64,000 bases of DNA from a virus. Position numbers and translations under genes: made by a program. How positions within the stretch are numbered: the first letter of the stretch is position 1; each line of letters begins with the position of its first letter. The notes under the pieces are model-generated. The model was given only the letters and a program-made list of their open reading frames with translations. It did not search any database and had not been told where the DNA came from. The stretch is taken from IMG/VR virus record IMGVR_UViG_3300019487_000018, positions 69,459 to 133,458 of that record, one strand, 5' to 3'. This document shows positions 1 to 64,000 of this stretch, one piece after another.

Positions 1-2
1 CC

Positions 3-1388
3 GGTTCGCAGAAGTTTGGCGTTACCGACTACGACTCCACACGCGGCTGGTTCAATATTGCAGCTTCTACAAACCGTGTTGGTACAAGTGTTCGTGGTAA
101 CTCACAGTACCTTCGTTGGGACAAGATGCGTGACTTCACAAACATGCAGGAAGATATTTCTGACCTTATCGACGCGTTCTTGGCAGCGGCAGCAGCAAAC
201 ACGAACGTTAAGTGGCAGAATGCAGCTGCAGGTATTGTGGTTCCGACAGGCCTTCCAAATGCTGATACAAGCACAGGTTTGCTCCGCACAACGATTTACC
301 AGTTGCGCGTCAACTTGAACGGTGCAGGTAACGTAACAGTGTTCATTGACTTGAACATTCCACAAACAACCGGCGTTTCATTCAACAACCTTGTTGCCGC
401 ATTGAACACAGGTCTGAAGACAGCTGGTCTTGCAGTTGAAGCAGTATGGCGTCCTGGTTACAGCGCTACTGTTCCACCAGCAATTGTGTTCACAGCATTC
501 CCTGTTAACACAGCATTCACAGCAACATCAACAGGTGCGGTCCTTCAAGGAACCACATCCTCGATCGTTCTAACGGATGGTGCAACAAACGGTATCGTTG
601 CCGCACTTGCAGCATTTGGTGGTGCAATTGACGCAGCAGCTGAAGGTTTTGGCTGGGTTGATTTCCATCGCGTAAATGCAGCAGCAGTTTTGCCAGCAAC
701 AGTTCCTGGTGTTGCAGCTGGTAGTTATGACTTTACAGTCACAACAGAAGACGGTGCCTTCGATGTAACGGTTGTACTTGCAGGCGGTGAAACAATGACA
801 GCAATTGCTGCATTGATGCAAACTGCTCTTCAAACAGCAACAGGTGAAGCTGAACTGGTTACTGCAGTTGGTAGCAAGTTCCTGTTCGTTAACGACGATG
901 CAGGTTTCAATTCTGGCATCTCTGTGACAATTCCAACAGCTGGTTTAAACTCAGACCTGTTCCAGGCAATTGCAACAGCGCTCGACACAACTGTTGGTAG
1001 CATCACAACCCTGCACACGTTCTCTGGTGATGGTTGGGCAACACCTGGTGTTGACGGAACAACCAACTTGGCATTCCCAAAAACCTACAACGGTGTTGTG
1101 TACAACAACTGGTTGGAATTTTTGGCACGCTCGCCAATTGGCGGTCGTTTGTCAATGCAGTTTGCATTCGGTCCAACAGGATATGGTCCTCTGTTCACAA
1201 GTGATGGTGGTTCCGCATTCGAGAAGGAACTTCGTCCAGCATCTCGTGGCCAGTGTATCTACGGTCAGTTGTACTGGGATGGTGCAGCATACCGCTACTT
1301 CGTGGCAGGCGATTCTAGCCGTGTAGCAGCAGATGACATCAGCGCAGGTACAAACAACCCACCGCAAGCTGACGACAACGGTCTGTAA
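3..1388 (+). CDS. Virion structural/decoration protein, 5'-truncated by the window edge
   Basis: The frame of the 126..1388 ORF is open back to base 3 (GSQKFGVTDYDSTRGWFNIAAST...). Ala/Thr/Gly-rich beta-type sequence, upstream of neck/tail genes and followed by a terminator. Confidence 0.75.
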   Translation, partial: GSQKFGVTDYDSTRGWFNIAASTNRVGTSVRGNSQYLRWDKMRDFTNMQEDISDLIDAFLAAAAANTNVKWQNAAAGIVVPTGLPNADTSTGLLRTTIYQLRVNLNGAGNVTVFIDLNIPQTTGVSFNNLVAALNTGLKTAGLAVEAVWRPGYSATVPPAIVFTAFPVNTAFTATSTGAVLQGTTSSIVLTDGATNGIVAALAAFGGAIDAAAEGFGWVDFHRVNAAAVLPATVPGVAAGSYDFTVTTEDGAFDVTVVLAGGETMTAIAALMQTALQTATGEAELVTAVGSKFLFVNDDAGFNSGISVTIPTAGLNSDLFQAIATALDTTVGSITTLHTFSGDGWATPGVDGTTNLAFPKTYNGVVYNNWLEFLARSPIGGRLSMQFAFGPTGYGPLFTSDGGSAFEKELRPASRGQCIYGQLYWDGAAYRYFVAGDSSRVAADDISAGTNNPPQADDNGL

Positions 1389-1408
1389 TCGTCGGATTCA
1401 CAAGGGCA

Positions 1409-1414
1409 TAAATA
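1409..1414 (+). promoter_or_regulatory. TAAATA late-promoter-like element (T4 gp55-type TATAAATA core)
   Basis: The same hexamer recurs just upstream of structural genes at 3949, 6137, 6812, 13285, 13787, 19003, 20188, 35710, 39178, 41897, 42580, 57231 (+) and 17763, 18981 (-). Confidence 0.65.
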
Positions 1415-1415
1415 G

Positions 1416-1446
1416 GGGTTGGAAGATTACTCTTCCAACCCTTTTT
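1416..1446 (+). terminator. Rho-independent terminator
   Basis: GGGTTGGAAGA-TTAC-TCTTCCAACCC 11-bp stem followed by TTTTT, downstream of the 1388 stop. Confidence 0.8.
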
Positions 1447-1459
1447 GTTTGGAGCATTT

Positions 1460-3067
1460 ATGACCGAAGGTTGCGTACCGATCCTTCCACAAGCATTAGA
1501 TGAGAACGGCAACCCCGTTGACACAACGCTTTGCCCAGCTCCTTCCGATTGGTCTACGTGTCGTCCTTGGGAATTAACGACGCAAAGTCGTACACAATGC
1601 TACATTGACAGTTTGACTCAAGAAGCTCTAAACATTGCTGGTGCAGATGTCAATGTGTACAAGCTTCTCGGTGTTCATGAACAGACAAAACTAGTCGATT
1701 TGACGGGTGACGGGAATCCAATTTCCGGTGGCGACTATGCTTTGTTTCCTGCTTCAAATGCTTTCACGGTTTACTCATCTGAGTGGCGTTCTGCACAAAT
1801 TGGGCAAGCAGTTCTTTCCTCTGCATACATTGGTTATGATTTTGGCATCATCAAGATTTCAACAGGGCGCGCTCGTTATGGCATCGACACAAGCATTCGC
1901 CAACACATTACCACAATTCGAATCAAGCAAGGCAACAATGCAGCGAACCGGATTGTAAAAGCACGTGTTGAACGATCAGACACAGGCACGGAGTGGTACG
2001 GTGTGGCTGTGATCAATCTGCCGAACAACGACGAGCTTAATACAATCCATTTCAAGCACTCTGTTCCAAGTCGCTTTTGGCGTCTCCGTCCGCTTGCCTT
2101 TGCAGGGGATACTTGCGACTGGTGGACGGTCAAAGCGCTAGAAATGTTTGACTACATGGCAACAGCACAAAACAACATTCAGGACAAAGTGTTGATGGAG
2201 AACCGTGATCGAGACTACGCAAAATCGTTTGTTAAGCTCAAAGGCTATTACGATCTTGTATCAGTTGCAACAGAGTTGTCAAAGTTTGGTATCGAGATTC
2301 CAACGTCAACCTATCAGATCAAAGTGAACTTCAACTCGACCGTTGCGAAGTTGGGACGACCGATTGTTATTGGTGATATCATCGAACTCCCGAGTGAAAC
2401 ACAGTACACTCCTGACTTGCGTCCTGTCAAGCGTTGGTTGGAAGTGACAGATGTATCGTGGGATCCCGGTTCATATACACCAGGTTGGCAACCAACACTG
2501 TTGCTCGTAACAACACAGCCAGCAATGGCAACACAAGAGACACAAGACATTTTTGGCGACCTTGCTAAGCAAGTTGACAGTTCGGGCCTGTTCAACAACG
2601 ACGACGGCAACAATCCTGTCTGGCAAGATTACAGCACAGTTGATCAAACGATCCACAACGAAGCGCTAACCGCAGTTGCGGAACGAGGCCGTGAAGGATC
2701 GAATGTAGTTCGCCAGTTCGAACAAGCAGAACTCGACACGGCAACTTCAGAAGGATTTCCGCACCTCAACAAGATTGGCTTGAATCCAACAGGATTGTAC
2801 GTCGAAGACGCAATCCCTGCAAATAATGCACCTTATACACAAGGTCCAGACTTTCCTCTTACTCCTGTAAATGGTGATTATCACCGACTGGTGTATGAAG
2901 GATTAGCAATGGATGTTCCCGCTCGTTTGTACCGTTGGTCGACTGCAAAGGGACGGTGGATTTATGAAGAAACAGACCGTCGAGCTGAATTCAATGATGA
3001 AAAGGCAAGACTGGACGAATACTTAACATCGCCAGCTGCCACCTCAGCAAGGAAGATTGGACAATGA
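1460..3067 (+). CDS. Neck protein (T4 gp14-like) with inserted discoidin/F5-8 type C-like domain
   Basis: GGAG RBS before ATG 1460; gp14-like segments (QEALNIAGADVNVY, ELSKFGIEI); internal ITTIRIKQG..VERSDTGTEWYGV..PSRFWRLRP segment; sits before tail terminator and sheath. Confidence 0.65.
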   Translation: MTEGCVPILPQALDENGNPVDTTLCPAPSDWSTCRPWELTTQSRTQCYIDSLTQEALNIAGADVNVYKLLGVHEQTKLVDLTGDGNPISGGDYALFPASNAFTVYSSEWRSAQIGQAVLSSAYIGYDFGIIKISTGRARYGIDTSIRQHITTIRIKQGNNAANRIVKARVERSDTGTEWYGVAVINLPNNDELNTIHFKHSVPSRFWRLRPLAFAGDTCDWWTVKALEMFDYMATAQNNIQDKVLMENRDRDYAKSFVKLKGYYDLVSVATELSKFGIEIPTSTYQIKVNFNSTVAKLGRPIVIGDIIELPSETQYTPDLRPVKRWLEVTDVSWDPGSYTPGWQPTLLLVTTQPAMATQETQDIFGDLAKQVDSSGLFNNDDGNNPVWQDYSTVDQTIHNEALTAVAERGREGSNVVRQFEQAELDTATSEGFPHLNKIGLNPTGLYVEDAIPANNAPYTQGPDFPLTPVNGDYHRLVYEGLAMDVPARLYRWSTAKGRWIYEETDRRAEFNDEKARLDEYLTSPAATSARKIGQ

Positions 3068-3918
3068 CAAACTACTATCAGACAACAGAATCATCTGGAC
3101 GTCCTGACAAAGCGTACTATTATGATCATCAGTTCCGCAGCTATGTGCTGCAATTTATGGCTATCTTTTCAGGTCTGCAAGTTCGTGTCGCAAAGCGTGC
3201 CACAGGGGAAGCTGTTCCAGTAACAGATTGTGAAGGCCAGGTGACAGAGGAACCAATCATCGCGGAAGATCGATTGATTAGTGTGCCGATTCACTATGGA
3301 CACGCTGATCGAGTTGTCGCTGCAATTCTTGCTGAAAACACTCAGAACAAAGTCCTTCGCTTGCCAGTGCTTTCGGCTTACGTTTCTGGACTGGATTTTC
3401 TTACGAACTACCAAGCTGGTATTGGCACAGAGCGCCGACAAGCATACCTACCGACCCAGGGATTGATTCCTGATGATATTAAAGTTGTCTACCAACGTCG
3501 CGCATTCCCGTTTGAGTTGACGTTCGATCTCAACATTTACGCAAGCAACACAGACCAGCATTTTCAGATCCTTGAACAGATCTTGATGGTGTTTGACCCA
3601 ATGCTGCAAATTCAGACGAGTGACGGATTATTTGACATGGGACAAATCACACACGTAGCGCTCACGAGCATGTCTCTCGACACGAATTATCCAATTGGTA
3701 CAGATCGTCGAATCATCCAAAGTACCCTAACGTTTAAGATGCCAGTTTACCTGCAATCTCCGGCAGATGTCCGTAAGAACTTCATCCAGAAAATTTATGC
3801 ACGAGTTGGAGCGGTGAGTTCGACGGCTGGTAACAGCTTTGATATCATTGCAGAACTTGACGCGCAGGGCATAAATTACGAGCTTTTGATGAGCATTGAC
3901 GACTTGACCGTCACGTAA
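3064..3918 (+). CDS. Tail sheath stabiliser/terminator (T4 gp15-like)
   Basis: YYYDHQFRSY..VPIHYG..LRLPVLS..PFELTFDLNIYASNTDQHFQILEQILMVFDP pattern; synteny neck-terminator-sheath. Confidence 0.75.
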   Translation: MTNYYQTTESSGRPDKAYYYDHQFRSYVLQFMAIFSGLQVRVAKRATGEAVPVTDCEGQVTEEPIIAEDRLISVPIHYGHADRVVAAILAENTQNKVLRLPVLSAYVSGLDFLTNYQAGIGTERRQAYLPTQGLIPDDIKVVYQRRAFPFELTFDLNIYASNTDQHFQILEQILMVFDPMLQIQTSDGLFDMGQITHVALTSMSLDTNYPIGTDRRIIQSTLTFKMPVYLQSPADVRKNFIQKIYARVGAVSSTAGNSFDIIAELDAQGINYELLMSIDDLTVT

Positions 3919-3988
3919 GTTTTTCCACCGTGTCAGGGCACTATTTCATAAATATCCTCAACAAGCACAGCAGTTTAAGGAGATTTCT

Positions 3989-6136
3989 ATGGCAACACTC
4001 GTTAGCCCAGGCGTAAGCGTAACCATTACGGATGAGAGCTTTTTCATCCCAGCTGCGGCTTTGACAGTTCCACTGCTTTTCATCGCTACTGCAGATGAAA
4101 AGAAACAGCCAGACGGCGTAACGGATGCTCCAGGCACCTTTGAAAGCAACGTTATTCGTACTGTCACATCGCTTCAGCAGAGCACACAACTCTATGGTAT
4201 TCCGCGCTTTTTGGAAGATGAACAAGGATTGCCACTCAATGGCGATGCCCGTAACGAATACGGTCTTTTCGCTCTGAATCAGTTTCTCGGCATTGGTGAC
4301 CTCGCATACGTTATTCGTGCAAACGTCAACTTAAACGACAACCTCGATGATCTCCGCACTCTGTGGGATCAGAAAATGCAAGAAGCAAGTTTTGTTCTCG
4401 AGAACATCACTGCACAATTCATTTCTGAATACAACACAGTAAACGGTTACACACCGTCGTCAGGTGCAACATCAGGATATCAAGAAGCAGTTTTCGCTGC
4501 AGCAACGATCCTTCCAGCAACTGCTACAGGTCTTGTTGCTTTGACGACATACAGCTTCCAAGCAGTCGTTGATGGTGTAACATTTAACGGTTCGTTCCTT
4601 GGATCTGCTGCGTCAACGTTTGGTACATTGCTGACACAGATCAACACAATTCTTGGTGGTGTAGCTATCGCGTCGTTCTTCAATGGCGTAACACCTGCTC
4701 CAGTTGGCCCAGCAAACAGGATTCGCATTACAAGTGCAACTACTGGTCTGACATCAACAGTTGTGATTGACACAGCGTTTGTGGGCTTCGGTCCTAACGT
4801 ATTCCCAGCATTGGTTGGTCCACCAGCATTCGTTACTTTGGGTCCGCAGGTGCGTGGTGACACACTGTTCAAGTACACGGTAACTTCTGCAGAACTGCTT
4901 TCGTTGACAGAACAAGCAACAGCGTTCATCTGGGAAATGTTCTCGTTCAGCCGCGGTGTTCCGCCGCTGCATGACGACTTCATGGATAACCACACATCGA
5001 GCCCACTTCCAGTGTTTCCGAACGGCTACGATCAGCCGCCTGTTCCGCCTGGTTATCTTGGTTTCCAAGGTATTGAAGCCGCTTGGGTTGCAGGTAATTT
5101 GGGATCGACGCCTGGTCGTGAAGACGAATGGACACCAACAGAAGCATCGAACACATTACTTGGTGCGGCAGATGATTTCAAATTCACGACTGAATTCTTG
5201 AACAAGACCGCGCTTGGCGCTAACGATGCAGCTCGTCGCGTTGCAATTGTGACCGCTCTGCAAGCATCGATCAACAGCAACACAGACATTCGTGGTGAAA
5301 CATTCGAGTACAACCTGATCCTCTGCCCAGGTTACTGGGAAACCGTTGATGAGTTGAACAACCTCGTCATCGACATTCAAGAAGAGGCTATGGTTATTGC
5401 TGACACACCATTCAGTATGGATCCAGATCAAGTCGTAGCATGGGCTGCGACAACCGGTCGCACGCAAACACGTGATGTAGCATACTATTACCCACATGGC
5501 CTTGCATCGAACCTTGACGGCAAGAACGTATTCATTGCTGCTTCTGGTACAGCTCTTCGCACGATTGTGTTCAGCGATGAAACAGCTGAGATCTGGTTTG
5601 CTCCAGCAGGTACTCGTCGTGGTCAGGTTTCCGGTGTAACAGATGTTGGTTACGTAACCGGCACACTTGGCACACCAACAACATTCACACCAGTGGCTCT
5701 TAACCAGGGACAGCGTGATAACCTGTACAAGTACTTCACCAACGTCAACCCGATCGTGTTCTTCCCAGGCCGAGGCATTCTAGTGTGGGGTCAGAAAACA
5801 TCGGCACCAGATGCAAGCGCACTCGACCGTATCAATGTCATGCGTCTTGTCATGTATATCAAGCGTCAGCTTCGTAAGAACACAATGAGCTTCGTGTTCG
5901 AACCGAACGACCAACTGACCCGTGACAACTTAAAGGCAATGGTTGATGCATTCCTTGGTGATCTGATCGTCAAGCGTGGTCTGTTCGACTTCGCTACGGT
6001 TTGCGATGAAAGCAACAACACTCCAGATCGTATCGATAGAAACGAGATGTACATCGACGTAGCATTGAAGCCGGTGCGTGCAGCCGAATTCATCTACATC
6101 CCACTACGTATCGTTTCCACGGGAGCTCAGATCTAA
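3989..6136 (+). CDS. Contractile tail sheath protein (T4 gp18-like)
   Basis: N-term LVSPGVSVTITDES; C-term WFAPAGTRRG, NPIVFFPGRGILVWGQKT, SALDRINVMRL, FEPND, DRNEMYIDVALKPVRAAEFIYI; AAGGAG RBS. Confidence 0.95.
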   Translation: MATLVSPGVSVTITDESFFIPAAALTVPLLFIATADEKKQPDGVTDAPGTFESNVIRTVTSLQQSTQLYGIPRFLEDEQGLPLNGDARNEYGLFALNQFLGIGDLAYVIRANVNLNDNLDDLRTLWDQKMQEASFVLENITAQFISEYNTVNGYTPSSGATSGYQEAVFAAATILPATATGLVALTTYSFQAVVDGVTFNGSFLGSAASTFGTLLTQINTILGGVAIASFFNGVTPAPVGPANRIRITSATTGLTSTVVIDTAFVGFGPNVFPALVGPPAFVTLGPQVRGDTLFKYTVTSAELLSLTEQATAFIWEMFSFSRGVPPLHDDFMDNHTSSPLPVFPNGYDQPPVPPGYLGFQGIEAAWVAGNLGSTPGREDEWTPTEASNTLLGAADDFKFTTEFLNKTALGANDAARRVAIVTALQASINSNTDIRGETFEYNLILCPGYWETVDELNNLVIDIQEEAMVIADTPFSMDPDQVVAWAATTGRTQTRDVAYYYPHGLASNLDGKNVFIAASGTALRTIVFSDETAEIWFAPAGTRRGQVSGVTDVGYVTGTLGTPTTFTPVALNQGQRDNLYKYFTNVNPIVFFPGRGILVWGQKTSAPDASALDRINVMRLVMYIKRQLRKNTMSFVFEPNDQLTRDNLKAMVDAFLGDLIVKRGLFDFATVCDESNNTPDRIDRNEMYIDVALKPVRAAEFIYIPLRIVSTGAQI

Positions 6137-6163
6137 TAAATAGGCTAAACTAAGGAGAGCAGC

Positions 6164-6757
6164 GTGTCAACCATTAACGATATCGGTATTCCTGGTGTAG
6201 GAAGTGGTATCCTACACCCAAAACACAAGAACCGTTGGCGTGTAACGTTCGCCAATATGGGCGGCGGAACAGACAGTCAACCAGTTTCGATGCAGGCTAT
6301 TCGTTTCATGCGTCCGAAACTGAACTTCGCCGAAATCGAACTCCACCGTTACAACTCAATCGCGTACATTGCAGGTAAACACTCGTGGGATCCAATCACA
6401 TTTGTGCTACAAGATGACGTGACAGGTACTGCTTCCGCTGTTCTCAACACACAATTCCAAGCACAGCAGTGGTTGATTGGTGCAGAAGGTCAATGGTTGG
6501 CAACAGCAGGTGAGGGTTCGCTATACAAGTTCGTTACATATTGCGACATGCTCGACGGTAACGATCAGGTGATTGAAAAGTGGACGATTGAAGGTTGTTG
6601 GATTCAAGCCGGTAACTGGGGTGAACTCGACTACTCGACAGGCGATCCTATTGAACTTGAAATGACAATCCGCTTCGACCACGCACGTCAAGTCCTTGGT
6701 GGTTACCAGCAAGGTCCAGGCGTTGCAACTGGTGGTGCAGGTCGTACAAACGGTTAA
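6164..6757 (+). CDS. Tail tube protein (T4 gp19-like)
   Basis: Directly after sheath; NRWRVTF, AGKHSWDPITFVLQDD, WTIEGCW, ELDYSTGDPIELEMTIRFD; GTG start with AAGGAG RBS. Confidence 0.85.
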   Translation: MSTINDIGIPGVGSGILHPKHKNRWRVTFANMGGGTDSQPVSMQAIRFMRPKLNFAEIELHRYNSIAYIAGKHSWDPITFVLQDDVTGTASAVLNTQFQAQQWLIGAEGQWLATAGEGSLYKFVTYCDMLDGNDQVIEKWTIEGCWIQAGNWGELDYSTGDPIELEMTIRFDHARQVLGGYQQGPGVATGGAGRTNG

Positions 6758-6779
6758 TCCATAAGCTAGAACTGCTTAG

Positions 6780-6809
6780 AAAGAGCGGATTTTTCCGCTC
6801 TTTCCTTTT
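6780..6809 (+). terminator. Rho-independent terminator after tail tube gene
   Basis: AAAGAGCGGA-TTTT-TCCGCTCTTT 10-bp stem then CCTTTT; TAAATA follows at 6812. Confidence 0.75.
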
Positions 6810-6835
6810 GATAAATACGATCAATAGGAGCAGAA

Positions 6836-8233
6836 ATGGCAAACGACCCACGATTTAACACGCAGTTAGTCAAGCCCTGTCCACCTTCGTATTTGGGGCG
6901 ATCTGGTGCTGAGATTGCAAATGCAACCTCCGATGCACGTAAGTTCACAAACGCGGTTGGAAAGGTGGGCGATCTTGAAGTCCTGAACAATCCTCGAATC
7001 TTCGGTTCAAGTGGCTCGCGTGTTGGTCAGGGTCTTCGTACACTAGCGAGTGTTTCAAACTCTGTTCGAACTGGCTGTGGTGCGCTACCAACTGTTATCG
7101 GATCGGCTATTGAATCAACGATTGATAAAGGCGCGAACTGGGTGTTAGAAAACGTTGGTTTTAGCAAGACCCTTGTTGACCAAGCTCAGTACTTCAGTCC
7201 AGATATTGCGAACCAAGCGTATGGACAAGCGCAGCAAATCTATGAGCAAGTTCGACAAGGAAGCTTTCGTCTTCAAGACATTCCAAACGTACTACAAGAT
7301 TTTCAGAACCTCGAACGACTAGCACGTAACATTTACAATCCGCCTTCGAGCGTTCAATCAAGGTTCCGTGAGTTTTGTGAAGCATCACCGTACGCGGTCG
7401 ATCTCGTGTTACGTAAAATGAAGTACAAGTTCTTGTTCCTTGTCCAATTCATTTTCAATGACGGCTATACAGCTCTTGGCAATGCAAACTTTGCTTTCGT
7501 TGTTAAGAACTCTACACTGCCAAAGATGACAATTGAACAAGAAGATGTCAACTACTATAACTTTCGAACGAAAGTGATAACACGAACTCAGTTCGACGAA
7601 ATGAAGATGGCTTTCCACGACGATGGGTTCAACAATGCGACACGATTTTGGGCTGCCTACCAACGAGCAACGGCACCTGTTTCTAACTTCGAAAGTTGGG
7701 CAGAGCTGTCCCTTGCGGAGGAACAAGGTCTTGACTTCGATCGTGTCAACACACAAGTGAACGAACAGCTGGGTGATGTTGTTGTTCCTGTAACGGTTTC
7801 ATCGGCTTCGTTGGGCGCTCTTCAAGGAACGGCAAGAACGATTATCCAAGAGATTCGATTGTATCACCTGTTTGACTGGGGACGTTTCATGAACGTCTAC
7901 AAGTTCTTCAATCCTCGTATCACTTTGCTGGAAATGGACAACGTTGATATGGCTGTGAGCGAAATTAACGAAATGAATATCACGTTCAACTTTGACAGTG
8001 TGTTCGTCGATACTGACGTGCCAATCGCTGACGAGTTCTATAACATCAAGAGTCAGCAACCGAGCGCGTTCTACCCGATCAAGAACGTTACTTCTGGCGC
8101 AGAGAGTGGACCGAGCAATATTGGCTTTACATCTGGTCCTATTCCACAAAATCCAGCAGACTGCAACGCAGGCGGCATGCAGAATACTACAATTCCGCCA
8201 GCTGTTTTGCCGCCGGGTGTCATTCCGGGGTAA
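6836..8233 (+). CDS. Baseplate tail-tube initiator/cap (gp48/gp54-like) with tube-fold domain
   Basis: C-terminal half has tube-like motifs (YKFLFLVQF, VKNSTLPKMTIEQEDVNYYNFRTKV, MAFHDD, YKFFNPRI, ITFNFDSV). Confidence 0.55.
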   Translation: MANDPRFNTQLVKPCPPSYLGRSGAEIANATSDARKFTNAVGKVGDLEVLNNPRIFGSSGSRVGQGLRTLASVSNSVRTGCGALPTVIGSAIESTIDKGANWVLENVGFSKTLVDQAQYFSPDIANQAYGQAQQIYEQVRQGSFRLQDIPNVLQDFQNLERLARNIYNPPSSVQSRFREFCEASPYAVDLVLRKMKYKFLFLVQFIFNDGYTALGNANFAFVVKNSTLPKMTIEQEDVNYYNFRTKVITRTQFDEMKMAFHDDGFNNATRFWAAYQRATAPVSNFESWAELSLAEEQGLDFDRVNTQVNEQLGDVVVPVTVSSASLGALQGTARTIIQEIRLYHLFDWGRFMNVYKFFNPRITLLEMDNVDMAVSEINEMNITFNFDSVFVDTDVPIADEFYNIKSQQPSAFYPIKNVTSGAESGPSNIGFTSGPIPQNPADCNAGGMQNTTIPPAVLPPGVIPG

Positions 8234-8236
8234 TAT

Positions 8237-8698
8237 ATGTCTCGGTTTCAACAGGGATTTTATACACCAAAGCATCTTGACAAGTATGTTGTCAATCCGT
8301 TTCAGCCGACGAAGAAGCCGGGCGGTTCACCACGAATTCGCTACTTATCTTCGTGGGAATTGCAACTACATGAGTTCTTTGATAACAATCCGAACGTGAT
8401 TCGTTGGTCTTCAGAAGGTGTGGCAATCCCCTATGTTCAGCCTACTGACGGGAAAATCCACCGCTACTACCCGGACTACTGGGTTGAATTCCGCAACACC
8501 AGGGGACAAATCGTTCAAGAAATCATCGAAGTAAAGCCCAAAACACAAACTAGAGCACCACGTGCGAATTCGAAAAGGAAACTGTTAGAAGCTGTACAAT
8601 ATGCTGTAAATATTGCTAAATGGCGAGCTTGTCAACAATGGTGTAAACAGCGGAATATAGCCTTTCGTGTTGTTACCGAAACAAGCATCTTCAAATAA
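8237..8698 (+). CDS. Head completion nuclease (T4 gp4-like, TnsA-type PD-(D/E)xK)
   Basis: YLSSWE, WSSE, IPY, HRYYPDYW, IIEVKP, NIAKW, FRVVTE motifs. Confidence 0.9.
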   Translation: MSRFQQGFYTPKHLDKYVVNPFQPTKKPGGSPRIRYLSSWELQLHEFFDNNPNVIRWSSEGVAIPYVQPTDGKIHRYYPDYWVEFRNTRGQIVQEIIEVKPKTQTRAPRANSKRKLLEAVQYAVNIAKWRACQQWCKQRNIAFRVVTETSIFK

Positions 8699-8709
8699 AA
8701 GGGGCAATA

Positions 8710-10488
8710 ATGCAGCTAAAAAGCCTACTGAGCGAATCGCGTTTGGACTACATCGCGAAAAAGCAGGGCGGCGCTTTAATAAAGGCTTACAGCCAAGATA
8801 AAGGTCCCAGCAAACCGAAGAACCTTCGAAAGCCGGAATCGGTTTTGAATGCCTTGGCGAACGCTGACCCATCACCGAATCACCGGTACCTTCAATGGCT
8901 TGCTAATCGCTATATCCACAACGATTTCTCTCTCGAAGACCTTGATCGTGTCAATGCCGACCTAAACGATTTCCTTCGTGTGCGAAATCGTTTGTCGGTT
9001 CGCGACATCAATGCATATTCAGTTGATGAGTTGTACAAAGTGATGGAACCATTGCTCTCTGTTGGACAACAGGCAAGCATGAAGCGAAAGCAACCATGGA
9101 AAGCTTCGGAAGGAGAGCAAAAGATGTTTGACGCAGGGCACGCTCGCCTGCTCTATCACGACGATCAGATTCGCGTTTTTGTACCAGACACGTTTGAAGC
9201 ATCGTGCCACTTTGGTACCGGAACAAAATGGTGTACAACGTGGACGGATTCGCCCAACCACTTTACACGTTACAAAAATCAAGGGCCGTTGTACATTGTA
9301 GACACCCCCGATGGAAAGTTTCAGTTCCACTTCGAGACGAACAGCTTCAACAATGACAAGGACCGTCCTGCCGAACTAGGCGCTCTTGTTGATCGTTATC
9401 CGCAACTGGAACGAGTATTCAAACAATTAGCCGACCAACATGGCATTCTTGGATTGCTTAAAAATCCAACTCATGAAGCTATGGTCAATTCGGTCACCCG
9501 TCGTCCAGACAGCATTCGACAGCTCCGGATCACGCACCTTACGCCTGAGATTGTTCAGAAAACGATGGATAATGTTGACAGTTATCACGTCGACGATGTG
9601 TTCAGTTTCATCATGAAGTTTCGTCCGGATCTTGTAACAAAACATATCAAACATCTTGCGATCAAAGCCAAACCGTCGACAATCAAGTCCATTCCGCCAG
9701 ATGAATTGACAGCCCCGCAAGTGGAAGCTGCTATGAACGGAAAGAATGCTACAGACGTCGTTGAAACGTTTCGTTGGTTGGAGGCAAGCCGTCCTGAACT
9801 TGTTACTGATGATGTTCGTGTGCAAGTATTACAGAAAGACGGCCGAGTAATTGAGACGATTAAAAATCCAACACAAACAATGGTTGAAGCAGCAATGTCT
9901 GACTTGAACACAACAAACGCCATCAAAGCGTTTAAGTGGATTATGGAACATGAGTTAAGCTCGAAGGTGAGTGACGAAGCGTTCGAAAAGATTGTTGGCC
10001 GTTCACGGCATGCGTTGAAGTTCATTCCTGAACACCGTCAAACGGATGAGATCATCAGCAAAGCATTGGAACATGATGTTGGTGCATTCTCGCACGTAAA
10101 ACGAGTAACACCTGAAATCATTGCAAAGGCCGTTTCAGAAGGTGCGTTCATTATCAAAGACAATAAGTATATTAGGGACAAAATCGATACCGCTTTGATG
10201 GTCAGAGCAGCAAAGATGAATCCTGAAGCGATGGCACATGAATTGGGAGGCTCGTACGATGTATACGATGTCGTTCCACCATACGTCGATCTGAACAAGG
10301 TTCTTGCGGCAGCGATGCGTGAGAATGGACTTGCATTGGAACATATCAAACACGAAAAGCAGACGCCTGAGATAATCAAAGCTGCCGTTCGTAGCAATTC
10401 GGAAGCATGGAAGTTTGCGAACAAACATTTGATCGCAAAGGATCCTGTCCTGCGCGACTTGATGAAGGAGTACCAACGTGGAATTTGA
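8710..10488 (+). CDS. Hypothetical protein with GTKWCT domain and C-terminal DUF4116-like repeats
   Basis: ADPS..YLQW, ASCHFGTGTKWCT, GPLYI, KFQFHF, then repeats such as LKFIPEHRQTDEIISKAL and GLALEHIKHEKQTPEIIKAAV. Confidence 0.7.
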   Translation: MQLKSLLSESRLDYIAKKQGGALIKAYSQDKGPSKPKNLRKPESVLNALANADPSPNHRYLQWLANRYIHNDFSLEDLDRVNADLNDFLRVRNRLSVRDINAYSVDELYKVMEPLLSVGQQASMKRKQPWKASEGEQKMFDAGHARLLYHDDQIRVFVPDTFEASCHFGTGTKWCTTWTDSPNHFTRYKNQGPLYIVDTPDGKFQFHFETNSFNNDKDRPAELGALVDRYPQLERVFKQLADQHGILGLLKNPTHEAMVNSVTRRPDSIRQLRITHLTPEIVQKTMDNVDSYHVDDVFSFIMKFRPDLVTKHIKHLAIKAKPSTIKSIPPDELTAPQVEAAMNGKNATDVVETFRWLEASRPELVTDDVRVQVLQKDGRVIETIKNPTQTMVEAAMSDLNTTNAIKAFKWIMEHELSSKVSDEAFEKIVGRSRHALKFIPEHRQTDEIISKALEHDVGAFSHVKRVTPEIIAKAVSEGAFIIKDNKYIRDKIDTALMVRAAKMNPEAMAHELGGSYDVYDVVPPYVDLNKVLAAAMRENGLALEHIKHEKQTPEIIKAAVRSNSEAWKFANKHLIAKDPVLRDLMKEYQRGI

Positions 10489-10915
10489 GAAGAAGGAAAA
10501 GACAATCGCCCACCCGATGGAAGAGGTCCTAGGAATTGCGCCTGGTACAACTGTTGTTGAATACACCGACATGCTTCCGGCTGTCCCTGTTACTGCTCCT
10601 GAGTACGATGCAAAGGACGACGAAATCGAAGGTAAGATCGAAGAGATTTACGCCTTTGCAATGGCTAAAGTTGCCGGAATTGCCGACCAGATTGATCTCG
10701 TGGAGGGTAAATACCGTGCCCGCTTGGGAGAAGTAACTGCAAACATGCTGAACATTGCTCTTGGTGCTGTTCGCGAAAAGCGTGAACTCAAACAACACAA
10801 GGACAAAATTTCCGTTCAGGACAAAGAAGCTGGCACACCACGCTCAGTAACAAACAACAACGTAATCCTCACGAGGAATGAGCTGTTGGACATGCTCGCG
10901 AACAAGAACAAATGA
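10478..10915 (+). CDS. Putative terminase small subunit
   Basis: Helical 145-aa protein upstream of TerL with C-terminal VTNNNVILTRNELL tail; assignment relies mostly on synteny. Confidence 0.5.
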   Translation: MEFEKKEKTIAHPMEEVLGIAPGTTVVEYTDMLPAVPVTAPEYDAKDDEIEGKIEEIYAFAMAKVAGIADQIDLVEGKYRARLGEVTANMLNIALGAVREKRELKQHKDKISVQDKEAGTPRSVTNNNVILTRNELLDMLANKNK

Positions 10916-11646
10916 TTCTACTAGAAGTTGTCGAACAGATTGATCAACGTACAAAACAGGAACGCGTTGCAGCTGGTGCGCGAGCGCAGCGACTTGTTCG
11001 CGATGAACTGCGTCATCGTCTCGGTGATGAAATGCGTCGCGTTAAGCTTGCACGCGTTGGAAGTAAACTGTTTGACATTCAAGCTGATATCAAAGGTGTT
11101 CGCCAACGCGTGGAAGTGAAATCGATGACGAAGGGGAAACCCCACTTTGCTTTCTTTGACACATATGTCAGCAAAGGAAGTCATAGTCCTCTACTCGACG
11201 AAATCACACAACGTGTGACACGAGGTAAGTATGAACACTTTTCCGAGTGTGTTGAGCAGGAAACGGATGGCGGATTTCCTTGTGAGAGTCAAGAGCAAGA
11301 GGTACATCGAAGTATCCGCAGCATTTTGAATCCAGGCACAACGTTTTCACCGGCACCAGCGACCCAACTTCCAAAATCTGGCCGTGTTCCAAAAGTGTTG
11401 AAGAATATCACCGATCCTTATACATTGGATTTTATTCGGTCAAAACTATTGGCAGATCTCGCAGCGAAAGACATCAACTATCTTGCACTGCTTAACAGCA
11501 CGACAGGAAAGGTTGATTATTATCACATTGTCGGTGAAAACTATATTGGTGCTCCAAACCTCCCTCAAGTTAAGCGAGCATCGTTCGACACATATGGAGC
11601 ACCCCTTCAATGCTCAATGAGGGTAGTTGTAAGGATTGCCCTGTAA
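10912..11646 (+). CDS. Hypothetical protein, possible PD-(D/E)xK nuclease
   Basis: FDIQADIKGVRQRVEVKS resembles D-x(n)-E-x-K; ATGA-coupled to upstream gene. Confidence 0.55.
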   Translation: MILLEVVEQIDQRTKQERVAAGARAQRLVRDELRHRLGDEMRRVKLARVGSKLFDIQADIKGVRQRVEVKSMTKGKPHFAFFDTYVSKGSHSPLLDEITQRVTRGKYEHFSECVEQETDGGFPCESQEQEVHRSIRSILNPGTTFSPAPATQLPKSGRVPKVLKNITDPYTLDFIRSKLLADLAAKDINYLALLNSTTGKVDYYHIVGENYIGAPNLPQVKRASFDTYGAPLQCSMRVVVRIAL

Positions 11647-11665
11647 AAAACGTTCTATATAAGGC

Positions 11666-13261
11666 ATGAGCCGCAAGAACGAATACATCAAGCGCAGTAA
11701 CGCTACAACCGTAGAAGAGTTTACTGCAGATCAAGTTGTCGAATATACGAAGTGCATGGATGACCCTGTGTACTTCATCCTGAATTACTGTCGTCTGCAA
11801 CATCCTGTGAAAGGCGACATCGCATTTGCAATGTACCCGTATCAGAAACGTGTTGTTACAACGTTTTTCCATAACCGCCTTGTAATCGTCCTAGCAGCTC
11901 GTCAAACAGGCAAGTCATGGACTGTAGGTGCATACATGTTGTGGTATGCGATGTTCAAGAAAGACAAGACATGTATCATTGCGTCGAACAAAGAAGAAAA
12001 CGCAATGGAAATGATCCACCGTATCCGGTTCATGTACGAGCGTATTCCAAACTGGTTGAAAGCAGGCGTGACCGACGACGGTTACAACAAGCACCGATTC
12101 TCGTTTGATAATGGATCTCGTATTCTTGCAGAGACGACAAGTGAAAACACAGGCCGTGGTAAAGGTGCTTCGTTGCTGTTTTTGGACGAATTTGCGCACG
12201 TTCGCGAAAACATTCAGGAAGAGTTTTGGACATCTACGGCACCAACATTCTCGACGGGTGGTGATTGTATTATCTGTTCAACGCCAAACGGTGACACAAA
12301 CCGTTTCGCGCAGCTGTGGCGTGCGGCGGAATTGTACCAATCTGAAATCGTTCACGTTCAAGACGAACCGAAAGCCGAAAACGACATCTCTGGTGCGGAT
12401 TTCATCCCGATTGAAGTAAAATGGAATGAAGCGCCCGGTCGCGATGAACGATTCAAGCAGAGCGAAATTCGTAAGATCGGTGAAGTAAAATGGCGACAAG
12501 AATACGAGTGTCAGTTTCTGTCGTCAGATCCTGTTCTTATTGATCCAGTCGTTGTTGCTCGTCTTTGGAAGGAAACGGAAAAGACGAAACCTGTTGCGGT
12601 GATTCAGGACATCGTATTCTTTGAGCTGCCAAAACCTAACGCCGTGTATCTTGTTGGTGTTGATCCTGCGACAGGGTCTGGACGTGACTACACAGCGTTC
12701 AATGTCTTCTCCCATCCAAGCATGGTACAGGTTGCTGAGTATCGCTCGAATACCATGTCAAGTGTGACAGCGTACCAATCTTTGAAACAATTGCTCCGCG
12801 TGTACGAAAAAGCTCAATCGACTGTGTTCTTCTCGATCGAAAATAATGGTGTGGGTGAAGCAATGATTTCATTGTACGAAGCGGATGAAGCACCACCGGA
12901 TACAGCCGAATTCATCAGCGAGACCGGACAAAAACGTCGTGGAATGACGACCACCGGCAAAGCAAAAATCAAAGCGTGTTTGGCACTAAAGGAAATGGTT
13001 GAACGAAACACAATCAAGCTTCACTCACCAACCCTTATTGCAGAGATGAAGAACTTCGTTAGGAAGGCGGGCTCGTACAGTGCAAAATCAAGTTCGACAG
13101 ATGATTTGATTTCTGGCTGCCTTATTGCTCTTCGTGTTCTACAAGAGATCTCGTCATTTGACCAAGACGCTTACGAAAAGCTGTACAATCCAGCGTACTA
13201 TGAAATTGGTCCAGCAGAAGAATACGACGAGTCGTACGAACCAGACCCTGTTGTCATTTAA
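11666..13261 (+). CDS. terL: Terminase large subunit (T4 gp17-like)
   Basis: Walker A ARQTGKS, Walker [15 protein letters not shown], nuclease [21 protein letters not shown]. Confidence 0.95.
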
Positions 13262-13304
13262 CCCTGTTTCATATTAGAATCCGGTAAATACTGGATTCTG
13301 AACA

Positions 13305-13338
13305 TGAACGCACCAACTCTTTTCATGCCAATTGCACC
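13305..13338 (+). pseudogene. 5' remnant of resident AAA_33/P-loop kinase gene
   Basis: ATG 13305 reads MNAPTLFMPIAP, matching AQPTLFVPISP at the start of the kinase at 14350; follows a TAAATA at 13285. Confidence 0.5.
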
Positions 13339-13747
13339 TTATCATCAGACCCACTTTTGATTGACACTCTTGCGTTAGAGAGCCTTACAACAGAACTTAG
13401 AGACATTACTCACATTGGTACGTTTGATGAATTTAAGTTTTATAAACAACCAACAACTGGCTCCACACTTTTAGTTGGCGTTGATCCAGCAACGGGCAAT
13501 GGAGAGGACTATACAGCAATTGAAGTGTATGAGTTTCCTTCGTTAGAACAAGTGGCAGAATTTCGTTCAAACACAACATCGTCTGTGACAGCATATCAGA
13601 AACTGAAAAAGCTTCTAAAAGTTTTAGAGAAAGCTTTCGTTTGACCAGGATGCATACGACAAGTTATTTGTTCATGCTTATAATGATGTGGATGTTAGCG
13701 AGGAGTATGATGAGAACGACGTTCCTCTACCGATTTCGTTTAGTTGA
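13339..13747 (+). pseudogene. Diverged, internally deleted second copy of the terL 3' end
   Basis: [45 protein letters not shown], then in another frame SFDQDAYDKLF..EEYDE; both match the intact TerL C-terminal half. Confidence 0.85.
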
Positions 13748-13832
13748 CCTTACTCTTAATAGAATAATGCGGTTGTTTTCCCCACATAAATACATATTCA
13801 GGGAAAAGTAAATAAGCTATAAGGAACAATAT

Positions 13833-14372
13833 ATGGCATACACGGAAAAACAACGTGAATACAACCGTAGATGGCGGCAAAAGGATCCCAAACGCTGGCA
13901 ACGGCACCTTGCGCAAGTGAAACAATGGCGTAAGGAAAACAGAGCGAAATGGCTTGAAACACACCGAGCAACGAGGTCCCGTCCCGAATACAAGGAGCGA
14001 GAGAAAAAACGAGCAATAGAAGCCCGTCGCAACAACCCTCTTAAATATGTTGCACAAGGTCTTCAACAGAGAGCAAGAAAGCTGGGCCTTGAGTGTAACG
14101 TTAACACGCAATATCTCAAATCTATATGGACTGACCAATGTCCAATTCTCAACGTGCCGTTGTTTGCTGGTGTAAAAAGAGGGACAATACCAGAACTGAA
14201 CCTTGCAAGTGTTGATCGTCTTGACAACACAAAAGGATATATAAAGGGCAACGTTCACTTTATTTCTTACAGAGTGAACAATATAAAATCTGATGCGTCG
14301 TTTGAAGAAATTGAACGGCTGTACAACTGGTGGAAAGCAAACAAAGCGAATGAAAGTCAACCAACTACTTGA
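13833..14372 (+). CDS. Putative HNH-family homing endonuclease
   Basis: Basic N-terminus, then CPILNVPL..ASVDRLDNTKGYIKGNVHFISYRVNNIK. Confidence 0.8.
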   Translation: MAYTEKQREYNRRWRQKDPKRWQRHLAQVKQWRKENRAKWLETHRATRSRPEYKEREKKRAIEARRNNPLKYVAQGLQQRARKLGLECNVNTQYLKSIWTDQCPILNVPLFAGVKRGTIPELNLASVDRLDNTKGYIKGNVHFISYRVNNIKSDASFEEIERLYNWWKANKANESQPTT

Positions 14373-14847
14373 GAACGCTCAACCAACTTTATTTGTTCCA
14401 ATTAGTCCGTCAGGCGGAGGCAAATCTACTCTCTATCAAAAACTAAAAACACAAAATCCCGATCTTCTCGTTTTTTCGCTGGATATACTGCGTCATGAAT
14501 TTTACGACCCTAGTGATTACGCCGCCGCTTGGAGGGCATCAAATGAAGATCCACAGTTCAAACAAAGAGCAAATGATCGTTTCCTTGAATTAATTAAAAC
14601 GGGAAAAGATATCTATGTGGATAATACATCTTTGACACCTAAACGCCGCCGATTTTACCTTAATGCAGCTCGTCAACACGGTTACAAAACTATAGCCTAT
14701 GTCTTTGATGTTGACCTGCCAACATTAATTGCCAGACAAAAAACCAGATCAGATAAAAGTGTGCCTGAAGAAGCCGTTCGCCAACAGTATAAGTCGTTAG
14801 TTGGTCCACAAGCGGGCGAATTTGATCAGGTTGTTAATGTAAAATAA
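14350..14847 (+). CDS. AAA_33/polynucleotide-kinase-like P-loop kinase
   Basis: SPSGGGKST Walker A, FSLDILR, IYVDNTSL, RQKTR; likely start ATG 14350 (MKVNQLLEN). Confidence 0.85.
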   Translation: MKVNQLLENAQPTLFVPISPSGGGKSTLYQKLKTQNPDLLVFSLDILRHEFYDPSDYAAAWRASNEDPQFKQRANDRFLELIKTGKDIYVDNTSLTPKRRRFYLNAARQHGYKTIAYVFDVDLPTLIARQKTRSDKSVPEEAVRQQYKSLVGPQAGEFDQVVNVK

Positions 14848-15164
14848 TGAATACTTACTTAATTTACAAACACACGTCTCCCTCTGGAAAAAGTTATATA
14901 GGACAAACGGGGGCGTTCAAAAGGAGAACACAGGAACATTTATCGTCAAAGTCTTGTTGCCGAGCCTTTCTGAAAGCTATACAAAAATATGGCTGGGAGT
15001 CCTTTACGCATGAAATTTTAGCGCAAGAGCTGACATTAGATGAAGCCAACCGGTTGGAGAAAAAGTATATCGTTGAACACAACACCCTTGTCCCAAACGG
15101 ATATAACCTGACGTCTGGTGGAAGCAATTATCAATTATGCTCGTGCTTGGAAGATGTCGACTGA
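14847..15164 (+). CDS. GIY-YIG homing endonuclease, 3'-truncated
   Basis: YLIYKHTSPSGKSYIGQT..R..EH..AIQKYG..E..GYNLTSGG; the sequence after GG runs into kinase-derived DNA. Confidence 0.8.
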   Translation: MNTYLIYKHTSPSGKSYIGQTGAFKRRTQEHLSSKSCCRAFLKAIQKYGWESFTHEILAQELTLDEANRLEKKYIVEHNTLVPNGYNLTSGGSNYQLCSCLEDVD

Positions 15165-15465
15165 AGACTCGCAGTTTGGCAAGAAGGCGAACGATGAGTA
15201 TTTGCGCTTGTTAGATGAAGGTATCGATCTGTACGTTGACAACATGAACCTTTCACCAAAGAAACGGAAGTGGTTCTTGGAACAAGCAAAGAAGCGTGGT
15301 TACAAAACGGTGGCGGTAGTGTTTCCGAACGTAACACTGGATGTGCTGTTGGCTCGCCAAAAGACGCGAGGCGACAAGAATGTACCAGAAGCTGCTGTTC
15401 GTCAGCAGTGGATGGCTTTGAAAGGACCTGAACGCGGTGAATTCGACACAATCATTAGCGCTTAA
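15133..15465 (+). pseudogene. 3' half of a second AAA_33 kinase (resident copy)
   Basis: YARAW..ANDEYL..LYVDNMNLSPKKR..RQKTRGDKNVPEAAVRQQ aligns with the 3' half of 14350..14847; no Walker A. Confidence 0.8.
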
Positions 15466-16015
15466 GCTGATCCGAGGTTGCCGTATTCTCGATCAGCTTA
15501 AGCTACTAGCTGAAGACAGCACATATCCGGAGTTGTACACCGATATCCAGCGCGGATTTCCGAACACACAACGACGTCAGCATGCGACAAATGAAGTGTC
15601 GATTCGGCAGCTGTCATATCTGCCGTATATTGGAATGAAAATGCTGCAGATTCGTGCTCAATGTCGTAGCAATCAACATGACTATCAACCGATTCTTCAA
15701 TTGTTGAACGTCACGTTCGAAAACGCTGACTCTCCAGAGAACGTCACATTCAACGCACAGGGCACAGATTATCACATGCAGCCTGTTGACCTTGATCAAA
15801 GTCGGGTGAAAGTTCGCTGCAACTGTCTTGACTTCTACTACCGATTTGCAATGACGAATTTTAACGACAACAGTCTTGTTGGTCGTTCACCACCAGTGTA
15901 CCGTCGGGTGCCAGGATCGAACCGACCACCAGCAAATCCGATGAACGTTCCTGGGCTTTGCCGCCATTTAATCAAGGTTGTTCAGCGGTTGCAACAGTTA
16001 GGATTCGTTCGATAG
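15437..16015 (+). CDS. SWIM-like zinc-finger protein
   Basis: KVRCNCLDFYYRF ... PGLCRHLIKV (CxC..CxH); start uncertain. Confidence 0.7.
   Translation: MNSTQSLALKLIRGCRILDQLKLLAEDSTYPELYTDIQRGFPNTQRRQHATNEVSIRQLSYLPYIGMKMLQIRAQCRSNQHDYQPILQLLNVTFENADSPENVTFNAQGTDYHMQPVDLDQSRVKVRCNCLDFYYRFAMTNFNDNSLVGRSPPVYRRVPGSNRPPANPMNVPGLCRHLIKVVQRLQQLGFVR
15460..15503. repeat. 13-bp perfect inverted repeat
   Basis: GCTTAAGCTGATC (15460-15472) and GATCAGCTTAAGC (15491-15503) with an 18-nt spacer. Confidence 0.85.
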
Positions 16016-16064
16016 GTCTCTCTGTTCTTCTGGATTCTATATAACAAAAACCAGGAGATAACAG

Positions 16065-17036
16065 ATGGATACCCGAACTATACAACACATTCTTCGTTGG
16101 GAATGGTTACCAGTCGTTGGTGATAATTTCCGTAAAGCTCGTATCGAAAGAGAAGAAGCTGCTGAATATCAAAAGATGTTTGAGGCACAGCTTCATTGGT
16201 TGAAGGCAATGGCCGGAGCTCCACACGATCTAGCAAAGAAAAAGCTCCATCACGATGCATATTGGCGCAAGCGCTGGGAAAAACGAAGCAACGAACCAAT
16301 TTCACTCGCCCCAGTCTTTCCATTCTTTGGAACACCTGGAGACGTGTCTACGACGGCGCGTCCAATCGAAGAAATTATCGAAGCAATTCCTGACAAACGT
16401 ATCCCGAAATTTGACGAAGACACCACACTTGCTGAACTTTTGTATCCGACAAAAAGAGTTCTGCCAAGTATTTCTCAAGAAGAAGCGGTAGCTCGAATCA
16501 CAAGACTGGCAGGTCAGTGGTACGATCGGATTGATAGAATTGGTTTGAAACACAACTGGAGTATTGAACATCTTGAAGGAATCGAGCTTGAAGATGTCTT
16601 TCTTCACCTTCTCGGAAATCTAGGCAATGTGCAAGCATCTGGTTATGCTGACGATCCTGACATCCAGCTTGTGTTTTTCGTTCATTCGCCTCGTTTTATT
16701 CCTGCATGCATCGAGAAAGATTGCGACAGTTCGAACAGCATCATCATTCCGTTCAGCCCAAATTGTACATGGCAAGGTCGTGGCTTGCTGAATTTTGACA
16801 CAAGCATGAGAATCGCTCGTTGGTTTGATTGTGAATTGAAACCAGTCGCTGATGAGTGGCGAGCAACGTTTATGCTTGATCGGACATGTTCATGGCAATC
16901 GAAGAATCCATCTGAAGCAATCCTGAAAGCACTTTTACAGGCTAGGATCCTTGAGATTCAGACAGGGCTTTCCGCACAGCTGCCGCCTTTTCCTCCAAAC
17001 GACGCTTCGTCGGAAGATCTGGTTCTAGTCCAGTAA
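16065..17036 (+). CDS. Hypothetical protein
   Basis: 323-aa ORF with AGGAGA RBS; no recognised motif; 3' end overlaps a convergent gene. Confidence 0.7.
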   Translation: MDTRTIQHILRWEWLPVVGDNFRKARIEREEAAEYQKMFEAQLHWLKAMAGAPHDLAKKKLHHDAYWRKRWEKRSNEPISLAPVFPFFGTPGDVSTTARPIEEIIEAIPDKRIPKFDEDTTLAELLYPTKRVLPSISQEEAVARITRLAGQWYDRIDRIGLKHNWSIEHLEGIELEDVFLHLLGNLGNVQASGYADDPDIQLVFFVHSPRFIPACIEKDCDSSNSIIIPFSPNCTWQGRGLLNFDTSMRIARWFDCELKPVADEWRATFMLDRTCSWQSKNPSEAILKALLQARILEIQTGLSAQLPPFPPNDASSEDLVLVQ

Positions 17037-17742
17037 TAACCGGCTTGCCTTCTGTGGTACGTTGAAACAAGAAACCAGGCTTCTCTGGTTTCTTTTGTTT
17101 GCCAAATGTTTCTCGAACAACATCATCGAGCTTTTCCTCATCTGTGTCTTCATCTTCAGGCATATCACGGTGATCGCTTTTCATGCGCTCATCACCTTCA
17201 ACATCATGATCGGGTGGAAACTCAGGACGTGTGAACTGGTTTGTTGGAGCAGGTTGCTGGTCAATTTGCACACCACCTCCACCAGTTGTTTCCTCTACAT
17301 TCTTTTCGTCTTTCTTTTGTTCGATTGGACCCTCTTTTTCCTTCGTTTCAACCGGTTCTGATTTGTCCTTGTTGGGCTGCTCAATCTTGGCAGTTACTTG
17401 TGGTTTGGACGCTTTTTGAAGCGTTACTTCAGGATCCTTCAACACAATCAGATTACCTGTTGCTGGTTCGAAGTAGTATCCGTCGATAACCACCTCGATT
17501 CGAAAAGCGTGAGCATTTGAACTTTGGCTTAAGAACGACAACGGAGCAAGTTTAACGTACCATTTTGTTGAGCTATCAGCACGTCGTTCGCACTTGAATG
17601 ACAAATCGCCCTTGTGAACGTCTGTAATCACAAAACGAACCTGCGCAGCATTCTCTGGTTCTTCTACAGAGATCCCTTGAATGTTGACTTCAAACTCGAG
17701 TTCTGTCTCACGAGCACTGTTTACACGGATATTCGCGTCCAC
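16942..17742 (-). CDS. Hypothetical protein (likely virion-associated; acidic low-complexity C-terminus)
   Basis: 266-aa ORF, GAGG RBS, TAAATA on the minus strand at 17763-17768. Confidence 0.75.
   Translation of the reverse strand: MDANIRVNSARETELEFEVNIQGISVEEPENAAQVRFVITDVHKGDLSFKCERRADSSTKWYVKLAPLSFLSQSSNAHAFRIEVVIDGYYFEPATGNLIVLKDPEVTLQKASKPQVTAKIEQPNKDKSEPVETKEKEGPIEQKKDEKNVEETTGGGGVQIDQQPAPTNQFTRPEFPPDHDVEGDERMKSDHRDMPEDEDTDEEKLDDVVRETFGKQKKPEKPGFLFQRTTEGKPVITGLEPDLPTKRRLEEKAAAVRKALSESQGS
17069..17100 (+). terminator. Possible terminator for 16065..17036, lying inside the opposite-strand CDS
   Basis: AAGAAACCAG-GCTTCT-CTGGTTTCTT 10-bp stem followed by TTGTTT. Confidence 0.45.
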
Positions 17743-17761
17743 TGATGTTTCCTCTAATCAC

Positions 17762-18154
17762 TTATTTATCAACAAACCATGCCGTAACTGTGCGAACCGC
17801 TTGTTTCAAACCATGCACAGCGATTGATGTTTTGTCCTTGATTGTATTGATGAAACCAATGATCTCAATCAAAATTGCAGCTTTCTTCCGGTCAACAACG
17901 TACATTTTCTTCCATTGGTGCTCTCTTGTTGTCACAGTGATCATCACCATCCTAGTGTTTGTGTCGATCTTTTGACCAATAGGAGTGAAGTATGCAGGGA
18001 TGTGAAATGGGCCACCACCCTTGGCCTCTTCTACAACGACGACGATTTGACAACCGCAGATCAGACCGAAGTTGGCCGTCAACAACGCACAGCAAGCAGG
18101 AAAACATAGTCCCTTGGTGATGATCGCACTATACGTGTGAGTAGGTATCGTCAT
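17762..18154 (-). CDS. Small Cys-rich putative virion protein
   Basis: 130 aa, IITKGLCFPACC..CGC; coupled to the upstream minus-strand gene. Confidence 0.65.
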   Translation of the reverse strand: MTIPTHTYSAIITKGLCFPACCALLTANFGLICGCQIVVVVEEAKGGGPFHIPAYFTPIGQKIDTNTRMVMITVTTREHQWKKMYVVDRKKAAILIEIIGFINTIKDKTSIAVHGLKQAVRTVTAWFVDK

Positions 18155-18738
18155 GGACAGAATTGTGGGTCTCTCTCACACACCTCAACAACGCTCGGAG
18201 CACCAAACTGATCACGCAAGTCGAATACTTGGAGTGGCGTAACGCAGTCATCGTCATAAACCGTCAACGTTTTTGCAACGGGGTCAATTCTTGTTCTGTT
18301 TCGCTCGTATTTCAACAAAGTTTGAATCAAAGAAATTGCGGTGGCAACACTTATGATAATGCTCGTTGTGTCCGCCTTAATAGCGTTCAATACGAAACCC
18401 GTTGTACCAAGATTCAAGTGATTGGCCGCTGGTTCCTCCCATGTAGAAAAAGCAACGTCGTCATGATAGCTTTCATTGACAGTTGCTTGATACCGTTCTC
18501 CCGGACACGTTGTAGATCCGCCGTCGACCGTAACAGTATAGTTGAAGGCCCGATCATATGTTGTGAAATCGTATCGATACCAACCATTTGCCACTTCTGT
18601 CATAGCTGCTGCATTAACGGCAGTTGTAAACAGAGCAGGGTTGAGCGGATCGAGTTCGAGAATCGTTACCGTAGGCGTCAACCCAGTTTTTGGAATACCT
18701 GCTTGTGTAAGAAAGGCTGTGATGATTTTCGTTGTCAT
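18151..18738 (-). CDS. Putative virion structural protein
   Basis: 195 aa, GLTPTVTI..MTEVANGWYRYDF..LLKYERNRTRID..LTVYDDD; late-type context. Confidence 0.75.
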   Translation of the reverse strand: MTTKIITAFLTQAGIPKTGLTPTVTILELDPLNPALFTTAVNAAAMTEVANGWYRYDFTTYDRAFNYTVTVDGGSTTCPGERYQATVNESYHDDVAFSTWEEPAANHLNLGTTGFVLNAIKADTTSIIISVATAISLIQTLLKYERNRTRIDPVAKTLTVYDDDCVTPLQVFDLRDQFGAPSVVEVCERDPQFCP

Positions 18739-18747
18739 TATGAACCC

Positions 18748-18962
18748 TCAAGATGTCTGTCTGAGATACGCTATCGCAGCTTGCAAAATCGCATGCCCTG
18801 TTGCTCTCGCAACAGCTGAACATCCTTCAGTGTAATACCATATAGCGATTTAATCCGCGCATTGTGTTTTGGTATTCGTAGTTTGTCTCGATTATCAGCA
18901 TGATATTGGCGTTGATAATCTTTATACGCCTGCAAATTTGCTTCAGCCCACTTATTCTGCAT
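18748..18962 (-). pseudogene. Endonuclease VII-like homing endonuclease remnant with deleted catalytic core
   Basis: ..HNARIKSLYGITLKDVQLLREQQG joined out of frame to AILQAAIAYLRQTS*; these are typical flanks of EndoVII-type HEGs, and the CxxC..H..CxxCN core is absent. Confidence 0.7.
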
Positions 18963-19029
18963 ACCTTGCCCCCTTGAGACTATTTATCGTTCAATTTCTA
19001 TGTAAATACACGGAACATTTGAGGAACTC

Positions 19030-20187
19030 ATGAGTGTAATCACTACCAGACCAACCGGCGTTGCTGCATGCTGTCCTATTTTGTCCAATATTCCAGTTGT
19101 TGCTCAACTGCAGCCAATTGCTGGAATGGTTATTGTCAATGCCGCTGCCACAACAGCGATTGACGCGATCCCATTGGCGGATTATCGTGGTGCGAAATGG
19201 TTCGTTGCTGTTGTAAACCACCACACGAACGATGTTGACATGTACGAAGTGTATGGGATCCACCAAGACGGAACAGCACCGTTCCATACTGTGTATTCGA
19301 TCCAAGGCAATGGTGTCAATCACACGGTTGATGTCGTGATCAGTGGCGCCAATCTCCAGTTGGAGGTGACAAACAACGAATCTAATGAAATAGTTGTTTA
19401 TGTCACAAGAATGCCTGTACCACGAGTAACTACACCAACTATACCAATTCCTACAGATTTTGAAGCAATCCACGTTATTCAAATTCCTGACACAACAATT
19501 CCTGCTGGGGACACGGTAAATGTTGATACGGTTCCTTTTCGGTATCATAAAGCTGAAAAATGGTTGTTAACACTGCTTGATCTTACAGCAGGGAATATTG
19601 AAGCACGTGAAGTATACAGCGTGCACGGAGTTGGACAATTCACTGATACGGAATATGCTATTGTAGGTCCTGTAGGAATAAATGCAACAATCGAAGTCGT
19701 TGTTTCTGGTACAACGGTTGTTCTGCGCGTTGAGAACAATGAAGCAAACGACATTGCGATTGTTGGTTCGCGCGTGCCGATTTCGACAAATCAAATCACC
19801 GTAACAGCTCCGACAACGAATTGTGTAACTATTCCAGGAAATTGCATCGGAGATGTGGACTGCGCGATTCTGTTAACGTATGCAACGGGTGTAAGTATTC
19901 CACCAGCAACAACGGTAATTGTTGATCAGGTAAATCATGTAAATTATCATCAAGTCAAGTGGTTGTTAGCTGCTTCAGATGATTCAACGGATACAACAAT
20001 GGGCTTTCAAGTGAACATGGTGTCACATTATGGAAACCCATCTCATACTGTTTATTCACAAATTGCTGCTGGATTAAATCTTGACGTTGATGTCGTGACG
20101 TCTGGTTTGAATGTTAATCTAGAAATCACGAACAATGAGGCATTTACCGTCGTTGTCGACGTAGTTCGAGTGCCTGTTTCAATGTGA
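19030..20187 (+). CDS. Virion protein with three internal repeats
   Basis: Three copies of a KW(F/L)..EVY/QVN..H..(H/D)T.Y...V.SG..L.L...N.E unit; TAAATA at 19003; GAGG RBS. Confidence 0.75.
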   Translation: MSVITTRPTGVAACCPILSNIPVVAQLQPIAGMVIVNAAATTAIDAIPLADYRGAKWFVAVVNHHTNDVDMYEVYGIHQDGTAPFHTVYSIQGNGVNHTVDVVISGANLQLEVTNNESNEIVVYVTRMPVPRVTTPTIPIPTDFEAIHVIQIPDTTIPAGDTVNVDTVPFRYHKAEKWLLTLLDLTAGNIEAREVYSVHGVGQFTDTEYAIVGPVGINATIEVVVSGTTVVLRVENNEANDIAIVGSRVPISTNQITVTAPTTNCVTIPGNCIGDVDCAILLTYATGVSIPPATTVIVDQVNHVNYHQVKWLLAASDDSTDTTMGFQVNMVSHYGNPSHTVYSQIAAGLNLDVDVVTSGLNVNLEITNNEAFTVVVDVVRVPVSM

Positions 20188-20215
20188 TAAATAACTGATA
20201 ACAAAGGATTGCTAG

Positions 20216-23200
20216 ATGCGCGATTTTCACCGTATAACGAAAGGTTTGGAGATTGATAGAGCTGCGCGAGTTCTTCAAGGGAGCGGTGCTCCAGGAACAA
20301 CCACTGATACAAATACAGCACAGATTGGTTCGCTCTATCTTAACACACTTGGTGATTTGTCTGTTAAACAATTAGCTGGATCAGGTACTAACAAGTGGCA
20401 AACGCTAGCAACCGAGTCTTTTGTCCTCTCTGCACTATCATGGCGTGAACCAGTCGAAGTCGCTGACACAACATCTGCTGTTCTACCGTCTGGAACACCC
20501 GGCAATCCAATTATCGTCGACGGTGAATCAATTACTGATGGTCAACGAGTTCTATTTGCAATAATTAGTGGTGGCAACGGCCCAAATATTTACATCTATG
20601 ATCAACCGTCAGGCTTATTCACAGAGGATACAAATCCTGAAACACAAGGTGATAGCGTAGTAGTTAAACGTGGCACATATGCCAACCGTCGATTTGTGTT
20701 CGATTCTGTTTCGTGGCTAACATATGACGCGCTATTTCAAAACACAGTTGTCGTACAAAAGGATCCCGGTATTCATCAATTTGATAGCATTAAGGATGCT
20801 ATTGATTTTGTTGCAGCACAAGTACCAAGTGCTTCAAATCCGTGGGCCGTGTTTGTTTATCCTGGAATTTATACTGAAGACACAATTACAGTGCCTCAGT
20901 GGACAGCCTTGATGTCTGTTGCGGTTGGAGCAGCGACAATTATACCGTCGGATCCCGATAATGATATCATTGTAATTGGTGGGTCTTTTGCTGCAATTAA
21001 TGGTTTTATAATCACTGGTGCAACAGGTGTTGGTGCTGCTGGTGTTCGTGTTAATAGTTCTCCTCTTCCAAGCGTTCTTATTCTTAATGAGATTGGAGAT
21101 TGCTATGAAAACCTAGTACTTGAAACGACTGGTGCGAATGCTATTGCGCTTGCAGGTTTACAAAATCGTCTTGTGGCTGGTACAGGAACAATTCGCCTCG
21201 TTCGTCTTGAAGCAAATGGTAGTGTGCCCGTTACATTTAGGGGCTTTAGTAGCTTTTACATTGATGGACTTAGCACCGGCTTACAGGACGCGATTCTTAT
21301 CACGGGAACAGGCGCAGAGATGATTCTTGGAGGTACGCTTGTTTCAAGCACAACCGGTGAAGGTTATGGAATTCGAGTTGCTGATGGTGGTGTGTGCGCT
21401 TCACATTCTGGATTTACTGTTGATGGTTTCGATACAGGAATCTACGGCGAAGCAGGCGGTGCGGCAATTCGTTTTGAAATTGACGTTGGTATTGTAAACA
21501 GTGGTACACTGGATCTTAATATCGACCATCCATCTGCAACTGGTTTTATTAGTGGAGCATTCGATCCTTCGCTTGTTGTCATTGACAATAACAGTACCGT
21601 AAGTTTGTTGTTTAATCACACCAACTTTACCAAGGGAATTAGTATTGTAGGTGATTTGTTCCTTGGAACACAAAATGATACTAAAACGAACGTGACTGAT
21701 TTGATTCAGGAATCAACACCTATAGGTGCTCTTAGTGACTTTGAATTTCTTTCTCCAGGCGTCAATCCGTTAGATATAGATGTTGCTGCAGGACATGGAT
21801 ACTGTGAGAATACTGTCATTACAAAAAGTCGTCGTGTAGAATGGAGTGCAGCAACACTAACACTCGCCGACGATGCAAACAACTTTATCTATGTAACTGC
21901 AGCTGGTGTTGTATCAAGTGCAACTAGCGAACCAAATCCAATTGAAACAGTTCGTTTGGGACGAGTTCGTACACAAGACGGAGCAATTGCATTTATTGCA
22001 GAAACAGCACGGTATGCAGAACATTTGTCATCGCTTTTGGATGATTTTCTACGAGATGCAGTCGGTCCATTGTTCACAGATGGATGCATTACAACAGAGA
22101 ATGCAGTTACCGATCGGGCGCTAGACGTTACAAATGGAACATATCGATTTGGACCATTAGTGTTTACGCCAACAGGAGGTACTGAAATTTCGTTTATCCC
22201 ACACTACCACACCGGTGGTGTGTGGGGTGGTAATCCAGCTGAGACGATTGTTGATAACACTCAATATGATGATGGTACAGATTTAACAGCATTGACTGCT
22301 GGATTTTATACAAAACACGCATTGTATGTCGGCGGACAAGGTGCTGAGGAAACATATAAACTTGTTTATGGTAGTGCTGAGTATGCCACACAAAATGGTG
22401 CGGAAACTGCTCCACTGCCCGCACCGCCACCATACTTTAATGACATTGTTGTGCCAATTGCAGCATTGGTTGTACAAGAAGGCAATACGAATATCGTGAC
22501 GATTTTTGACATACGACCAAGAATCGGGTTTGCATCAAGCGTTGCCGGTGTAACGGATCATGGTGATTTGACGGGTCTACTTGATAATGATCATCCACAG
22601 TACTTGCTACGAAACGGAACCAACGATATGCTTGGTAACCTGGACATGGGAGGAAATAACATTGTCGATGTGAATTTAGTTGATGGCATTGATGTAACGG
22701 CACATGCATCCCGTCATTTACCGTCCGGTGCGGATGCAATAACGACAGCGTCTGCTGTTGGATTGACACCTTCCTCTACAAATACAACTGGTACGGCAAA
22801 CTCGCTTGCGCGAAGCGATCACACTCACCAAGTTACTGGTTTTTCAACGGCAACATTCTTACAACGTTTTACGTTCCAGGCAGATCAGTTCGATAATCCA
22901 GTCACAGCAAACTGGGCAATTAACGCTCTAGCACCAGCGTCCGCAGACACTGCAAACTCTGCTTTGACAGTTCGTCGGTTTGACGATACAACAGAAGAAG
23001 GTGTTGGTGGTCAAGTTACAGTGCCGTCTGGTGCAGTGAATGTCACATTCTATTTCAAGAGTCGAGCACAAACGGCGCCTGGTGCAACAGCAGGTGTACA
23101 ACCAACGTTTTACCACCGATTGATTCCTGACAATGCCGCAGTCGGTGCCTGGTCGGCGGCATTGAACTTAACTGCGATTTCAATCCCGACAAACACTAAC

Positions 23201-23356
23201 TTCCAGTACGACAGCCAAACAATTTCACTTGCAACGCTTGGTTGGAGTGCTGGAGAACATCGCCAATTTGAGTTGACACGCCGTGGCACACAAGGGGGCG
23301 ACACTTTAACAGGCGACTGGGACTTGTTGGAAATGATCATGGAGTTCACAACATGA
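20216..23356 (+). CDS. Large tail fibre/spike-like virion protein with probable beta-helix region
   Basis: 1046 aa; WREPVEVA..DGESITDGQRVL, FDSIKDAI..VYPGIYTE (pectin-lyase-like start), DHGDLTGLLDNDHPQY. Confidence 0.75.
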   Translation: MRDFHRITKGLEIDRAARVLQGSGAPGTTTDTNTAQIGSLYLNTLGDLSVKQLAGSGTNKWQTLATESFVLSALSWREPVEVADTTSAVLPSGTPGNPIIVDGESITDGQRVLFAIISGGNGPNIYIYDQPSGLFTEDTNPETQGDSVVVKRGTYANRRFVFDSVSWLTYDALFQNTVVVQKDPGIHQFDSIKDAIDFVAAQVPSASNPWAVFVYPGIYTEDTITVPQWTALMSVAVGAATIIPSDPDNDIIVIGGSFAAINGFIITGATGVGAAGVRVNSSPLPSVLILNEIGDCYENLVLETTGANAIALAGLQNRLVAGTGTIRLVRLEANGSVPVTFRGFSSFYIDGLSTGLQDAILITGTGAEMILGGTLVSSTTGEGYGIRVADGGVCASHSGFTVDGFDTGIYGEAGGAAIRFEIDVGIVNSGTLDLNIDHPSATGFISGAFDPSLVVIDNNSTVSLLFNHTNFTKGISIVGDLFLGTQNDTKTNVTDLIQESTPIGALSDFEFLSPGVNPLDIDVAAGHGYCENTVITKSRRVEWSAATLTLADDANNFIYVTAAGVVSSATSEPNPIETVRLGRVRTQDGAIAFIAETARYAEHLSSLLDDFLRDAVGPLFTDGCITTENAVTDRALDVTNGTYRFGPLVFTPTGGTEISFIPHYHTGGVWGGNPAETIVDNTQYDDGTDLTALTAGFYTKHALYVGGQGAEETYKLVYGSAEYATQNGAETAPLPAPPPYFNDIVVPIAALVVQEGNTNIVTIFDIRPRIGFASSVAGVTDHGDLTGLLDNDHPQYLLRNGTNDMLGNLDMGGNNIVDVNLVDGIDVTAHASRHLPSGADAITTASAVGLTPSSTNTTGTANSLARSDHTHQVTGFSTATFLQRFTFQADQFDNPVTANWAINALAPASADTANSALTVRRFDDTTEEGVGGQVTVPSGAVNVTFYFKSRAQTAPGATAGVQPTFYHRLIPDNAAVGAWSAALNLTAISIPTNTNFQYDSQTISLATLGWSAGEHRQFELTRRGTQGGDTLTGDWDLLEMIMEFTT

Positions 23357-24723
23357 TGGATTTTGACGGTGTAAATGATTGGGTGGATTTGCGTGCTGGT
23401 GGAGCAGTGCTCGATTTCATCAACGGCGCTTCCGGAACAAGTTTACTAGGGTGGTTTGATTTGGACGCCACAACCGATGAACACTTGATTGGACTATCGA
23501 TAAACAATGGTGGTGTCCCTATTGCTGATTCTCGAGCGGAACTACAGTTAACGCCTGGTGGTGTTCTTGGGTATAACTTTCGCATTGGTGATGGCGATGC
23601 ACTTGAGACGGGTGATGATGGTGGTGGAAATGTCGGAACAGCGTTGGCCCATTTCGCGATAACAGCCGACGGTCCCGGTGATACTGTTCGTCTGTATCGT
23701 AATGGACTGTTGACAGCAACAAATGCTGTGACATTTGCAGGCGCTGCGTTCACTGGTACAGGTTGTGCATCTGCCGCACTCATGGCTCAGGATGACGGCT
23801 TAACACTTTTTGCTGATGGACGTGCAACGGATTTCCGAGTTTACAATCGTGTTTTGTCCGATGCTGAAATTGCTACAATTTACCAGTCACGTGGACATGA
23901 TAACATCGTTTCTGGCTTAGTGGCAAAGTATCAGTTAACGGAAGCACCACCTACGGTAACGTTGCAACAGAGTCCGCAAATTGCCTCCATTACCAACACT
24001 GCATCAGCAACTGATGGTACAACACACAATGTCAGCATGCCTGCAACAGTTAACAAGTCAGATTTGTTGCTGGTCTTTATTGTCGTTGAAGGTGACAACA
24101 CTGCAACTTTTACTCCTACACCGACAGGCTGGACGCCTTTGTTTTCGTCTGGGGCAGGTACCACAAATTTAACAGGAGGATTTGCCAAGATTGCCGATGG
24201 TACTGAAGGAGGAACAACGGTTGATTTTGCTACGAGCAACACAGGTGGATTTGCGGCACACACGTATCGTATTACTGATTGGTATGGTACTCTTGCAGGT
24301 GTTACCACTGGTACAACGGCAACTTCTGCAGGCACTACTACACCAAATCCTCCAAACAACGCCCCTACCTGGGGTACCACAGTCCAACAAACACTATGGA
24401 TTGCTGTGGTAGGAAGTACCGATGACGATGAAACAGCAACAACAGCTCCTGCTGGGTTTGGTGGTCTAACGTCAACAATTGTTGGAGGTGGTGCAAACGA
24501 CGGTGGTGCAATGTCAAGTGCAAATGTTGTGTCCGCTGTTGCGTCTAACAATCCTGGAACGTTTACGCTTACCGGCTCGGAAGCAACGGTTGCACAAACA
24601 ATATCGATTCGACCCCAACAAGTTGTTAAGGACTCCTCGATCTCAACTCGCCATGGTACAGCCAATGGTGGAGTTGTTGGGTTTGAGAACACTGCAATTT
24701 CAAAAAGAAGGAGATATCACTAA
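23353..24723 (+). CDS. LamG/Concanavalin-A-like virion protein with inserted domain
   Basis: MDFDGVNDWV, HFAITAD..LYRNG, FADGRATDFRVYNRVLSDAEI, LVAKYQLTE..VKDSS..HGT. Confidence 0.8.
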   Translation: MMDFDGVNDWVDLRAGGAVLDFINGASGTSLLGWFDLDATTDEHLIGLSINNGGVPIADSRAELQLTPGGVLGYNFRIGDGDALETGDDGGGNVGTALAHFAITADGPGDTVRLYRNGLLTATNAVTFAGAAFTGTGCASAALMAQDDGLTLFADGRATDFRVYNRVLSDAEIATIYQSRGHDNIVSGLVAKYQLTEAPPTVTLQQSPQIASITNTASATDGTTHNVSMPATVNKSDLLLVFIVVEGDNTATFTPTPTGWTPLFSSGAGTTNLTGGFAKIADGTEGGTTVDFATSNTGGFAAHTYRITDWYGTLAGVTTGTTATSAGTTTPNPPNNAPTWGTTVQQTLWIAVVGSTDDDETATTAPAGFGGLTSTIVGGGANDGGAMSSANVVSAVASNNPGTFTLTGSEATVAQTISIRPQQVVKDSSISTRHGTANGGVVGFENTAISKRRRYH

Positions 24724-25307
24724 TGGCCGATGCCTTTAATACAGTCACAAAGGAATTGATCCAAAGCGTTGACGCAACGCTTGTGAGGTCTGATCACATT
24801 CTCTTCATTAAAAGCCGTGACAACTCCGACTATCAAGCGTTGGTTCAAGCTGGTGTACCAATGAGATATTGGAAGGTGGTCGCTGACCGGCTTGTTGAAA
24901 TGTCAACACCTGAGAAAGATGCCGTTGATGCAATACTGCTTGGCACACTTAAGGATCGTGTTATCAATAAAATCAGTGTGCAGGAAGAAAAGTACTTCCG
25001 TCATGTGGCAACATTTAGCTGGAATGGATTTGCTTTCAGTCTTAGTCTCGATTCACAAGTGAAATGGTTGTACTTGTTTCAGGCGAGGAACTCTTTGACT
25101 TATCCGTATCGCGTGGCTGCACGAAACGATGTCGATTTTTACGACGTTCCAGATGCCAGCACAATTGTGTCGATGTCACAAGCTGCCATGGCAGCAATGA
25201 ACAACGTTTTCACTAAAGTAACAACTGCAAAAGAACAAATTAGGCAAGCAACAACTGTCGATGAAATTCAGACGATTTATGACAACTTGGTTGCAAGCGT
25301 AGGATAA
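24723..25307 (+). CDS. DUF4376-like tail fibre assembly protein
   Basis: FSWNGFAFSLS..Q..VFTKVTTAKEQIRQATTVDEI pattern. Confidence 0.55.
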   Translation: MADAFNTVTKELIQSVDATLVRSDHILFIKSRDNSDYQALVQAGVPMRYWKVVADRLVEMSTPEKDAVDAILLGTLKDRVINKISVQEEKYFRHVATFSWNGFAFSLSLDSQVKWLYLFQARNSLTYPYRVAARNDVDFYDVPDASTIVSMSQAAMAAMNNVFTKVTTAKEQIRQATTVDEIQTIYDNLVASVG

Positions 25308-25312
25308 ACACA

Positions 25313-26032
25313 ATGACCATTGATTTCCACCGAGCGAAACGAGGACTAGAGATTGTCGTTAGTCCAACTTCTTTCGTTCAGTTGTTAACCGACACCGCAG
25401 CACCAAACGTGCAGCCAGATGCGCAAAATGCACCAGTCGGTTCATTGTGGATCGTCAACGCGGGCACGCCCATTACAACAGCCATTTACCAGAAATTCCA
25501 GGACGTGTTCAACACAAGTGCAGACTGGGTCAACGTTACAAGTGGTTCAACGGAGGAAGCTGCGATACGAGCGTTCATTGGTAAGGACGCAGCGGGCATG
25601 GAAACGCCAGATTATGCCAACCCAACAGGGGGTGGTCCGTATGATGTTGGTAACATCATTGGTACAAATGACAACCTTGAATTAGCCACAGCGAAACTTA
25701 ACGCTTTTGTCTATCAGAACAACGCTGAGACAAAAGGAACAAACGTACTAACGATTTCAGACACGTTGCCGGTGGGCGTAAATATTGCAAAATGGCTTGT
25801 TCGGGTCAATGGAAATGCTGACCCGACGCGTGTTCGAGCACGTGAAGTATTCGCGATTCGAAATAACGCAAACACCGTTGACTTTTCAACATCCAACTTG
25901 TTGTCGTTGGGGAGTACAGTTACTGGTTTGACTTACACTGTTACGTCTGTTGGATCGCAGCTGATTTTAACCGTATCGGCAGCAATAGCATTCGACTATG
26001 AAATCAAGCGCTTGGCCGCTGTAGGACCATAA
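25313..26032 (+). CDS. Virion structural protein
   Basis: MTIDFHRAKRGLEI N-terminus resembles 20216; C-terminal AKWLV..REVF unit resembles the 19030 repeats. Confidence 0.7.
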   Translation: MTIDFHRAKRGLEIVVSPTSFVQLLTDTAAPNVQPDAQNAPVGSLWIVNAGTPITTAIYQKFQDVFNTSADWVNVTSGSTEEAAIRAFIGKDAAGMETPDYANPTGGGPYDVGNIIGTNDNLELATAKLNAFVYQNNAETKGTNVLTISDTLPVGVNIAKWLVRVNGNADPTRVRAREVFAIRNNANTVDFSTSNLLSLGSTVTGLTYTVTSVGSQLILTVSAAIAFDYEIKRLAAVGP

Positions 26033-26033
26033 C

Positions 26034-27497
26034 ATGCCTGATATCTCTCTTGCATATACTTTGAATGAAAATGGTCTGGCGTTGTTAATCAACGACACGC
26101 CAACACATTCATCCGTTACGGCAGGTGTTGCTGATCCAACAGTCACCGGATTTTCAACCGAACAAGGTGCGATTTACCTGCGCACAGATGGCACCTTGTA
26201 CATCAAAACTGGCGCATTGGACACGGATTGGTCTATCGCTGCGACGGAAGATTTCGTTGCTGCCGGTTTTCAGCCTTTAGATTCCGACCTAACAGCGTTA
26301 GCAAGCACGGTTACGACCGGCCTGTATACGATCACCGGTGTCGGAACATCAGCAACTCGATCTCTTGTTCAACCAGCTGCCGGCATCACAATCACCAATC
26401 CAGATGGTGTTGCTGGCAACCCGACGTTTGCACTCGCAAATGATTTGGCTGCATTGGAAGGTTTGGCCGGAACTGGACTTGCCGTTCGGATCGCTCTTAA
26501 TACGTGGACCCAACGAACAATTCAAGGAACAACGAACAGAATCTCTGTGTCAGACGGCAACGGTGTTGCAGCTGATCCGGCAATTGACATTGCTGCAACC
26601 TACGTTGGACAAGCATCAATTACAACACTTGGTACGATTACAACCGGCGTGTGGAATGGTACAACAATAGCAATTGCCAACGGTGGTACAGGACAAACAA
26701 CGCAAACAGCGGCCTTTGACGCGTTAGCGCCAACAACAACGAAGGGCGATTTGATTGTTCATGATGGTGTTGATAACGTTCGTCAAGCGGTCGGAACCAA
26801 CAACTTTGTTTTGACTGCCGACTCATCAACAGGCACGGGCATTAAGTGGGCAGCTGTTGCTGGTACGGTTTTGCAACTGTATCACGAAAATCCCGTCACG
26901 CCGACAGCAAGTACAGTTGGTGGCAACAACTCAGTTGCAATTGGACAAGGACAAACAGCATCTGGTCAAGACAGCATTGTTGTGGGTGGAGCCAACAATA
27001 CAGCTTCAGCTACGTATTCGTTTGCTCAAGGCAATCGTGCCGTAGCAAGCAGTTACGGACAAGCATCCCAAGCAAGTGGACGCTTCACGGCAGATGGGGA
27101 TGCTCAAACGTCCGTGCTTGTTCTACGAACACAAACAATCAATACTGCAACAGTCACTGAAATGTTTCTAGATGGGGTAGGTGGTACACAACGAATGGTA
27201 CTCCCGAACGATACAACCTGGGGATTTCGAATTCTTGTTGCTGCTCGTGAAACGGGTGCTGACAACTTCTCTGCAATTTACTCATTTGTTGGAGGTATTG
27301 ATAGAAATGCATCTGCGGCATCAACGGCAATTGTTGGCACAGTCAGCAAGACTGTCGTTGCTGAAGATGACGTTGATTGGGATTGCAACGTTAACGCTGA
27401 TACAACTAACGGATCGCTGCGTATTCAAGTTACGGGTGAAGTAGGAGATGACATCAACTGGGTAGCTCGAGTTGAACGGGTGGAGGTAACAGGCTAA
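26034..27497 (+). CDS. Tail fibre-like protein
   Basis: 487 aa; GAIYLRTDG, PTFALANDLAALEG, adhesin-like NSVAIGQG..SIVVGG repeats, C-terminal LRIQVTG..INWVA domain. Confidence 0.75.
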   Translation: MPDISLAYTLNENGLALLINDTPTHSSVTAGVADPTVTGFSTEQGAIYLRTDGTLYIKTGALDTDWSIAATEDFVAAGFQPLDSDLTALASTVTTGLYTITGVGTSATRSLVQPAAGITITNPDGVAGNPTFALANDLAALEGLAGTGLAVRIALNTWTQRTIQGTTNRISVSDGNGVAADPAIDIAATYVGQASITTLGTITTGVWNGTTIAIANGGTGQTTQTAAFDALAPTTTKGDLIVHDGVDNVRQAVGTNNFVLTADSSTGTGIKWAAVAGTVLQLYHENPVTPTASTVGGNNSVAIGQGQTASGQDSIVVGGANNTASATYSFAQGNRAVASSYGQASQASGRFTADGDAQTSVLVLRTQTINTATVTEMFLDGVGGTQRMVLPNDTTWGFRILVAARETGADNFSAIYSFVGGIDRNASAASTAIVGTVSKTVVAEDDVDWDCNVNADTTNGSLRIQVTGEVGDDINWVARVERVEVTG

Positions 27498-27658
27498 TGG
27501 AACTTCTCACACGAGCACAAGCCATTAAACTTGATCTACCAAAGTATTTCACTGGAAAACCGTGTAAATATGTTTGTGGTTTACACTGTTGGGCTAACTT
27601 ACAGTTACTGGACAAGTCTGCTAATGGAAGTAAGCACGACACATATCAAGCAGACTAG
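27497..27658 (+). pseudogene. HNH homing endonuclease remnant (53 aa), in-frame deletion of the core; not in ORF track
   Basis: Manual translation MELLTRAQAIKLDLPKYFTGKPCKY|VCGLHCWANLQLLDKSANGSKHDTYQAD*: N-terminal KYFTGKPCK and C-terminal VCGLH..NLQ..N.SK motifs of phage HNH proteins abut directly. Confidence 0.75.
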
Positions 27659-27667
27659 TAAGGGAGA

Positions 27668-29446
27668 ACTACCATCGATTTCGATTTTAGTACGGAAACA
27701 ATCACTCCTACCACAGGTACGACATTAACATTGTCGGCCATTGGTTCCGTCGTGATTCCTTTTGGTGCAACGGGCGATCGTCCGGGCGTGCCGGGCGCTG
27801 GTCACACTCGATACAATACAACTCTAGATACTTTGGAGTTTTATAACGTCACCGCCACCGCATGGCAAATCGCTGGTAATACCGAAACGAATGGTATTGG
27901 TGGCCTAACAACAACCGGTGTGGTTGTTCGGACAGGTACTGGTACGTACACAACTCGAACAATTGCCGGTACAGCAAACCAGATTACATTAACGAATGGT
28001 TATGGTGTTGCGGCTGCGCCAACAGTATCAGTACCATCTACATTTATCGCGCCTGGTACGGTTCAAGCCACAGGCAGCTTCATTGCAGCTACTGCAACCA
28101 ACTCGTACACCTCAACTACAGGCACAGCAATAACATTACATCCAGGAGCTGCTGCTACAGCAACGTCTGTTGGAAACACTTTAACGTTGACTGGTGGAGC
28201 TGGTGGTGGCACATCTGGCGCCGGTGGTGCACTTACACTTAATGGAGGTGTCCCAACTTCTGGTGCTGGAGGAGCAATCACGATCGCAGCTGCAGCAGGC
28301 GTCGGTGGCAATAACGTCGGTGGCAACTTGTCGTTAACTTCTGGCAATTCCGTCGGTTCGGGTACAGGCTCAACTGTTACGGTTACGTCAGGTGCTGGTG
28401 GTTCAACGGGAGTTGGTGGAGCAATCTCTATCACGTCAGGTGCTGGTGGAAGCACATCCGGTTCAAGTGGTGCTATTACAATTCTGACGGGAACAGTGAC
28501 AAGTGGAACACCAGGCACTCTTACATTGCAAACTTCGAATGCGACTGGTACAAACCAAAATGGTAGCAACGTAATTGTTACAGCTGGCACTGGTACAGGC
28601 AATGGTACAAACGGTTATGTTGACATGAGTGCAACAATTAATAGTTTGTTGCTTCCAACTGGTACAACAGCACAACGCCCAGGTACAGCTACAGCCGGTA
28701 TGATCCGTCATAATACCAGCACGAACATTCCTGAAATCTTCCACAGCAGTGAGTGGGTTGAAATTGGTATGGATGGTGCTCGTGGATTTGGTATGTTGTG
28801 GGACGACTTTATCAAAGATGTTCTCAATGGTACGACGTGGGAAGTTACACTTTCGGGTACTGGTGCAACGGTTGATAGTGTTTCAACGGGGGTTAACTCA
28901 ACCGACTCGGCACTTGGTGTAATGCAACTTGAAACAGGAACGACAACAACTGGTCGTGCAGCTGTTGGTTCAAGTAATGTCGGACTTGCTTTTGGATTCG
29001 GCTATCACTATCTAGAAATGCGAGTAATGTTCCCAACACTATCAACCGCAGCGCAAGAATATGATGGTTACGCGGGTTTTATGGACATGTTTGGAGCAAG
29101 TGGTAACGGTACCGACGGTGCGTATTTTCACTATGATAGAAACAACTCGACGAACTGGCGAATTCGTGTCATTGGTGGTGGCACATCATCCGTAACAAGC
29201 ACTTCGACAGCTGTTACTGCAGGGCAGTGGTATCGTTTGGGTATTGAAGTAAATGCAGCGGGTACAACCGTTGATTTCTATATCAATGGTGTTAATGTTG
29301 GTCAACACACGGGCGGTAACATTCCAACTGCTGGTGAATTCTTTGGACTTGGATGGAAAATTGAAAAACAAGCTGGTACAACGAACAGAACAATGCTAGT
29401 CGATTACATTAAATATGCATATCGATTAACCAATGCAAGGACATAA
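27668..29446 (+). CDS. Gly-rich tail fibre-like protein with C-terminal lectin-like domain
   Basis: ORF track gives TTG 27731, but the frame is open from 27662 (TTIDFDFSTETITP) behind an AAGGGAGA RBS; xTxGAGG repeats; GQWYRLGIEVN..VDFYINGV. Confidence 0.75.
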   Translation, partial: TTIDFDFSTETITPTTGTTLTLSAIGSVVIPFGATGDRPGVPGAGHTRYNTTLDTLEFYNVTATAWQIAGNTETNGIGGLTTTGVVVRTGTGTYTTRTIAGTANQITLTNGYGVAAAPTVSVPSTFIAPGTVQATGSFIAATATNSYTSTTGTAITLHPGAAATATSVGNTLTLTGGAGGGTSGAGGALTLNGGVPTSGAGGAITIAAAAGVGGNNVGGNLSLTSGNSVGSGTGSTVTVTSGAGGSTGVGGAISITSGAGGSTSGSSGAITILTGTVTSGTPGTLTLQTSNATGTNQNGSNVIVTAGTGTGNGTNGYVDMSATINSLLLPTGTTAQRPGTATAGMIRHNTSTNIPEIFHSSEWVEIGMDGARGFGMLWDDFIKDVLNGTTWEVTLSGTGATVDSVSTGVNSTDSALGVMQLETGTTTTGRAAVGSSNVGLAFGFGYHYLEMRVMFPTLSTAAQEYDGYAGFMDMFGASGNGTDGAYFHYDRNNSTNWRIRVIGGGTSSVTSTSTAVTAGQWYRLGIEVNAAGTTVDFYINGVNVGQHTGGNIPTAGEFFGLGWKIEKQAGTTNRTMLVDYIKYAYRLTNART

Positions 29447-29448
29447 TA

Positions 29449-32400
29449 GTGGATTCCGGCTACACACTAACACTAGACGAACTTAAGGAATACAATATTC
29501 GTCTCGTAAATGAAATTTACGAAGAAACGATTAACGGAGGATTTAGTTACGATAGTAATATCTATGCTTCATCAGAAGATGCACGCGACGATATTGACAA
29601 TGCTATCGTTAATGCACTTACTCGTCGTGTTCAGGATGAACAATTTGATCCAGGATTTGTGTGGTATACAGCAGCCGGCACAGCTGTTACTTTTACAGCT
29701 GATGAGATTATTGAGCTTGGTGATACGCTGCGACAGTTTCTTGCAGCCGCTAAAAGCAACGCACAGGATCATATTGATGCAATTAATGCATTTAGTGTGT
29801 ATCAAGACTTGGCTGATTACGACATCACAACCGGCTGGCCAACCAACACAACGATGTGGACGCCTGAAACATTTGTTGCGTTAAGTTCTCCAAGCGTACA
29901 AGACTCTGATGCTGATCTGGACGCAATCGCAGGGTTGTCAACTACAGGTATTATTGCGAGGACAGGGCCTGGCACAGCAACGACTAGAACAATAACACAA
30001 CCAGCTGCTGGTATTACAGTAACTGACGGCGACGGTGTTGCTGGAAATCCAACTTTGGCTTTGGCAAACGATCTTGCTGCTTTAGAAGGTTTTGGAAGCA
30101 CCGGTTTTGCAGTACGTATTGCCAGCGATAGTTGGGCTCAACGGACAATCACCGGCGCCACGGGTCAGATTACGTTAACATTTGGTAATGGTGTAGCTGC
30201 TAACCCTCTTATTCAAATTGCATCTAATCCAACATTGCCTGGCAACCAATATGTAATTCTGCCAGGTGGAAGTACGGCAAATCGTCCTTCCACACCATCC
30301 GGAGCAATGGCACGGTACAACGCCGAGTTGCATATTTTCGAAGGCTATATTGCTGGTAGTACAAACGATTGGCTTGATCTTACAAAGCAAGGAACTGTTA
30401 CGTCCGTTGACGTAACAGGCAGTACAGGGCTGACGCCTTCTGGTGGTCCGATCACAACTTCCGGATCAATCACACTAACACTTGATACTGGTCTTCAGAA
30501 TCTTGCAACATTTGCGTCAACAGGTCTTGTTGTTGCAACTGGCACAGATACATGGACGGCACGATCTCTTGCGTCTGGAGCAGGAATCAATATAACAAAC
30601 GCTGACGGCGTAAGTGGTAACCCAACAATTTCAAGTACAATTACTCAATATACAGACGAATTGGCACAAGATGCGATAGGAACTATTTTGACAGATAGTT
30701 CATCGATTGATTTCACATATGATGATGGTGCACCAAGTATTACAGCTACCGTTATCGACAACACTTCAACACAAAGAGTCGAAGTGGTAAAAAATAGTGG
30801 TGCTGTTGTCGGAACACGCAAACAACTGAATTTTGTTGAAGGCAGTAATATTACTTTAACGATTGCTGACGATACAGGCAACGATCAAGTTGATATTACT
30901 ATTGCATCGTCAGGTGGTGGAGGCGGAGCTCCTGCAGACGCAACGTACGTTACATTAACTACAAATGCGACTCTTACTAATGAACGTGTACTAACAGGCA
31001 CAATAAACCAGATTGATATTACAGATAATGGTGCTGGAAATACTGTTGTTCTTTCCTTACCATCAATCTTAGTTGCACCAGGAAGCGTTCAAGCAACAAC
31101 TAATTTTATTGCAGGAACAGCAACAGACTCGTTCACAACAACGACTGGTACAAATTTAACTATCCACCCTGGTGCAGCATCGAACGCAACAGCTGTTGGA
31201 AACACTTTAACCGTAAGCGGAGGTCCTGGTGGTGGGACTTCAGGTGCAGGTGGTGCTGTTACCATTCAAGGTGGTATAGCAACAAGTGGTGCAGGTGGTG
31301 CTGTTACCATCGCGGGTCGAGTCGGCGTTGGCACAAATCAAGATGGTGGAAATGTTTCAATCACCGCTGGTAATCCAACTGGTACGGGCACAGCTGGAGC
31401 AGTTACAATCTCGTCTGGAGCACTCCAGGGTGCTGGAACGCCTGGTAATATTAACATATTAGCTGGCAATGGTAACGGCAGTACAACCGGTGGACAGATT
31501 CTTATTCGTGGTGGTTCTGGTGGAACGTCAGGTAATGGTGCACAAGTAACTGTTACAGGAGGACTTGGTGGTTCTACATCCGGTAACGGTGGTTCTGTTC
31601 TTATCCAGGGCGGACAAACATTTGGAGGTGCTGGAGGCGTCGTAACCGTTCAAGGCAACAATGGTGTTGGCACAAATCAAGCAGGTGGTGGTGTAACTAT
31701 TAAAGGAGGATCCGCAACTGGTTCTGGTGCTGCTGGATTAACTCGAGTTGTTGGTGCTACAGGCGCAACAAATGAAACGCCTGGTGCTGTCTCAATTGAA
31801 GGCGGTCCTGCTCAGGGAAGTTCTTTGGGTGGTCAAGTTGTTATTATTGGTGGTACGGCTGCTGGTGTAGGAGCTGGAGGTCAAGTCAGTATTTCTGGTG
31901 GTACAGGAGGTAGTACCAGTGGTGTTGGCGGTGAAGTTTTGATTCGTGGAGGACTTCCAGTTTCCGGTGCCGGTGGACCTGTTAACATCACTGGTCGTGA
32001 TGGTGTTGGTACGAACCAAAATGGCGGTGCAATTACACTAACAGGTGGTGCTGCAACTGGTTCTGGATCCGGTGGTAATATAAGCTTTATAGCTGGACCT
32101 TCACCATCAGGCACAGATGGATCAATCATCTTCACTACAGATGGTACCGAACGATTTGAAATTCGTGGTAATGGCGGATGGGAAGTTGGTGGTTTACAAG
32201 GCACCTCCGGGCAAGTTTTAACGTCAAACGGTGCAAACACCCCACCAACATGGTCAACTATGATCTTCACCCGAGGAGGTACGGTTTTATCTCCATCGGT
32301 TGCTAATATAATAGTATGGAGAGCGCCGTTTGCGTGTACGGTAACAAATGTTCGTGGTTATCGAGTAGGCGGAACAGGTGCGACCATTAACGCTCGAAGG

Positions 32401-32580
32401 AATGGTACCAGTAACCATCTTTCATCCGCGCTTTCGGTAACTTCAACGGATACGTGGATGGACGGTGGTGCTGTGCAAAATACCGCCTATGTTGCTGGAG
32501 ACAAGATGGAGATTATGATCGCTAGTGTTAGCGGTTCACCAGCGCAAGTAGCGGTCCAAGTAGACTTAACCAGACCGTAA
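29449..32580 (+). CDS. Long Gly-rich tail fibre protein with N-terminal DUF4376-like domain
   Basis: 1043 aa, GTG start with AAGGA RBS; N-term VWYTAAG..FTADEIIELG..HIDAINA..YDITTGWP; many (V/I)xIxGG repeats. Confidence 0.8.
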   Translation: MDSGYTLTLDELKEYNIRLVNEIYEETINGGFSYDSNIYASSEDARDDIDNAIVNALTRRVQDEQFDPGFVWYTAAGTAVTFTADEIIELGDTLRQFLAAAKSNAQDHIDAINAFSVYQDLADYDITTGWPTNTTMWTPETFVALSSPSVQDSDADLDAIAGLSTTGIIARTGPGTATTRTITQPAAGITVTDGDGVAGNPTLALANDLAALEGFGSTGFAVRIASDSWAQRTITGATGQITLTFGNGVAANPLIQIASNPTLPGNQYVILPGGSTANRPSTPSGAMARYNAELHIFEGYIAGSTNDWLDLTKQGTVTSVDVTGSTGLTPSGGPITTSGSITLTLDTGLQNLATFASTGLVVATGTDTWTARSLASGAGINITNADGVSGNPTISSTITQYTDELAQDAIGTILTDSSSIDFTYDDGAPSITATVIDNTSTQRVEVVKNSGAVVGTRKQLNFVEGSNITLTIADDTGNDQVDITIASSGGGGGAPADATYVTLTTNATLTNERVLTGTINQIDITDNGAGNTVVLSLPSILVAPGSVQATTNFIAGTATDSFTTTTGTNLTIHPGAASNATAVGNTLTVSGGPGGGTSGAGGAVTIQGGIATSGAGGAVTIAGRVGVGTNQDGGNVSITAGNPTGTGTAGAVTISSGALQGAGTPGNINILAGNGNGSTTGGQILIRGGSGGTSGNGAQVTVTGGLGGSTSGNGGSVLIQGGQTFGGAGGVVTVQGNNGVGTNQAGGGVTIKGGSATGSGAAGLTRVVGATGATNETPGAVSIEGGPAQGSSLGGQVVIIGGTAAGVGAGGQVSISGGTGGSTSGVGGEVLIRGGLPVSGAGGPVNITGRDGVGTNQNGGAITLTGGAATGSGSGGNISFIAGPSPSGTDGSIIFTTDGTERFEIRGNGGWEVGGLQGTSGQVLTSNGANTPPTWSTMIFTRGGTVLSPSVANIIVWRAPFACTVTNVRGYRVGGTGATINARRNGTSNHLSSALSVTSTDTWMDGGAVQNTAYVAGDKMEIMIASVSGSPAQVAVQVDLTRP

Positions 32581-32585
32581 TACGA

Positions 32586-32687
32586 TTACAACTCGTCTTG
32601 AATCCAAGAAACGAACGAAGCAGTGGCTGCAGGTGCAGGATATGGAACTAAATCCTCATCAAACCACGCTTCAATTATCAAATACAT
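32586..32687 (-). CDS. 33-aa small ORF (not in ORF track)
   Basis: MYLIIEAWFDEDLVPYPAPAATASFVSWIQDEL*, preceded by a strong AAGGAG RBS. Confidence 0.5.
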   Translation of the reverse strand: MYLIIEAWFDEDLVPYPAPAATASFVSWIQDEL

Positions 32688-32718
32688 TACTGATCTCCTT
32701 TGTTACAAAACAATCGTT

Positions 32719-33483
32719 CTAAAACCAAGCTTCAATTCTAACATCTGGAAACAACCCCTCGCCCCCACTTTGATCTACTAAGTAGAGAGTTGGTTTCTCC
32801 TTCCCTTCGGGTGGAGGTATAATACCGCGAAGCGTTAATAAATACACACAGGCTCCACCATCTTCTGGTGGAACATCCCACTCGCTGTTATAAGGTCCTA
32901 TGGTTGGAGCAAGTTTCCAACCGATGCCGCCAACAAAGCGCGGCGTGGCCCCGTCCGTTACCGTTTGTACAACTGTGAATCCGGTATTTTCCGTAACTGT
33001 AGTATTCGCCCCAGCACCTTGGAAAACAACAGAAACTAATAACTCATCTTTGAACAGAGTTGTCTCGGTAGTACTATCATACGGGCCCACTTGAGTCGTG
33101 TAGGTAGCGACGCCTTCTTGGTCCAGGAATCCGTCTATCACCTCTAAAAAGAATAAGGTGAGGCTCATATCGTTTGGGGGGTCTGTAAGCGTAACCGTTA
33201 CAGTGTGACCAGACCCCCCGACACCGTTTTCGCAAATAAAGATTCTAGCTTGTGGATCAGAAGTTGGACCGTACGAAGCTTGTGTTCCAATCGTGGTATA
33301 AGTGTTGCCCTTGCTGTCCACAATCGATTCAAAATTCGCGACTGATGGGGTTGGTCGATCCCAAGTGATAGCAGCGATAAAGGTGCTACCAGAGACATTA
33401 GTCGTTACGGCAGCAGTTGTAACAGAATCGTTACTACTAGGCGCAATGCCCTCACTAGACGCTCCAGCAACAGGGGCCGTCAT
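32719..33483 (-). CDS. Putative virion/fibre accessory protein
   Basis: 254 aa Thr/Gly-rich; VDSKGNTYT, GHTVTVT, ELLVSVV; in the inverted cassette. Confidence 0.7.
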   Translation of the reverse strand: MTAPVAGASSEGIAPSSNDSVTTAAVTTNVSGSTFIAAITWDRPTPSVANFESIVDSKGNTYTTIGTQASYGPTSDPQARIFICENGVGGSGHTVTVTLTDPPNDMSLTLFFLEVIDGFLDQEGVATYTTQVGPYDSTTETTLFKDELLVSVVFQGAGANTTVTENTGFTVVQTVTDGATPRFVGGIGWKLAPTIGPYNSEWDVPPEDGGACVYLLTLRGIIPPPEGKEKPTLYLVDQSGGEGLFPDVRIEAWF

Positions 33484-33486
33484 GAT

Positions 33487-33909
33487 TTACTCAACCACAT
33501 TATAATGAAGGTGGATTCTATCCACTGGTGCAAGATGTACAACCTCGTGTAGCCTTAGAAAATCAACTTCATAGAGCCAGCCTTGCTCCATGTGTACTTC
33601 CACACCGTCGTCCGGCCAGCACATCTTAACGTCCGGATGAGTGATTAAAGGTATGTGAAACCGCTTACCTAAATTCGGTGTGTTCCCCCAGAGATCAATG
33701 TGGGGAGGGATTCCTTGGTAAGGGGGGAGTTTTCGCAAACAAATAAACGTAACCTTGCCTGGAGGTTCCAATGTTTTAATAAAAGGAAGCAGCCAGTCCG
33801 GTTTAGCCACCCAACCATTGGTGCCTTTGGTGTCAACAAAATTAACTGTTGGCAATAAGGACAGTGGTCCACTGATATCGATCGGTCTGATTTTACGATA
33901 GCACTTCAT
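33487..33909 (-). CDS. 2OG-Fe(II) oxygenase, aspartyl/asparaginyl beta-hydroxylase-like
   Basis: LPPYQGIPPHID (HxD), RFHIPLIT, HMEQGWLYEVD..LHEVVH..RIHL. Confidence 0.8.
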   Translation of the reverse strand: MKCYRKIRPIDISGPLSLLPTVNFVDTKGTNGWVAKPDWLLPFIKTLEPPGKVTFICLRKLPPYQGIPPHIDLWGNTPNLGKRFHIPLITHPDVKMCWPDDGVEVHMEQGWLYEVDFLRLHEVVHLAPVDRIHLHYNVVE

Positions 33910-34448
33910 CGGACCTCCGACGGCACCAAAGCCTTTAACTCCTCCACATCTTGAGCTGCATCGATACGCGGATCATTTACAAATTTTCGCAATTTTTTCC
34001 GAATGGCATCTATGTCTTCGGCGGCCTTGGTATCCCCTATTGCTGTAGCATCAACCCACTCGCGGTCGAGAGTTAGTAATTTTTCTCCATTAAGATGACG
34101 TAGTACTGCACGATGCAATTCACAAGCTTTTTTCATGTTGTGTTTAATGGCACCTCCCACGTCCTCCAGAGCATTACGGTAGTCTCGTTCTTTTCCAAAC
34201 ATTTCGTGTTGTTCTTGATTTAATCGTCGCCAGCTAATCGTAGCTTTTCCGTCCTGCTGCCAATGACGAGACGCTCTTGCTACCTCGTATTCAATATTCA
34301 CATCACTCGCATCGCGCGAATAAAAACCGTCCTTGTCTGGTCCAACCCAAGGACCTCCTGGATTTCCAGGAGCTCGCATTTTGGTCTGAAAAGCCATATG
34401 AGCGACGGAGCCATCAGAAAGAGAAATTGCAATGTAAACCTCAGACAT
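33906..34448 (-). CDS. Tail-fibre-associated hypothetical protein
   Basis: 180 aa; RDYRNAL..NMKKA..HR..LR..L..LD..IDAA..VEELK, resembling phage tail assembly chaperone-like proteins. Confidence 0.6.
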   Translation of the reverse strand: MSEVYIAISLSDGSVAHMAFQTKMRAPGNPGGPWVGPDKDGFYSRDASDVNIEYEVARASRHWQQDGKATISWRRLNQEQHEMFGKERDYRNALEDVGGAIKHNMKKACELHRAVLRHLNGEKLLTLDREWVDATAIGDTKAAEDIDAIRKKLRKFVNDPRIDAAQDVEELKALVPSEVR

Positions 34449-34824
34449 GTTTAACAGCCTCCCCTAACAAGCTCGACATCCAATCGATTTCGGTGGACGC
34501 AACGCCGGTAACGCGGATGCGGATATCTGAGTCGACGGCATCCACCATAGCAACCACAGTCGCAAGCGCGATCAAATCCCCCAGAGTGCCCTTCGTACTC
34601 AACAAGGAAACCCCAAAAACATCGGCATCCTCCTCGCCTCTCTTGAACCCAAGAGAGAAGTCGAAAACCTTGGTAGCACCGTCTGAAACCCGACGTGCCA
34701 CGACACGCACGGTGAGCCAACCGGCACTGTTTTCCGGAACGGTGAGCACCTGTAACGTTTGCTGAGTAGCGTTGTTGAAAGTGGTAACTTCGTTAGCACC
34801 GAAGCCTTCAATTTGAGCGGTCAT
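34441..34824 (-). CDS. Stand-alone fibre C-terminal-type domain, GC-rich
   Basis: ATG 34824 with GGAG RBS; VRVVARR..IRIRVTGVASTEIDW resembles the C-terminal domain of 26034..27497. Confidence 0.7.
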   Translation of the reverse strand: MTAQIEGFGANEVTTFNNATQQTLQVLTVPENSAGWLTVRVVARRVSDGATKVFDFSLGFKRGEEDADVFGVSLLSTKGTLGDLIALATVVAMVDAVDSDIRIRVTGVASTEIDWMSSLLGEAVKHV

Positions 34825-35621
34825 GGCTGGTCTCCGTAACAAGCCCAAAAATAAGCTTGTGGGTCTTGTGCAGCAAATAGAATTGCTGTGTGGTCATAGG
34901 ATTCGATTTCAAACGAACCGGCGGCCTGACTGTTGTTTCGGATGTTATTGTCTTCTACTCCTGTAGCAGTCAAAGACGTGACACTACGTTGCAAGGTACA
35001 AACAATGGAATAATCACTACTGCTAAAGTCGGTTCCAATATTGACACCTAGTCGGCCAGTACCTGTATCCGAAATACTACTTACGTTGTAGTTCACAATC
35101 AAAGAAGTCCCAGCACCGTTTGCCTTGCCCCAAACCTTAGCGATACCCGGATGGAAGTGCATCCGCCCTGGAGAAACGGTTGTAACTAAACTAGTTGCCG
35201 CCTCCATCTCGTTTTGCGAAGCAATTGCTCCAACTTGGGGGTATACACCACCGTTTGCATCATAGTGAACCCACACGCCTCCTTGAGTAAACACAAGTGT
35301 TTCGCTAGCAAGCAATGTTACCTCAGCTAACGTTTCTACGTTTGTGCCGTCAGTATGTTGTACCGTAACCAAACAGTCTTGTGAAGCGTGATTATTGTAA
35401 ATGTTCAGGTGTTTGACATTGCGTTTACGGTTTGCTGCCGGTGAAGGAACTACCGTTGTCGCCGTAGGAGTTGTAATACTAGCCGTGTTTGTACGACCAA
35501 TGTCCTGAACAACAGGAGGCACTGAATTGTCTGCTTCCATCCACGAGGCATGGACTTCGACGTCAGCCGCCGATCCGGTGATAACTTGAATTAAATCCGA
35601 AGTACTTGTAAGCAATAACAA
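34821..35621 (-). CDS. Putative virion/fibre protein
   Basis: MLLLTSTSDLIQVIT, RKRNVKHLNIYN, AKVWGKANG..YNVSSISDTGTG; TTG start with AAGGAG RBS. Confidence 0.75.
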   Translation of the reverse strand: MLLLTSTSDLIQVITGSAADVEVHASWMEADNSVPPVVQDIGRTNTASITTPTATTVVPSPAANRKRNVKHLNIYNNHASQDCLVTVQHTDGTNVETLAEVTLLASETLVFTQGGVWVHYDANGGVYPQVGAIASQNEMEAATSLVTTVSPGRMHFHPGIAKVWGKANGAGTSLIVNYNVSSISDTGTGRLGVNIGTDFSSSDYSIVCTLQRSVTSLTATGVEDNNIRNNSQAAGSFEIESYDHTAILFAAQDPQAYFWACYGDQP

Positions 35622-35741
35622 ATTGCTCTCCTTATAATTCTGAGCTGTTGCGTTTCTATATATGGTTTATCTTCGCTTCGATTTGCAGACGAATTGTTGG
35701 GGTAATGAATAAATACAAAACTCCAAAAGGACATTAATTTA

Positions 35742-38700
35742 ATGGCTCAAATATCATTTCGACAGGGTATTATTCGATATCCATCAACAGGCTCCCTTCA
35801 AGCGTTTCTTGTTAAATCAGGCGCGAACGTCAATTTACAAACCACAAATGGCATAGTTGACGTTGCACTTGCACATAAAGATACGAACTATCTATTGACG
35901 GAAACAACGTCCATACCAGCTGCATGGACGGGTATTCCACCAAGCACAGACACGTGGATATATTGGGATATCAATCTTAATACGGGTGTTCGAACATTCG
36001 GACAGACTTTGCTTGCTCCAGTTTTTGGAACCGCCGCACCATCATCACCACAAGAAGATCAGCATTGGTTCAACACTTTATCAGCAACCATGTTTGTGTT
36101 TAGCAATGGATTTTTCCGAGAAGTTATTCGTGTTTTTGCTGCAAAAGTTAACAACACAACATTCACGCCAATGGGAACGATCCAAAGTCAACCGTTTGCT
36201 GGTTCTCAAGTTGGTTTGAACAACACTCCAAGTTTTGTAGGTCGGATCATTTTTGATGATGATGGTAATCCGATCCGTCGTCGGAACGGCACGCTGTTTA
36301 CAACAGAAGATCAGTTTTATATCAATGGTTCCCCAGCAAATACGCTAAAATTTGAAGCAAATGTTCTCACAGCAATTGGTGACGAAACAATCCCACAATT
36401 TTCAGTGGTTAAACTTGTTGATTTTGGCAAAATTCTCCTAGCCGGCTTCAACGATCTTAACACGACATTCATCGGTATGGCCATGCAAAATGGCAATGTC
36501 GGTGAAGTTGTCACAATGGTTTCGCAAGGCACAATTACAAATCCTGTTTGGGATTGGCAAGTTCCTGGTGCACCTTTGTGGGTTCTTGAAAATGGTGAAC
36601 TGACAGAAGATGATCCAAATCTTGTTGATACTGTTACATATCCAACACCAAAACCACCGATCGCCCGCATAATTACACCGACTCAGATCTTTTTCGATCA
36701 AGGCCTCGGTGGACGGGGTGCACAAGGAGATCCCGGTGAAGTCAGTCTTGCAACAGATTTGATACACGGCATTTCCCGTCTGTCCGTATCAGCAGTATTG
36801 GTCAGCGACCCAATTGTAGTTGGTGACAATGACCCACGTAATACAAACGCTCGTGTGCCATTGGCTCACTCACAAGCAGCGAGCACAATTCTCACACCAA
36901 CGTATCTTACATTAACAGCACCGACATTAGATTTTCAATTACAACAATTGTATGATCAAACGTTGAAGCTCGCTGGTGGTACAATGACAGGTGCATTAGT
37001 ACTTGGTACTGGTGCAAGTTTGGATGCTAATAGCAAACCTGTAATAAATGTCCCGACACCAGCAGCTGGTACAGATGCAGCAAACAAGGCATACGTTGAC
37101 AATCGATCACTGGATAACCTAACCGATGTTGTCATTACATCACCAGTTCTAAACAACACTCTATCATACAACGGTACAACTTGGGTTAACTCTCCATTTC
37201 CGTTCATTCCAAGTGTCTTAGATGATTTGACAGATGTAACAATTAGTGCTCCAGTTGCAGGGCATATCCTGCGATACAATGGCACTCAATGGATTAACCA
37301 AGTATTGAATCTTGATGATCTCAACGATGTTGTAATTACAGGACCAGTTAATGGTCAAGTTCTGACATACAGCGCAGGCACGTGGGTAAACGCAGCTGGC
37401 GGTGGCGGTGGTGCCTCAGCTCCATTATATGAAGTTGTTTATGGTACGGGTGCTAGTGTAACAAGTGATCCAACATTTCTGGCTACACTTACTGCATACG
37501 ATGAAGTATTCTTTAGCGTTGCAAAAACAGGCGGTGATAGTACGGGACTTGCAAATGATGCAACAGTCTACACAGCCACTGTTGCGGTTGATGGAGGGTT
37601 ACCGCAATTGGTTGCGGTAACCGGTTCAACTGCACAAACTTATACAACACTGATTAGTGAACTAAATGCCGATACAACTGGCGCAACGTGGGCACTTGTT
37701 AACGGTAATTTGCGTTGTACTTCAGATACACCAAACTCTTCGGCATCTGTTGCAATTGTAGATGTTGATTTATTTGCAACATTAACAGACTTTTCTTTCA
37801 TTTTCCCAACAGCTGCTTACTTAATTCTTTTGCTTGGTGATGAAGGAATTTCAGCAGAAATTCGTGCACCAGCAGCAACAACTCTTGATGCATTTGGCGG
37901 TTCATTAAGTGTATTTGGTGGGCAAGGCGATGGAACAGGTTGGGGTGGCAGTTTATTCCTTGCTGGTGGTGACGGTGGATTGACAAGTGGTGAGGGTGGT
38001 GGAATAACAATACTTGCTGGCGGTGGTGGCACTCCTAATGGATCAGGAGGTGATCTTTCATTATTTGCGGGTGGCGCGAGTGGTACAGGTGACGGCGGCG
38101 ATGTTCAGATCACATGTGGTTCGAATGGTGGCTCCTTCCAGCTTACAGCAGGGAATGGTACCTCATCAGGAATCAGTGGTGGCATTGTTACCATATTAAC
38201 CGGTACTGGCTTCTCAGCCGGTCCAGGTGAAGCAGCAGGTTTCGGAGGAGGAGTTGACATAATCGCATCTCCAGCTGGTTCGAGTTCAGAAATTGACACC
38301 ACTGCTGTAGGAGGCATAGGTGGCTCAATTGGTTTGAGTTGTGGTAGTGGTGGAAATGCCGATAGTGTTGACGACGGTGGAAGTCCAGAAGCTAACGGTG
38401 GAAACGGTGGCGATGTAATCATAAACGCTTCTAGTGGTGGAGCGGCATTTATCTTCGCCGGTACAGGTCCAGGAGACGGAGACGCTGACGGTGGAAACGG
38501 CGGTAGTGTTCTGATCTCTGCGTTGGGTGGCGGCGATGCGGATGTACCTAATGATGGTAATGCCGATGGTGGAGATGGCGGCGACGTTGAAATTGCAGCT
38601 GGTGCAAGAGGGACAGCATCGGTAGGAGGCGTTGGAACTGCAACAAACGGTCGACCTGGTAATATTCTCGAACGAACAACTGCTGGATTTTGGCAAAAAG

Positions 38701-39152
38701 AAGCTGGTGGATTTGCTGAAGGAGTAGCGACTAATAAGACGTTCTTGGTGCGAAATGTTACTGTTGACGATACAGCGACAGAACTATTTCGTGATGGAAC
38801 ACAGGAAACACTACGAATTGAACTTCCTGATGTTGGTGTCAATTTAGCCACTTGGAAATTTGATGTTCACCTTGTTGCCCATGAGGTCGACAACCCAGGC
38901 ATGGGTGGTGGATGGCATTACGCTGGTGTAATTTATTTTGATAGCACTGGTCCAACAACGGCACTAATCGGTACCATACAAACAATTATGATGCCACAGG
39001 AATCTTGGACTGCTGGTGGATCGGCAACAATATCAATTACTGCTGGCACTGGAACTTTGGATATTACCGTTACTGCACCAGCTGGTACTGTTGATGAAAT
39101 TTACTGGCACGCCTATGTAAACGTCGTCGAAGTAACGTTTACAGATACATAA
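35742..39152 (+). CDS. Large virion/fibre protein (1136 aa)
   Basis: N-terminal SFRQGII..DQHWFN domain; LDDLTDV(V/T)I..L.YNG..W.N repeats; Gly-rich xAGxGG repeats; TAAATA at 35710. Confidence 0.85.
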   Translation: MAQISFRQGIIRYPSTGSLQAFLVKSGANVNLQTTNGIVDVALAHKDTNYLLTETTSIPAAWTGIPPSTDTWIYWDINLNTGVRTFGQTLLAPVFGTAAPSSPQEDQHWFNTLSATMFVFSNGFFREVIRVFAAKVNNTTFTPMGTIQSQPFAGSQVGLNNTPSFVGRIIFDDDGNPIRRRNGTLFTTEDQFYINGSPANTLKFEANVLTAIGDETIPQFSVVKLVDFGKILLAGFNDLNTTFIGMAMQNGNVGEVVTMVSQGTITNPVWDWQVPGAPLWVLENGELTEDDPNLVDTVTYPTPKPPIARIITPTQIFFDQGLGGRGAQGDPGEVSLATDLIHGISRLSVSAVLVSDPIVVGDNDPRNTNARVPLAHSQAASTILTPTYLTLTAPTLDFQLQQLYDQTLKLAGGTMTGALVLGTGASLDANSKPVINVPTPAAGTDAANKAYVDNRSLDNLTDVVITSPVLNNTLSYNGTTWVNSPFPFIPSVLDDLTDVTISAPVAGHILRYNGTQWINQVLNLDDLNDVVITGPVNGQVLTYSAGTWVNAAGGGGGASAPLYEVVYGTGASVTSDPTFLATLTAYDEVFFSVAKTGGDSTGLANDATVYTATVAVDGGLPQLVAVTGSTAQTYTTLISELNADTTGATWALVNGNLRCTSDTPNSSASVAIVDVDLFATLTDFSFIFPTAAYLILLLGDEGISAEIRAPAATTLDAFGGSLSVFGGQGDGTGWGGSLFLAGGDGGLTSGEGGGITILAGGGGTPNGSGGDLSLFAGGASGTGDGGDVQITCGSNGGSFQLTAGNGTSSGISGGIVTILTGTGFSAGPGEAAGFGGGVDIIASPAGSSSEIDTTAVGGIGGSIGLSCGSGGNADSVDDGGSPEANGGNGGDVIINASSGGAAFIFAGTGPGDGDADGGNGGSVLISALGGGDADVPNDGNADGGDGGDVEIAAGARGTASVGGVGTATNGRPGNILERTTAGFWQKEAGGFAEGVATNKTFLVRNVTVDDTATELFRDGTQETLRIELPDVGVNLATWKFDVHLVAHEVDNPGMGGGWHYAGVIYFDSTGPTTALIGTIQTIMMPQESWTAGGSATISITAGTGTLDITVTAPAGTVDEIYWHAYVNVVEVTFTDT

Positions 39153-39210
39153 TCATCGGTTTTTGGGGCAGTTACAATAAATAATCTCAAAGACTCTTCG
39201 GGAGAATAAC

Positions 39211-41844
39211 ATGCGTGTTACTTTTAGACAAGGTACAGTTGCCAACGCTGTCGTTTCAACATACAGCATGGGCACCAGCAATATTTCAGGTTTTTTCGTT
39301 AACCTGAGTGTGCCAAACCCGAACTTCCCAGTAACATACCATTTCGCTGACGGGAACCGAAACTATTTGCATGCATTCCGTTTGACACGTGCAGATGCTT
39401 GGGGTCCTTTCCTTCCTGGCATTGACGCATATCTGTACGTTGATATCAACACAAGTACAGGTGCAATCAGCTTCGGGTCAAGCGCATTTGATCCAGTTGT
39501 TGCAGTAACTGCTCCACCATCACCAGCACAAGATCAGCACTGGTTCGACATGCTGAACAAGCAGATGAAGGTGTGGGATAGCGTTGCAATGCAATGGGTT
39601 CGCAAGGTTCGTGTGTTCGTTGGCAAGTTGTCGCTTGGCGCTCTGCCACTAGTCAGCATGTCTATCAACGCTGGTTTGTCGAACTCCAACGCAAGCTACT
39701 ACCTTGGCACAACAATTGGTGATCAGTCACCAAACTCTGCTGGTTTCATCCTGTTCAACAACAATGGTGATGTTCTCCGTCGTAGTGATGGTACATTCAT
39801 CACTACTGAAGACACACTGATCGCTGAAGGTGTTCAAGAATCCGCTCCAATCACATTTGCGACAAACACACTTGCAGCTGTTGCAAGCGCCTCTCTATCC
39901 GCATACACAATGGTTGCGTTTTCAGCACCAGGTGAAGTTAGTGCGATGACCGACCTTGATGTCAACTCAAAGGTATACGGTATCATCGTTGAGAGCGTAG
40001 CAATGGGTGGAACGGTCACAGTTGTCACACAGGGTATTGTTAACAACCCGCTGTGGAGCTGGCCAACGGTTAATGCTCCGTTGTATGTCGACGGTACAGG
40101 CCAACTGACAACAACTCGTCCAGCTTCTGCGCCAGATCCTGTTGCAGCAGTTGTCGATGAATTCACAATCTACTTACTCGCATGCGACGTCAACGTTCCA
40201 AGTGATATCTTCGATATTACATACGTGAACACAGCTGGCGATACAATGACCGGTTCGTTGATCATGACCGGCGCTGGCACACAGGTCGTTCTAACAAACG
40301 CACCAACACTCGGTTCACACGCTGTCAACAAGACCTACTCCGATGCTCAGCTCGCTGCACACGCTGCTGATTTCACCCTGCATGTAACAGCAAACCAGAA
40401 TGGCATGCTAGACACGTTAGAAGCAGGCGGCAACGGAATCGTTGTTAAGAATGCAACGGCAACAACAGTCACACGCTCGCTTGTAGCACCTGCAGCTGGC
40501 TTGACAATCACAAACCCAGATGGTGTTGTTGACAACCCAACGTTTGCTCTTGCAAATGATCTTGCAGCGCTTGAAGGTCTTGGAACATTTGGATTTGCAA
40601 CGCGTACTGGTGTTGATACGTGGTTGACACGTACAATGACAGGCACAGCTGGCAACATCGTAGTAACAAACGGTGATGGTGTTTCAGGTGTCCCAACATT
40701 TGACTTGGCTCCTATCGTCCAAGGCGTTGGCGGTACACTTAGCAAAGTCACACTCGACGGTTTCGGTCGTGTAACACAAAACACACCAGTGGTTGTAGCA
40801 GACATTACAGCGCTCGTTGATGGAACGTATGTCAACGTAACCGGTGACACAATGTCCGGCAACTTGGCAATGGGTGGTTTCAAGGTTACTGGTCTTGCAA
40901 ATGGTACGGTATCCGGTGATGCGCTTCATTTTGGTCAGATCGGTGCTCAAGTTCAAGGATGGGACGCAGGTCTTGATGAATTGGCCGCACTAGCAACAAA
41001 TGGTCCAATCCGTAGGACTGGCGGTGCATTTGTTGTAGGTAGCCCAACACTTGATGAAGTTACAAACGCTGCTGCAAGTGCTTCTCGCTCACACGGCAAC
41101 AACACAATTGAATGGGAATGGTCCCGTACATCTATTGGACCAACGTTCTGGTTTGATGAAGCCGTTGCCGCAACGGGTGGTAGTGATCTAAACCAGCCTC
41201 TGGTTTTGGTTCGAACATTAGCTGGATCAACAGCAGCTCCGTTTGCTGTGTTAAGCACAGAAGGTTCCGCAAGTTACTTGATGGCCGTTGCTCGTGTAGC
41301 AACAACAACCGGTTACGATCTGCGACTTCGAAGTGGTGATCATACAACAGGCCACGCTGGTAACGTTACGGTCACAGGTGGTAGTGGTATTGCAGCCGCA
41401 AGCAATGGTGGTAACGTTACTCTTACAGCTGGTACAGGTACAACGACTGGTGCTGGTGGTGACATTTCTATTACTGCAGGTGCAACAGGTACCTCAGGGC
41501 TTGCTGGTGACATCGTCGTGACCGCAGGTGCTGGAGGAACTACCGGTACAGCTGGTGTTATTACAATCTCTGGTGGCGCCGGCGGTACCACAACAGGAAA
41601 TGGTGGTAATGTTCGTATGCAGGGTGGTGCGTTTACTTCAGGTGCCACAGGAAACGTTGTTGCAGGTCGTGGTACAACAACCACGACTCGTGACGGTGAC
41701 TTCTTGCAGATTCCAACAGTATCAGGAGCTCCAACAGGAACACCAGTGAACGAATCAGGTATGGTTTCAATTGTCTTCCGTACTGACACAAACCAAATCT
41801 ATGTTTACGACGGTGCATGGTTGTCAACAGCAGCCCTCACATAA
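39211..41844 (+). CDS. Large virion/fibre protein (877 aa), paralogue of 35742..39152
   Basis: TFRQGTV, PSPAQDQHWFD, RRSDGTFITTED shared with the upstream ORF; YVNxxGDTM motifs; Gly-rich tail. Confidence 0.85.
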   Translation: MRVTFRQGTVANAVVSTYSMGTSNISGFFVNLSVPNPNFPVTYHFADGNRNYLHAFRLTRADAWGPFLPGIDAYLYVDINTSTGAISFGSSAFDPVVAVTAPPSPAQDQHWFDMLNKQMKVWDSVAMQWVRKVRVFVGKLSLGALPLVSMSINAGLSNSNASYYLGTTIGDQSPNSAGFILFNNNGDVLRRSDGTFITTEDTLIAEGVQESAPITFATNTLAAVASASLSAYTMVAFSAPGEVSAMTDLDVNSKVYGIIVESVAMGGTVTVVTQGIVNNPLWSWPTVNAPLYVDGTGQLTTTRPASAPDPVAAVVDEFTIYLLACDVNVPSDIFDITYVNTAGDTMTGSLIMTGAGTQVVLTNAPTLGSHAVNKTYSDAQLAAHAADFTLHVTANQNGMLDTLEAGGNGIVVKNATATTVTRSLVAPAAGLTITNPDGVVDNPTFALANDLAALEGLGTFGFATRTGVDTWLTRTMTGTAGNIVVTNGDGVSGVPTFDLAPIVQGVGGTLSKVTLDGFGRVTQNTPVVVADITALVDGTYVNVTGDTMSGNLAMGGFKVTGLANGTVSGDALHFGQIGAQVQGWDAGLDELAALATNGPIRRTGGAFVVGSPTLDEVTNAAASASRSHGNNTIEWEWSRTSIGPTFWFDEAVAATGGSDLNQPLVLVRTLAGSTAAPFAVLSTEGSASYLMAVARVATTTGYDLRLRSGDHTTGHAGNVTVTGGSGIAAASNGGNVTLTAGTGTTTGAGGDISITAGATGTSGLAGDIVVTAGAGGTTGTAGVITISGGAGGTTTGNGGNVRMQGGAFTSGATGNVVAGRGTTTTTRDGDFLQIPTVSGAPTGTPVNESGMVSIVFRTDTNQIYVYDGAWLSTAALT

Positions 41845-41862
41845 TTCGTTTAACCTAAACCA

Positions 41863-41890
41863 AGGGCCGCCTTGTGCGGCCCTGTTGTTT
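41863..41890 (+). terminator. Rho-independent terminator ending the fibre operon
   Basis: AGGGCCGC-CTTGT-GCGGCCCT stem followed by GTTGTTT. Confidence 0.6.
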
Positions 41891-41894
41891 GGTG

Positions 41895-41902
41895 TATAAA
41901 TA
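41895..41902 (+). promoter_or_regulatory. Perfect T4-type late promoter TATAAATA
   Basis: Exact consensus 20 nt upstream of ATG 41922. Confidence 0.7.
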
Positions 41903-41921
41903 AAGCATAAGGAGAAACAAA

Positions 41922-42554
41922 ATGAAGTACTTCTTGTGCGCCCTCACTCTTGCATTTTTCTCATCTTCCGTTTTTGGTACAGTTGTTGCAAACGGTTGCA
42001 AAATCAACGCTGATACGTTGAAAGAATCTTTGGAACACTCAATCCGAATCGTTCGAGATCCACAAGGACGACAACGCGTTGAATCACAACCTTGCAATAG
42101 AGCATTTCGAATCGAATTCTTCATTGCTCCGTATTCCCTTGCAAAGCATACAAATGATGAGTTTCTTGGTGTTGATGAAGAAGGACTAGACCAAACAGAC
42201 CAGTACGTGAATTACCTCGTGTACTTGCCAAGCGTCAAGATCAACATTCCGATCATGAATGAGGGTGACGCAAAGAAATTTGACGACAGTAATATTGGTT
42301 GGACTGGACCAACATTGCCCCTTAGCGTAGATATTAAAGGTATATTTTCAGGCGCGCCCCGACTGATGGCGGCACACAAAGCTTACAAACGATTGCTGGT
42401 TGTTGGACGAACGAATGCAGCAATTCAATTCGAGTTGTATATTTCACTACCAGATCGAGTTTACAATGATCCACAAAGTCTCAAAGATGCCCTGGACAAC
42501 ACGTTCCGACGTGTAAGGATCAATTCGGTAGGTGGCATAAGTGTTACTGAATGA
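41922..42554 (+). CDS. Hypothetical exported protein (signal peptide)
   Basis: MKYFLCALTLAFFSSSVFG N-terminus; AAGGAG RBS. Confidence 0.7.
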   Translation: MKYFLCALTLAFFSSSVFGTVVANGCKINADTLKESLEHSIRIVRDPQGRQRVESQPCNRAFRIEFFIAPYSLAKHTNDEFLGVDEEGLDQTDQYVNYLVYLPSVKINIPIMNEGDAKKFDDSNIGWTGPTLPLSVDIKGIFSGAPRLMAAHKAYKRLLVVGRTNAAIQFELYISLPDRVYNDPQSLKDALDNTFRRVRINSVGGISVTE

Positions 42555-42600
42555 TTGGTGGTTTGACTTCGATCAATCATAAATACCCATGGTGTTGAAG

Positions 42601-42629
42601 TTGACACCAATCAGAAGTGAATGTAAAGT
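42601..42629 (+). promoter_or_regulatory. Sigma70-like promoter upstream of ssb
   Basis: TTGACA-N17-TAAAGT. Confidence 0.55.
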
Positions 42630-42687
42630 GAACCAGCTTTTTTCTTGAAGAGAAAAGTTATAACAATTAGAAGCGAGGATAACAACT

Positions 42688-43641
42688 ATGACAACAAAAC
42701 TCACTCTCGAACAGCTTCGCGCTAACATCGGTCAAGATGAACAAGGCGAACGCGTCGGTCTCCCAAACAACTACTTTCCATTCTGGAAGATGAAAGAAGG
42801 CGAACGAGCAGTTATTCGTTTCCTACCCGATAAGAATCCAGAGAACCCACGTGGCTTCCTAGCACAGAAGGTAATGCACGTTCTCGAAATCAATGGGGAA
42901 AAGAAGTCTGTCCCATGTCTTTCGATGTACGGTGAAGATTGCCCAATTTGCAAGGCATCTCAAGACTTTTACAAGGTTGAGGGAAAGGAAAGCCCAAACG
43001 GTAAGAAGTACTGGAAGAAGAAGCAGCACATCGCACAGGCAATCGTTCTGGAAGATCCACTTCCAGCCGACGAGAAGACTGGTGAAACACATGTAGGCAG
43101 GGTTCGCTACATCGCTCTCGGATTCCAACTGTGGCAGATCATTCAGAACGCATTTAAGAGCTCTGAAACACTGGAAAGCATCCCGTACAACTTCGATGAT
43201 GGATATGACTTCATCATTCAGAAGGACAAGGGACCGAAGTACCCAACATACCAACTCAACTCGAAGTTCCGCGCTAGGCAGCGTGCACTCACAGAAGACG
43301 AACTCGCAATCGCAGCGGAAGGCATGTCAGATCTGGCAGCGCTTCTTCCAAAGCACCCAGGTCGTGAGAAAGTCGAAGAGATGCTTCACGCAGCTCTGAC
43401 AGGTGCGAACTATCAGGGTAGTGGTGTCGACGGGGACAGTATTCCTGATCCGGATGATGTTACGCCAGCACGGAAGCCAGTGGTAGCCGTTAAGCCTACT
43501 CTTGACGATGAACCATTTGTAGCTCCAAAACAAACTGCACCTGCTAAGCCAGAGTCTGCAGACGCGCAAAGCGACGTTGATGAAATGCTCGCTACGATCA
43601 AAGCACGTCGAGCAGCTCAAAAGGCAGCATCAGCAGCGTAA
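42688..43641 (+). CDS. ssb: Single-stranded DNA-binding protein (T4 gp32-like)
   Basis: VIRFLPD, H..SVPC..YGEDCPIC, KYWKKK, acidic tail; precedes the recombinase. Confidence 0.85.
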   Translation: MTTKLTLEQLRANIGQDEQGERVGLPNNYFPFWKMKEGERAVIRFLPDKNPENPRGFLAQKVMHVLEINGEKKSVPCLSMYGEDCPICKASQDFYKVEGKESPNGKKYWKKKQHIAQAIVLEDPLPADEKTGETHVGRVRYIALGFQLWQIIQNAFKSSETLESIPYNFDDGYDFIIQKDKGPKYPTYQLNSKFRARQRALTEDELAIAAEGMSDLAALLPKHPGREKVEEMLHAALTGANYQGSGVDGDSIPDPDDVTPARKPVVAVKPTLDDEPFVAPKQTAPAKPESADAQSDVDEMLATIKARRAAQKAASAA

Positions 43642-43647
43642 TGAACA

Positions 43648-43674
43648 AGAGGGTGGCTGAGCCACCCTCTTTCT
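43648..43674 (+). terminator. Hairpin/terminator between ssb and uvsX
   Basis: AGAGGGTGGC-TGA-GCCACCCTCT 10-bp stem then TTCT. Confidence 0.65.
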
Positions 43675-43689
43675 CACAAGGAGACTACC

Positions 43690-44796
43690 ATGGGAAATAG
43701 TTTAGGGTTTCTCGACGACTTTAACAAAGAACTCGAGGAAATGGAAGGTGTTGGCACATCTTCAAAACCACCACGTTACTGGTACTCAACTGGTAACTTC
43801 GTTCTCAACAAGATCATCTCTGGCAGTTTCGCCAAAGGTATCCCACAAGGACGTGTGACGAATCTTGCTGGACCATCAGGTGCTGGTAAGAGTTTCGTTG
43901 CAGCAAACATTGTTCGTGAAGCACAGCGTCGAGGTGCGATTACACTGGTTATCGACAGTGAGAATGCGCTTGATGACGACTTCATGGGCAAGATCGGTGT
44001 AAACACCGATCGTTCAACAAAGAAGTACTTCTATGCGGGTGTGGTCACCGTTCAAGATGTAACGCGTGTGTTCTCGAAGTTCATGAACGCATACAAAGAA
44101 TCGTGTGCGGAAGATCCAGAAAATGGTCAGGAAATTCTGATCGTTTTAGATAGCATCGACATGCTGCTGACTGAAACAGAGCAAGAAAACTACGACAAAG
44201 GTGTACAGAAAGGCGACCAAGGTCAGAAGAACAGGCAGACGAAAAAGCTACTGAAAACAATGGTTCAAGACATCAAGCCGTACAACGTAGCTGTGGTTGT
44301 AACATCACAGGTCTATCGTAACCAAGATTTGTTAAATGGTGAAGGTCTTTGGATCATCAGTGAAGCGGTGAAGTTCTCTGCGTCACAGATCATCATGCTG
44401 ACAAAGCTCAAACTGAAGGAAGCGGGCGAATCAATTGTCCACGGCATTCGTATGAAGTGTGAAGGTTACAAAACACGATTTACTAAGCCGTATCAAACAG
44501 TGACAATCGAAGTTCCGTATGATACTGGGATGGATCCATACTCCGGTCTTATCGAAACTGCAGTCGAAATGGGTGTGGTTGAGACGAAGGGCTCGCGGTA
44601 CGTGATCGACGGCGAAGACGAATCATGGTATAAAAAGGATGTTGCAGCCGTTGCTGATCGAATCTTGGTCAAGGCGGAGGCAAAAACAGAAGCATATCTT
44701 AAAGCTCGTATTGATGAGGCGATGGAAGCTGAAGAGGATGGTGAGTCGAAAGACGACACAGCAACACGCCGTCGCTTGAAGAGGGCAAAAAAATGA
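43690..44796 (+). CDS. uvsX: UvsX/RecA-like recombinase
   Basis: YSTGNFVLN..SG..GIPQGR, GPSGAGKS, IDSENALD, IVLDSI, VTSQVY. Confidence 0.92.
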   Translation: MGNSLGFLDDFNKELEEMEGVGTSSKPPRYWYSTGNFVLNKIISGSFAKGIPQGRVTNLAGPSGAGKSFVAANIVREAQRRGAITLVIDSENALDDDFMGKIGVNTDRSTKKYFYAGVVTVQDVTRVFSKFMNAYKESCAEDPENGQEILIVLDSIDMLLTETEQENYDKGVQKGDQGQKNRQTKKLLKTMVQDIKPYNVAVVVTSQVYRNQDLLNGEGLWIISEAVKFSASQIIMLTKLKLKEAGESIVHGIRMKCEGYKTRFTKPYQTVTIEVPYDTGMDPYSGLIETAVEMGVVETKGSRYVIDGEDESWYKKDVAAVADRILVKAEAKTEAYLKARIDEAMEAEEDGESKDDTATRRRLKRAKK

Positions 44797-44987
44797 AGGC
44801 GAGCCAACTACCAGCGTATAAAATCATCACATCGTTAAGCTACGACCTTGATAGGTTGACAGCAGCCGTCAATCAATTTGTTGCAGAGACGCCTGGTCAG
44901 TGGATCTGTGTTGGCCCTCCGTTCCAAGCATCGATAGCGGCCGGTGAGCACCGCGGCATGGCACAAGCGTTGGAGCGAAAAGATTGA
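44793..44987 (+). CDS. Small hypothetical protein
   Basis: 64 aa, ATGA-coupled to uvsX. Confidence 0.55.
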   Translation: MKASQLPAYKIITSLSYDLDRLTAAVNQFVAETPGQWICVGPPFQASIAAGEHRGMAQALERKD

Positions 44988-45038
44988 CCTTTAATCCAAA
45001 ATAGTGGACGGTAGTCCGTTCCTTATTAGGAGCTTAAC

Positions 45039-45143
45039 ATGTTCGATAGAAAGAAGCAACGATTGAAGTGGGGAAGGGCAAACGGCGAATTATCAGCTCA
45101 CGAGCAAACACTCTTAAAAATGATGCAACTGTTACGGAAATGA
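45039..45143 (+). CDS. Small hypothetical protein (34 aa; not in ORF track)
   Basis: AGGAG RBS; MFDRKKQRLKWGRANGELSAHEQTLLKMMQLLRK*. Confidence 0.4.
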   Translation: MFDRKKQRLKWGRANGELSAHEQTLLKMMQLLRK

Positions 45144-45176
45144 CATTGATTCTTGAAGACCTCAAAAGGATAAACA

Positions 45177-45710
45177 ATGGAAATCTACGACGCACAAGAA
45201 CTGGCGCAGAGGAATTTGATTGTAAAGCACTACGCTGGATCACATGCATACGGTACAGCTCTGCCTACATCCGACATTGACTTTCGCGGAATTTTTGTCG
45301 CTCAGCCTGTCAACGTTCGGACACCTTTCTTTCCAATCACGGAAGTTGAAGTGTCGACTGAACAAGATACAAAACTGTACGAGTTGGCAAACTTCATGAA
45401 GCTTGTTGTTGACTGCAACCCGAACGTTGTTGAAACATTGTGGGTTGCAGATCGCGACATTGTATTCCGTACTCCTGCATACGATTTGCTTCGTAGGCAC
45501 GCGCCCGATCTGTTGTGTTCGAAGATTGCTTTCACAACGAGTGGCTATGCCTTGGCACAGTTGAAACGGATCAAGGGACATAACAAATGGATTACACAGG
45601 CTGATAAAGGTATAAAAAAACTGCGTCATGCTTTCAAGATGAGTGAAATAGATTACAAATGGCTTGAAGAACATTTTGATGAAACAATCGTTAAACGAGT
45701 GGTTGAGTAA
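45177..45710 (+). CDS. Pol-beta-superfamily nucleotidyltransferase (Nuc-transf/RlaP-like), N-terminal half
   Basis: GSHAYGT..TSDIDFRGIF catalytic motif, NPNVVETLW, GYALAQLKRI. Confidence 0.85.
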   Translation: MEIYDAQELAQRNLIVKHYAGSHAYGTALPTSDIDFRGIFVAQPVNVRTPFFPITEVEVSTEQDTKLYELANFMKLVVDCNPNVVETLWVADRDIVFRTPAYDLLRRHAPDLLCSKIAFTTSGYALAQLKRIKGHNKWITQADKGIKKLRHAFKMSEIDYKWLEEHFDETIVKRVVE

Positions 45711-45835
45711 TGTTTTACGTTTATGGTCTAATCGATAGTTTCACCAATAAAGTTTTCTATGTTGGTAAGGGCTGCAAAGATACCATCGGAAACACGAGAG
45801 AAAATTCGTGCAACACTCAAAAGGAAAGCAAATGA
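45710..45835 (+). pseudogene. GIY-YIG-like homing endonuclease remnant (41 aa; not in ORF track)
   Basis: MFYVYGLIDSFTNKVFYVGKG, then in another frame SETREKIRATLK (NUMOD3-like); TAATG overlap at the 5' end and ATGA at the 3' end. Confidence 0.75.
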
Positions 45836-47631
45836 GCAGAGACACTTTACTTAATGATCCTGACGTGATGTTGCTTTGTAAACATTCTCCACGTCAAATT
45901 GACTTTGTCTCATTGGTGCACAACTTTACGCCTGAAAAACGGTTTAAGGTTGACCTTAGTGAGTTCCACAAAGGCTACCGATTGGTACCATTTGCAGCGG
46001 ACACATATGGTGTATACGAATCTGCCAATCATGAAACGTTCACGGAAAGCGACGGAACGTTGAACACCGTGTATGAAGGTAATACACACGAGTTGGGTTC
46101 ACCGTTGATGATTGTTAAATTCAACAAAGACGTCTATCTGAGTGCAAAGGAAAAATGGAGTCAATATTGGACGTGGAAGAGAGAACGAAACGTTGTACGA
46201 AACGCTTTGGAAGAGCAATTTGGATATGATTGTTATACTGACGATACAGAGTTTCTTACGAACGATGGTTGGAAAAAGTTTGATGAGGTGTCAGAAACGG
46301 ACACTCTCGCTACTTTCAATCCATTATCTCATAAGGTTGAATATCAAACGCCGAGAGAACGAATTGAAGGAACGTTTACCGGAAATCTGTATCATTTTAC
46401 AGGCCAACACGTAGACGTATGTGTTACACCAAATCATAAAATGTACATAAGAGAGTTTTCACGGACGCTTGACAAACATGTGAGTGATTGGTCATTTGTT
46501 GATGCAGCGTTTGTTCCGGAATGTTTTGATACACTTCACACCATAGTACCGAAAAAAGCGCGACAGAATTTGCCCAAAGGATTCACTAAAGCAATCTTAG
46601 ATTACATTCCACTGCACTCCTACTTACGAGTCTTGGGATGGTACATTAGTGACGGAAGTTGCTCCTTTCAACCTAACGGTTGCGTTTCATGTGTATCGAT
46701 TTCACAATCGAAACCACAATCGCGATTGACACAAAACCTGACTCGCCAACGTAAACTCAACAAAATAAAATGTACGGAGAAGGTATACGAGGCAAAAGGA
46801 ATAGCAAACTTTCCTGAAAAGCGTTGGTTTTTCGATCAAAAACTGTCCACAATGATATACGAAGATTGTGGACATGGTAGTCATCAAAAGCGAATTCCTC
46901 AATGGTGCTTTGAGTTGACACAGCGTGAGATGAACATACTCCTTACGTGCTTGTTGCAAGGCGACGGAACAAAAAAGAACCATCAAGAAGAAACTTATGT
47001 TTATTATACAATCAATGCAGCACTTGCTGACGATGTACAACGATTGGCCTTTTTGTGTGGGTTTGAAACATCAAAATGGGGTCCTTATTATTCGTCAACG
47101 TTGTTTGATGATAATCTGGAAATGTACCAAGTGCATATAAACAAGAAAGCGTCTAATACAAAAAGAACTTATCGTAGTAACAATAATATTCAAACAATAC
47201 CCGTTGTAAATCAAAGAATTGTTTGTTTTATGACTTCCAACCACACTCTTGTTACACGAAGAAACGGAAAAATAGCACTCCACTCGAATTCAAAGCATGC
47301 AATGCACTTGGTTCGCTTGCTTCGCATGGGCGTGGAAGCTCTAACTGAAGGCAAGATCATCGTTCGTCGTCCAGACGCAAAAGAACTGTTGGAGATCAGA
47401 GCTGGTTCGTGGACTTATGAGCAGGTGGTGGAGTACGCTGAAAAGATGGACGTCATGGTCCGTGAACAGCTATATCCAACAACCAGCTTGCCTAAGAAGC
47501 CGAACTACAAACTTGCGGCACAGTTGACGATTGAGGTTCAAGACATGATGTGGAACCGAACCATTCGCACAATGAGTGAAGAGGAGAAGTTTCTGATCGT
47601 TGGCAACCAACAATACAGGATCACAGACTAA
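45832..47631 (+). CDS. Nucleotidyltransferase C-terminal half, containing an intein
   Basis: ATG 45832 with AAGGA RBS; PRQIDFVSLVHN..WKRERN..LEEQFGYD[intein]SKHAMHLVRLLRMG. Confidence 0.8.
   Translation: MSRDTLLNDPDVMLLCKHSPRQIDFVSLVHNFTPEKRFKVDLSEFHKGYRLVPFAADTYGVYESANHETFTESDGTLNTVYEGNTHELGSPLMIVKFNKDVYLSAKEKWSQYWTWKRERNVVRNALEEQFGYDCYTDDTEFLTNDGWKKFDEVSETDTLATFNPLSHKVEYQTPRERIEGTFTGNLYHFTGQHVDVCVTPNHKMYIREFSRTLDKHVSDWSFVDAAFVPECFDTLHTIVPKKARQNLPKGFTKAILDYIPLHSYLRVLGWYISDGSCSFQPNGCVSCVSISQSKPQSRLTQNLTRQRKLNKIKCTEKVYEAKGIANFPEKRWFFDQKLSTMIYEDCGHGSHQKRIPQWCFELTQREMNILLTCLLQGDGTKKNHQEETYVYYTINAALADDVQRLAFLCGFETSKWGPYYSSTLFDDNLEMYQVHINKKASNTKRTYRSNNNIQTIPVVNQRIVCFMTSNHTLVTRRNGKIALHSNSKHAMHLVRLLRMGVEALTEGKIIVRRPDAKELLEIRAGSWTYEQVVEYAEKMDVMVREQLYPTTSLPKKPNYKLAAQLTIEVQDMMWNRTIRTMSEEEKFLIVGNQQYRITD
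46231..47289 (+). mobile_element. Intein (353 aa) with LAGLIDADG homing endonuclease
   Basis: Starts CYTDDTEFLT..GWK, block B VCVTPNHKMY, LGWYISDGS and LLQGDG motifs, ends VCF..NHTLVTRRNGKIALHSN; +1 residue is Ser; removal restores GYDSKHAMHLVRLL. Confidence 0.92.
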
Positions 47632-48204
47632 ATGATCGACGAAGAACTAGAAAAAGAAATCATACAGTTACTGCAGTTGTTTGAACAGCGAGAACAATTA
47701 TTCACCGTTGGCACAGGAAAAATCATCGAGAAACTCGGTCCAACTGTTCTCGCTGCACTTTACGAGTTCTTCAACGTCTCGTATGACGCAATTTCGTGGC
47801 TGTTGATCGACGTCAATGACGGCACATTGATGATAGGTGCTGTTGTCTCGTATAAAAACACCGATTTGGTGCCGGAGGCAATCAATCGCTTGTCACCTAT
47901 GACAGGTGAAGTACCAGAAGAAGGAAACCTAACCGAGGTTCAACGTCTGATGCGAATTGGTATTCCCTTGGCAATGGTGTTCCAGCCAAAAGAAGAGATT
48001 GTTCGTTTTCTCAACAGCCGCGTTGCTCAACAAGCAACGCCAGAGGCTCCAACTCCAACTGTGTTCGTCAACAAAGCAACGGGCGAAGTGCTTGAAGCGA
48101 AACAAAAACCCGAAGAAAGCGATTTCGACAACAGTAAGCTTTCACGTGAGCAACTCGCCTCGTTACTCCAATCTCAACATCTGATCAAGGGAACAAAACA
48201 CTAA
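47632..48204 (+). CDS. Hypothetical protein
   Basis: 190-aa ORF in a coupled operon. Confidence 0.7.
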   Translation: MIDEELEKEIIQLLQLFEQREQLFTVGTGKIIEKLGPTVLAALYEFFNVSYDAISWLLIDVNDGTLMIGAVVSYKNTDLVPEAINRLSPMTGEVPEEGNLTEVQRLMRIGIPLAMVFQPKEEIVRFLNSRVAQQATPEAPTPTVFVNKATGEVLEAKQKPEESDFDNSKLSREQLASLLQSQHLIKGTKH

Positions 48205-48683
48205 TGGCAGATCCAACAAACATATTCCAAAAACTCGAACCAAAAGACAGTATAGCGTTTCGCCTGCTTCTTGAACGACACGTGCAACTGGAAGAAGAGT
48301 ACGACCTTGCTCGGCAGAGCTTAACATTCAAAGGTAAGACGCTAGCGCAGGCAAACAATGATCAAGCCGAATGGCCGATCTACGTTGACGAACGACTTTC
48401 CGAACTTAAAACAATCTGTAAACGACTAGAAACCGTTGTGGATATGGTTCGGGGAAACATTGTTCGGCAGCTCAAGGGTGGCAGTGGGCTTGATTTAGGT
48501 CGCGACCTCACTCGCTACGTTGACCGTGACGACAAGTTCCTTGATGCTCAGGAACGATTCCTGATGTTTGACGAACTCCGTGAAAAGTATGCAGCACTTT
48601 CCGAAGCATGGACCACAAGGGGGTATGCTTTGAAGAACAGAGTGGACATGTTGGTACATCAGGTAAAAGACAACCTGTTATAA
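48204..48683 (+). CDS. uvsY: UvsY-like recombination mediator
   Basis: Helical 159-aa protein immediately upstream of UvsW; YVDRD..RGYALKN pattern. Confidence 0.6.
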   Translation: MADPTNIFQKLEPKDSIAFRLLLERHVQLEEEYDLARQSLTFKGKTLAQANNDQAEWPIYVDERLSELKTICKRLETVVDMVRGNIVRQLKGGSGLDLGRDLTRYVDRDDKFLDAQERFLMFDELREKYAALSEAWTTRGYALKNRVDMLVHQVKDNLL

Positions 48684-48685
48684 AC

Positions 48686-50202
48686 ATGCAAATACGAATA
48701 AGGATACTCAATGAAGTATACGTTGTTGTTCTGGATCTTCTACCAGAGCACGTCGATTACTTCTACGAAAAATACGCTGTTCATGCGCCGAACTACTTCT
48801 TCAATCCGCGCTACAAACTAGGCCAGTGGGACGGTAAGATTCGCTTCTTTCACAAGACGGGCAAGACATACTTGTACCTGTTGGAAGACCTCTTGCCGCG
48901 TATCGTCAATCTTGGCTACAAGGTCGTCTTAGAAGACCTGCGTGACAACGTTCTGGTTGCAGCCGACGAAATCGATGCTGACTTGTTTAACGCCGTAAAG
49001 CATCCTGACACAGGTGAAGCTACGGTACTTCGCGAACATCAGGTTCAGCTGTAAATTCACTTATCCGAGAAGGTTTTGGTACAGTGATAGCATCAACCGG
49101 ATCTGGCAAAACTCTAATGTGTGCTGCGTTGTGTTATCAGTATGATAAGTTTGGATTGAAGTCGTTAACAATCGTTCCAAACAAGGACTTGATTCGTCAA
49201 ACACGCCAAACATACATTCATTACGGACTCGACACAGGCGAATATAGCGGCGAACGAAAGACACTTGGACATCAACACGTTGTTTCAACGTGGCAAGCAC
49301 TTAAGAATGCACCGGAAGTGATCACGATGTTCAACATTGTCATCGTCGATGAGGCGCATGGTTTGAAAGGCAATGTCCTGTCAACAATCCTGACCGACCA
49401 TGCTGCAAAGGTCCCGTATCGCTTTGGTTTCACTGGTACGCTGCCAAAGGACAAATCTGATGCTTGGGCTGTTCATGTGGCCGTTGGTCCAGTCCGCTAC
49501 CAAGTTCCAGCTTTTGAACTGATCGAGAAGGGACTTCTTGCCAAGATCAATATTGATGTGGTCCAACTGACTGAAGATCTGACTGAAGAGTACGACCAAT
49601 TCATTGCCGACACACCAAACATTCCCAATAATGAGCAGCCGACGTATGCAGAGTTCAAAGAAGGCTACTTTCCAGACTTTACAGCTGAGAAGTCATACTT
49701 GCAACACAAGGAAGACCGGATCACATATCTTGCGCAGTATATTGAAGCAAAGCGGGATGCAAAAAGGGGAAACGTTCTCTGTCTCATAGACAACATTGCA
49801 TTTGGTCGAAAACTCGCTGCAGAAATCAATGGAGCTATTTTCGTCAATGGTAAGGATGTTAGATCAACGAAGGAACGAAAACAGATCTATGACTTGTTTG
49901 CTTCTCACGACGATCTTGTCGTGATTGCTACGGTCCACATTGCAGGAACTGGCATTGACATTCACCGCATCTTCAACCTAATGTTAATCGATATTGGAAA
50001 ATCATTCATTCGAGTGATCCAAGCAATTGGTCGAGGACTGCGCATGGCAGAAGACAAGGATAGCGTTCACATCTCTGATTTGACGAGCGATTTAAAGTAC
50101 AGTCGCAAACATATGCGAGAGCGAATAAAGTTCTACAAAGAAGCTCAATACCCTCATAAGCTACACAAAATCAACTACTCGAAGCTTGTCCTCGAGGACT
50201 AA
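48686..50202 (+). CDS. uvsW: UvsW-like SF2 helicase, interrupted by a frameshift near 49046
   Basis: N-part (PRYKLGQWDGKIRFF..VLREHQV) stops at 49054; the -1 frame continues AVNSLIREGFGTVIASTGSGKT..DEAH..GFTGT..QAIGRGLR. Confidence 0.85.
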
Positions 50203-50220
50203 CGTCGCTATAATAGAACG

Positions 50221-50712
50221 ATGCTGATTTTTGACACTGAAAACAAGCCTGTCCTTTTAGACAGCATTTACACCCCGACGTTGACTGATCATATGTGGGT
50301 TCTTGATTTGAACCTCATGGACTTTACAATGTCTCCCTTGCTTGTCCTTGAGGAGATTGTGTGTCCGGTAATTGTTGTCGCGGTTAGAGGCTTCGAGTTT
50401 CCTCTGCCAGCAAATTGGAACATTCTCGTGTACGACACAGACACATCACAGCTTGATGTGATTGAGGTTGCAGAGGCTGCTGGACGTGAGTTCACTGCAC
50501 TGGTGTATGGACCGAACAAGGCGAATTTCGGTGCGGGAATTGTCTCAGTGACAAACTACTTCGCTGAGTTCCGTATTGTTGCCCCCTCATTAAACAAACA
50601 TCAAATGTTGTGTCATCCAATTGGACCAGACGAATGGGTAACGGTCTCTCCATCTGACGGGTACAACAAGTATTTGAAGGGTCGGATCGTTGGTGACCTA
50701 ATAGGATATTGA
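50221..50712 (+). CDS. Hypothetical protein downstream of uvsW
   Basis: 163-aa beta-rich ORF; preceded by TATAAT at 50208. Confidence 0.7.
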   Translation: MLIFDTENKPVLLDSIYTPTLTDHMWVLDLNLMDFTMSPLLVLEEIVCPVIVVAVRGFEFPLPANWNILVYDTDTSQLDVIEVAEAAGREFTALVYGPNKANFGAGIVSVTNYFAEFRIVAPSLNKHQMLCHPIGPDEWVTVSPSDGYNKYLKGRIVGDLIGY

Positions 50713-50776
50713 ACAATTTGAGTGGTATATCTGTCAAAAATTGTTGTAAATAACAGCTTAGGTGAACTAATAGGAT

Positions 50777-51178
50777 ATGAACATGGCAGAGAAAAAAGAA
50801 AAGAAACTCACAGTCAAAGAGTTCAAATACTGGCTTGAAGGTGTCGAAGAAATGCAAGATGAAGGCTGGTATCCCGATCCGCGCCAATGGAAACGCATTC
50901 GCGAAAAGATAGGACTGCTTGACGAGGCCGCCTCAATGATGACTGAAGTTCAGGCTGCTGGACTTACGTCAATTGCCCCTGGTATAATGGCATTTCCTCC
51001 AAATGTGAATCCAAACAATCCGTTGGAACGAATGAACATTGATCCAGCTAACTTTCCACAACCGACTGCTCGTCCACCAGGCAATGGCCCGTTCTTAAAC
51101 GATGACACATCCAAACCAGCCAAGACCCCAAACATCGACACCGGACCGGGTAAGCCTTACGCAAGCTCATTTACATAG
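50777..51178 (+). CDS. Hypothetical protein
   Basis: FKYWLEGVEEMQ..WYPDPRQWKRIR N-domain, Pro-rich tail. Confidence 0.7.
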   Translation: MNMAEKKEKKLTVKEFKYWLEGVEEMQDEGWYPDPRQWKRIREKIGLLDEAASMMTEVQAAGLTSIAPGIMAFPPNVNPNNPLERMNIDPANFPQPTARPPGNGPFLNDDTSKPAKTPNIDTGPGKPYASSFT

Positions 51179-51701
51179 TACAACGCTGAAAGACCGCACC
51201 CTTTGGTTTGATGGTGATTCGTCGTTCAACTCAGATACGTTGTACGACGCCGTTCAGAAGTATGACGTAAAGTTTGTCGATTGGATCTCACCTCTCGTTG
51301 CCCAATACAATCGTCAAGTTCAGACCGATCAAGAACTCACTGTCAAAACACGATGCAAGCCTTTAACGTTTGACTGGACGATTCCTGAGAAGTACGCTAA
51401 ACTTGACATTGTGCAGCATATCGCCGACAAGCATTGGGCTGTCTTGCGGACGTGCCCGGAACAGGAGTGGGAAGATCGCGAACTTCGCCTCGTTTCAGAG
51501 CTACGGAACTATCAGAAGCGGAATTTGTACGGCGTTTTACGCGTAATCATTTTCGTCATAAATACCTTAACCGACAATGATATAGTGTGGGGTGTCGGCC
51601 GTGGCAGCAGCGTGTCGTCTTATGTCTTGTATGTGATAGGTGTTCACGACGTGGATAGCTTTGCATATGATCTCGACGTCGACGACTTCCTGCACGATTA
51701 G
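51102..51701 (+). CDS. Stand-alone fragment homologous to DNA polymerase III alpha (DnaE) palm region
   Basis: IVWGVGRGSSVSSYVLYVIGVHDVD..YDL..DFL matches the DnaE G-x-GRGS..SLV.Y.LGIT.VDP..Y.L..ERFL motif. Confidence 0.75.
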   Translation: MTHPNQPRPQTSTPDRVSLTQAHLHSTTLKDRTLWFDGDSSFNSDTLYDAVQKYDVKFVDWISPLVAQYNRQVQTDQELTVKTRCKPLTFDWTIPEKYAKLDIVQHIADKHWAVLRTCPEQEWEDRELRLVSELRNYQKRNLYGVLRVIIFVINTLTDNDIVWGVGRGSSVSSYVLYVIGVHDVDSFAYDLDVDDFLHD

Positions 51702-51710
51702 GAGAGGGTT

Positions 51711-51971
51711 ATGCGAAAAGGAGTGCGTAGTGCGCGCGGCGTTGAAGTCAACTTCGACCTGCTCAAAATCAAACAACAGATTGCTTCTGCTCCGAAAACA
51801 ACGGAAGTGAAAGCGCGCGAGAGCTTTATTGATCAGAAGTTCAAGCGCCGGCTTAAGAGGGTACAGGCACAAGTGACGGATAATACAATTCCGCCACCAG
51901 GACCACAAGTATTTCCTGAAGTCGTCGTCGAGAAAAAGTTACCGGAGTCAGACGAACCAAAAGAACAATAA
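51711..51971 (+). CDS. Hypothetical protein
   Basis: GGAG RBS; RSARGVEVNFDLLKIK. Confidence 0.65.
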   Translation: MRKGVRSARGVEVNFDLLKIKQQIASAPKTTEVKARESFIDQKFKRRLKRVQAQVTDNTIPPPGPQVFPEVVVEKKLPESDEPKEQ

Positions 51972-51986
51972 TACGGAGTGCATATT

Positions 51987-52580
51987 ATGAAACTTAGACC
52001 CATACAAAACCATATCATCTTTCGCTTTCTTGAAACCGTTGATTCAAAAGGATATTTCACTAAAAAGCTCGACTGGGGATTTGAAGTACAAGGACATGCT
52101 GACGATAGTGCAAAATCTCCTCGTTGGGTGAAAGTCCTTGATGTAGGACCAGATTGTAAAGGCGTAAAGCCAGGTGATGATATTCTTGTTAAGCCATTGA
52201 TGTGGTCGTTGCGATTCAAGGTCGACGGCGAACAACTATGGCGAACCGATGAAAGCAAGATCATTGCCGCAGATACGATAACAACGGACGAAGCAGGAAA
52301 CATCAAACACGACTTTCGTGCTTTCGGTAAGAGTGTAATTTTCCATCGCATGGACGTTCAGAAAAACGTCACCGAATCTGGTCTCCATGTCGAAGGCAAA
52401 ATAAACGATGATACGGCATACGGACAAGTTGTTGACCTTGGCCCGGATGCGGTTTCCGAGCTCAAAAACGCAAAAGTATACTTCCTGGACCAGAACTTCT
52501 TTGGTTACTTCGAGTACAGAGGCGTTAAGTTCTGCTATATCGAAGAAAACGAGATTCTGGCATACGAACCTAAGGAGTAA
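51987..52580 (+). CDS. groES: Tandem double-domain GroES-like co-chaperonin
   Basis: Domain 1 LRPIQNHII..VLDVGP..VKPGDDIL..ESKIIA; domain 2 FRAFGKSVI..TESGL..GQVVDLGP..EENEILA. Confidence 0.75.
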   Translation: MKLRPIQNHIIFRFLETVDSKGYFTKKLDWGFEVQGHADDSAKSPRWVKVLDVGPDCKGVKPGDDILVKPLMWSLRFKVDGEQLWRTDESKIIAADTITTDEAGNIKHDFRAFGKSVIFHRMDVQKNVTESGLHVEGKINDDTAYGQVVDLGPDAVSELKNAKVYFLDQNFFGYFEYRGVKFCYIEENEILAYEPKE

Positions 52581-52582
52581 CA

Positions 52583-53791
52583 ATGCTGTTCATTGCCATG
52601 TTGATTGCTACAACAATAGCAATCGCAGGATCTGCTGCTTACTTTAGCGTGTATGGTCTTGCGTATACGTTCAGTGGGATGTTCTGGTATGTTGTTGTTA
52701 TGGGAGCATCTCTTGAAGCTGGTAAACTGATGTCCGCTTCGTATCTTTACCGATACTGGTCAAAGATGGGTGGGTGGACGTGGCTTCGATACTACATGAT
52801 TGCTGGTATTCTGGCGTTGATGTTTCTGACGTCTGCTGGCATTTTCGGCTTCTTGTCATCTGGTTATCAGGCAGATGTCCTTCCGTTGAAACAGAAAGAA
52901 GCACAAGTCAAGCTTCTTGAGGACGAAAAGGTCCGTAAGCTTGCTCGGAAACAACAAATAGACGACCTGATCGCCCGATCTCCAATAGTGCAAAATCTTG
53001 AGCGTAACGGCGAGATCGACCGTCGCGCAATGCTTGTGTTGCGCGAAAGCACACGCGCACGAGACAGTTTGACCCGACAGTATAAGGCAGAACAGACCGA
53101 AGTCACGAAGCGACTGAATGAACTCGACAAAGAGATCCTTGCGCTTCAACAAGAAATCATCAAGACAGAAGCACATATTGGTCCGATTACCTACATTGCG
53201 AAGGCGTTTGGTTATGAAACGGATCAAGCAACAAAGTACCTGATCTTCATAATCATCTTTGCGTTCGACCCAATGGCAATCGCTTTGACGCTCCGCGTGA
53301 ACATCGCTTTGCGAGTCCGTAATAACGAACGGCGACCAATGCCAGAGATCAAACCTCGCGAATCGATGCTGCCTGAACCAAAACACACACCACCAATGCC
53401 AGAGATCAAACAGCATCCAAAGCAGGAGATTGACCCTCGTGAATTCATTGGAGAACTGTTGCCCGAACCAAAACACACACCACCAATGCCAGAGATCGAA
53501 CAGCCTCACGCTGTTCGAGCAGAAATTCTTCCGGTAAAGATTCCAATTTCAGAGCCTGTTGTTGAGAAAAAACCTGAACAGCCTGTTGAAAAACGCATTC
53601 GTCCACGATACATTGACGAACTGGCCGCAAGTAGTGGTGCGATCAACCCCGATGCGCTATACGAATTGATCAGCTACTATCGTGAACTAAAGGCGAAGCC
53701 TCATCCTTTAACGGGTCAAGACCTTGTTGACAAGCACGCAATCGAGAACATTCTTCGTAGTCATGGATTGATGTTATACTTCAACGAGTAG
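52583..53791 (+). CDS. Membrane protein with coiled coil and Pro-rich repeat
   Basis: Three N-terminal TM segments (SAAYFSVYG, LEAGKL, TSAGIFGFLS), coiled coil, FIIIFAFDPMAI. Confidence 0.8.
   Translation: MLFIAMLIATTIAIAGSAAYFSVYGLAYTFSGMFWYVVVMGASLEAGKLMSASYLYRYWSKMGGWTWLRYYMIAGILALMFLTSAGIFGFLSSGYQADVLPLKQKEAQVKLLEDEKVRKLARKQQIDDLIARSPIVQNLERNGEIDRRAMLVLRESTRARDSLTRQYKAEQTEVTKRLNELDKEILALQQEIIKTEAHIGPITYIAKAFGYETDQATKYLIFIIIFAFDPMAIALTLRVNIALRVRNNERRPMPEIKPRESMLPEPKHTPPMPEIKQHPKQEIDPREFIGELLPEPKHTPPMPEIEQPHAVRAEILPVKIPISEPVVEKKPEQPVEKRIRPRYIDELAASSGAINPDALYELISYYRELKAKPHPLTGQDLVDKHAIENILRSHGLMLYFNE
53371..53504 (+). repeat. 44-nt direct repeat (2 mismatches) at 53371 and 53461, partial third copy at about 53335
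   Basis: GCC(T/C)GAACCAAAACACACACCACCAATGCCAGAGATC(A/G)AACAGC, encoding PEPKHTPPMPEI. Confidence 0.85.
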
Positions 53792-53819
53792 TTGATTTGT
53801 TCCTTGTAGTCGGTATAAT
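53792..53819 (+). promoter_or_regulatory. Sigma70-like promoter upstream of clamp loader
   Basis: TTGATT-N16-TATAAT. Confidence 0.55.
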
Positions 53820-53842
53820 ATACGATACCAAGGAGCATCCTA

Positions 53843-54772
53843 ATGCAAGATAAGCATAAGCTTTGGGTCGAAAAATACAGACCCTCTGCAATAGAAGACT
53901 ACATTTTTCACGACGGACATCAACGGGCCTCATTCGAGGTGATGATTGCAAATAAAACGATCCCACACCTACTTTTGTCTGGTGTTCAAGGATCTGGTAA
54001 GACAACAATCGCTCGAATCCTTATCAGTGCAATGGAACTTGACAACAGTGATGTGCTGAAGATCAACGCTTCACGAGAAAACACCGTTGAAGTGGTTCGT
54101 GAGAAGATTCAAAGCTTCGTTTCCACGTTCGCAATGAGTGACTTCAAGATTGTGTACCTCGAAGAAGCGGACTACATCACGTTGAACGGTCAAGCCGTAA
54201 TGCGCAATATCATGGAACAGTATTCGAATCACGTCCGGTTCCTACTAACTTGTAACTACGCCCATCGAATCATGCCCGCTATCGTGTCGCGATGCCAACA
54301 CTTCCATTTCAAAGCTCCGCCAAAAGCAGAAGTAGCAAGCTACTGCTATGAAATTCTTGGCCGGGAACGAATCAACTTCTCCGATGCGACGTTGATCAAA
54401 TACATAACGCACGGCTATCCGGACATTCGCAAGATCGTCAATTCGTTACAACAGAATTCGAGTACTGGTGAGCTTCTTGATCCAAAGCTAGAAGGCGCTG
54501 CCGGTGATTGGAAGTTCCAACTGATCGACATGATTGAACAGAATAAGTGGAATGAAGCTAGGAAACTGGTGTGTGCGAGTGTTGATGGAGAAGAGTGGGT
54601 CGAATTGTACAGATTCCTCTACGAGAATCTACGTCGAGGCCTCAAGTTTCAAGACACTGCAAAGTGGGAGGAAGGAATTCTCACGATTGCAAAACATCTA
54701 TACCAGCATGGTGTTGTTGCTGATCCCGAGATCAATGCAGCTGCCATGTTTATCAGCTTAGGACAACTATAA
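53843..54772 (+). CDS. Clamp loader AAA+ subunit (T4 gp44/RFC-like)
   Basis: WVEKYRP, PHLLLSGVQGSGKTT, INASRE, IVYLEEAD, SRC, YPDIRK. Confidence 0.93.
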   Translation: MQDKHKLWVEKYRPSAIEDYIFHDGHQRASFEVMIANKTIPHLLLSGVQGSGKTTIARILISAMELDNSDVLKINASRENTVEVVREKIQSFVSTFAMSDFKIVYLEEADYITLNGQAVMRNIMEQYSNHVRFLLTCNYAHRIMPAIVSRCQHFHFKAPPKAEVASYCYEILGRERINFSDATLIKYITHGYPDIRKIVNSLQQNSSTGELLDPKLEGAAGDWKFQLIDMIEQNKWNEARKLVCASVDGEEWVELYRFLYENLRRGLKFQDTAKWEEGILTIAKHLYQHGVVADPEINAAAMFISLGQL

Positions 54773-55137
54773 TGGCTCGTAGAAAGAAACCAGACGCAGA
54801 GACGCCTGAACAGGCGAGACAACGAAGAATTTTCGAGACGATTTGTGACCATGCAACGCGTGGTGAAAAGGTATCGTGGAATCGATTGATGGACAACATG
54901 GTGTCTTTGCTTGCAAAGTTAAAACCGATTGAAGACAAAATCGTCGCGCTGCAGTCACAGAAACTTCCGATCATTGACGAAGTTGCGAATCTTCGCCGAC
55001 GAATGGTAATGGACTGTGTTCATCCGTATGAACAACTAGTGCTTACTGCTGAACACGTTGAGTGCAAATTCTGCATGAGGCGCTTTCGCGTGCCAAATAT
55101 GCACGACGATAGCGTGTTGAGTCAGGATTCCCAATGA
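54772..55137 (+). CDS. Hypothetical coiled-coil protein with C-terminal C/H motif
   Basis: CVHP..ECKFC; coupled operon. Confidence 0.65.
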   Translation: MARRKKPDAETPEQARQRRIFETICDHATRGEKVSWNRLMDNMVSLLAKLKPIEDKIVALQSQKLPIIDEVANLRRRMVMDCVHPYEQLVLTAEHVECKFCMRRFRVPNMHDDSVLSQDSQ

Positions 55138-56066
55138 ACAAGGAACTATTGAACTATCTTCGTCATCTTTCCGAAGAAGACATCAAATCACTTTCACAGC
55201 GAGCTCTGAAAACGTGTGAAGAAGTTGGTGAGCTCGCTCGTGTTGTTTTGCCTTATGACGGAGTATATGCAACAAATCATCGTTTTGCGACCCGCGAGGA
55301 TATTCTCGAAGAAGCTGTCGATACGGTGTTCTGTGCTTTATCAGTTGCTCATGCGCTTCAGTTTACCGACGAAGAAATTGAAGATATGATGTGGCTGAAA
55401 GCGGAAAAGTGGGCTCGACTGCAACACAACGAAAAGAACCTGAAATACCCAGTACCATTTGAGATTCATATTACTGTTGAACTGGATCCAATGATAGAAG
55501 ATTCCGAGCGATTCAAAACAACATGCGCCGAGGCGAACGTAAAACCACTTGATCTCGTAACACAAACAAGAACGATCAAAGATGTGATGACATCATCAAA
55601 ACATTTCGGAGACAATCGGTCGGCCTATGAAGAGATGAAACGAATTACTGGCCGTTTGATGGCAGCAGGATTCATGGTAGTTCGAGAAAAGATTGAAACT
55701 GTTTCTTGGCATCCAGCCGCTCCACAACACATCGGTGATGGTTCAAAAATGCCAGAGAATTGCTATTTTGAAAGTCATATTCCTGTTCGACTCCATCCAA
55801 ATGATATGGATATTCTTACTCGTCGTTGTAAGGAAATGGATCTACATCTTTCCCAAAATGCCTTTAAGACACACGAAGACGGTGACGTGACATACATGGC
55901 AACATATCGAGTATATGAAGGCACCAATGAACAGTTCCGTGCATATGTAGATCAGGCCGTTCAATATCTTGACGCCCAGGAATACATCGTTGGAAAACCA
56001 ATGAACGAATTTAGCGTATATGATACGAAAGTGAGCCACGACGCAAAATGGCTGACCGGAAACTAA
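55134..56066 (+). CDS. MazG-like NTP pyrophosphohydrolase fused to an unknown C-terminal domain
   Basis: KTCEEVGELA..ILEEAVDT (MazG EExxE..EExxD); second domain FEIHITV..REKIET..YFESHIPV. Confidence 0.75.
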   Translation: MNKELLNYLRHLSEEDIKSLSQRALKTCEEVGELARVVLPYDGVYATNHRFATREDILEEAVDTVFCALSVAHALQFTDEEIEDMMWLKAEKWARLQHNEKNLKYPVPFEIHITVELDPMIEDSERFKTTCAEANVKPLDLVTQTRTIKDVMTSSKHFGDNRSAYEEMKRITGRLMAAGFMVVREKIETVSWHPAAPQHIGDGSKMPENCYFESHIPVRLHPNDMDILTRRCKEMDLHLSQNAFKTHEDGDVTYMATYRVYEGTNEQFRAYVDQAVQYLDAQEYIVGKPMNEFSVYDTKVSHDAKWLTGN

Positions 56067-56509
56067 ACCTATTCGAACTGCTAGGAGCTATTAGTGAGAA
56101 AAACACTGGCTACTATCAAAATCTGACAGATGAAGAACTGAAAGAGCTTCAACCGTTTGTCATCATGCGATGGCTAACGGGAACGTCAAGCAAACGACAA
56201 GTGTACCTTTTGAATGCTGTTGTAAATCCATTCGTGTTCGATCTTGGACAGCATAAACAGTTGTTGTTCTATCTTCTGACGTTGTGTACTCAGCACGCGC
56301 AACGATACAACTGGATCAAACCACCCAGCTCAAAACGGCTGGGCAAATTAGCGGTGACGGTCCTGTGTGATTACTTCAAGTACACAAAACGACAAGCAAT
56401 TGATGCTGCAAAACTTTTGCAATCAGAAGACATTCTGGACTATGCCGAACAATTAGGTTGGCAAAAAGAAGAGATCGCTAAGCTGAAAAAAGAGCTAAAA
56501 GGCGACTGA
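56048..56509 (+). CDS. Clamp loader small subunit (T4 gp62-like), putative
   Basis: QPFVIMRWLTG..VNPFVF..HKQLLFYLL..YNWIK; close to the gp44-like gene. Confidence 0.55.
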   Translation: MADRKLNLFELLGAISEKNTGYYQNLTDEELKELQPFVIMRWLTGTSSKRQVYLLNAVVNPFVFDLGQHKQLLFYLLTLCTQHAQRYNWIKPPSSKRLGKLAVTVLCDYFKYTKRQAIDAAKLLQSEDILDYAEQLGWQKEEIAKLKKELKGD

Positions 56510-57222
56510 TGTTGGGACTGACAATGACGAAATCGCCAACAAAATACAAGGCGGCATACACATGCAAGTATTGTTCCCACACGTTTATTCACGAGAACAG
56601 ATACTTGCAGCACAAGTGCAAGCAAATGAAACGGCTGGAAGAATTCCAGACACCAGAAGGGCAAGCTGCGTGGCTACATTATCAACAATGGCTCCGTGCT
56701 CAGAAACGAATGCCACCTCCAGCGAAATCATTTCTTACGTCGAAGTATTACAGAACGTTTGTTAACTTTGCCAAGCATGTTAAAGCAGTCGGGCTACCAA
56801 AGGCGGAAAAGTTCATCTGGTTAATGCAGGAAAAGGGCTTGCAACCGTCGATTTGGACGTCGGATGAAGTGTACTCGCTATACCTAGAACACCTTGATCG
56901 AAACACACTGCCTGTCGAGCAGGCAAAGATGTCGATTGATACGCTGCTTAATCTAGCAGATCAGAAAGGAACGGACGTTTCGACTGTGTTTGAGGTTTTG
57001 ACACCTATTGACGTGATCTATCTACTTCGAACTCGCCAACTATCACCATGGTTCTTACTGCGGAGCCGCAAGTTCAAGCAACTGTTCAAAGACAAGGCAT
57101 CCCCCGAGCAGCAAGTGATCCTTGAAACGATCATTCGGCCAGATTACTGGTTTGAGAAATTCGAAAAACACCCCAAAGAACTCGCTGAAATCAACAAGTA
57201 CGTTGCCGCTCTGGACTTATAG
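56509..57222 (+). CDS. Zn-finger-containing hypothetical protein
   Basis: YTCKYCSHTF..HKC N-terminal motif. Confidence 0.7.
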   Translation: MLGLTMTKSPTKYKAAYTCKYCSHTFIHENRYLQHKCKQMKRLEEFQTPEGQAAWLHYQQWLRAQKRMPPPAKSFLTSKYYRTFVNFAKHVKAVGLPKAEKFIWLMQEKGLQPSIWTSDEVYSLYLEHLDRNTLPVEQAKMSIDTLLNLADQKGTDVSTVFEVLTPIDVIYLLRTRQLSPWFLLRSRKFKQLFKDKASPEQQVILETIIRPDYWFEKFEKHPKELAEINKYVAALDL

Positions 57223-57269
57223 CTCTTCCATAAATAGAAGTTACAATCTCTATTTCAGGGGAAGCTCTC

Positions 57270-58508
57270 ATGACAACGTACGTAATCGATTTTTCGGACC
57301 CTCTTAAAGATGGGTTTTCGATCGCACCAGGTGGATTCAACGGACCTGGCGGTTCTGCCTCAAATACATCTCTCCGTCTTTACGGTCGAGGCGCACTAGA
57401 ATGGGGCGAATCTGTTAATGAAGACCTCGTCCGTCTTACAGAAAACTTCAACAGCGCTACACCACCTATTACACCAGTTGACGGTATGTTGTGGTTGCGA
57501 ACAAAGTACTATTGGCTCCGCACGGCAGTTGATTGGTATGTTCGTGATCCTGATTCACCTGCTGCTTGGGTATTCCTGTCAACAATTGCAACCGGTGGTG
57601 TTGTCAACGGTGGTGCTGTAGGTACAAACGTAGCTCCAGCTCACGCGATCGGTGTGTATTGGTACACAGGTGGTGCTCCAACTGATCCTCTGACATCGAA
57701 CCTTGACGCGTTTGGTGACCCACTCACACCCACAACATTGTATCGTTGGGACTCAGCATACAAGCAAATTCCAGCCGGTTGGATGCCACAAGCATTTACA
57801 CAAAATGCAGCTGCTCCAACTGCTGCAAACTTCCCGGAGAAGAGCTTGTTGGTTTGGGACGCGTTCCAGGGTGTTAGTGGAACGTTCGTTGCTCCACCAA
57901 TTTCGATTGTTGCACCAACTCAACCAGCACAGGCAACGGAAGGTACATTGTGGTGGGATAGTGTCAACAACATTCTGTATGTGTGGAACGATTTCACGAC
58001 AACATGGCAGCCATTGGTTACAGGAGGCGGTGGCGGATCTGGTGATACGACTTATCTACGTCTTGATGGCACAAACACACCAACAGCTAACCTAAACATT
58101 GGTGGCTTCCGTCTGACAAACATTACAACAAACGTAGGTGTAGCAACTGACGCTTTGAGTGTCGGTGCCGCCGATACTCGTTACGTAAACATAACCGGTG
58201 ATACAATGACTGGCGTGCTGGCGATGGGTGCATTCAACATCACCGGCCTACCTGTCATGTCTTACCCTGACTTGGTCAACACCGAGTTTGCAGCAACAAA
58301 GAACTACGTTAATACTGCAGTCACGTCGATTACAAGCGGTGGCGGTTCGGTTACTGTTCCGTCGGTGTTTGTATCGCCAGCAGTTCCGACCTATAAGGCT
58401 GGTGACATCTATGTCTTGGGCGCTGTGATCTACATTGCTATCGGCGTAGGTGTAGGTGCTCCTCCGGGTGGTAACTGGCGACAAGTGTTCCCAGCACAGT
58501 ACTCATAA
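57270..58508 (+). CDS. Virion (baseplate/fibre-type) protein
   Basis: TAAATA at 57231; SLRLYGRG..WGESVNEDLVRLTENF..P..GMLW, GTLWWD, YVNITGDTMTG motifs shared with the fibre genes. Confidence 0.75.
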   Translation: MTTYVIDFSDPLKDGFSIAPGGFNGPGGSASNTSLRLYGRGALEWGESVNEDLVRLTENFNSATPPITPVDGMLWLRTKYYWLRTAVDWYVRDPDSPAAWVFLSTIATGGVVNGGAVGTNVAPAHAIGVYWYTGGAPTDPLTSNLDAFGDPLTPTTLYRWDSAYKQIPAGWMPQAFTQNAAAPTAANFPEKSLLVWDAFQGVSGTFVAPPISIVAPTQPAQATEGTLWWDSVNNILYVWNDFTTTWQPLVTGGGGGSGDTTYLRLDGTNTPTANLNIGGFRLTNITTNVGVATDALSVGAADTRYVNITGDTMTGVLAMGAFNITGLPVMSYPDLVNTEFAATKNYVNTAVTSITSGGGSVTVPSVFVSPAVPTYKAGDIYVLGAVIYIAIGVGVGAPPGGNWRQVFPAQYS

Positions 58509-58510
58509 AG

Positions 58511-58539
58511 TTGAGATTGTGACCGAGTTGTAGTATGAT
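58511..58539 (+). promoter_or_regulatory. Sigma70-like promoter heading the radical SAM operon
   Basis: TTGAGA-N17-TATGAT, 20 nt upstream of ATG 58560. Confidence 0.55.
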
Positions 58540-58559
58540 CGACAGACAAGGAAAAGGTA

Positions 58560-59735
58560 ATGACAGGAGCTGCAGTCTCATTCTACAAGCGATCTGACGC
58601 GGGTACATTGCGTAAGCATACACCGTCAGCATTCAAAACAGCTCCCCTTGCAATTGCTCCTCAGCTAATGCTGACAGAGCTAATGGTGTATTTGAAGACG
58701 ACTGAAACCTGTCAACTCAACTGCGCACACTGCTTCACCAACGGAATCAACGGACGAAAAATCTACTTCGATCCAGCTCGAACAATCGATTGGTTCCATC
58801 GTCTCCATGCAGTAAATCCAACCCTGGCGGGAGGAAGTGTCGCTTTTCATGGTGGGGAGCCAATGCTTGCTCCAATCGCCGATATGCGTCGTACATGGGA
58901 AGCGTGCAAGGATTTGTGGCCAACAGTTTGGTGGACAACAACGACAAACCTTGTATACAAACTCGACGATGAAAAGCGCCTATTCTTCAAGGAATGCTTT
59001 ACAGACGGCATCTCAACTTCTTGGGACAAGAATATCCGATTTGATAACGAAAAACAGGAAGCTCTGTGGGCTAAAAACGTCCAAACACTTCTCGATGATG
59101 GGCATAAGATCACGCTTATGGTAAGCTTAAATCGTGCGATCACTGATATGAACCCGGAAGATTTCCTGCGTTGGGTTGGTGATATCGGCGTTCACTATTT
59201 GCATCTTGAACGAATCACCCCAAATGGTAACGCAACTCGCAACCCACACATCCTTCCTTCAAATAAAGAACTCGATGCTTGGATGCTGCGATTATGGGAT
59301 GCAAGTTTGAAGCTTGGCACACATAAGTACTTTGCTAATCTGTTTTTGAACGGAATTTTGTCGAGCTTTGTGTCATTAACACATTCGGGTTGTCGTTGTC
59401 GAAGTTGCGAGAAGAAGATTTTCACCCTGAACGCAGATGGAACAATTGGCGGATGTCCAAACAGTGCAGTAGACAACACGTTCGGAACAATGGAAGATGA
59501 TATTTTCTCGTTGCTTAGCAGCGAGGGGCGAATCGAAAACATTGCTTGTGAAACACAACGCAATCCGCTGTGCTACACGTGCGATGTTTATGACGTTTGC
59601 AACGGTGATTGTCACCAACTTGCATGGGAAGGCGACGTTTGTGCAAGTCCGAAATCGTTGATGCGTCGATTCAAAGCAGAGAACAATAGAGAACAGTATG
59701 AGATGTTCCTTAACGGGTTCATCGGCAAGGAGTAA
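58560..59735 (+). CDS. Radical SAM protein with SPASM domain
   Basis: CQLNCAHC (CxxxCxxC), FHGGEP, TTTNL; SPASM-type CRCRSC..GGCPN..CYTCDVYDVCNGDCHQLAWEGDVC. Confidence 0.93.
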   Translation: MTGAAVSFYKRSDAGTLRKHTPSAFKTAPLAIAPQLMLTELMVYLKTTETCQLNCAHCFTNGINGRKIYFDPARTIDWFHRLHAVNPTLAGGSVAFHGGEPMLAPIADMRRTWEACKDLWPTVWWTTTTNLVYKLDDEKRLFFKECFTDGISTSWDKNIRFDNEKQEALWAKNVQTLLDDGHKITLMVSLNRAITDMNPEDFLRWVGDIGVHYLHLERITPNGNATRNPHILPSNKELDAWMLRLWDASLKLGTHKYFANLFLNGILSSFVSLTHSGCRCRSCEKKIFTLNADGTIGGCPNSAVDNTFGTMEDDIFSLLSSEGRIENIACETQRNPLCYTCDVYDVCNGDCHQLAWEGDVCASPKSLMRRFKAENNREQYEMFLNGFIGKE

Positions 59736-59737
59736 CT

Positions 59738-60391
59738 ATGGCTATCGCTGGCACAGACATCACGAAAGACAATATCACTGGATCAGGTGGCGTTGACTTG
59801 AACTCGTTCAAGCAACAAATCACCGACGTTGTCAACGCACTCACAAAAACAACAAGCGTGTCCGCAAACGGGACTGCACTAGGTCAAAAGCCATTTGGTA
59901 GTGGTGCACCAATTAGTGGATCGTTGTCAAGCACCAACTATGGTGGAACACCTCCTCTGTCTGCGCCACTTGTCGCTCCTGGCACGGTGACGAATTCACC
60001 ACAAGCAAGTGACATTGCAGGTGCGAACATTGCAGCAGCCACTCTGATCACATTGTTCCAAAACACAGCTGTATTACTGTCCCGTGTTCGTCGCTATTCA
60101 ATGGTAAAAACATACCTTAGTCCAGCGCCTGTTATCCAACTATCACTTACAGAACCAGGCCGCTATGGTTATCTGACAACAACGTACCAAGCAAATCCAG
60201 CAACAACAACACCAGCAATCACGACATCTTTGGCAGCTCTTACTGGCGATATTAGTGCAGCAACGTTAAACACAGTAATTGACAACGTTGACACCGCAAT
60301 TACGAACCACAGAAACACAACCGTCGCGTTCACGGAAACGTGGTGTCACTCAAGCTGTCACAGCAGTCATAGTTCAAGGAACCGTCGCTAA
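59738..60391 (+). CDS. Putative radical SAM substrate/precursor with C-terminal WCHSSCHSSHSSRNRR
   Basis: 217 aa, Thr/Ala/Ser-rich body; both Cys and three His-Ser-Ser units lie in the last 15 residues; GGAG RBS right after the rSAM stop. Confidence 0.7.
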   Translation: MAIAGTDITKDNITGSGGVDLNSFKQQITDVVNALTKTTSVSANGTALGQKPFGSGAPISGSLSSTNYGGTPPLSAPLVAPGTVTNSPQASDIAGANIAAATLITLFQNTAVLLSRVRRYSMVKTYLSPAPVIQLSLTEPGRYGYLTTTYQANPATTTPAITTSLAALTGDISAATLNTVIDNVDTAITNHRNTTVAFTETWCHSSCHSSHSSRNRR

Positions 60392-61155
60392 TGACCACAG
60401 TTACAACAGAACTTCCGCTTTCAATGGACGCCTTGCGTCAGGTAATTACACAACCAGATGCAGGAGTGGTTGTTGACTACAACAACAGTAACCTCAAAGG
60501 CCGTGCAGCGCTCATTTACATGACGAATACAAACTTACCAAATGTTGCTCTGAACATGACAGATGTGTCTCTCGAAGAGAAGTTTGTACTCGTTGACGAC
60601 TACATCACTCACAAGTCAATCCTGCATGTAGCACAACTAGTCAACACCGTTTTGAATGTGTTATTCGCCGTTCGGAAAGTTGACATTGGTGCTGAACAAG
60701 ACATATTGGATCAAGTGTCGCTATTTCCACAAGAACATGTCGGCGAATATCTTGCAAATCCAACACGAGCTGAACACATCAACAAGCTGATTGAACTTCT
60801 CGACAGTCTACCTCTGTACGCTGTAACGTGTTCAACATCATTCCGCGAAGTATACGGTAAAGGAAAAGAAGCGTTTGAGCCGGTTAACGACATTGATCAT
60901 ACTGGTTTCACATTCGTCCACCTGTTGACTCATCCGTTGTTCCTCGAATATTTCACACAACCAGCTACGACGACACTGAAGTATTACGTTCAGCAGTTCG
61001 ACGAGTACATGTATAACGGAAAATCGTTGTTTCCATTTTTGGTAAACTCGCCTGTATTCGGTATTCTTGAGTGTTACATCACAGGGGCGGTGGACCTTGA
61101 TCAGCTGCTTACAGCACACTCAGAAATGAATGCTTTGGAAGGAGCTGCAGCCTAA
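60391..61155 (+). CDS. Hypothetical protein in the radical SAM operon
   Basis: 254 aa, TAATG-coupled. Confidence 0.75.
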   Translation: MTTVTTELPLSMDALRQVITQPDAGVVVDYNNSNLKGRAALIYMTNTNLPNVALNMTDVSLEEKFVLVDDYITHKSILHVAQLVNTVLNVLFAVRKVDIGAEQDILDQVSLFPQEHVGEYLANPTRAEHINKLIELLDSLPLYAVTCSTSFREVYGKGKEAFEPVNDIDHTGFTFVHLLTHPLFLEYFTQPATTTLKYYVQQFDEYMYNGKSLFPFLVNSPVFGILECYITGAVDLDQLLTAHSEMNALEGAAA

Positions 61156-62258
61156 TGCTACACCTGTTCAACAAGATATACGTCAAGGGAGATCATCTTG
61201 TGAAAGGTTCGCGAGATGCAATTATCATCTCGCCGACCTATGGAAATGTTCCATTTTACACGACGAAATTCTCAACTCGGGCAAACAACGAAAAAACAGG
61301 CCAACTGTGCTATTCAGCAACGTCGCTCAAAGAACTGCTCGACACTCACTTTGGTGGATCTGATGCAAAATTCTTCAATTACCTCATGAAATGGCCTGCC
61401 GAGAAACGATTAACGATCTACGCCGATCTTCCGACAATGGTTGATATTGCAACGAGATTCTTCAAAACAGTATTCCCAAAGATGACGGAAGACACATATG
61501 TTGTGGTGATGAAGTTACTGCTCTCCCGTATCAACTACTACCTAGGCGGAGCTGTTTTGCCATTCGTAACATTAACAGAGGACCAGGCAAATTCATACCG
61601 CGTCGAAACACTTCAAATTCTTGAAGATGTTGGTGGATTGCGCCATCGATTTCAAGAAACTGCACGCTGGCGCCTGACAAAAGTGGCACGTGACAGTATC
61701 ATCCGCAACTGCAGCGTTGAATACCAATTGGCGACCTATCTAACAAATCCAAAATGGGCACATGCTCGTGCGTTTGAGAAAAAGGCTGTGTCAATGGCTA
61801 AGAAGCAAATCATTCACGAATATGCTCTAGAAATTAAAGGAGCTATTGTTCGGAACTTCATGAATCTTATCGTTCTTGAACCGACAGCAACGTTCAATTC
61901 TCTGAAAGATTCACTCGAGACGTTTGTTCAACAGTTCCCTCAGTATGCATTTGTTCTCGATGATGGATTTGTGCCAGACAATGCCGAGCATATCTGGCTT
62001 AAATACAACATGGAGGATTTGAAAACAGTGTTTGATCGCGTGACACACAAGTTCGTGTTCATTGCACAGGACTACACACCTCTGTTGAAGAAATTGACGT
62101 TCGAAGATGTGTTGAAGTATGAGCTGGACCGGCCATATCGCTGCTTTTTGTTCAATGGTGACAACTATCAGGAAACTGTCAACTCTTACTTGATTGACTA
62201 TATCCTGAATGCTTATCGGATGAACCAACACGAACAAATTCGCCAGCTGGCACTGTAA
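61155..62258 (+). CDS. Hypothetical protein, paralogue A (MLHLFNKIYVK)
   Basis: 367 aa; shares DAIIISP, EYQLATYL..P.W, VNSYL.DY with the next ORF. Confidence 0.8.
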   Translation: MLHLFNKIYVKGDHLVKGSRDAIIISPTYGNVPFYTTKFSTRANNEKTGQLCYSATSLKELLDTHFGGSDAKFFNYLMKWPAEKRLTIYADLPTMVDIATRFFKTVFPKMTEDTYVVVMKLLLSRINYYLGGAVLPFVTLTEDQANSYRVETLQILEDVGGLRHRFQETARWRLTKVARDSIIRNCSVEYQLATYLTNPKWAHARAFEKKAVSMAKKQIIHEYALEIKGAIVRNFMNLIVLEPTATFNSLKDSLETFVQQFPQYAFVLDDGFVPDNAEHIWLKYNMEDLKTVFDRVTHKFVFIAQDYTPLLKKLTFEDVLKYELDRPYRCFLFNGDNYQETVNSYLIDYILNAYRMNQHEQIRQLAL

Positions 62259-62267
62259 GGGAAAACA

Positions 62268-63338
62268 ATGTTACACCTACTAAACAAAGTCTACATTAAA
62301 CCAGACGCTGATTTCCAGCGAGGTCACGATGCAATTATCATCTCTCCGAAAACGAAGCTGTTTGACAGCGAACTTTTTGGTGTGGATGACATCGACTTTG
62401 GTAAGATCCACTTCACCGCAGAAACATTCGATGCTCTTGTCGAGGTATTTGGAAGTGAAGACGCTTTTGTACAGTGGTTGGTTTATTTCGATCCGTCGAC
62501 TCGTCTGGTTGTACATTGTGATCCAGCTACATTCGAGCACATTCTGGTTCGATGGCTTAAGACGATCCTTCCAAACATGGACGGTTCGAGTTTTCACAGT
62601 CTGATTCGCATAATTTACGCTCGATACGGTTACCAGTTTGGTTATCCGTACGTTCCATTTGTTCGCCTAACACCAGACGCTGCTGCTGTGTACAAGAGCT
62701 TCTTAGCTCGTATTCCTTCAAAGGAACAAGCGGTGCAGATGTGGAATCAGGCACAGCCATACACTGTGAATGTCGATTCTGCTGCTGTAAGTTTGGAATA
62801 CCAACTCGCCACATACTTGGATGATCCGACTTGGGAACATACCGACCAGCTGAAAGCAAAAGTCATCACCATGGTCAAGAAGTTTCAAGTTGGTTCACTA
62901 CTCGATGTAAAAGAAGTCATGCTTGGGCACTTGTATATGTTACCAGACTTTGATCAGTTGAAAGATACACTGGTACACTATGTTACAGAACACCTCGAAT
63001 ACACATTTTTGCTGGACATGAAACTGACCTCAGACGACTACACACGATTGTACGATCAATACAATACAGCTGTACTGCGTCAGATCTACATTGATTACTT
63101 CAAAATGCATGCGGATATTTTTGACGAGACACAAGTTGAGAAAGATCACTTCCTCGATCCTGCAATCACATTTGAACAAATCATCGACAATGAGCTAGCT
63201 TCAATCGCTACGCGACAACTGCTTGGCTCGTGGGAATATGGCCTGACAGTCAACACTTACCTGCTAGACCACCTCTTTGCGCTCGAGAGAGCGAATGACC
63301 AGGCTGAGTTGAAGAAGTTCTCGCTCCTAAGGAGTTAG
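62268..63338 (+). CDS. Hypothetical protein, paralogue B (MLHLLNKVYIK)
   Basis: 356 aa; DAIIISP, EYQLATYLDDPTW, VNTYLLDH. Confidence 0.8.
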   Translation: MLHLLNKVYIKPDADFQRGHDAIIISPKTKLFDSELFGVDDIDFGKIHFTAETFDALVEVFGSEDAFVQWLVYFDPSTRLVVHCDPATFEHILVRWLKTILPNMDGSSFHSLIRIIYARYGYQFGYPYVPFVRLTPDAAAVYKSFLARIPSKEQAVQMWNQAQPYTVNVDSAAVSLEYQLATYLDDPTWEHTDQLKAKVITMVKKFQVGSLLDVKEVMLGHLYMLPDFDQLKDTLVHYVTEHLEYTFLLDMKLTSDDYTRLYDQYNTAVLRQIYIDYFKMHADIFDETQVEKDHFLDPAITFEQIIDNELASIATRQLLGSWEYGLTVNTYLLDHLFALERANDQAELKKFSLLRS

Positions 63339-63340
63339 CG

Positions 63341-64000
63341 ATGAGCATGGATTTCGTAATCGACTTCAACCTTGAGCTGTTACATGGTTGCAAGTGGAAC
63401 TGCACTGGCTGCAATATTGGTAAGGAAGAACAAGACGGCTTTCTTGACGGCGATTTCGATCGTTTGATGCATTTGTTTGAGGATCTCGAGCGAAACTTTC
63501 ACATCCTATCAAACGTTGCAATCACACCAACCGACTTCATTGTTTCGAACAACGCAGAGCAAATTTTCGTTCCAGAACTCAAGCTCATGCTTGACAAGTT
63601 CAAGGCGGTAACATTGAACACAACATTCCTGCACGATGATGACGTGCTGGAATACTGGGCAGCCAAACTACGACCGCTCCTCAAGGGCAATACTCTGAAG
63701 TTTAGTGTTCCTGTCGAACCAGATCACTATATGAACAAGAAGTACATGGCAAAGATCCTTCACAATCGTGACTACATGGTCAGTTTGCTTCCAGAAACGA
63801 AATACACAAAGACGTACTTGATCGGCAATTTGTACGAGTACAAGAAGTTCGTCGACTTCGAATTCTACAGCGAAGACTTTCACGATAAGTGGGATGGACA
63901 CCTCGATTTGGTGATTACAGAGGGGCGTCTTAATTTGACGAATCCGTTCAACCGTCAGCGGTTGCGTCATATGATCGAATATCAGAACGATCTTTACAAT
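63341..64000 (+). CDS. Second radical-SAM-like protein, 3'-truncated by the window (not in ORF track)
   Basis: Manual translation MSMDFVIDFNLELLHGCKWNCTGCNIGKEEQDG...; CxxxCxxC near the N-terminus; 220 open codons; AAGGAG RBS. Confidence 0.8.
   Translation, partial: MSMDFVIDFNLELLHGCKWNCTGCNIGKEEQDGFLDGDFDRLMHLFEDLERNFHILSNVAITPTDFIVSNNAEQIFVPELKLMLDKFKAVTLNTTFLHDDDVLEYWAAKLRPLLKGNTLKFSVPVEPDHYMNKKYMAKILHNRDYMVSLLPETKYTKTYLIGNLYEYKKFVDFEFYSEDFHDKWDGHLDLVITEGRLNLTNPFNRQRLRHMIEYQNDLYN

Follow-up and report, generated by a model that had tools for sequence, protein, structure and literature searches.

A two-piece RlaP nucleotidyltransferase gene of an uncultured jumbo phage, very probably fragmented twice by selfish elements

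Three consecutive open reading frames (ORFs) of an uncultured jumbo phage of ~350 kb are very probably the pieces of one gene for RlaP, an RNA 3'-end nucleotidyltransferase, which was fragmented twice by selfish elements and whose two products are predicted to assemble with each other. They lie in a stretch of 64,000 nucleotides (hereafter the window; positions 69,459 to 133,458 of the IMG/VR record IMGVR_UViG_3300019487_000018), and their features are collected in Table 1. RlaP adds 1-2 NMP to the 3'-OH ends of RNA (PMC12776372). The locus adds a clear new case to a type of gene fragmentation already described for nrdA/mobE in phage Aeh1 and for gene 43 in phages 25 and 44RR. The split is old and polymorphic and not private to the window phage.

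Table 1. Features of the split RlaP locus, in positions of the window
Feature	Positions	Strand	Remarks
N-half ORF	45177-45710	+	177 aa; N-terminal half of RlaP/PF10127 nucleotidyltransferase
Nucleotidyltransferase domain, Pol-beta type	45177..45596	+	residues 1-140; ends KGHNKWIT
N-half C-terminal tail	45597..45710	+	residues 141-177; stop TAA 45708-45710
Stub ORF	45710-45835	+	41 codons; dead stub of a GIY-YIG homing endonuclease gene (HEG)
Endonuclease N-terminus in stub	45710-45787	+	first ~26 codons; rest of the 41-codon ORF frameshifted
3' end of former endonuclease gene	45783..45854	+	other frame; NUMOD3-like S-E-T-R-E-K-I-R ... N-E-Q; stop 45852-45854
Shine-Dalgarno-like AAAGGAAAG	45820-45828	+	serves C-half; inside retained endonuclease 3' end
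C-half ORF	45832-47631	+	599 aa; remainder of nucleotidyltransferase
C-half N-terminal head	45832..45888	+	residues 1-19; precedes PRQIDF
C-half N-extein, middle domain	45889..46230	+	residues 20-133; ends FGYD; from alignment of split and unsplit homologues
LAGLIDADG intein	46231-47289	+	353 aa; exact insertion relative to intein-free homologues
C-extein, C-terminal helical domain	47290..47631	+	113 aa + stop; starts S-K-H-A-M-H

Results

The N-half, the stub and the C-half are joined by overlapping stop and start codons (TAATG at 45708-45712, then ATGA at 45832-45835), and both the overlaps and the ORF coordinates were read in the sequence just as a preliminary description had given them. 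KGHNKWIT occupies residues 133-140 of the N-half, with 37 residues from there to the stop, and the C-half opens at ATG 45832 with its own ribosome-binding site (RBS) and has 19 residues before PRQIDF, one more than the approximate 18 counted earlier. It is as long as 599 aa because it contains the intein.

Several lines of evidence identify the two outer ORFs as halves of one enzyme. First, the N-half matches the Pfam family PF10127 (RlaP; 39.1 bits for a cutoff of 23) and positions 30-194 of the 351-position profile phrog_388 (E 1.8e-36), while positions 234-342 of the same profile match the C-extein (E 3e-29), which is ~70% identical to its relatives. Second, the Pol-beta signature (G, S, D-x-D and the D of the D-T-K motif) is invariant in 43 split N-halves including that of the window, which keeps all columns invariant in this set, just as the window C-half keeps every column invariant among relatives. 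Third, the distant homologues are single genes, namely GAP32_154 (413 aa), PVP-SE1 gp166 (353 aa) and a Vibrio phage homologue (416 aa). Aligning the halves to such unsplit homologues had been proposed as a check: residues 13-175 of the N-half pair with residues 8-172 of GAP32_154, the C-half pairs from its residue 12 with GAP32_154 from residue 189, and only ~16 loop residues are missing. Cultured close relatives were not found by blastn against phage records, where the best matches are short stretches of 65-82% identity, and among relatives of intermediate distance even the nearest shares only ~68% identity with the window. The copy of the PDB that we searched by sequence and by fold held no solved RlaP structure, and returned only weak matches to Pol-beta nucleotidyltransferases, among them kanamycin nucleotidyltransferase and HalB.

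Structural models are consistent with reassembly of the halves. P0226, an unsplit long-type protein, was modelled with a pLDDT of 93 and helices in residues 298-421, and the break point maps to the sole low-confidence loop of this model (residues ~182-196). A complex model of the two halves encoded by a relative, L007, which are 68% and 60% identical to the window halves and stand in for the window's own pair, scored 0.82 against 0.00 for the best of three controls, and supports binding. Among solved complexes 58 of 80 attained this mark, as did 2 of 110 mismatched pairs, counts that apply only roughly because self-made alignments were used. Halves of split genes tend to pass this test. The runs share at least 95% of contacts, with a partner pLDDT of 85. 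The predicted interface takes in the tail, residues 2-20 of the head, the residues of the intein site and the C-terminal helix; the latter would lie on the nucleotidyltransferase core, residues 202-223 of chain 2 touching residues 72-84 of chain 1.

The element inside the C-half is a LAGLIDADG intein with class 1 features, confirmed by fold and placed at a conserved site between GYD and (T/S)KHAMH. It has Cys1, a block B with T-P-N-H, two LAGLIDADG motifs with both acidic residues, a terminal Asn and a +1 Ser, and it keeps all columns invariant in 37 inteins of the same site, where Cys1, the block B motif, the terminal Asn and the +1 Ser are themselves invariant or nearly so. Its model (pLDDT 94.5) shows a Hint fold with a two-motif LAGLIDADG domain and has its best fold matches in the inteins TliVMA, PI-SceI and PI-PfuI (E 5e-15 to 4e-11), and the endonuclease part matches I-DmoI by fold. 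A class 3 assignment, raised by an invariant block F Cys, was discarded: Cys1 is invariant, and position 12 of block B is Met and not Trp. The penultimate residue is Ser, with the His one position before. This His-Ser-Asn end is the sole case in 103 inteins at the site, where Gly is the norm (65 HGN and 29 QGN), so the splicing competence of the window intein is an assumption on our part. Phage inteins with a penultimate Gly or Ser are known to splice (PMC5050341). P0117 was examined as another possible split C-half with an intein and rejected, as its contig (L015) breaks elsewhere, with a 33-nt gap that is probably a frameshift.

Three selfish-element events in one gene (splitting, endonuclease decay and intein entry) might instead be stages of pseudogenisation that leave the window phage without an active enzyme. 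The rare His-Ser-Asn end and the disruption of the UvsW-like gene next door by a 1-nt deletion lend themselves to this reading, and loss of RlaP function might be tolerable for the phage. We nevertheless regard it as unlikely, since neither half nor the intein has an interrupted reading frame or lacks any residue invariant in its family, the RBS and the stop/start overlaps are intact, the split form has lasted in many lineages diverged to ~50% identity, and it persists even where the endonuclease gene has gone, in the relative L064.

The reading that we prefer, a working gene in pieces, leads to the question of what split it. The preliminary description had proposed an endonuclease that has since decayed, and comparison shows as much, because unsplit homologues exist, relatives carry an intact endonuclease gene between the halves, and the stub matches that gene. 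Relatives with the gene order gp32-UvsX-...-UvsW have the intact gene exactly between the halves, at the site of the stub. In L006, L007, L008/L009, L014, L016 and L092 it is of the GIY-YIG type (219-224 aa where annotated), and in L013, L081, L093 and the contig carrying P0041 it is another endonuclease gene (~340 aa). Only ~25 nt separate the N-half stop from the relatives' endonuclease ORF, which at its other end overlaps the beginning of the C-half. An unsplit allele, P0365 (354 aa), is 91% identical to the L007 N-half and 88-93% to the L007 C-half, and has eight residues where L007 has the tail, the endonuclease and the head. This near-identity defines the empty site and the inserted block, made up of the HEG with a tail of 37 aa before it and a head of ~20 aa after it. 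Homologues that are normally two genes had been named in advance as evidence against such a history. The clade does share the split, but with an endonuclease gene between the halves and a near-identical unsplit allele beside it, and for this reason the clade-wide split supports the proposal. The relative L064 retains the split with a spacer of only 64 nt and no endonuclease gene; together with the window stub, this means that the splitter was lost without re-fusion at least twice. The architectures are interspersed in an N-domain tree built from 129 rows and 140 columns, where the split state takes 22 changes, at least nine of them forced by well-supported branches. This fits recombination or homing, the evolutionary direction not being given by the tree.

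The order of endonuclease and decay comes from the stub. The 41-codon GIY-YIG remnant, recognised as such in the preliminary description, equals the 5' end of the relatives' endonuclease gene: over its first 24 residues it shares 83% identity with the start of the 223-aa GIY-YIG endonuclease of L006 (pairwise E 3e-13). It matches positions 1-26 of 223 in a profile made from three intact endonucleases, and also the profiles phrog_5356 (E 3.6e-5) and PF22945 (E 0.015). The retained 3' end (the last ~22 codons) aligns with the C-termini of the intact endonucleases, weakly when taken alone (E 0.09). It overlaps the start of the C-half by 23 nt, its N-E-Q codons overlapping the C-half ATG at the position matching L006. 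Since the stub holds both ends of the endonuclease gene, the endonuclease came first and the decay later. The span equivalent to the endonuclease measures 145 nt in the window against 672 nt in L006, a loss of ~527 nt. An active GIY-YIG endonuclease combines a complete catalytic domain of ~90 aa with a DNA-binding region; the stub lacks this combination and is a remnant, catalytically dead. DNA alignment of the stub with intact genes was too noisy at such divergence for placing the deletion breakpoints, and repeated NUMOD3-like motifs blur the alignment of the stub, in which only the two retained ends are placed.

The ends of the halves that face the insertion are themselves conserved. The 37 residues earlier called extra were correctly counted, but they are not junk: the tail is conserved in more than 50 split N-halves, all stopping at one alignment column, and it aligns with an in-frame insertion carried by unsplit homologues such as GAP32_154 (there residues 140-172). 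The head is conserved among the relatives' C-halves and agrees at 11 of 18 residues with the insert in P0226, which is unsplit and long-type. Both are missing from the unsplit short allele P0365.

These properties bear on the group I intron that the preliminary description had offered as an alternative. Such an intron, lying between KGHNKWIT and PRQIDF and once housing the endonuclease ORF, would be spliced from the mRNA and restore an unsplit protein. Group I introns often house phage homing endonucleases, and the ~290 nt of 45597-45888 are in the size range of small introns. There is very little to recommend it here, as no Rfam match at E<=1 was found in the window region or in the loci of five relatives, and a ribozyme core has no room in relatives, where the endonuclease ORF begins ~25 nt after the N-half stop and runs into the C-half start. 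Moreover, the tail and the head are conserved as protein, have fixed ends and correspond by homology to an insert that unsplit proteins carry in frame, and the C-half has its own RBS and ATG. Covalent joining of the halves by split-intein trans-splicing, as in the "fractured genes" that likewise have an endonuclease gene between two gene halves (PMC2677866), is extremely improbable: the tail and the head have no intein blocks (no Cys/Ser nucleophile at the tail start, no terminal His-Asn), are too short for a split intein at 37 and 19 aa, and are retained in frame in unsplit long-type proteins. We also rejected translational bypass of the T4 gene 60 type, because 670-1100 nt lie between the relatives' halves and the window ORFs have ordinary stop/start overlaps. 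Finally, the split might be an assembly chimera or a sequencing error, this being a metagenomic assembly with one probable indel error nearby, and a chimera had been named beforehand as a refutation. We give this almost no weight: the 177/41/599 layout is repeated in two independent assemblies of other data sets, L011 (ENA) and L012 (Logan), with 2 base differences over ~7.9 kb, which excludes a chimera, and many relatives have the same layout with an intact endonuclease.

In the same record, the neighbouring UvsW-like gene is broken by a 1-nt deletion, a probable indel error.

Discussion

A history of fragmentation by two elements would have involved 1) the entry of a free-standing GIY-YIG HEG into the sequence coding for a flexible loop on the protein surface, which follows the nucleotidyltransferase domain and precedes the remainder of the enzyme; 2) the conversion of one gene into two cistrons around the block of tail, HEG and head; 3) the supply of the RBS and start codon of the C-half from within the endonuclease 3' end; 4) in the window lineage, a deletion inside the HEG that left a dead ORF with both gene ends; and 5) as a separate event, the arrival of the LAGLIDADG intein at its site in the downstream half. 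One mRNA would then yield the 177-aa N-half and a 599-aa precursor, which would splice out its intein to become a 246-aa C-half, and the two would associate by non-covalent contacts, giving an enzyme for nucleotide addition at the 3' ends of damaged RNA. The role of the stub may at most be that of a ribosome relay between overlapping stop and start codons.

A bolder reading, which we consider possible though rather doubtful, concerns the tail and the head. They might be assembly peptides borne by the element and co-converted with the HEG, and the insertion domain of ~75 aa in the unsplit long-type RlaP proteins of cultured jumbo phages (GAP32, RaK2, XaC1 and others) might be the healed scar of such a block once its endonuclease was lost. 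Because the tail and the head would travel with the HEG, an invaded RlaP gene would survive being cut. If so, the movement of homing endonucleases would be a source of new protein domains, and the intact endonuclease, the 41-codon stub and the 64-nt spacer of L064 would be stages on the way to the healed scar. The reverse order, in which the HEG entered a pre-existing insertion domain, fits the data at least as well. We found no endonuclease remnant in the variable linker of long-type proteins. The GAP32 linker K-Y-I-K-G-F-I-D was tried as a fossil of the endonuclease N-terminus and rejected, other long-type linkers being variable and giving no such match.

Fragmentation by two elements, with the order at the tail and the head left aside, has several implications. 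The window and its relatives form a natural decay series in which the splitter decays (window) or vanishes (L064) and the gene remains in two pieces, while the ends of the element carry a stop codon, an RBS, a start codon and protein segments that the halves now need. The RlaP gene of uncultured jumbo phages is a hot spot of selfish DNA: one site hosts two families of endonuclease, another hosts a third nuclease gene, and yet another is very commonly occupied by an intein. Pipelines for annotation would label the pieces as a "nucleotidyltransferase", a "hypothetical" protein and a 599-aa orphan, where there is really one enzyme. As a natural RlaP in two pieces, the locus would also serve as a test system for the interplay of the nucleotidyltransferase domain with the helical one.

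How does this locus compare with known systems? In Aeromonas phage Aeh1, nrdA is reportedly split by the free-standing mobE (Friedrich 2007). As in that system (Crona 2011, PMC3045599), a free-standing HEG has made two cistrons from one enzyme gene, the insertion has a new C-terminal tail on one side and a new N-terminal tail on the other, and the products are expected to come together again with no splicing of RNA or protein at the break. The differences are that the enzyme is an RlaP nucleotidyltransferase and not a ribonucleotide reductase, that the endonuclease is of the GIY-YIG and not of the HNH type and has decayed to a stub in the window, and that reassembly is here a prediction from a model. 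Also unlike in Aeh1, the tail and the head need not date from the insertion, because they have homologues inside unsplit long-type proteins. The likeness to gene 43 of phages 25 and 44RR lies in the two states found in relatives, an endonuclease gene (as in L006) or a short spacer (as in the window and L064); the order of events was left open there, whereas the window stub shows the direction and answers the question for one family.

The intein has its counterpart among the 23 inteins in nucleotidyltransferases of cluster C1 mycobacteriophages (Kelley 2016, PMC5050341), which are likewise of the LAGLIDADG type, lie in a PF10127-type nucleotidyltransferase beside a conserved motif and have a non-canonical penultimate residue. 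The cluster C1 proteins align with the window C-half across the intein (tblastn), yet at ~30% identity and in another phage group, and the C1 host gene is unsplit. As for the enzyme, RlaP has been characterised in PfRlaP and PaRlaP, which are single bacterial polypeptides (PMC12776372), and jumbo phages have been surveyed (PMC7824862). The window protein shares with PfRlaP and PaRlaP an N-terminal nucleotidyltransferase domain and a C-terminal helical domain. The last helix of the latter lies against the N-domain in the characterised enzymes (PMC12776372), a packing predicted here by the model. The window protein differs from PfRlaP and PaRlaP in coming in two pieces and with an intein, and its gene sits amid recombination and replication genes, whereas those of the characterised RlaP stand beside RtcB/RtcA.

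Organisation of the locus

Three consecutive plus-strand ORFs, whose stop and start codons overlap at both joints, make up the split RlaP nucleotidyltransferase locus of the window (see the table of features). The coordinates, ORFs and overlaps reported in a preliminary description were all correct when we re-read the sequence, and the third ORF does have the ribosome-binding site of its own that was claimed for it (AAAGGAAAG at 45820-45828), preceding a head of 19 residues before PRQIDF instead of about 18. The window comes from a 193-kb IMG/VR virus record, and the same phage is represented in a protein-cluster record by a contig of 351.8 kb. The locus is neighboured by gp32, a UvsX/RecA-like gene and a gene for a UvsW-like helicase. 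The latter, of 505 aa, is broken into ORFs 48686-49054 and 49084-50202 by a 1-nt deletion at 49040-49060 relative to the otherwise identical ENA contig L011 (CAGGTT-CAGCTG vs CAGGTTGCAGCTG), which reflects a genuine frameshift or else an error of assembly. In the relative L008/L009 (L008:7396-10023 and L009:4170-6797) this helicase has 875 aa and a LAGLIDADG_3 match, which suggests an intein absent from the phage of the window. Just upstream of the N-half, the frame at 45068-45180 weakly resembles the C-terminus of a family of phage endonucleases (phrog_3322, E 0.023, positions 123-154 of 162); either chance or a second remnant of an endonuclease could account for this.

Features of the split nucleotidyltransferase locus and of related loci
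Feature	Location	Strand	Description
N-half ORF	45177-45710	+	177 aa; coupled to next ORF by TAATG at 45708-45712
Stub ORF	45710-45835	+	41 aa; coupled to next ORF by ATGA at 45832-45835
C-half ORF	45832-47631	+	599 aa; last of three
Intein	46231-47289	+	residues 134-486 of C-half; between G-Y-D and (S/T)-K-H-A-M-H
Other-family endonuclease	L013:4030-5052 (also L081, L093)		~340 aa; matches phrog_314, phrog_15427, phrog_22215; faint NUMOD3
L064 split	L064:3977-5315		N-half stop 4558; 64-nt spacer with GAGGAA (own ribosome-binding site); C-half start 4623

One enzyme in two ORFs

Several alignments indicate that the two large ORFs are together one enzyme. First, the N-half passes the threshold of Pfam PF10127 (RlaP; 39.1 bits, threshold 23). 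Second, the N-half corresponds to positions 30-194 and the C-half to positions 234-342 of the same phage profile, phrog_388 (351 positions). Third, homologues in cultured phages are single genes (GAP32_154, 413 aa; PVP-SE1 gp166, 353 aa; a Vibrio phage protein, 416 aa; DU_PP_I p185, 700 aa), and in the alignment to GAP32_154 the N-half reaches residue 172 and the C-half picks up from residue 189, so that almost nothing of the enzyme is missing. The 37-aa tail of the N-half and the 19-aa head of the C-half match the one-piece insertion of long-type unsplit proteins (GAP32, P0226, P0126). In the AlphaFold model of P0226 (pLDDT 93), the break point lies between this insertion's helices, in the sole loop of low confidence (residues ~182-196).

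The splitting endonuclease and its remnant

Relatives with the same gene order, obtained by exact-protein look-up and a scan of IMG/VR, include a GIY-YIG type (L006, L007, L008/L009, L014, L016 and L092) in which an N-half of 174-188 aa is followed by an endonuclease gene of the GIY-YIG/NUMOD3 kind (219-224 aa in annotated cases), then by an intein-free C-half of 226-246 aa whose start overlaps the endonuclease 3' end by ~20 nt. The earlier reading of the splitter as a decayed GIY-YIG homing endonuclease is borne out by these intact genes between the halves, which both ends of the stub match: over its first 24 residues it shares 83% identity with the N-terminus of the L006 endonuclease (E 3e-13), and its 3' end encodes, in another frame (45783-45854), a NUMOD3-like motif terminating in N-E-Q. 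The C-half ATG is embedded in the endonuclease 3' end at the equal position in the window and L006. The equivalent span measures 145 nt in the window vs 672 nt in L006, so the middle of the gene has lost ~527 nt, a number not divisible by three. Keeping just positions 1-26 of the 223 in the catalytic profile, the stub, as judged from its sequence, cannot cut DNA.

A second sub-clade (L013, L081, L093 and a contig bearing P0041) carries an endonuclease of another family at the same insertion site, and no GIY-YIG N-terminus was detected in the proteins of L013, L081 and L093. In Vibrio phage 2.275.O (L004:1467-2486), a gene for a 339-aa GIY-YIG domain protein directly upstream abuts an unsplit nucleotidyltransferase gene (416 aa), and this free-standing endonuclease lies next to the gene, not within it.

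An intron, the alternative first considered, would place the halves in one spliced product. The preliminary description saw no intron core, and our Rfam search of the window region and five relatives' loci likewise gave no match at E<=1; the relatives' ORFs leave no space for a ribozyme, and the protein sequence of tail and head is conserved, which leads us to reject it. An assembly chimera is ruled out by the identical 177/41/599 layout in two further assemblies (ENA and Logan; 2 differing bases over ~7.9 kb).

The intein of the C-half

The C-half reaches its length because it contains an intein. This retains all residues invariant in 37 same-site inteins (among them Cys1, the His of block B, the terminal Asn and the two acidic residues of the LAGLIDADG motifs), and its model (pLDDT 94.5) matches the fold of solved endonuclease-containing inteins (E 5e-15 to 4e-11). 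The same intein occurs in hundreds of unsplit RlaP proteins of ~700 aa (571 matches; closest P0107, 64% identity), and related ones are present in nucleotidyltransferases of cluster C1 mycobacteriophages (PMC5050341), with which our own search agrees. It ends in His-Ser-Asn, a rare variant of the His/Gln-Gly-Asn usual at this site; splicing occurs in phage inteins with penultimate Gly or Ser (PMC5050341). Intein residue 332 (47224-47226), at the block F position of the class 3 nucleophile, is a Cys invariant in same-site inteins alongside Cys1; the remaining class 3 markers are absent, block B position 12 being Met.

Proposed reassembly of the halves

RlaP extends RNA 3' ends by one or two nucleotides and is thought to serve RNA repair; its nucleotidyltransferase domain is followed by a helical domain whose last helix packs on the first (PMC12776372, PMC7824862). 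A model of the complex between the halves of L007, an intact-endonuclease relative, supports their binding to each other (score 0.82; best of 3 controls 0.00), with the caveat that the two parts of a single fold are apt to pass a test of this kind. Of 80 solved complexes 58 reached the mark, as did 2 of 110 mismatched pairs, figures that are approximate here, where our own alignments were used. At least 95% of contacts were shared between runs (partner pLDDT 85), and the confident interface takes in the tail (residues 140-173) and head (residues 2-20), residues 133-142 around the intein site, and the C-terminal helix; a search of a PDB copy found no solved structure like this pair. In the window, a single transcript would yield two polypeptides, the second would shed its intein, which would have to leave first because its insertion site lies within the predicted interface, and the two would then join non-covalently.

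Age and spread of the split

The homologues show that the split is old, that it is widespread and that it is polymorphic. A conserved tail closes each of more than 50 metagenomic N-halves, which share 43-76% identity and all end at one alignment column. The unsplit P0365 (354 aa) is 91% identical to the N-half and 88-93% to the C-half of L007, with eight residues in place of tail, endonuclease and head; such a nearly identical unsplit allele means that the split is not fixed. In the N-domain tree, split forms, unsplit forms of the short and long types and intein-bearing forms are intermingled, and the split state requires at least nine changes on well-supported branches, as expected if homing and recombination shift the block between alleles. 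Of the 80 nearest IMG/VR loci, five carry the split at this site and most have the gene unsplit. One of the five, L064, lacks any endonuclease, and its nearest relatives (L013, L081, L093) each have the ~340-aa endonuclease gene at that place. Together with the stub of the window, the L064 spacer implies that loss of the splitter from a gene still in two pieces arose at least twice.

A second, different split occurs in L010:1771-3759 (also L077), where the first site is uninterrupted and an N-part of 269 aa precedes a 251-aa PD-(D/E)XK / TnsA-N-like nuclease gene, after which comes a C-part of 136 aa. Here the enzyme is broken ~15 residues upstream of the intein site, and several proteins of 269-288 aa share one short foreign tail at their end.

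Relation to known split genes

What is new here is 1) RlaP as the host gene; 2) the scale, a large clade of uncultured jumbo phages; 3) up to four different selfish elements in one gene; and 4) a stub that reveals the order of events. The kind of split is already known, and the locus of the window is of the same kind as nrdA of phage Aeh1, split by mobE, where the enzyme is inactive without the tails (PMC3045599), of T4 gene 39/60 with mobA, and of gene 43, which is split by a seg gene in phage 25 and by a short spacer in 44RR (PMC2988022).

Follow-up and report, generated by a model that had tools for sequence, protein, structure and literature searches.

A radical-SAM and oxygenase cassette shared by jumbo phages and Bdellovibrionota is linked to a Cys-His-repeat-tailed protein with a virion-borne homologue

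Maturation of ribosomal peptides by radical-SAM (rSAM)/SPASM enzymes is well known, and PQQ and mycofactocin are precedents for the action of such enzymes on a C-terminal core. Other members of this group work on proteins: the SPASM enzyme anSME alters a Cys or Ser in a folded protein rather than in a leader-bearing peptide, QhpD/QhpC and PapB form Cys-to-Asp/Glu thioethers, and in QHNDH several crosslinks are introduced into a small subunit that is retained in the completed assembly. In the His-Xaa-Ser (HXS) system, rSAMs mature a protein of ~200 residues and not a short peptide; the modified motif of HxsA is SHRSS, in which His and Ser are essential, and the matured protein itself acts at the cell envelope when phage and bacterium meet (PMC13128918). 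The triceptide synthases HaaB, HtkB and YhhB are likewise rSAM/SPASM enzymes that act on precursors with repeated aromatic-X-X units, linking His C2 to the C-beta of the residue at +2 under an aromatic-X-X rule (PMC11499958).

The window analyzed here is a stretch of 64,000 nucleotides from IMG/VR virus record IMGVR_UViG_3300019487_000018, and the phage it comes from has been seen only in cave metagenomes. At the 3′ end of the window lie six tightly coupled plus-strand ORFs: the first two are spaced by 2 nt, the next two junctions are ATGA overlaps, and the last two leave 9 and 2 nt between genes. The first encodes rSAM1 (58560..59735; 391 aa), a radical-SAM enzyme with a full SPASM-type C-terminal domain, and the second encodes a CH-repeat-tailed protein that is the presumed substrate (59738..60391; 217 aa, 22.4 kDa, pI 9.0). 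These are followed by the core accessory protein p254 (60391..61155; 254 aa), the conserved accessory protein p367 (61155..62258; 367 aa), its paralogue p356 (62268..63338; 356 aa) and the 5′ part of rSAM2 (63341..64000). An earlier note on this DNA had described the six ORFs as a tightly coupled operon with two rSAMs. The positions and the coupling were confirmed, whereas the whole-genome view revealed the operon to be the start of a cassette with five rSAMs and two oxygenases. Extension of the contig downstream, which that note had proposed, completed rSAM2 (345 aa, ending at 64378 in window-extended numbering) and revealed the rest of a cassette of ~12.4 kb extending beyond the window, from 58560 to ~70982 in window-extended numbering, with the six ORFs as its 5′ third. 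In addition to the five rSAMs and two 2OG-Fe(II) oxygenases, the cassette encodes three conserved families (p254, p367/p356 and p152).

Tail-fibre-like genes lie on both sides of the cassette. Directly 5′ is a plus-strand gene for a 412-aa fibre-like protein (57270..58508) whose PHROG matches are virion structural and tail fibre families and whose homologues are found 5′ of rSAM1 in three other loci (L005, L007 and L015). A 763-aa fibre-like protein closes the cassette, and the two share an N-terminal domain (BLASTP E values of 5e-15 and 6e-14). Within the 51-nt gap 5′ of rSAM1 is the hexamer pair TTGAGA-17-TATGAT (58511..58539, plus strand), which fits 10/12 positions of the sigma-70 hexamers and had been taken for a sigma70-like promoter. 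The site is present; however, seven such sites are observed here versus 10.0 ± 3.2 expected in shuffled sequence, and the hexamers show no conservation in the two relatives L005 and L015. A functional sigma-70 promoter at 58511 was rejected on these two grounds.

All five rSAMs carry CX3CX2C; CX2CX5CX3C is found in rSAM1, rSAM3 and rSAM4, and CX2CX5C with a later Cys in rSAM2 and rSAM5, which corresponds to full SPASM domains in three enzymes and twitch-like half domains in two. In rSAM1 the CX3CX2C motif spans residues 51–58, GGE residues 98–100 and the SPASM-type CX2CX5CX3C residues 338–351; the protein aligns to SPASM maturase models over most of its length in profile searches and matches phrog_1802 at 2e-57, while a sequence search of the PDB returned no match. 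Divergent rSAM2 carries CKWNCTGC at residues 17–24 and a twitch-like C-terminal CX2CX5C at residues 305–314, both of which are kept in 23/23 family members, and one to five copies of this family occur at other loci. The rSAM+SPASM enzyme at 58560 and the second CxxxCxxC protein at 63341 were thus correctly recognized in the earlier reading. Only rSAM3 passes the PF04055 cut-off of 29.5 (36.4, compared to 17.9 for rSAM1, 19.7 for rSAM4, 26.4 for rSAM5 and no match for rSAM2), and TIGR04085 SPASM scores reach 23.7 and 26.5 versus a cut-off of 27.

What kind of substrate do these enzymes resemble maturases for? The nearest models of the five are those of peptide or protein maturases, namely anSME, DynA, DarE, PapB, YhhB and QhpD. 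For rSAM1, the best NCBIfam models are anSME (6e-11, near full length) and DynA (1e-9), then DarE, PapB and YhhB, with no score coming near its cut-off; for rSAM4 they are QhpD/QhpC and PapB at about 6e-6; and for rSAM5 the best model is viperin-like, over the generic N-terminal core only. Judged by these models, the closest likeness of the five enzymes is to rSAM/SPASM maturases of peptides or proteins, and not to enzymes that act on nucleotides or cofactors, with the qualification that every score falls far below its curated cut-off, so that the chemistry is not readable from homology. A predicted complex of rSAM1 with modelled residues 150–217 of the tailed protein scored 0.01, with a partner pLDDT of 39, and gave no verdict.

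The 217-aa product of 59738 ends WCHSSCHSSHSSRNRR. Its terminal motif W-CHSS-CHSS-HSS-RNRR (60341..60388, plus strand) is a ‘type B’ variant that lacks the third Cys. The family comprises 598 cluster representatives, and among the 150 matches listed, from which tail conservation was read, the consensus (C-H-x-S/N)2-3-R-x-R-R-COOH with a repeat period of 4 is near-invariant. Across 113 type A tails the C, H and R-x-R-R residues never vary, at least 95% have S or N at position 4 and position 3 is free, and 23 type B tails have [W/Y]-CHxx-CHxx-HSS-RxRR in common. Where His of a repeat is replaced, which is rare, the substitute is always Tyr, likewise aromatic. The terminus singled out in the earlier note is thus present, lies far beyond chance and ends the neighbour gene in every related phage; the tail, which it had termed His-Xaa-Ser/Cys, is built of Cys-His-x-Ser/Asn units with a period of 4. 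Outside the tail the body is poorly conserved (mean column identity of 33%), and the pattern of an invariant tail on a variable body agrees with a core motif or a site recognized by an enzyme. Repeat numbers range between two and six across the family, and tandem precursor genes are found in five loci (L024, L032, L034, L044 and L061), both of which are RiPP-like traits. Some members have gained a Gly_rich_2 domain, and longer members contain a tail-fibre or decoration domain (phrog_11518 at 7e-30). The tailed protein has no family match among NCBIfam and Pfam models, and its AF2 model is of low confidence (pLDDT of 47). Two further tail variants were noted, P0028 on a 1-kb contig with uninformative context and P0138, a chimeric-looking call on a 1.3-kb contig.

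The earlier note had interpreted the operon as a phage version of the His-Xaa-Ser pathway, and the two do share features: in both, several rSAMs accompany a protein of ~200 residues with His-x-Ser units, the site has His and Ser amid basic residues (PMC13128918), and the tail in the window reads SHSSR. It is nonetheless very improbable that the cassette is a phage-borne version of HxsABCD, the bacterial antiphage system, or serves as a decoy for that defence. The best rSAM score against HxsC (TIGR03977, cut-off 267.9) is 32.7 bits, from rSAM3 over the N-terminal core only, with rSAM5 at 18.7 bits, and HxsB (TIGR03978) is absent among the matches listed for every rSAM; these family scores rule out HxsABCD membership. 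The tailed protein has neither an HxsA match nor a peptidoglycan-binding domain, there is no HxsD, and gene content and order differ. Moreover, HXS has two rSAMs, whereas here five to nine are joined by oxygenases, and the repeat is a C-terminal Cys-His-x-Ser/Asn of period 4 followed by R-x-R-R. Finally, HXS belongs to the defender, and the present cassette to the attacker, whether phage or predator.

A second comparison is with the triceptide synthases. The tail presents H-x-S/N three times, which fits aromatic-X-X, as does the occasional Tyr in place of His, and rSAM1 aligned to the YhhB model over its full length. However, scores are low (XyeB 17.1, YhhB 23.3, GrrM 15.6 and FxsB 14.2 bits) versus cut-offs of 310 to 450 (YhhB 445, XyeB 450, FxsB 370), the consensus here places an invariant Cys before every His, the presumed substrate is a virion protein and not a short secreted peptide, and many more enzymes are present. 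For anSME/AtsB, the best model of rSAM1, the score is 42 bits versus a cut-off of 349, and the tail does not preserve the sulfatase motif C/S-x-P/A-x-R: at position +2 of the last repeat most tails have G, S or N, 4/113 have Ala and none has Pro. Formylglycine at the third Cys was considered as the conserved reaction and rejected, since this Cys is missing in the window’s clade, with S or N in its place. Relative to QhpD/QhpC and PapB, the tail lacks Asp/Glu partners, and scores are again far below cut-offs.

The association between tail and enzymes is recurrent. At least one homologous rSAM is found at 42/45 tail loci, within the often partial stretch examined around each, so that homologous loci do carry a CH-repeat-tailed neighbour and the attempt to refute the pairing on this point failed. 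The gene after rSAM1 ends in the CH-repeat motif in Atu_ph07, RSL2, DT01 and IMG/VR contigs, and rSAM1 is the enzyme that most constantly adjoins the tailed protein (30/45 tail loci). Between five and nine rSAMs are present per cassette, including a B12-rSAM in locus L012. Among 50,697 phage records, rSAM1 and rSAM3 match an identical set of 15, which represents ~11 jumbo phages, while megablast of the region against phage records gave no match. A search of genome contigs with a degenerate DNA pattern showed that the cassette is also a stand-alone chromosomal island in Bdellovibrionota, where a Peptidase_S74 fibre-like gene adjoins it; no backbone of the window’s phage was found in five Bdellovibrionota assemblies with the upstream phrog_11058 protein as query. 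The cassette is therefore not phage-specific. Across phages and bacteria, and despite extensive rearrangement, the tailed protein stays linked to rSAM1 and p254.

Where does the tailed protein go? The published virion proteome of Atu_ph07 contains its homologue gp170 (31.89 kDa, with the identity of the protein verified), detected by 8 peptides at 35% coverage in bands 1–9, and none of gp165, gp168, gp169, gp171 and gp172, nor any cassette enzyme, was detected there. The abundance of gp170 is highest in band 1, the top gel band, whereas other 30-kDa proteins peak in bands 7–8 and proteins of 117–137 kDa in band 2. This migration could reflect a heat-stable oligomer or aggregate, not covalent links. 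A modified virion protein was one outcome that had been envisaged, and gp170 in particles supports its virion part, with the modification itself being our extrapolation. Bdellovibrionota chromosomes carry the cassette without a virion, so ‘virion protein’ cannot be the universal role of the tailed protein. The same data bear on the idea that the ~200-residue body is a leader or scaffold from which the Cys-His repeats are cut off as a peptide or small molecule, such as a metallophore, redox cofactor or antibacterial. The layout is RiPP-like, with a core at the extreme C-terminus, a variable repeat number and tandem precursor genes, and tailoring enzymes are many, up to the B12-rSAM. We consider such release unlikely because gp170 is found intact in virions, because structural fibre domains have been gained inside what would be a disposable leader, and because no protease or exporter was recognized among the identifiable ORFs of any cassette examined, which also suggests that the tail probably stays on the protein.

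A further consideration is that an unmodified Cys/His repeat could itself bind metal. His-rich metal sites have precedents in phage fibres, namely in T4 gp37 and gp12. One may thus suppose that the tail binds Zn, Fe or Cu, for example along a trimeric fibre axis, and that the enzymes have other targets, whether a different virion protein, a lipid, a sugar or a nucleotide. Period-4 Cys-His pairs would fall along a single helix face, and AF2 places a short helix at residues 205–211 with low confidence; the viperin-like top model of rSAM5 and a gene in one Bdellovibrionota island that reads, from its sequence alone, as glycosyltransferase-like also lean this way. Set against this are the persistent linkage to rSAM1 and p254, the dispensable third Cys next to a His that only Tyr replaces, and the invariant S/N at position 4 and R-x-R-R, which have no obvious role in a metal site. 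An unmodified metal site with enzymes directed elsewhere is accordingly, in our estimation, an improbable account.

We favour, as the probable explanation, that the product of 59738 is a fibre-associated virion protein whose tail is modified by the cassette enzymes. One ribosomally made protein would be matured by the whole cassette, with the rSAMs installing several crosslinks or oxidations on the Cys-His-x-Ser/Asn tail in the reducing cytoplasm. The likeliest changes would be His-centred three-residue cyclophanes on H-x-S/N, Cys thioethers, or both, and the 2OG-Fe(II) oxygenases may add hydroxylations. The finished protein would then be built into the virion alongside the neighbouring fibre proteins, where a rigid, cationic and probably metal-binding tip may act at the target-cell envelope. 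A bolder hypothesis, which we hold to be rather doubtful, is that jumbo phages and Bdellovibrionota share and repeatedly exchange a factory of five to nine rSAMs plus oxygenases for a multiply crosslinked Cys/His ‘warhead’ at the C-terminus of a fibre-associated protein, covalently polymerized or metal-loaded, that attacks or crosses the Gram-negative envelope and so mirrors the HXS defence. If true, this would be an envelope-attack device so far unknown, with chemistry related to that of HXS, which blocks DNA entry.

No earlier description of the cassette was found in the literature: genome papers mention it only as ‘accessory radical SAM genes’ or with a DNA-repair guess, and two jumbo-phage reviews do not mention it. 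Nor did we find any phage structural protein described as a target of post-translational radical chemistry. The cassette is large in scope, with its 598 tail-protein clusters, a highly constrained 16-residue core and unusually many rSAMs per substrate, and it connects jumbo phages with Bdellovibrionota, both of them killers of bacteria. There is new enzymology in the division of labour among five enzymes on C-H-x-S/N, and the cassette provides a testable account of a 32-kDa virion protein that runs at the top of the gel. It may also reveal a principle, so far undescribed, by which hosts are recognized or penetrated. Atu_ph07, RSL2/RSF1, FLC6, S13, DT01 and Phosso are available as culturable models.

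The accessory proteins are conserved companions of the tail, and like the tailed protein the three uncharacterized ones match neither an NCBIfam nor a Pfam family. p254 matches phrog_20767 at 1e-35, occurs in 26/45 tail loci and has few invariant polar residues; its AF2 model is confident (pLDDT of 86.5) and corresponds to no known fold in the PDB (best Foldseek E of 0.36, best VIA Z of 4.6). Its sole AFDB relative is uncharacterized, and a PDB sequence search returned no match. Likewise, p367 has no match among Pfam, NCBIfam or PDB sequences, and the ESM Atlas gave poor models without a usable neighbour for either protein. The genes at 61155 and 62268 are paralogues, as had been noticed from the translations: p367 and p356 share 28% identity (E of 6e-39), p367 matches phrog_36207 at 2e-10, and their family is present in 20/45 tail loci.

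All six plus-strand ORFs that the earlier note had placed at the 3' end of the window are present at the claimed coordinates and are closely packed: the first junction leaves 2 nt, the next two overlap as ATGA, and the last two leave 9 nt and 2 nt. The first, rSAM1 (58560, plus strand; 391 aa), carries CX3CX2C at residues 51–58, GGE at 98–100 and a SPASM-type CX2CX5CX3C motif at 338–351, in keeping with its assignment as a radical SAM (rSAM) enzyme with a SPASM domain. It matches phrog_1802 at 2e-57 and aligns over most of its length with the maturase models anSME (6e-11), DynA, DarE, PapB and YhhB, every score being far under the cut-off. The tailed protein follows (59738, plus strand; 217 aa) and has the C-terminal end that had been read for it, WCHSSCHSSHSSRNRR. 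The proposed paralogy of the 61155 and 62268 products is borne out by 28% identity (E 6e-39), and the 63341 product, rSAM2, is indeed a second CxxxCxxC protein, with CKWNCTGC near its start. The hexamers of the promoter suggested at 58511–58539 exist, but their frequency is not above chance and they are not conserved in relatives.

The sequence downstream of the window shows more than a two-rSAM operon. The record containing the window is a single contig of 193,297 bp, and in window-extended numbering rSAM2 (63341–64378, plus strand) is followed by rSAM3 (64375–65517; Pfam Radical_SAM at 36.4 bits and a full SPASM motif), rSAM4 (66088–67185), two unknown ORFs, two 2OG-Fe(II) oxygenases (68413–69015 and 69003–69647), rSAM5 (69644–70588) and the unknown-fold protein p152 (70524–70982), giving five rSAM enzymes and two 2OG-Fe(II) oxygenases in all. 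One HNH-like endonuclease ORF lies inside the cassette (65518–66042; L004:8977–9501 in the fetched locus) and a second at its end (71025–71603; L004:14484–15062). The two are related (45% identity over 74 aa, E 1e-15) and look like mobile endonuclease insertions, the HNH label being drawn from sequence and from their absence in related cassettes, and the first ORF having no Pfam match. Three fibre-like proteins of 763, 1444 and 741 aa are encoded after the second HNH-like ORF, and the 412-aa protein directly upstream of rSAM1 (57270–58508) has an N-terminal domain in common with the 763-aa protein. Because fibre-like genes flank it in this way, the cassette sits within a fibre module. A MazG-like pyrophosphatase fusion is encoded upstream of the fibre gene (55134–56066; phrog_1247 at 1e-38). 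Proteins identical to those of the window are recorded on a 351,809-bp contig, as against 193,297 bp for the present record; either this record is incomplete or there may be a longer assembly. The DNA itself was found only in two cave-metagenome runs.

Searches with rSAM1 and rSAM3 return an identical match set of 15 of 50,697 phage records, corresponding to ~11 phages (Atu_ph07, Phosso, the RSL2/RSF1/FLC/S13 group, RsoM3USA and DT01) with genomes that are all 222–490 kb. In the translated loci of Atu_ph07, RSL2 and DT01 the gene 3' of rSAM1 closes with CH-x-S, CH-x-S, CH-x-S/A, R-x-R-R and a stop, and IMG/VR and metagenome loci have this arrangement as well, such that the pairing of a CH-repeat tail with rSAM genes extends to homologous neighbourhoods. 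Gene maps define a core of an optional cupin, rSAM1, the tailed protein, p254 (the 60391 product), p367 (the 61155 product), rSAM4, one to five rSAM2-like genes, rSAM3, rSAM5, 2OG oxygenases and p152; a B12-rSAM and four oxygenases are present in addition at one locus. The deposited starts of RSL2 ORF071 (L002:12576–13961) and Atu_ph07 gp164 (L001:15159–16073) exclude CX3CX2C; because their open frames reach upstream over this motif, both genes are annotated too short, and neither is labelled a radical SAM gene.

A profile search of 1.84 billion representatives places 598 clusters in the tailed-protein family at E<=1e-3. The body is poorly conserved and its predicted fold is of low confidence, and the tail holds two to six repeats. 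Among the matches listed, type A tails (three C-H-x-S/N repeats, then R-x-R-R; n=113) have invariant Cys and His in all three repeats and an invariant R-x-R-R, with S or N at position 4 in at least 95% and position 3 free; a type B clade (n=23), which includes the window, reads [W/Y]-CHxx-CHxx-HSS-RxRR and lacks the third Cys. The only His substitution among these matches is Tyr, in three sequences.

The homologue in Atu_ph07 is a virion protein. Its translation (296 aa, 31.89 kDa) has the mass listed for gp170 in the proteome table, where the masses of gp176 and gp177 agree as well, and the Atu_ph07 paper reports gp170 in the virion from 8 unique peptides that cover 35% of it, spread over bands 1–9 with a peak in band 1. 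Other 29–32 kDa proteins in that table peak in bands 7–8, and sheath/wedge proteins of 117–137 kDa in band 2. For this reason, gp170 runs largely as a heat- and SDS-resistant species of high mass. The cassette enzymes and p254 (gp165, 168, 169, 171 and 172) are absent from the same table. Independent support for virion placement comes from domain gains in two family members: an insert in P0004 matches tail-fibre, decoration and virion structural PHROGs (up to 7e-30), and P0095 has an N-terminal Gly_rich_2 domain.

The cassette is also bacterial. When 185,579 species genomes were searched with a degenerate DNA pattern of the type A tail, 47 sites matched, against ~0.1 that we calculate by chance if base composition is uniform. 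Of these 47, 42 are real tail ORFs, ~30 of them from Bdellovibrionota, including contigs of 1.3–2.8 Mb. The same families (rSAM1–5, p254, p367 and p152) flank these ORFs, and at least one homologous rSAM lies within the fetched stretch at 42 of 45 tail loci. In the two megabase contigs examined the cassette forms a compact island, with no neighbour resembling the window phage's genes and no GC shift. One island (genome G003) lies among housekeeping genes (serine dehydratase, Mrp/NUBPL ATPase and SLT transglycosylase) and adjoins a pilin-like protein that carries a Peptidase_S74 fibre-chaperone domain and is seen again at four more loci; another genome (G001) encodes a 2355-aa RCC1-repeat protein within the cassette. 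Phage and bacterial rows are interleaved on the rSAM1 tree, well-supported branches forcing at least seven changes, and the window's rSAM1 groups with a Pseudobdellovibrionaceae version. A 511-aa protein adjoining Bdellovibrionota islands (G003:C1:301369–302907, equivalent to L074:9369–10904; also L047 and L055) has no Pfam match, and its N-terminal half looks by eye like a DxD glycosyltransferase. Variants occur in Gram-positive assemblies (L045, Dysosmobacter; L050, a Bacilli MAG), one tail having six CH repeats with NVV spacing and one cluster three rSAM4-like genes.

How might these enzymes act on the tail? From the conserved enzyme set, the hyper-constrained terminal motif, their linkage and the virion location of one homologue, we infer that the cassette enzymes have the tail as their substrate. 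The H-x-S/N units could be modified by triceptide-type chemistry, as the motif fits the aromatic-X-X rule of the His-modifying triceptide synthases HaaB, HtkB and YhhB (PMC11499958), and the His-to-Tyr replacements agree better with that rule than with a metal ligand. Thioethers may form at the Cys residues, the nearest models to rSAM4 being QhpD and PapB, and the oxygenases probably hydroxylate. Because no protease or exporter was recognised in the cassette, the tail is most likely left attached.

The bacterial His-Xaa-Ser (HXS) system, with which the earlier note compared the operon, is an antiphage defence in which HxsB and HxsC mature HxsA, with a +8 Da change mapping to SHRSS (PMC13128918). 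The likeness is one of function: both would use more than one rSAM on a protein substrate, with His and Ser in basic surroundings, and act at the envelope. The cassette proteins failed every family test for HXS membership. Genome papers give the phage genes as accessory only, and the cassette goes unmentioned in two jumbo-phage reviews. The cassette is real, conserved and undescribed, and it is best read as a system that matures a protein through rSAM chemistry, unusual in its enzyme load, substrate and distribution. Matched by neither rSAM1 nor rSAM3, a separate multi-rSAM cluster in the ORF70–76 region of Ralstonia phages RP12/RP31 (PMC5468394 supplement) adjoins virion and YomR-like genes; its genes encode an rSAM of 537 aa, an 'arylsulfatase regulator', and MoaA-like and MgoB-like proteins, and it may be an analogous system.

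Follow-up and report, generated by a model that had tools for sequence, protein, structure and literature searches.

The locus studied here raises the question of why a phage protein should end in a repeat of cysteine and histidine and be encoded next to a radical-SAM (rSAM) enzyme. The window, i.e., the whole 64,000-nucleotide stretch of viral DNA analyzed, contains a plus-strand open reading frame of 217 amino acids at positions 59738-60391. Its end (60341-60391, plus strand) reads TGG TGT CAC TCA AGC TGT CAC AGC AGT CAT AGT TCA AGG AAC CGT CGC TAA, which is translated as W-C-H-S-S-C-H-S-S-H-S-S-R-N-R-R-stop. The first-pass annotation had described this end as W-CHSS-CHSS-HSS-RNRR, with varied codons in the three H-S-S units and no Cys in the preceding ~200 residues. 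Reading of the sequence confirmed all three points, and the only Cys residues of the protein (C203 and C207) lie in the tail. The composition was 15.7% T, 11.5% A, 11.1% S, 7.4% G, and 5.5% P.

The tail was found to be the mark of a large family. A profile search without any motif requirement collected 855 family clusters at 50% identity, and a canonical tail, (C-H-x-S)x3-R-G-R-R-stop, was present in 136 of the 150 best representatives of these clusters. Neither Pfam nor NCBIfam has a model for the family, and no description was found in the literature searched. When the canonical motif and its stop were back-translated, at least 120 viral contigs were matched, together with 27 stretches in 596 Gb of prokaryote genomes. 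With a per-site probability of ~7e-15, ~0.01 hits would be expected in the latter collection; the motif is not due to chance. Across 159 distinct genes, every synonymous codon was used for the invariant tail residues, including both Ser codon families. Since the codons are fully mixed, selection acts on the protein, which bears out the earlier claim that the repeat is conserved at the protein level. The C, H, S, and R positions of the tail were invariant across 54 aligned members. Tandem copies and longer versions (500-660 aa) of the protein also exist.

The window protein belongs to this family by homology of its N-terminal domain (blastp of residues 1-217 against L128, 2.7e-10; phmmer down to 2.4e-10; family cluster HMM, 58.9 bits, 7e-17). 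Its tail, CHSS-CHSS-(-)HSS-RNRR, kept 10 of the 11 family-invariant positions (C203, H204, S206, C207, H208, S210, H211, R214, R216, and R217), whereas the third Cys is absent and the G of R-G-R-R is replaced by N. Hence, the motif had been read correctly, but the segment at 60341..60391 (+) is a derived variant of (CHxS)x3-RGRR, one residue short of the family form. Carriers of the family are some predatory bacteria and hundreds of phages of the T4-like and jumbo kinds, which are uncultured apart from a few. Among cultivable phages, the carriers were Atu_ph07, Phosso, RSL2/RSF1, FLC phages, SURPRISE13, and pPa_SNUABM_DT01, all of which were found via the rSAM search only; megablast of the region and tblastn of three tail proteins gave no match to isolated phages.

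Next to the tail gene lies the gene of an rSAM/SPASM enzyme (58560..59735, +; phrog_1802 at 2e-57), the predicted modifier of the tail, here called rSAM no. 1. Its stop codon is 2 nt before the tail-gene start, and the tail stop overlaps the start of a conserved 254-aa partner protein, P240 (60391..61155, +; TAATG), indicating translational coupling on both sides. This order, with the rSAM directly upstream and P240 directly downstream, is that of the family. In loci holding enough upstream DNA to be informative (n = 79), an orthologous rSAM/SPASM gene adjoined the tail gene upstream in 61 and was within 2.5 kb in 69. The link between the tail and a SPASM rSAM, which the first-pass annotation had proposed, was thus borne out, and the motif was not found to be widespread without rSAM neighbors. 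Where small tail copies stand in tandem, four to five divergent rSAM-like paralogues follow directly downstream instead. The rSAM-tail linkage is also kept in bacterial islands.

P240 (phrog_20767 at 1e-35; cluster HMM at 60391-61155, 1.3e-38) was found in 114 of 148 loci, usually immediately after the tail gene. It was modeled by AF2 with high scores (pLDDT 94.5, pTM 0.90), and no known fold was recognized for it in the PDB: AFDB clusters gave one uncharacterized orthologue only, and the best hit of a wide structural search had a Z of 4.7 over residues 1-60. Downstream are two paralogues, P369 (61155..62258, +; 367 aa, phrog_36207, function unassigned) and a 356-aa protein of the same cluster (62268..63338, +; cluster HMM 9e-40). 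The P369 cluster is present in 74 loci and was not rSAM-like by hhalign. They are followed by a divergent rSAM-like protein with a CX3CX2C motif (GCKWNCTGC; phrog_31457), whose gene runs on the plus strand from 63341 to the window end at 64000 and on to 64378. Its cluster, rl370, occurs in 50 loci, and hhalign showed a weak relationship to the rSAM core over 143 columns (E 5e-4). Past the window end, three more rSAMs, two 2OG-Fe(II) oxygenases, and two HNH-type endonuclease inserts are encoded. No protease or exporter family was matched among the conserved cassette genes tested.

rSAM no. 1 is a minimal enzyme. The CX3CX2C motif is formed by C51/C55/C58, and the SPASM half has eight invariant Cys (C280, C283, C299, C338, C341, C347, C351, and C361). 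The pattern C338-x2-C341-x5-C347-x3-C351 places it in the radical SAM/SPASM superfamily; the SPASM model TIGR04085 gave 23.7 bits, slightly below the cut-off of 27. Orthologues were 41-64% identical to it. It has neither an N-terminal extension nor an RRE domain, and an enzyme without such a leader-binding domain would bind the tail itself. The best NCBIfam match was anSME (42 bits against a cut-off of 349.45; 5.9e-11), which was also the sole solved structure aligning over the full length, and a phmmer search of the PDB with the single rSAM sequence gave no match. With the cyclophane, sacti/ranthipeptide, anSME, and HXS models, the scores were far below every cut-off. On the grounds of its sequence, rSAM no. 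1 is outside the anSME, triceptide, ranthipeptide, and HXS families.

Nevertheless, several known systems resemble this one in part. Like rSAM no. 1, anSME (TIGR03942; PDB 4K36-4K39) is a minimal rSAM + SPASM enzyme with eight Cys in the SPASM half and no leader-binding domain, and it acts on a short motif of a whole protein. The canonical last unit, C-H-x-S-R, even spaces Cys and Arg as in C-x-P-x-R. However, the substrate in the window is not a sulfatase, and its tail has no Pro or Ala at position 3 of the anSME motif C/S-x-P/A-x-R. Furthermore, rSAM no. 1 has C299-P300 at the C-D position of anSME, and this Pro was invariant in 35 orthologues. The Asp of C-D is the proposed catalytic base of anSME.

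The second system is the HXS antiphage system (HxsA/B/C/D, TIGR03976-03979), in which HxsA is matured by the rSAMs HxsB/HxsC with HxsD and a +8 Da change was mapped on an S-H-R-S-S motif (Li et al., Nat Commun 2026, PMC13128918). HxsA is likewise a folded protein with His-x-Ser repeats flanked by basic residues that needs dedicated rSAMs, and an S-H-S-S is present in the window tail. In contrast to the tail, the repeats of HxsA lie inside the protein instead of at its C-terminus and have no Cys between them, and HxsA acts as a defense effector in the bacterial periplasm, not as a phage particle protein. When E values as high as 1 were accepted, the tail protein still matched no NCBIfam family, HxsA among them. 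Hxs models were absent from the 25 best of 35 NCBIfam matches of rSAM no. 1, the HxsC model reached only 32.4 and 18.7 bits with the downstream rSAMs (cut-off 267.9), and the HxsD model found no match among the 16 cassette proteins scanned.

Triceptide systems share with the window the arrangement of repeated aromatic-x-x units beside a SPASM rSAM. Three such units (H-S-S) are present in the tail, and substrates with His-containing motifs are known (PMC11499958). The scores of rSAM no. 1 with the models of these enzymes were 17.1 bits for XyeB (TIGR04496; cut-off 450), 23.3 for YhhB (NF041707; 445), 14.2 for FxsB (TIGR04269; 370), and 14.6 for AmcB (NF041718; 425). Unlike the substrates of these enzymes and of the HaaB/HtkB-type His crosslinks, the window protein has no short leader peptide, its Cys residues are interleaved with the units, and it is a folded protein of ~22 kDa. 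The thioether maturases (the ranthipeptide enzyme PapB with repeated C-x3-D, the sactisynthase CteB, and QhpD) are comparable in that the repeated Cys units could each form a small thioether ring, and with QhpD there is already an rSAM known to crosslink a protein subunit, the gamma subunit of QHNDH. However, CteB aligned with rSAM no. 1 over the rSAM core only, and the natural variants seen lose a Cys, never a His. PapB (NF047865) and RumMC (NF035951) gave 24.9 and 15.6 bits (cut-offs 340 and 720), respectively, whereas the QhpD model matched only a downstream rSAM (25 against 453 bits).

Subsequently, we consider the part of the protein before the tail. Residues 1-201 (59738..60340, +) form a conserved domain with full-length homology to family members. 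The AF2 model of the protein (mean pLDDT 70, pTM 0.67) has an alpha/beta core, with loop 40-99 disordered. No solved fold was convincing for this model (Foldseek against the PDB, best E 0.9), and a wide structural search gave at best a Z of 5.1, to a designed helical protein. Structural matches in BFVD were uncharacterized relatives only, with Atu_ph07 among them, and the ESM Atlas gave sub-threshold leads only. Searches of PHROGs, Pfam, and NCBIfam left the tail protein, P240, and P369 without an informative name. The first-pass annotation had called this part a leader and had supposed at the same time that a whole protein is modified. The latter fits better than leader plus core, as the ~200 preceding residues are conserved and predicted to be folded, whereas the term leader is probably wrong for a protein whose enzyme has no RRE-like N-terminal extension. 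A complex was predicted from the rSAM alignment with tail residues 168-217, SAM, and three 4Fe-4S clusters; its score of 0.02 weighs on neither side. A scan for sigma-70 promoters and terminators was no better than shuffles, and TATAAATA was not enriched.

The surrounding genes point to the tail fiber. A 412-aa fiber-like structural protein (57270..58508, +) precedes rSAM no. 1 and matches phrog_14394 (virion structural) and phrog_16472 (tail fiber); it is syntenic with a 421-aa protein of the relative L003. Its N-terminus and a middle segment recur in a tail-fiber-like protein of 763 aa (L156:8388-10679) encoded at the opposite end of the cassette, and fiber-like genes are present on both sides of the window cassette. 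In most relatives, the cassette is flanked by a tail-fiber-like protein, a DUF4815 protein, and a virion structural protein; the Peptidase_G2 chaperone-domain match in the tail-fiber-like protein of the relatives was weak (24.5 bits against a 25-bit cut-off). In a Halobacteriovoraceae MAG, the cassette lies in a chromosomal island beside an S74-chaperone fiber protein.

The virion-like character that had been proposed from composition is supported by one homologue. Gp170 of Agrobacterium phage Atu_ph07 ends in FCHSSCHASCHNSRSRR and has a calculated mass of 31.894 kDa, which matches the mass listed in the Atu_ph07 virion proteome (PMC6102473 Table S5), where 8 unique peptides cover 35% of the protein. 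It was present in gel slices 1-9 and was most abundant in slice 1, the top one, despite its ~32 kDa, whereas the neighboring rSAM, cupin, and P240 (gp171, gp172, and gp169) were absent from the virion list (PMC6102473 Table S5). The virion residence rests on this one distant homologue (27% identity in the alignment), and the PEG-purified preparation also contained some non-structural proteins, e.g., RecA-like and RNR, with single peptides (PMC6102473). Table S5 gives no peptide identities for gp170 and is therefore silent on the tail. In the FLC6, SURPRISE13, and AP-J-162 papers, no virion proteomics of homologues was found.

As the tail recurs in hundreds of phages beside rSAM and fiber genes, the family is probably one of virus-particle proteins whose tail is finished by an undescribed chemistry. 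For the window, we favor, with moderate confidence, a folded virion protein of the fiber module whose tail is modified by the adjacent rSAM without a leader. The product of 59738-60391 would be a structural protein of the fiber/baseplate module rather than a leader-plus-core peptide, and its last 15 residues would serve as the recognition and reaction site of the enzyme encoded at 58560-59735, with the invariant R-x-R-R end as a handle. A 5'-deoxyadenosyl radical would abstract a hydrogen atom from the tail side chains, and the product may be an intramolecular crosslink (a cyclophane from His carbon to Ser C-beta, or a thioether from Cys sulfur to carbon) or an oxidized Cys or Ser. The 254-aa partner and the downstream rSAM and 2OG-oxygenase genes may assist or tailor the reaction, after which the matured protein would be assembled into the virion. 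A tentative extension, which we consider doubtful, is that the modification is a covalent staple locking a heat- and SDS-stable oligomer or the attachment to a fiber or baseplate partner. If this is true, a structural protein of a virus would for the first time be known to be crosslinked by a radical-SAM enzyme, and the device would be common to phage tail-fiber modules and the adhesive-fiber loci of predatory Bdellovibrionota.

The same residues could instead form an unmodified metal site, with Cys and His at i, i+4, and i+8 on one face of a helix; a trimeric fiber-type protein could chelate Zn, Fe, or Cu in this manner, while the rSAMs act elsewhere. In the tip of the T4 long tail fiber (gp37), rows of His-x-His bind iron. 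The three Cys-His pairs within 12 residues and the fiber genes nearby agree with a chelate, as does the migration of the Atu_ph07 homologue far above the monomer mass, which SDS-stable fiber trimers can show. However, a metal site does not account well for the rSAM next to the gene, a linkage that persists even in bacterial islands. Moreover, conservation is as strong in the R-x-R-R end and in the fourth residue of each unit (Ser/Asn) as in Cys and His, a pattern suggestive of a site that an enzyme recognizes and not of a chelate; natural variants also drop a Cys while keeping the rest of the tail. We thus consider the metal site unlikely and retain the modified tail as the preferred reading.

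The window copy itself is a rare derived form by comparison of sequences, in which the third Cys was lost and all three His were kept. An exact tail of the window type had 0 hits in IMG/VR, and the tail is canonical in L003, the nearest relative, whose rSAM is 64% identical. The cassette is also atypical, since the cupin, P453, DUF4815, p77, and B12-rSAM genes are found nowhere in the 193-kb genome of the window phage; the cupin is present in 66 loci, the upstream fiber-like protein P453 in 64, and the other three in 17-27. With the third Cys missing and RNRR in place of RGRR, part of the reaction could run differently in the window copy or be lost there. All of this would suit a decaying copy whose tail is no longer processed in the canonical manner. 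Against decay, the reading frame is unbroken, its neighbors in the multi-rSAM cassette are tightly coupled to it, and that cassette is itself intact. In addition, a tail with two Cys and three His is found in an independent lineage, P0144 (33% identity), which has an rSAM cassette of its own around it. Two other lineages lack the second Cys instead, and among the best 150 of the 855 clusters Cys was lost in variants but His never. These cases suggest tolerated variation, and decay appears quite improbable. Both lineages without the third Cys have no cupin; a rule tying the two losses together was rejected, as canonical tails occur without a cupin in L003, L005, and L027.

It is still less probable that the tail protein is an accessory of the enzymes, such as an Fe-S or metal donor or a scaffold of the rSAM array comparable to HxsD or PqqD. 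The tail gene always stands among several rSAM genes, and the Cys and His residues at the end of the protein could hold a cluster, but a homologue is found in virions where the enzymes are not, tandem and 500-660 aa versions exist, and the tail holds only two or three Cys. Least probable is a classical RiPP precursor with an oversized leader of ~200 aa and a core of 15-16 residues that is cut off and released as a bioactive peptide: the core at the extreme C-terminus beside SPASM rSAMs is as in many RiPP clusters, but no protease or exporter accompanies it among the genes tested, the enzyme has no RRE domain, the N-terminal domain is conserved end to end and predicted to fold, and gp170, the homologue in Atu_ph07, was found in virions with 35% coverage.

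The known targets of radical-SAM maturation are peptide antibiotics, a few enzymes (sulfatases and QHNDH), and, since 2026, one antiphage effector of bacteria. With its two Cys and three His, the window tail is an experiment of nature on the residues that the chemistry requires, and the cultivable carriers, including Atu_ph07, Phosso, and RSL2/RSF1, make the proposed modification directly testable. An invariant 16-residue tail with a leader-independent enzyme could yield a compact tool for protein tagging or stapling. The same cassette beside an S74-type fiber gene in predatory bacteria hints at a shared attack-fiber trick. If true, an rSAM dedicated to a virion protein would add a new layer to the maturation of phage particles, and it would do so in the module for host recognition, in hundreds of T4-like and jumbo phages that are uncultured and in the few cultivable carriers.

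The sequence at 60341-60391 was read as TGG TGT CAC TCA AGC TGT CAC AGC AGT CAT AGT TCA AGG AAC CGT CGC TAA, which translates as W-CHSS-CHSS-HSS-RNRR-stop and forms the end of a 217-aa ORF at 59738-60391 on the + strand. The C-terminal motif with varied codons claimed in the first-pass annotation was confirmed, the three H-S-S units being written with different codons. This tail protein has only two Cys residues (203 and 207) and a composition high in Thr, Ala, Ser, and Gly. Upstream, a gap of 2 nt separates the tail-protein ORF from the stop codon of rSAM no. 1, a radical-SAM/SPASM enzyme of 391 aa (58560-59735); downstream, the stop codon of the ORF shares bases with the ATG start codon of the gene that follows (TAATG, 60389-60393), which encodes a 254-aa protein of the partner family P240. 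The gap of 2 nt and the overlap indicate that the three genes are tightly coupled.

The source genome is one virus contig of 193,297 bp (46.5% G+C), whose clamp loader shares ~42-44% identity with its counterparts in jumbo phages of the T4 superfamily, including RsoM2USA, XacN1, and PA5oct, and it encodes a single Cys-His-tailed protein. A gene for a 412-aa fibre-like protein (57270-58508) directly precedes rSAM no. 1, and the 254-aa gene is followed by two paralogues of ~360 aa each (family P369) and a divergent CX3CX2C protein (63341-64378). The last is weakly rSAM-like; P369 and P240 are not rSAM-like. Past the window end, three further rSAMs and two 2OG-Fe(II) oxygenases are encoded. Two HNH/endonuclease-VII-like genes just past that end (L156:2277-2801 and L156:7784-8362; phrog_3322, 7e-27 and 4.5e-32) are inserted among the rSAM genes and are probably homing endonucleases. 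The far end of the cassette encodes a 763-aa tail-fibre-like protein (L156:8388-10679), whose N-terminal ~77 residues and one segment in the middle are shared with the 412-aa protein; thus, fibre-type paralogues bracket the enzyme block. Elsewhere in the window, a 402-aa ORF (52583-53791, +) has a membrane-like N-terminal segment and a proline-rich part with LPEPKHTPPMPEI twice and PMPEIK once more.

Homologues of rSAM no. 1 were found in the cultured jumbo phages Atu_ph07, Phosso, RSL2, RSF1, the FLC phages, SURPRISE13, and pPa_SNUABM_DT01, and the gene after the homologue has a product with the ending FCHSSCHASCHNSRSRR (Atu_ph07) or VCHSSCHTSCHGSRGRR (RSL2). The back-translated motif with its stop codon matched at least 120 stretches in IMG/VR, and the loci fetched from these matches contained 153 ORFs with the tail at the end. 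In prokaryote genomes totalling 596 Gb, the same pattern matched 27 stretches, against ~0.01 estimated by chance. All synonymous codons of the invariant tail residues are used, including both Ser codon families; the invariance in this codon set was imposed by the search pattern, and independent support for it came from a profile search. With a profile built from 54 members and the motif not required, 855 clusters (50% identity) were obtained at E up to 1e-3 and 600 at E up to 1e-10. Among the best 150 of the 855 clusters, 136 had the end C-H-x-S C-H-x-S C-H-x-S R-x-R-R, mostly R-G-R-R; position 4 of the unit is Ser, less often Asn, and position 3 is small and variable. Members fall into length classes of ~126-140 aa (usually tandem pairs), ~170-206 aa, 257 aa, and up to ~310 aa. 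Four C-H-x-S units, or a duplicated three + three block before RGRR, were observed in L145:864-1433, L149:156-764, L122:7832-8515, and L144:3907-4266. Our literature search found no description of the family; the genome papers on FLC6 and SURPRISE13 mention the rSAM, cupin, and oxygenase genes only in listings of accessory proteins.

AF2 with the family alignment gave an alpha/beta domain of moderate confidence for the tail protein (pLDDT 70, pTM 0.67), with a disordered loop at 40-99 and a low-confidence tail. Searches of solved folds with this model returned no match, and a BFVD search returned uncharacterised relatives only, which also include proteins of 500-660 aa. The 254-aa partner was modelled with high confidence (pLDDT 94.5, pTM 0.90), and fold searches detected no structural relatives of it.

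The proposed tie of the tail to an rSAM enzyme was borne out, as the motif was not found to be widespread without rSAM neighbours. All fetched loci were searched with an HMM built on the window-type rSAM, matches of >300 bits being taken as the orthologue. Of the single-copy loci, 79 had 1.3 kb or more of DNA upstream; in 61 of these the orthologue adjoined the tail gene, and in 69 it was on the same strand and no more than 2.5 kb away. In the tandem-pair loci (n=29), the orthologue was seldom within the stored stretch, and four or five divergent rSAM-like paralogues lie downstream; where longer DNA was available (L033, L053, and L115), it was 5-10 kb off. Clustering of neighbour genes across loci gave a typical order of a DUF4815 giant protein, a 77-aa virion structural protein, a tail-fibre-like protein (weak Peptidase_G2 chaperone-domain match, 24.5 bits, just below the 25-bit cut-off), cupin, rSAM, tailed protein, P240, P369, and more rSAMs, including a B12-binding one, with 2OG oxygenases. 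Cupin, DUF4815, 77-aa, and B12-rSAM genes, and that of P453, the usual upstream fibre-like protein, were not found anywhere in the window phage genome, the cassette of which is a reduced version of the typical one. Beside this linkage, a tail serving as an unmodified metal site is an unlikely reading.

In rSAM no. 1, the CX3CX2C triad is accompanied by eight invariant Cys residues in the SPASM half, CX2CX5CX3C among them; an N-terminal extension able to be an RRE was looked for and is absent. No NCBIfam model came near its cut-off on this enzyme: anSME scored 42 bits (cut-off 349), DynA 37.9 (450), DarE 29.9 (650), PapB 24.9 (340), YhhB 23.3 (445), XyeB 17.1 (450), and FxsB 14.2 (370). Among solved structures, only anSME aligned over the full length, and CteB, ChlB, and 8VPO over the rSAM core only. 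The anSME Cys-Asp pair, whose Asp is the proposed catalytic base, aligns with the invariant Cys299-Pro300; therefore, rSAM no. 1 resembles anSME in architecture without being one. It represents a SPASM family of its own.

The window tail differs from the canonical (C-H-x-S)x3-R-G-R-R-stop in being one residue shorter, lacking the third Cys, and ending in RNRR. No exact match to it was found in IMG/VR, and the nearest relative (L003, rSAM 64% identical) has a canonical tail. The window copy specifically might be a decaying member, a reading compatible with the other alternatives. However, P0144, with 33% identity across the 120 C-terminal residues that align and with the ending CHSSCHSSHGNRGRR, comes from an independent 12.8-kb contig (L165) full of rSAM genes; this second lineage with the same tail type makes mere decay improbable. 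The second Cys is missing in P0064 and P0098, with CHSN-H(A/S)NT-CH(T/S)S-(K/R)RSRR, and all three His residues are kept in these two, P0144, and the window tail. These few cases weakly suggest that the H-x-S units may matter more than the full Cys set. Neither lineage without the third Cys (L165 and the window genome) has a cupin, which precedes the rSAM in 66 other loci; the joint loss is a hint only, because canonical tails without a cupin also exist.

The description of the tail protein as virion-like was supported by the Atu_ph07 virion proteome. Its Supplementary Table S5 lists Gp170, a hypothetical protein of 31.89 kDa, with 8 unique peptides and 35.16% coverage, in gel slices 1-9 with the maximum in slice 1, at the top of the gel (PMC6102473). 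The translated Atu_ph07 tail protein (L001:8062-8952) has a mass of 31.894 kDa, and those of gp176 and gp177 also agree with the table, so that the gene numbering is secure. Slice 7 is the peak for the other 31-34-kDa proteins, and slice 1 for those of 87-127 kDa (PMC6102473); accordingly, gp170 mostly runs far above its own mass after boiling in SDS, which would be consistent with a covalently joined or highly stable assembly. The rSAM (gp171), cupin (gp172), and P240 (gp169) are not listed in Table S5 (PMC6102473). That the tail protein is an accessory of the enzymes is quite improbable.

Of the systems described so far, the HXS defence system comes closest. HxsA is a folded protein in which His-x-Ser is repeated five times; it depends on two rSAMs, HxsB and HxsC, as well as on HxsD, and gains +8 Da on an SHRSS motif (PMC13128918). 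The logic of HXS is shared with the window system, but none of its families is present. Triceptide cyclophane synthases, ranthipeptide/sactipeptide synthases, QhpD, and anSME have one aspect each in common with it, and tests for membership placed the system in none of them. The predicted substrate motif of rSAM no. 1 resembles the His-x-Ser and triceptide motifs, and its shape recalls anSME as a minimal enzyme recognising a motif within a whole protein. The first-pass interpretation was partly supported, for the rSAM linkage and the virion protein, and its naming of the N-terminal part as a leader is probably wrong; a released RiPP is a very unlikely reading. Taken together, we consider it probable that the tail protein is a virion, fibre-module protein with a C-terminal tail modified, leader-free, by the adjacent rSAM/SPASM enzyme, whatever the chemistry.

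The prokaryote matches (n=27) come mainly from MAGs of Bdellovibrionota, in which the rSAM orthologue lies close by. On a 1.29-Mb contig of a Halobacteriovoraceae MAG, the cassette lies amid acyl-CoA dehydrogenase, ETF, serine dehydratase, YchF, and PBP1 genes. Besides the tail protein, this chromosomal island (L166:7765-9006 and L166:15090-15647) was observed to encode P240 and P369, several rSAMs, and a fibre protein of the S74-chaperone type. Its position among housekeeping genes indicates that the cassette is not confined to phage genomes. The adjacent 413-aa protein matched many tail-fibre PHROGs and contains the S74 domain ('chaperone of endosialidase'), and Bdellovibrio recognises prey by S74-terminated trimeric fibres (PMC10769870). 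The S74 fibre gene beside the bacterial cassette indicates that the association of the tail cassette with fibres extends to cells.
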